DNA of 11,276 nucleotides from Candidatus Xenobia bacterium. GTDB taxonomy: Bacteria > Vulcanimicrobiota > Xenobia > Xenobiales > QWHO01. Below, piece by piece: positions 1 through 11,276 of the stretch. The stretch spans positions 1 through 11,276 of the forward strand of contig BTUM01000141.1 in the NCBI GenBank assembly GCA_045863235.1. The letters are read 5' to 3'. How positions within the stretch are numbered: position 1 is the stretch's first letter; each line of letters starts with the position of its first letter. The notes beneath the pieces were generated by a model that saw only the letters and a list, made by a program, of their open reading frames with translations, was not told the origin of the DNA and did not search any database. The position numbers were made by a program, and so were the translations under genes.

Positions 1-8
1 AGGCGATG

Positions 9-102
9 GCAAAACCAGGGGGCGGGTGGCGGCTGGTCTCCGGCCCCGATCACCAGGGGGCTCAGGCTCCCTCGACTCAAGCAAAACCAGGAGGTAACCA
101 GG
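9..102 (+). repeat. Short direct repeats: GCAAAACCAGG x2, core ACCAGG x4
   Basis: GCAAAACCAGG at 9-19 and 81-91; ACCAGG at 14-19, 52-57, 86-91 and 97-102. Confidence 0.5.
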
Positions 103-380
103 ATGAAGAACATCAGTCAGTCCGAGCTCGAGGCCCTGCTCGGGGCCGTCAACTTGAAGTCTCCCTTCGGCGAGCGCGACCACGCCATGCTCCGGCTTCT
201 GACCAACTGCTCTACCTGCCCGGCAAACTGGCCAAAGGTGGGCGCCCGCGCAGTATCCCCCTTAACCAGGGTGCCTCCCGGGCTGTGGCCGACCTGGTGG
301 CCTTCCTCGCCAAACGCGGCTTCTCCACCGCCTCTGAAGCGCCGCTCCTGGTGGTCCGCCAGCATCGTCTCGCCCCACGC
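103..380 (+). pseudogene. Tyrosine recombinase (phage integrase/XerC-like catalytic domain) remnant, frameshifted, internally deleted and 3'-truncated
   Basis: SD AGGAGG (89-94) precedes ATG 103. Frame +1 gives MKNISQSELEALLGAVNLKSPFGERDHAMLRLLTN, the typical 'L..eE...ll......RD.A.l.ll' run-in to box I. The expected TGxR catalytic Arg segment is missing, and similarity resumes at ~207 in frame +3 as LLYLPGKLAKGGRPRSIPLNQGASRAVADL...APLLV (KG..R.IPL patch with the catalytic Lys). No clear HxxR or catalytic Tyr follows. Confidence 0.75.
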
Positions 381-563
381 CCCGTAGCTGTAGCTCCCAA
401 CAGCAAGTCCTCTATCCGCTCACCCCGAACCGCGAGGCTGGTGGCGAAGGTCTCGGGCGGCGCGGCGTGCGACCTTACGCTTTGCGAAGGGCCATGCAAG
501 CTCTGATCTCGCATGCCGCTTGACAAGGGCAGGCTCCTGGCGCGACCTCTTATTTTTGGCGCC

Positions 564-575
564 GGAGGTGATCCA
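564..575 (+). promoter_or_regulatory. Extended Shine-Dalgarno-like motif GGAGGTGATCCA with no canonical start codon after it
   Basis: 12-nt perfect complement of the conserved 16S rRNA 3' tail (UGGAUCACCUCC), followed directly by ATC at 576. Confidence 0.35.
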
Positions 576-710
576 ATCGCTAGCGAGCCCGGTTGCATGA
601 GAAGGCCGCGCTCAAAGGATGTCTCCTTCACAGATTCGTCTTCCTTTCTGACCCCCATTATGCGTCCCTGACGGCCAGGAGGAAAGGACTTTGCCGGGGA
701 ATTTTCTCAC

Positions 711-1766
711 GTGAAGTACGCGATCAGCGGCACCCTGCTCCAGACCCTGACCCTCGAGCTGACCCCCGGCGACCAGCTCTACAGCCAGACCCACAGCATG
801 TCCTGGATGAGCGACGGGGTGAGAGTCTCCACCCACACCGGCGGAGGGCTCTGGGAGGGCGTCAAGCGTGCTTTCTCGGGCTCAAGTCTCTTCATCACCG
901 AGTTCGAAGTGGACCGGCCCGCCCGGGTGGCCTTCGCGGCCCGCTATCCCGGCACCATCGTGCCCCTCGAGCTGAAAGCCGGCGAGAGCATCCTGTGCCG
1001 GCGCGAGAGCTTTCTTTGCGCCCAGAAGTCGGTTTCGCTCGAGCTCGCTTTCCATAATCCCGATGTCTGGCTGTTCGGCTCTCAGGGGCTTGCGATGCAG
1101 AAGGTTACCGGACCCGGACTGGTCTTCGTCGATCTCTCGGGCGAGCTGGTGGAGCAGACTCTGGCCGACGGCGAGCGACTGCACCTTCGCCCCGGGCATG
1201 TGGGGATGTATGAGCCTGGTGTGCGCTTCGAGGTCAACATGGTGGAGGGGGTCAGCAACGCCCTCTTTGGCCAGGGCCTCTTCATGGCCACCCTGACCGG
1301 CCCGGGACGCGTCTGGCTGCAGACCATGCCACTCGAGCACCTGGTGGACGCGCTGGGCCTGCGGCGTGGAAAGACCAGCGTAACTGTCAGTCGCAGCAGC
1401 CGCGAGCGCGATGACGAGCCCGAGAGGCCCGCTCCCGAGCCCACCCCGCGCCCGAGCCGGGGGATGGTCAGCAAACTGTTCGACTTCCTCTTCGACGACG
1501 GCCCCGTGCTCGGCCCCGGCCCCCCGGGCCGCAAGCTCGACACGGTGCGCGACCGCACCGACGACGTGCTGGACAAAGCGCCCCGCAGCAAGTCCGGCAG
1601 CTGGTTCTCCTTCGGGCCCGCTTCGGGTTCACGCGACGACTCGAGCCCGAGCAGCTCCAGCCCGGGCATCGGCTTCAGCTGGGGCGGAGGCTCGAGCTCC
1701 TCCGACAGCCACTCCTCCCGAGACGATGACAACGACCGCCGCGGAGGCTACGGGCTCAACTTCTGA
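711..1766 (+). CDS. TIGR00266 / AIM24 family protein with C-terminal low-complexity extension
   Basis: GTG start. The N-terminal ~215 aa show AIM24 hallmarks (MKYAISGT.LQ.L.LEL.PG...SM.WM; G.SLFITEF; YPGTI.PLEL; FLCAQ.SV; G.G.VFV...GELVE..L..GE; G.GLFMATLTGPGRVWLQTMP). The last ~130 aa are rich in S/G/D/R/P. Confidence 0.9.
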   Translation: MKYAISGTLLQTLTLELTPGDQLYSQTHSMSWMSDGVRVSTHTGGGLWEGVKRAFSGSSLFITEFEVDRPARVAFAARYPGTIVPLELKAGESILCRRESFLCAQKSVSLELAFHNPDVWLFGSQGLAMQKVTGPGLVFVDLSGELVEQTLADGERLHLRPGHVGMYEPGVRFEVNMVEGVSNALFGQGLFMATLTGPGRVWLQTMPLEHLVDALGLRRGKTSVTVSRSSRERDDEPERPAPEPTPRPSRGMVSKLFDFLFDDGPVLGPGPPGRKLDTVRDRTDDVLDKAPRSKSGSWFSFGPASGSRDDSSPSSSSPGIGFSWGGGSSSSDSHSSRDDDNDRRGGYGLNF

Positions 1767-3180
1767 GCAGCTGGTTCAGCTCGCCCCGGTCGAAGTAGAC
1801 CCCCTCGCAGCTGCGGCACAGGTCGAGATGCACTCCTTTGTTGTCGGCCATTTGCAGGAGCGCCTCGCAGCGGGGGCAGCGGCGCTCTCCCTCGGGGACG
1901 AGCGGGCGATCCGAGACGACGCTGACCGGCTCGAGCAGCCAGCCCGGCAGCGAGCGCATTCTGGCCAGCGCCTTCAACTCATGGCGGTCAAGCCAGAGCC
2001 CGGCACAGGAGGGGCACAGGTCCACCTCCACCTTACCCACCTTCTGCGCCTTCAGGGGCGACCGGCAGCCGGGGCACAGGAGCAAAGCGCTGGTGGCGGC
2101 CGCAACTGAGGAGGAGCTCGTAGTGGCCGCATCCCCGCCGCCCGAGCCGCAGCACTCGCAGCTCGAGCAACAACAGTCGACCGTGGGATCGCTGGGGGTA
2201 CAGCACCCGCTGTGAGAGCTGCCGCTGTCACAGCAGCCTCCGCAGCAACCGCCGTGGTCGCCGCTGCCACAGCAACCGTCGCAGCCGCTGCAGTCCCCGC
2301 CGCCACAGTCGCAACTGCCCGCCTGCAGGCGGCGCCAGGAGGGCACCCAGGACCCGTGCACCGGCAGACGGTCGGCCAGCGAGTCGAGCAGGGGGTCGAT
2401 CAGGCTGCCGAGCGGCTCGAGGTCGGTGAAGCACCGCAGGGCAGAGCTCAGCTCCTCCAGCGAGCCATGCAGCAGGGTGGCGACGCGGGTCTCTTGCCAG
2501 ACGGGTCCCCAGCACGCCGCCAGGGCGTTGAAACGACCCTGGCGGGCATCCTCAACGAAGTCCTGGGCCGCATCCAGGTAGTAGAGAAACCGGCCCAGTA
2601 TCTGGCCCAACCGACCCAGGTCGGCCCGACGCTCCGGGCGGCCCGACAGATCGCCCACGTGCTCGAGGATGGCTCCGATGGTCTCGGCGGTGGGCTGGCT
2701 GAGCTGGCCCAAGGAGGATCTGGCCTGCTCCACCAGCGCCTGACGGTGGGGCAGGGCACGGATGATGGCCAGCGGAAAACCGGTGTCCCTCAGCACGTTG
2801 TCCACCCGCTTCTGGTAAGCGGCCACCCAGGCGCCGGCCAGGCGGCGGGTCAGTCCCCGCTCGTCCTGACGGTCGTCCTCGAGCTTGGCCGAGAGCAGGG
2901 CCAGGTTGAGCGCGGCCAGTGCGCGGCGGCCCCAGACCGGCAGGGGGGCTACCCGCACCTTGCGCCAGGGCAAGGCGGTGCAGGGCGCCGGACGGGCCTC
3001 GCCCGGCCCCTCCAGGCTGGAGAGCAAGACGCTCAGGAAGGTCAGGTCGTAGTTCATCCACAGCGAGGCCGGCTTGCCGCCGAACTCGGCCATCAGATGG
3101 CAGCTCGCGCAGAAGTGGGCCTGGTAGGCAGGACGCGCGCAGCCCAGGCGGCGCTTGAGAATGCCCAGCTGTCCGAACAT
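1756..3180 (-). CDS. DUF5685 family protein fused to a Cys/Gly-rich segment and two zf-TFIIB zinc-ribbon domains
   Basis: Start placed at ATG 3180 (MFGQLG..., 1 nt after the ligase TGA). DUF5685-like motifs: Y.AHFCASC...NYDLTFLSVLL, KLEDDRQDE, GRFLYYLDAAQDFVED...GRFNAL. 18 Cys in 55 aa (2149-2313). Two CPxC-x16-C-x2-C-x-G-x-(W/Y)-(L/F)DRxEL repeats (~1966-2076 and ~1765-1878). Confidence 0.85.
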   Translation of the reverse strand: MFGQLGILKRRLGCARPAYQAHFCASCHLMAEFGGKPASLWMNYDLTFLSVLLSSLEGPGEARPAPCTALPWRKVRVAPLPVWGRRALAALNLALLSAKLEDDRQDERGLTRRLAGAWVAAYQKRVDNVLRDTGFPLAIIRALPHRQALVEQARSSLGQLSQPTAETIGAILEHVGDLSGRPERRADLGRLGQILGRFLYYLDAAQDFVEDARQGRFNALAACWGPVWQETRVATLLHGSLEELSSALRCFTDLEPLGSLIDPLLDSLADRLPVHGSWVPSWRRLQAGSCDCGGGDCSGCDGCCGSGDHGGCCGGCCDSGSSHSGCCTPSDPTVDCCCSSCECCGSGGGDAATTSSSSVAAATSALLLCPGCRSPLKAQKVGKVEVDLCPSCAGLWLDRHELKALARMRSLPGWLLEPVSVVSDRPLVPEGERRCPRCEALLQMADNKGVHLDLCRSCEGVYFDRGELNQLLRS

Positions 3181-3181
3181 G

Positions 3182-5113
3182 TCAGCCCAGCCCTTCGCGC
3201 ATGTGGCGCCGCTCAATCTCCTCCAGGGTGGCGATCTCCCCCACCGACATTTCGCCCGCCCGAACCTGCTTGATGCGCGGCGAGCGCAGCGAGAGCACGC
3301 CGCCCACGTCGCGCACCACTCCCTCCAGGGCCACCGTGACCACCAGGTAGGGGGCCAGCTCGAGCCCGGCGGCCGTGCGCTGGTGGCCGCGATGCTCGAT
3401 GGGGCGCCCGGTGAGCAAATTGTGCTGCAAGATGGCCCCGGCGATCTTCAGGGTGGTGGACTCGTCCACGCCCCCCACCGTGCCCACCAGGTGCAGCCCC
3501 TCCGGTCCCCGGCAAGAGATGAGGTAAGCGTCGAACATGCGCTTGCCGGCCGTGCTGGGATCGCTCCAGAAGGCGCCCGTCAGCACCAGGTCCAGCGTCT
3601 CCTCAGGCTTTCGCTTCATCCAGTTGGGGGTGCGGGTGGCCAGGGGATAGGCCGAGCTCTCGATCTTGAGCATGCCGCCCTCGTAGCCCTGAGCCCGGAA
3701 CTGCTCGTAGAGCCGGTTCATCTCCTCGCGGCTGGCGACCCGCTTACCCCGGCTCAGCTCCAGGGGCAGGGGCAGCGGGACCTGCGAGGCAACGGCCAGC
3801 AGGCGCTCGAGGCGGGCGCGGCGCTCGGAGAAGGGGCGGTCGGTCAGGTCCACTCCGTCGAGGTAGAGCAGATCGAAGGCGGTATAGCGCAGGTTGACCC
3901 GGGCCGCCCCCGGCTCGCCCCGCAGGAAGGTGTGCACCTCGTAGACCGTGCAGGGGCGCAGCATGCCGCTGCGGTCCAGGGTACTGCCGTGCAGCTCGCC
4001 ATCCAGGATGGCGCTGTGGCAGGGCAGGACGCGAGCCAGGGGGGCCAGGCCCGGGATCAGCTCGCTCCAGTCGTGGCGGCGCCGGGTGTAGCCGGCTACC
4101 TCCAGTTGGCCGCGCTCGTCGGTCGCTTTGTGCAGCATCAGGCGGATGCCGTCGTACTTGCACTCGAACCAGGCCGGGAACTTGACCTCGGCCGGCACGG
4201 TGGCCCCGGCCAGGGCCGGCAGAATGGGCGAGAGCGGCTTCAAAGCGACCTTCTTGAGGCCAGGAACGCCCTCGTGCTCGAGGATGCGGGCCAGCTCGAA
4301 GGGGTCGGTGAGCGCCGCCACCGTGGCCAGCACCTCTTTGGACACCTGGAACTGAGCCGCCAGGTGCTCGTAGACCAGCTCGCTCCGACCGCTCAGGCTC
4401 AGGTGCACCTTGTTGAGGATGAGGGCCGACAGCACGTAGGCCTCCAGCCGGCCGCAGCGCAGGAACAGGTCCTCCAGGGCCCGCATGCGGTGAAACGGCT
4501 CGGATCCTTTGAGAAAACGCAGCACGGTCAGCAACTCGGCGGCCGTCAGGTCGGAGCGGTCGCGCGTGGTGCGCATGGCAAAGAGCGAAGCCAGGTCGCC
4601 CGCTCCCACGATGCTGTGGCGAATCTGCGAGACGGTGCGGAAGGCCAGCCGGGCCAGCAGCCGGGTCAGCGTATCCTCACGCACTCCCGGGGGCTTGCCC
4701 ATGAACGGGTCCCCCATCACCAGCGCCACCTTCTCCTGCAGGCTCAAGCCCAGCTTGCGGGCCAGGAAGTCGCCCACCAGGCGCGAGCGCTGCTCGCTCG
4801 TGAGCGGCGGGGTGGCTGTCAGGCCGAAGAGCTTGCCCACCCGCTCGGGGGCCAGGCCCATCAAGGGCAGAAAGAAGCCCCGGCACAGGCTGTAGAAGGG
4901 GATCGAGTCCAGGGCCTCGTCAGCGACGTCAGGCTCGGCCTCGAGCAGAGAGTAGGCGGCGAACAGCAGGCTGGCGGGAAGCTCGAGCAGCTTCTCCAGC
5001 TCTTCCAGGCTCTGGCGCCGGGCCCCGATGCCGGGGCGAGCCAGGCGCACGGCCCGGATGGCTCCCCCCTCGAGGAACCACTCCCGGATGACCTCGGGCG
5101 AAGCCGCCCTCAT
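3182..5113 (-). CDS. lig: ATP-dependent DNA ligase (archaeal/LigB-type: N-terminal DNA-binding, adenylation and OB domains)
   Basis: Motif I ECKYDGIRL (KYDG at 4148-4159), III AILDGEL, IIIa YTAFDLLYLDG, IV GYEGGMLK, V WMKRKPEETLDLVLTGA, VI SLRSPRIKQVR. The DBD-like helix LEAYVLSALIL is present. ATG overlaps the upstream stop (ATGA, 5110-5113). Confidence 0.93.
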   Translation of the reverse strand: MRAASPEVIREWFLEGGAIRAVRLARPGIGARRQSLEELEKLLELPASLLFAAYSLLEAEPDVADEALDSIPFYSLCRGFFLPLMGLAPERVGKLFGLTATPPLTSEQRSRLVGDFLARKLGLSLQEKVALVMGDPFMGKPPGVREDTLTRLLARLAFRTVSQIRHSIVGAGDLASLFAMRTTRDRSDLTAAELLTVLRFLKGSEPFHRMRALEDLFLRCGRLEAYVLSALILNKVHLSLSGRSELVYEHLAAQFQVSKEVLATVAALTDPFELARILEHEGVPGLKKVALKPLSPILPALAGATVPAEVKFPAWFECKYDGIRLMLHKATDERGQLEVAGYTRRRHDWSELIPGLAPLARVLPCHSAILDGELHGSTLDRSGMLRPCTVYEVHTFLRGEPGAARVNLRYTAFDLLYLDGVDLTDRPFSERRARLERLLAVASQVPLPLPLELSRGKRVASREEMNRLYEQFRAQGYEGGMLKIESSAYPLATRTPNWMKRKPEETLDLVLTGAFWSDPSTAGKRMFDAYLISCRGPEGLHLVGTVGGVDESTTLKIAGAILQHNLLTGRPIEHRGHQRTAAGLELAPYLVVTVALEGVVRDVGGVLSLRSPRIKQVRAGEMSVGEIATLEEIERRHMREGLG

Positions 5114-6174
5114 GCTGGCGGGAAGGGCTTCATCTCTTCAGGTTGAGCCGGGTGCACGGTGAGCGTCCCCAGCCCCTCTTTCTGGGCCAGCCGCAGCACG
5201 TGCGGGAAGATGGGCGTGGTGACGCACTTGATCGCCCGGATCACGTCGATCACGTCGCGGTACTTGCCGCCCCACAGGGCGGCCTCTTCCTTGGAGCCGA
5301 GGCTCATCTCCTCGATCAAGAAGACGGCGTCGGCGGTGTGCATCAGCGCCTCGCCGCCCACCGGCATGCCGGTGTCGCGGATCTGCCCGATGGTGAGACA
5401 GGTCACGCCCTTCTCGTGGTTGTAGGTCTTGAGGGCGCTCAGGTTGTCGGCCGTTCGCGACTTGGTGGGGTCGAGCGTGTTGAGCGAGTCGATCACCACG
5501 AAGCGCACCTCCTCGCGCTCGATGATGTAGCGGTAGCGGTTGACGAACTCCTCCCAGGTCTGGCCCTTGTGATACTGGGCGTTGAGCACCAGGATGTTGG
5601 CCAGCACCTTCTCGGTGAAGTCTTGCTCCGACAGGCCCGTGACGCCCATTCCGATGCGCACCAGCCGCGAAGAGAGGGGCTCGCGGCCCGAGCCGGCCTC
5701 GTCCAGAAAGCCCTCCTCTGCGATCACGAAGAGGCACTTCATGCCCCCTTGCGCGACCCGCACCATGGCCTCGATGGCCGAGCGCGTCTTGCCTTTGCCG
5801 GGCGGGCCGGCAAAAGCGATGGTGCAGCCCTTGGGGATGCCGCCCAGGGCGTGCCGGCCGTCGGGGGTGAGACACAGCAGGTCGAGCACCTCCTGCACCG
5901 GCAAGGGCTGCTGGTCGCGCAGCAGCGAGCCTTTCGTGGCCGGGCGGATCAGCTCGGCCTCCAGGCCCGGGTCGGGCTTGTCCTCGGGAACAGCGTAAGA
6001 GAAGGGTTGGGCGGCCGCGTCCACGGCTGGAGCGGGAGCCGAGCCGCTCATGGCCATCATCATCTGCATCATCTGCTGCATCATGGCGGCCGGATTGGGT
6101 CCACCCGGGGCCGGGGGATAACCGCCCGGATAGCCAGCGGGCGGGGGATAGCCTGGATGCTGCATCTCGCTCAT
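5110..6174 (-). CDS. Single-domain KaiC/RAD55-like RecA-superfamily ATPase with Pro/Met/Gln-rich N-terminal extension
   Basis: GGIPKG preceding Walker A GPPGKGKT (5785-5808); LFVIAEE (KaiC-type EE); Walker B FVVIDS; sensor TCLTIGQ; GGEALMHTADAVFLI. SD-like GGGAGGGAG upstream. From memory, the C-terminal insert resembles archaeal AF_0795-type KaiC-domain proteins. Confidence 0.87.
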   Translation of the reverse strand: MSEMQHPGYPPPAGYPGGYPPAPGGPNPAAMMQQMMQMMMAMSGSAPAPAVDAAAQPFSYAVPEDKPDPGLEAELIRPATKGSLLRDQQPLPVQEVLDLLCLTPDGRHALGGIPKGCTIAFAGPPGKGKTRSAIEAMVRVAQGGMKCLFVIAEEGFLDEAGSGREPLSSRLVRIGMGVTGLSEQDFTEKVLANILVLNAQYHKGQTWEEFVNRYRYIIEREEVRFVVIDSLNTLDPTKSRTADNLSALKTYNHEKGVTCLTIGQIRDTGMPVGGEALMHTADAVFLIEEMSLGSKEEAALWGGKYRDVIDVIRAIKCVTTPIFPHVLRLAQKEGLGTLTVHPAQPEEMKPFPPA

Positions 6175-6261
6175 AGTGGACCTGGACTCCCTCCCAAGGA
6201 TGGCGCTGGGTTCGCGATCGCCTTCGAAGGAACCTACAGGGCAACCTGGAAGACTTGAGTC

Positions 6262-7005
6262 GTGTTCGACTTTCTAAAACGCCCCGAACCGGTGGAGCTG
6301 GTGGAGATCTCCGCCGCCACCGTCACTTTCCGCAGCAAGAAGTCCCACCCCGAAGGGAAAGTGCTGCGCATTCGCTTTGAGTTGACCGACGGCACCAAGA
6401 AGCGCGAGTTCAAACTTGCCGTCATGGTTCAATCCTGTCGTCCCCACACCGACAAGCGTTTCGTCTGCGTCAGCCAGGTGCTGGAAACGCGCAGTCTCTC
6501 CTCCATCTACGCCGCCACCCAGGAAGGCCTCAACCAGTCGGGCGAGGCTGCCAGGCGCAAAGCGCGCCTGCCGGCCCGGCTGCGGGTGGTTTCGCACGGA
6601 ATCCACGCTCTTTCCAAGGACTTCAATGCAGACGGCATGCAGCTCGAGGTACTCGAGCCGGTCGAGGTCGGCACCCAGATGGTCCTGACCGTCGAACTGC
6701 AGACCACCCTGTTCCCGATGCTGCTGGTGCCGGCCAAGGTGGTCTGGTGCCGCGAGGTGGGGCGCAACGCCTACCTGCTGGGGATCCAGTTCCAGGAGCT
6801 GGCGCCCGCTCTGCAGTACCAGCTCACCGAGTACGAGACCTACCTCAAGCAAGCCGACGAAGGCGAAATCGCGCTCCGCCAGGCCAACACCTATGACAAG
6901 CACCTGCGCAAGATCTATCCCAAGGAGATCTCGGGCCTGCCGGCCGATCCCAAGGCTCCCGTGCCCGAGCACCTGCTCAACCAGGCGGGCCAGGAATCGA
7001 AGTAG
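6262..7005 (+). CDS. PilZ domain-containing protein (putative c-di-GMP receptor)
   Basis: GTG start. RxxxR (RRKAR, 6553-6567), DFNADG variant of (D/N)xSxxG (6619-6636), AKVVWCR and YLLGIQF. The N-terminal half looks like a degenerate PilZ barrel (EISAATVTF...PEGKVLRIRFEL). Confidence 0.85.
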   Translation: MFDFLKRPEPVELVEISAATVTFRSKKSHPEGKVLRIRFELTDGTKKREFKLAVMVQSCRPHTDKRFVCVSQVLETRSLSSIYAATQEGLNQSGEAARRKARLPARLRVVSHGIHALSKDFNADGMQLEVLEPVEVGTQMVLTVELQTTLFPMLLVPAKVVWCREVGRNAYLLGIQFQELAPALQYQLTEYETYLKQADEGEIALRQANTYDKHLRKIYPKEISGLPADPKAPVPEHLLNQAGQESK

Positions 7006-7014
7006 GAGGACTGG

Positions 7015-7749
7015 TCAGGGGGTCTTGAAGCGCACCTCCTCGGGCACTTCGACCCCGGCCAGCCAGCGCTCCATGGCCTCGAGGTCATTGGCCAGCCAGT
7101 GGGCGCCGCGAATCAGATCCAGCCGCTGCCCGTCCAGATAAGCGTCCTGCAGGCCTAACCGCAGCCCCTCACGCACGGCGTCGCCGGCATAGAGCACCGG
7201 CGCAACGGTAGGCGTCTCGGGGGGAGCCTCGGGGTGCTCGTAGCCGGCCTTGCAGGGCTCCACCTCCAGGCTGTGCCAGGCCCGGCAGGCCACCGGTCGA
7301 GCCTCGTAGACCGAGCACTGGTCGTTCTCCAGAAACGGACAGGCCAGGTTGCGCCGGGGCCGCTCTGGCCCGAGCGCCCGGACCACCTCATCCGCCCGGG
7401 CCAGCCGCTCGATGAGCGCCTGGTAGCGTTCGGGGGAGAAGGTGGCCCGCGCGAACATGAGCGCGTTCACGATCTCGGGCAGCGAGGCCGCCACCGGAAT
7501 GTGGCAACAGTACGAGCACCCCTTCCTGCAAGCCAGCTTCGGCTTGAACACCTCGTCGAGCGTCTTGCGAGCCAGCTCGTAGAAGTCGCCCGCGTTCATG
7601 CCCGCTTCCACCGTCGCTTCCAGCGTCTGGGAGCGCTGAAAGATCTGGGCCGCCGAGGCGCGCTGCCCGTCGTGAGCCCGGGTCAGCACGTCTTTGGTCC
7701 AATCCGAGAGCGCCTTGCGAGCCTTCTTCTCACGCGAGTGCCGTCCCAT
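7015..7749 (-). CDS. YkgJ family cysteine-cluster protein (CxxCxxCC, putative Zn/Fe-chelating)
   Basis: ACRKGCSYCC and CPFLENDQCSVYEARPVACR. ATG overlaps the upstream stop (TGATG, 7747-7751). Confidence 0.9.
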   Translation of the reverse strand: MGRHSREKKARKALSDWTKDVLTRAHDGQRASAAQIFQRSQTLEATVEAGMNAGDFYELARKTLDEVFKPKLACRKGCSYCCHIPVAASLPEIVNALMFARATFSPERYQALIERLARADEVVRALGPERPRRNLACPFLENDQCSVYEARPVACRAWHSLEVEPCKAGYEHPEAPPETPTVAPVLYAGDAVREGLRLGLQDAYLDGQRLDLIRGAHWLANDLEAMERWLAGVEVPEEVRFKTP

Positions 7750-9131
7750 CAGGGGGTCAAGAAGCCCTCGATGACCGGGAAGGAGACGGCGGCGTCGGTG
7801 ACCGCGCTGGTATGGCTGACCGCCACCACCAGGGCCTGGAGCTGTCCGATGCCCGGGAAGTTGGCGCTGACCAGATCCACCAGGCCATCATCGAAGTCCT
7901 GCCCCATGATCCAGTCGGCCAGGGTGAGCTCGAATCCCGGATCGTTGCCTCCGAAGGTGAAGTAGAGCCACTGGGGGTGATTCTGGGCGGCCCCCTGGTT
8001 CAGCGCGGCCAGCGCCGTGCTGCCGTCGCGCAGGTCGTTGAGGCCCGCCGAGCTCAGATCGGGGTCACACTTGGAGCCGTCCCGGTTGGTGAAGTCCATC
8101 ACGTCGTTGAGAACCAGGTAGCGCACCACCCGCTGGAACAGGCTCAGCTTGCCCTGCAAGATGTTGATCACGCCGCTGCCGGTGTGGGGGCTGCACAGGA
8201 AGGCGGCCCGATTGTCGCTGGCGGCCACGGGGAGCTGATTGTTCTCGATGGCCTCGCGGGACACCAGGCCGCCCTCGCTGTGGGCCACGTGACGCCAGTT
8301 GCTGTTCGGATTGACGGCTGAGAGCGCGGTGTAGAACTGGGCCAGATAACCGCCGTTGTCGGAGATGGAGTCGAGAGTGTCATACTCGAACCCCACGATG
8401 CCAGTGGCCACGCCCTGGTCGAGCAGGTAGGTGGCCATGGGGGCGAACTCCTGGCTGCGAATGTTGGAGCCCAGGCCGTGCACGATCATGAGCGGCCGGG
8501 GCCCCAGGTTGGGGATGGGGGCCACCGGCTGGCCCAGGCTGATCACCAGCTCGAACTTGCTGGTGGTGGGATTGAAGGAGTAGCCGTTGTAGGTGCCCCA
8601 GTCGACGTGCGGGGGGTAGTCGAAGATCGACTCCACGAAGCCGACCTGAAAGGAGGTGATCTCGAGGCCCCGGCCCTGGACGCCGCCATCGCTGGGGGGA
8701 ACCAGCGCCTGCACGGAGCCGTCGCTCTGAGGGACGAACTCGAGCGGCACCAGGAGGCCTCCCGTGACCAGCACCGGGAAGACCTCGTTGTCGGTGGCAG
8801 GGGGCGTCATGGTGACGGAGAGGCCATCGTGGCTGATTCCGCCCAGATCGACCTGAAGGTGGGGTCCTACCGCCCGGAAATCGGGGTCGGCCGGCTGCAC
8901 CGTCGGCTCGACGGTGGAAAGCTGGACGGTGGCGTCGGCCTCGAGCGAATCGGGAGGGATGTTGACCTGATGCTGCTCGAGCTGGAGCTGAGCCCCCGTG
9001 GCGTCGTCCACCAGCGCGGTCAGGTTATCAGGAGGCGCCACCGGATTGATGGTGGCGTTCGGGCTGTTCAGGCTGCCCCCACCGCAACCCATGAGAGCAA
9101 GAAGAACAAGTAAAGAGAGGATTTTTCGCAT
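7749..9131 (-). CDS. Lipoprotein with C-terminal alpha/beta hydrolase (lipase/PGAP1/DUF676-like) domain
   Basis: Start placed at ATG 9131 (MRKILSLLVLLALMGC, lipobox LMGC; SD-like AAAGGGG upstream). Oxyanion VHGLGS, nucleophile AHSEGG, SPHTGS, DDGLV and C-terminal VSHT. Confidence 0.82.
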   Translation of the reverse strand: MRKILSLLVLLALMGCGGGSLNSPNATINPVAPPDNLTALVDDATGAQLQLEQHQVNIPPDSLEADATVQLSTVEPTVQPADPDFRAVGPHLQVDLGGISHDGLSVTMTPPATDNEVFPVLVTGGLLVPLEFVPQSDGSVQALVPPSDGGVQGRGLEITSFQVGFVESIFDYPPHVDWGTYNGYSFNPTTSKFELVISLGQPVAPIPNLGPRPLMIVHGLGSNIRSQEFAPMATYLLDQGVATGIVGFEYDTLDSISDNGGYLAQFYTALSAVNPNSNWRHVAHSEGGLVSREAIENNQLPVAASDNRAAFLCSPHTGSGVINILQGKLSLFQRVVRYLVLNDVMDFTNRDGSKCDPDLSSAGLNDLRDGSTALAALNQGAAQNHPQWLYFTFGGNDPGFELTLADWIMGQDFDDGLVDLVSANFPGIGQLQALVVAVSHTSAVTDAAVSFPVIEGFLTP

Positions 9132-9162
9132 CGCGCCCCTTTCGCAGCTCCTGGTCGGAACC

Positions 9163-11124
9163 CTACTGCAAACGACGGACGAAGCTCTCCTCAAAGTTCC
9201 GCTCGCGCACTTTCCGACCGTTCTCGCTCAACACGCGCCGGTAGAAGGCGTGGAAGTGGTCGGCGTCCGACTGCACCCGCATGAGGGTCTGCAGCGCAAG
9301 GATGCGGCCGGGCAGCTCGATCGTGACGCTGGACTCGGCGTGCATGCTCGCGTTGGCCGGTTGAGCGGAGTCGACGCGGTGAGTCAGCTTCTCGTGCACC
9401 CGAAACGTGCGGTCCTGGATGCGAAAGGCGTCCTCCCCCTCCCAGATCACCAGGCCGGGTTTGCGTTCGTAACGGAAAGGCATTCCCCGCGAGGCGAGCG
9501 ACTCGGCGTCGGGACGGGTCTCGCGCGGCTCGGGGGCGGGCAGCTCGGGCGCCTGGCCAATCGCGGGCACGACCGGCAGCTCGAGCCAGGTCCGCTCTCC
9601 AGGCTTCAGGTGGGTGGTCATCTTGTGCGGCGAGGGCCAGACCATCTGGAACTGGGCGTTGGAGACCGAGAGGCGAATGCGATGTCCGGGCTGGAAGGTC
9701 CAGGTGGTGAAGTGAAGCTCGAGGGGCAGGTCCACCAGCTCGTCGAGGGGGAGCGGGGAGGGAGAGGTCCGGGAGGCCCGCTGGCTGCCGTTGAGGACCG
9801 CCCCCGTGACCAGTTGCACCTTGCCGTCGGGAGCCACGTCCTCCAGTCGCACCGACCAGTGGGCCAGGGGAGCGCTGGAGCGCGCCCGCAGGTGCACCCG
9901 CGGAAGGCCGACGATGCCCACCGGCTCGGTCACAGGAGCTGAATCGAAGACCAGGGCTCCTTCGGCATCGGCGCTGACGTCTTCGGTGGCATCATCCCAC
10001 CAGACGCCGGCCTGCACGCCTCGCCCCGGAGCATACTGCAACGACAACTCAGGACCATCGGCAGGCCGGGCTTCCAGGCGGTTGCGCAGGGGATAAAGCC
10101 GCGTCAGGCGAGTGCCCCGAACAGGCCACTCCTCCAAGCGCCAGCCGGCCCCGCGCTGGTAGACCAGCAGTGGTTTCTCGGCCTGCAGGCCCGGACCCCG
10201 GTCCTTGAGCCAGAAGTCCCACCATTCCAGGGCGCGCTGGCGCCACTCGTAGTTGGGCCCGGGCGTGCCGGTATCGGGCCAGTCGTGGCCCCAGTTGCCC
10301 ACCTCCACCTTGACCAGCGGGGCCGACTGCAAGAGCCGCAAAGGCGTGTCCCGGTAGAAGTCCTGCAAGCCGCCGATGGCGTAGACAGGGACTTTGAGCG
10401 CGCCCGGTCGGAAGCGTTGCGAGCGCTGCCGCCAGAACGGGCCGTCCTGCTGGTGGCGCAGGTAGGTGAAAAACCAGGGCTCGCGGTCGAAGCGGTCACG
10501 GAAGTAGGCCTCGTCGATCCGGTACTCGAGCGAGTCGGGCAGGGCGTTGTCGCGGTTGATCTCCATGTGGTACTGGTCATAGTGCAGCACGCCATCGAGG
10601 TAGTGCACGTCATCCTGGTAGAGGTCGTCGGAGGCGTGCACGGGCAAGATGGCCTTCAGGGCGGGAGGGTTGCGCATGGCCACCTGGATGGCATTGAACC
10701 CGCCCCAGGAGATGCCGAACATGCCCACCCGCCCGTTGGTCCAGCTCAGGCGGGAGGCCTGGTCGATCACGGTCAGCGCGTCCTTGATCTCTTGCTCGGA
10801 GTATTCGCAAGGCGGCAGCACGCCTTCCGACGAGCCCGTGCCCCGGATGTCCACCTTCAAGGTGGCGTAGCCCCGGCGGGCAAAGTAGGCGTGCAGTGGG
10901 TAGTCGCGCTGGTAGAACATGTCGTCCTTGCGGTAGGGCAGCATCTCGAGCAGCACGGGGAACCTCTCGCCCGGCTCGAGCGGCTGGGGGCGAAACCAGG
11001 TCACGCTCAGGCGCACGCCATCGGGCATGGTCATCCAGCCTCGCTCGACCGTGAACTCGTAGCGCGCCGGATAGCCGGCCGCCAGGCTCAGGAGGGCCGC
11101 CAAAACGAGCAGGTGCCGCACCAT
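9163..11124 (-). CDS. CocE/NonD family hydrolase (peptidase S15, X-Pro dipeptidyl-peptidase-like), secreted
   Basis: Signal peptide MVRHLLVLAALLSLAAG; MPDGVRLS; PVLLEMLPYRKDD; VDIRGTGSSEG; nucleophile GISWGG; GGLQD; WGHDWP; PepX_C-like C-terminal domain (VRLEDVAPDG...VTGAVLN...FQPGHRIRLSVS). Confidence 0.93.
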   Translation of the reverse strand: MVRHLLVLAALLSLAAGYPARYEFTVERGWMTMPDGVRLSVTWFRPQPLEPGERFPVLLEMLPYRKDDMFYQRDYPLHAYFARRGYATLKVDIRGTGSSEGVLPPCEYSEQEIKDALTVIDQASRLSWTNGRVGMFGISWGGFNAIQVAMRNPPALKAILPVHASDDLYQDDVHYLDGVLHYDQYHMEINRDNALPDSLEYRIDEAYFRDRFDREPWFFTYLRHQQDGPFWRQRSQRFRPGALKVPVYAIGGLQDFYRDTPLRLLQSAPLVKVEVGNWGHDWPDTGTPGPNYEWRQRALEWWDFWLKDRGPGLQAEKPLLVYQRGAGWRLEEWPVRGTRLTRLYPLRNRLEARPADGPELSLQYAPGRGVQAGVWWDDATEDVSADAEGALVFDSAPVTEPVGIVGLPRVHLRARSSAPLAHWSVRLEDVAPDGKVQLVTGAVLNGSQRASRTSPSPLPLDELVDLPLELHFTTWTFQPGHRIRLSVSNAQFQMVWPSPHKMTTHLKPGERTWLELPVVPAIGQAPELPAPEPRETRPDAESLASRGMPFRYERKPGLVIWEGEDAFRIQDRTFRVHEKLTHRVDSAQPANASMHAESSVTIELPGRILALQTLMRVQSDADHFHAFYRRVLSENGRKVRERNFEESFVRRLQ

Positions 11125-11165
11125 GGGCGGGTTCGGGCTGGGAGGGGCGCTGGCCTCTCGTTCGC

Positions 11166-11276
11166 GCCTGAGGCGCCGGGATCGCGCCTCATGAGGCGCA
11201 CCTTTGCTGCCTCAAGACCCCAGCACAGCCTGAGGCACCTCGAACGCGCCTCATGAGGCGCACCTTTGCTGCCTCA
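11166..11276. repeat. 62-bp-period tandem repeat built from 23-bp palindromic units TGAGGC-N11-GCCTCA; truncated by the window end
   Basis: Identical 32-mer CGCGCCTCATGAGGCGCACCTTTGCTGCCTCA at 11183-11214 and 11245-11276. GCCTGAGGC at 11166-11174 and 11228-11236 shares the same 62-bp offset. Perfect 16-bp palindrome GCGCCTCATGAGGCGC at 11184-11199 and 11246-11261. Confidence 0.85.

What the first reader, a model, noticed from the sequence alone, without database searches (positions are those of the whole stretch)
1756..6174. Translationally coupled operon: KaiC/RAD55-like ATPase + archaeal-type ATP-dependent DNA ligase + DUF5685/zinc-ribbon fusion - candidate undescribed DNA repair or processing module
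Seen: three co-oriented genes with an ATGA overlap (5110-5113) and a 1-nt gap (TGA-C-ATG, 3184-3178), which strongly suggests co-translation. Known: bacterial ATP-dependent ligases of this type usually sit with Ku/LigD (NHEJ), with Prim-PolC (LigC), or in the Lhr helicase-exonuclease-metallophosphoesterase cluster. None of these partners is in the window. Single-domain KaiC/RAD55-like ATPases are mainly archaeal RecA paralogs or signalling hubs. Inference: the ATPase may load or regulate the ligase in a dedicated repair, recombination or anti-phage pathway, with the zinc-rich third protein as an accessory or sensor. I do not recall a characterised system with this composition.
Basis: partly seen in the sequence, partly recalled or inferred. 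Interest (0 to 1): 0.72.

Follow-up and report, generated by a model that had tools for sequence, protein, structure and literature searches.

The report
Obligate RecA-fold ATPase–DNA ligase pair
A DNA-sealing enzyme and a RecA-like ATP-burning protein were found only together in scattered bacteria and are predicted to bind each other, which points to an undescribed two-part DNA-repair device; the third gene is only a local neighbour.

Summary
The three genes and both junctions are as described, but the module has two genes, not three. The ATPase and this ligase subfamily occurred together in 31 of 904 genomes sampled from four phyla and never alone (123/124). They are adjacent in 44 of 80 loci. 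Where split, the ligase lay elsewhere in 27 of 28 genomes. Their trees agree, and one viral contig carries the pair. A complex prediction passed: 0.65 against a best control of 0.00, a mark reached by 116 of 157 solved and 2 of 215 mismatched pairs. The ATPase's N-terminal arm docks on a family-specific ligase extension and on the loop where Pyrococcus ligase carries its PCNA-binding motif. DUF5685 is adjacent only within the genus (2 of 80). Best reading (0.5): an accessory repair complex in which the RecA/KaiC-fold ATPase tethers an archaeal-type ligase to DNA, possibly in place of PCNA. No activity was measured. Five literature searches aimed at the pairing found no description of it. The scan noted the same pair earlier on another genome.

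The parts
5110..6174 (-). Single-domain RecA/KaiC-fold ATPase, 354 aa; core member of the pair
   Evidence: PF06745; AlphaFold2 pLDDT 86; best folds PH0284 Z 23.8 (rmsd 2.8, 216 aligned), KaiC Z 23.5, RadA/Sms Z 21.1; Walker A K129, E153/E154, D229, Q264 invariant in 120 of 120 sequences
6052..6096 (-). Conserved Met/Gln-rich helix (residues 27-41) inside a Pro/Gly-rich N-terminus; role unexplained
   Evidence: Q34, M35, M36 invariant in 120 sequences; helix 28-41 in the model; not listed in the predicted ligase interface
5929..6006 (-). ATPase N-terminal arm (residues 57-82), the predicted ligase-docking segment
   Evidence: Interface list; P57, F58, P78 invariant and D68, G70, L71, R77 at 97-99%
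5221..5229 (-). K316-C-V318: the trans-acting K-x-R/K motif with its second basic residue replaced by Val
   Evidence: K316 and V318 in 120 of 120; aligned to the host's RadA/Sms KNR and RecA KNK
3182..5113 (-). ATP-dependent DNA ligase with DNA-binding, adenylation and OB domains plus an N-terminal extension, 643 aa; core member of the pair
   Evidence: pLDDT 92; best match Pyrococcus ligase, E 6.5e-59; catalytic motifs conserved
4799..5113 (-). Family-specific N-terminal extension of the ligase (about residues 1-105) with the conserved S70-I-P-F-Y-S-L segment; main predicted docking site for the ATPase
   Evidence: Matches to solved ligases start at profile position 102-107 or later; no Pfam match for residues 1-100; interface; S70, P72, F96, G97 at 92-98%
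4148..4159 (-). Ligase motif I KYDG with adenylated Lys319
   Evidence: K319, D321, G322 invariant in 119 sequences
3278..3289 (-). Ligase motif VI L-R-[D/S/G]-P, lacking the Phe of archaeal L-R-F-P
   Evidence: Position 611 is D 67, S 32, G 19, H 1, F 0 of 119; aligned to the Phe of Pyrococcus/Thermococcus ligases
1756..3180 (-). DUF5685 + Cys/Gly-rich linker + two zinc ribbons, 474 aa; downstream neighbour, not a member of the module
   Evidence: adjacent in 2 of 80 loci; independent distribution

Best explanation
A two-protein accessory DNA-repair complex. SHOWN by computation: the genes are co-inherited as a unit, usually translationally coupled; the ligase keeps all catalytic motifs; the ATPase keeps its ATP-binding and catalytic residues. 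PREDICTED: the ATPase's N-terminal arm binds the ligase's extension and DNA-binding domain. INFERRED: the ATPase oligomerises like its RecA/KaiC/RadA relatives, binds DNA through its Q-I-R...G-G-x-A-L loop motif, and, switched by ATP, tethers or loads the ligase at nicks or DNA ends. This is the job PCNA does for the ligase's archaeal relatives and Ku does for LigD. The loss of the arginine finger suggests slow or partner-stimulated hydrolysis, that is, a clamp or switch rather than a processive motor. The pathway is not the replicative one, since the hosts checked keep NAD-dependent LigA and RecA. I put the physical and functional partnership at about 0.85, and this tether/loader mechanism at about 0.5.
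For: Co-occurrence in 31 of 904 genomes with none holding one gene alone: 10/201, 13/301, 6/251, 2/151 (123/124; four of the 31 are the centre genomes). Adjacent in 44 of 80 loci; ligase elsewhere in 27 of 28 split cases. 19 of 20 well-supported ATPase splits occur in the ligase tree; distance correlation r 0.85, permutation maximum 0.26. Complex score 0.65, best of 3 controls 0.00; the mark was reached by 116 of 157 solved and 2 of 215 mismatched pairs; runs agree in at least 67% of contacts; partner pLDDT at least 74. The interface includes ligase residues 177-193, which align with the QKSFF loop of Pyrococcus ligase, four residues shorter here; that motif is the PCNA-binding PIP box (PMC6212441, passages). 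A PIP-like pattern was found in 1 of 119 ligases, and PCNA (PF00705) in 0 of 5 host genomes. Loop-2 flanks match RecA's NQIR...GGxAL, and the loop length equals RadA/Sms. LigA in 5 of 5 plus the own genome; RecA in 5 of 5.
Against: No activity, DNA binding or oligomer was tested. The complex was folded 1:1: in RecA-fold proteins the segment just before the core often contacts the next protomer (own knowledge), so the arm may be otherwise occupied in a ring. Predicted ligase interface residues are only slightly more conserved than the rest of the N-terminal region (mean top-residue frequency 0.60 against 0.55), and the residues of the PIP-equivalent loop are variable. Loop 1 is shorter than in RecA and RadA, which weakens a DNA-binding claim. 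The closest folds are KaiC-like proteins. Kin are not independent, so tree congruence partly reflects shared descent. One starred split conflicts between the trees, and one of 28 split-case genomes (G206) had no ligase match.
Confidence: 0.5

Rival explanations
1. KaiC-like regulatory switch: the ATPase binds the ligase but not DNA, and turns it on or off according to its nucleotide state or a stress signal.
For: Best structural matches are KaiC-like PH0284, KaiC and SSO2452. The nearest family is TIGR03878 (35 bits; sister proteins reach 89-117 bits). KaiC-like EE pair; arginine finger lost; short loop 1.
Against: The RecA-type QIR...GG.AL motif is nearly invariant. No sensor or signalling gene recurs as a third partner near either gene; only generic Ser/Thr kinases, on either strand, appear in 11-15 loci.
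Confidence: 0.25
2. The ATPase is a RadA/Sms-like motor or strand-annealing protein that remodels DNA (branch migration, end pairing) and hands the product to its bound ligase.
For: Loop-2 length and the R-A-x-K strand match the host's RadA/Sms; RadA fold Z 21.1. None of 27 pair-carrying handles reached through loci of mostly Planctomycetota records had RadA/Sms, against 7 of 15 pair-less Planctomycetota-sample genomes.
Against: KNR is replaced by K-[S/C]-V in 120 of 120; no zinc finger or C-terminal Lon-like domain. RadA/Sms coexists with the pair in the own genome, in 7 of 8 pair-carrying relatives, and in 5 of 6 Myxococcota-sample genomes (one split across contigs), so it is not a general replacement. 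The Planctomycetota contrast may be a lineage effect.
Confidence: 0.15
3. The pair is mobile-element or phage-conflict cargo (repairing DNA cut by host or phage nucleases) rather than chromosomal repair.
For: Patchy spread (1-5% of genomes per phylum). Planctomycetota monophyly rejected in the ligase tree (AU p 3e-48). One IMG/VR contig carries both genes with a GTGA overlap among ParB, SNF2-type helicase and MazG genes.
Against: No PADLOC match. No match in 50,697 phage or 72,556 plasmid records. Two single-protein viral scans found nothing. Within lineages the pair is retained (6 of 6 genomes of one genus), and no defence or mobility gene recurs nearby.
Confidence: 0.07
4. Three-gene module as first proposed, with the DUF5685/zinc-ribbon protein as accessory or sensor.
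For: 1-nt gap in this genome; adjacency kept in two same-genus genomes.
Against: Adjacent in 2 of 80 loci; found in 2 of 13 pair-carrying genomes outside the order and 5 of 6 pair-less relatives.
Confidence: 0.03

Closest known systems
Archaeal replicative ATP-dependent ligase with PCNA (Pyrococcus/Thermococcus Lig)
   Same: DBD-adenylation-OB architecture; best sequence and fold matches (E 6.5e-59); the predicted partner touches the DBD loop that carries the PIP box
   Different: About 105 extra N-terminal residues; QKSFF motif absent; motif VI Phe replaced; PCNA not found in 5 hosts; hosts keep LigA; the partner is a RecA-fold ATPase
Bacterial LigB in the Lhr helicase-exonuclease-phosphoesterase cluster (PMC10140301, section 16)
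   Same: Bacterial ATP-dependent ligase with PF04675 DBD
   Different: TIGR04120 65.5 bits against cut-off 400; no Lhr, exonuclease or phosphoesterase family recurs among neighbours
Ku-LigD NHEJ and LigC/Prim-PolC
   Same: Accessory ligase with a dedicated partner that brings it to DNA (functional analogy)
   Different: No polymerase or phosphoesterase domain, no Ku neighbour; the own genome has separate Ku-linked and LigD-like ligases (named from sequence appearance, not a family scan)
TIGR03878 KaiC-domain proteins (thermo_KaiC_2; the label 'AF_0795 family' is recalled)
   Same: Nearest named ATPase family; shares the insertion before the last strands; the next tier of homologues scores 89-117 bits with it
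   Different: 35 bits against cut-off 232; G-K-T rather than G-K-S, and K-S/C-V rather than x-C-R; ligase link of that tier unknown
Bacterial RadA/Sms
   Same: Loop-2 length, GPPG-type Walker A and R-A-x-K strand; fold Z 21.1
   Different: No zinc finger or Lon-like domain; KNRFG lost; 22.9 bits against cut-off 403
Archaeal single-domain KaiC-like/aRadC ATPases PH0284, SSO2452, PH0186
   Same: Top structural matches
   Different: 17-24% identity; no ligase partnership found in the papers searched

Membership tests
ATP-dependent DNA ligase (PF01068, DBD-containing) | KxDG motif I and motifs III, IIIa, IV, V | tested here: met
   K319, D321, G322, D371, E373, F413, D414 invariant; E478, K483, K500, K502 at 99% of 119
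ATP-dependent DNA ligase (PF01068, DBD-containing) | DBD + adenylation + OB fold | tested here: met
   Model pLDDT 92; Foldseek E 1e-34 to archaeal ligases, TM 0.66-0.68 to LIG1-DNA complexes
ATP-dependent DNA ligase (PF01068, DBD-containing) | ATP-dependent nick sealing | not testable with these tools
   Needs an assay
Archaeal PCNA-dependent ligase | PIP-like QKSFF motif in the DBD and PCNA in the host | tested here: not met
   Motif loop lacks it; PIP-like pattern in 1 of 119; PF00705 in 0 of 5 genomes, controls ring in 4 archaea
LigB of the Lhr-Exo-Lig-MPE cluster (TIGR04120) | Score over cut-off and cluster context | tested here: not met
   65.5 against 400 bits; no such neighbours recur
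LigD/LigC NHEJ ligases | Pol/PE domains or Ku/Prim-Pol neighbour; score over cut-off | tested here: not met
   TIGR02779 109 against 228 bits, TIGR02776 95 against 373; no such Pfam domains
RecA-superfamily ATPase | Walker A, catalytic Glu, Walker B, Gln sensor, RecA fold | tested here: met
   VIA-align Z 23.8, rmsd 2.8, 216 aligned
RecA recombinase | TIGR02012 cut-off, KNK motif, long loops 1 and 2 | tested here: not met
   19.6 against 325 bits; short loops and K-x-V; true RecA present separately
RadA/Sms | C4 zinc finger, KNRFG motif, C-terminal Lon-like domain | tested here: not met
   None present; 22.9 against 403 bits
KaiC clock protein | Tandem ATPase domains | tested here: not met
   Single domain; no longer homologue at E 1e-10 among 621-2000 aa proteins, weak evidence
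TIGR03878 thermo_KaiC_2 | Score over 232 bits; C-R motif | tested here: not met
   35.4 bits; K-C-V instead
RecA-superfamily ATPase | Ring or filament formation and ATP hydrolysis | not tested
   The single complex job went to the ATPase-ligase pair
Known anti-phage systems (PADLOC 2.0) | Match to a system protein model | tested here: not met
   0 families for all three proteins; the library dates from 2023

The most novel reading that the evidence does not exclude
Bacteria that acquired an archaeal-type ligase without PCNA paired it with a RecA/KaiC-fold ring that serves as its dedicated ATP-switched clamp or loader, docking at the former PCNA face. The ligase, having lost the motif-VI Phe, seals a non-standard substrate (ribonucleotide-containing or damaged nicks, or DNA ends). 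This would be a new class of ligase cofactor and a new repair pathway spread across at least four phyla and one virus-like element.
Probability: 0.3. Interest if true: 0.9.

Novelty: new variant of a known kind. Interest (0 to 1): 0.72.

Why it matters
Known bacterial ATP-dependent ligases are assigned to pathways by their partners (Ku, Prim-Pol, Lhr cluster). This is a further partner class, with unusually strict co-inheritance and a concrete predicted interface. It also gives a single-domain KaiC/RAD55-like ATPase, a group whose targets are mostly unknown (own knowledge), a named binding partner. Two soluble proteins and a 26-residue docking arm make the question directly testable. Cultured carriers exist among the records (Minicystis rosea, Uabimicrobium amorphum).

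Tried and rejected
Third conserved gene: clustering of ORFs of 80 aa or more in 81 loci and of 40 aa or more within 2.5 kb in 111 loci gave only lineage-local synteny and generic kinases. The PC4-like third gene of an earlier scan note was not seen there, and PF02229 was not found in the own genome. Replacement of LigA, RecA or RadA/Sms: rejected. Fused ATPase-ligase protein: none found, weak evidence. Phage/plasmid collections: no match; single-protein viral scans empty. Context of the divergent ATPase tier (including an NCBI-named Thorarchaeota protein, 43% identical): not obtained; alignments were too diverse to scan and the metagenome scan returned one 24-residue match only. Expression: RNA-run contigs cover the whole window about evenly, so DNA carry-over cannot be excluded and nothing is claimed. 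No sigma-70-like promoter found. ESM Atlas added no function for the ATPase or for DUF5685. Viral fold search of the ligase gave only distant ligases. Literature: five searches aimed at the pairing showed no description in their listings; PMC10140301 (passages, sections 16 and 18) mentions only one contig with a RecA-domain gene near a nuclease-ligase fusion, a different case. Searches on KaiC-like ATPases gave nothing usable. Makarova et al. 2017 on archaeal KaiC-like ATPases was not held and was not read; subscription papers and supplements were not seen and could mention the pair. Tree rows dropped: of 82 candidates, 14 lacking a fetched ligase covering 450 or more residues were left out, leaving 68. 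Eight ATPase loci without an adjacent ligase, all with under 3.5 kb downstream, were not followed to their genomes. The locus scan kept the best 80 of 98 relatives.
Full report
OBSERVATION. Families: PF06745 ATPase; PF01068 ligase with weak PF04675 and PF04679; PF18937 plus two PF13453 ribbons. None of the three reaches an NCBIfam cut-off. The window is a whole contig of an 8.36-Mb, 97.6% complete genome. Its closest relative is titled Candidatus Eremiobacteraeota (95% identity).

WHAT BELONGS TOGETHER. A GTDB scan with the ATPase found 98 relatives and kept 80, at 58-95% identity, titled mostly Planctomycetota, Myxococcota and Acidobacteriota (some titles are probably wrong). The same ligase subfamily lies downstream on the same strand in 44 of 80. 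Counting one viral locus, 36 of 45 gaps are 15 nt or less and 18 overlap. For 28 of the 36 loci without an adjacent ligase I searched the whole genome: 27 hold the ligase elsewhere at E below 1e-40. Paired searches of evenly drawn samples returned the same genomes for both genes: 10 of 201 in the own phylum, 13 of 301 around a Planctomycetota centre (46, 47), 6 of 251 around a Myxococcota centre (64, 65), 2 of 151 around an Acidobacteriota centre (123, 124). That is 31 of 904 with both and none with one; four of the 31 are the centres, and kin are not independent. No third gene recurs across phyla. DUF5685 is adjacent in 2 of 80 loci, both same-genus. It was found in 2 of 13 pair-carrying genomes outside the order and 5 of 6 pair-less relatives. 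It is a bystander.

HISTORY. In trees of 68 paired sequences (quick IQ-TREE, LG+G4), 19 of 20 starred ATPase splits occur in the ligase tree and 33 of 41 the other way, with one conflict; patristic r is 0.85. Both trees split Planctomycetota into several groups, and the AU test rejects their monophyly in the ligase tree (p 3e-48). This fits transfer of the pair as a unit, though submitter labels, unrooted trees and long branches limit the claim. One IMG/VR contig carries both genes overlapping. No match was found in the GenBank phage or PLSDB plasmid sets.

THE ATPase. The model (pLDDT 86) is a single RecA-fold domain closest to PH0284 (Z 23.8), KaiC (23.5), SSO2452 (21.9) and RadA/Sms (21.1). 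Walker A, E153/E154, D229 and Q264 are invariant. Aligned with the host's own RecA, RadA/Sms and two proteins whose motifs look like DnaB, it keeps Q-I-R...G-G-E-A-L around a RadA-length loop 2, has a very short loop 1, and replaces K-N-R/K with K-[S/C]-V in 120 of 120 sequences. Reading the lost residue as the arginine finger is established knowledge for this fold, applied by inference; invariant R306 or near-invariant R328 might substitute. A profile search of 1.84 billion representatives shows a compact family, a divergent tier that includes a Thorarchaeota-named protein, and then TIGR03878-like proteins. It is not a RadA/Sms substitute in general.

THE LIGASE. The model (pLDDT 92) and profile match Thermococcales ligases best, so 'archaeal-type' is supported by best hits, not by a rooted tree. 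Catalytic motifs are intact. Three departures stand out: an N-terminal extension of about 105 residues with a conserved S-I-P-F-Y-S-L segment; loss of the QKSFF stretch, which PMC6212441 (two passages read) names as the PCNA-binding PIP box of Pyrococcus ligase; and D/S/G in place of the motif-VI Phe in all but one of 119 sequences, that one having His. That this Phe corresponds to human LIG1 F872 is recalled. A preprint (10.1101/2024.11.07.622578, abstract only) reports that F872 substitutions change handling of mismatched, oxidised and ribonucleotide ends. So substrate preference may differ from archaeal ligases, in a direction I cannot predict. Hosts checked keep LigA and RecA and show no PCNA. 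In both Uabimicrobium genomes this was the only PF01068 match.

THE COMPLEX. Ligase plus ATPase residues 24-354 scored 0.65 (three runs 0.64-0.68) against a best control of 0.00. The mark was reached by 116 of 157 solved and 2 of 215 mismatched pairs, counts that hold only roughly with my own alignments. Runs agree in at least 67% of contacts and partner pLDDT is at least 74. I know of no solved complex of this kind from which the pass could be remembered, but did not search for one specifically. ATPase residues 57-82 contact ligase residues 66-99, 115-122 and 157-193, that is, the extension and the PIP-equivalent loop. Against over-reading: the fold was 1:1, the arm could serve oligomerisation in a ring, and interface conservation on the ligase is only slightly above background (0.60 against 0.55).

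MECHANISM. Shown: co-inheritance, coupling, intact motifs. Predicted: direct binding. Inferred: an ATP-switched oligomer that tethers or loads the ligase on DNA in an accessory repair pathway (0.5). Rivals are a KaiC-like on/off regulator (0.25), a RadA-like remodelling motor (0.15), mobile or anti-phage cargo (0.07) and the three-gene module (0.03).

COMPARISON AND NOVELTY. It fails membership in the PCNA-dependent, Lhr-cluster, Ku/LigD and LigC systems and in RecA, RadA/Sms, KaiC and TIGR03878, while working most plausibly like a ligase-plus-recruiter module. Five searches of open-access text aimed at the pairing showed no description; subscription papers, the 2017 KaiC-like ATPase survey and supplements were not seen. 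It is an AI note, not independent evidence. Its PC4-like third gene was not found here, and its archaeal claim was not tested beyond one ATPase homologue. Verdict: a real, apparently undescribed two-gene module; new variant of the ligase-partner kind; interest 0.72.

Noticed in passing
window:103-520: Broken ORFs that look like the start of a tyrosine recombinase (resemblance by eye; no Pfam match). Contigs of all four runs laid carry 73 extra bases between 207 and 208, so the window may hold a deletion or assembly gap here.
   Followed up: partly
window:6052-6096: Nearly invariant Met/Gln-rich helix (NPxxMMQMMQMM) after a variable Pro/Gly/Met-rich low-complexity N-terminus of the ATPase; outside the predicted ligase interface; could be an oligomerisation or third-partner site.
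   Followed up: partly
L116:7854-10759 (IMG/VR contig, 76.9 kb): Divergent copy of the pair with a GTGA overlap, next to ParB, DUF3150, AAA ATPase, DUF1257, SNF2-type helicase, nuclease and MazG genes.
   Followed up: partly
proteins P0290-P0327: Sister tier of TIGR03878-like ATPases with C-R-x-C in place of K-S-V; several have long N-terminal extensions that look like winged helices by eye; one is named Promethearchaeota by NCBI.
   Followed up: partly
L009, L021, L024, L044, L059, L061, L068: In one Myxococcota-like clade the pair is flanked by genes that look like an SbcC-type SMC ATPase and a PolX/PHP polymerase, both on the opposite strand (named by eye). Possible local repair cluster.
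   Followed up: no
window:1756-3180: DUF5685 domain has Asp-rich DDxxD-like stretches suggestive of an isoprenoid-synthase-type fold (by eye, untested), followed by a Cys/Gly-rich linker and two zinc ribbons.
   Followed up: no
G000 C16, C2, C51, C48, C34: The genome holds four other PF01068 matches and LigA, so at least six ligase-domain genes; one lies right after a Ku-like ORF.
   Followed up: partly
window:711-1766, 6262-7005, 7015-7749, 7749-9131, 9163-11124: Unrelated neighbours: AIM24 family, PilZ domain, CxxCxxCC, lipoprotein-like hydrolase and CocE/NonD hydrolase.
   Followed up: no
window:11169-11276: Repeated palindrome-like stretches at the contig end (for example 11176-11215 recurs at 11237-11276; seen).
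   Followed up: no
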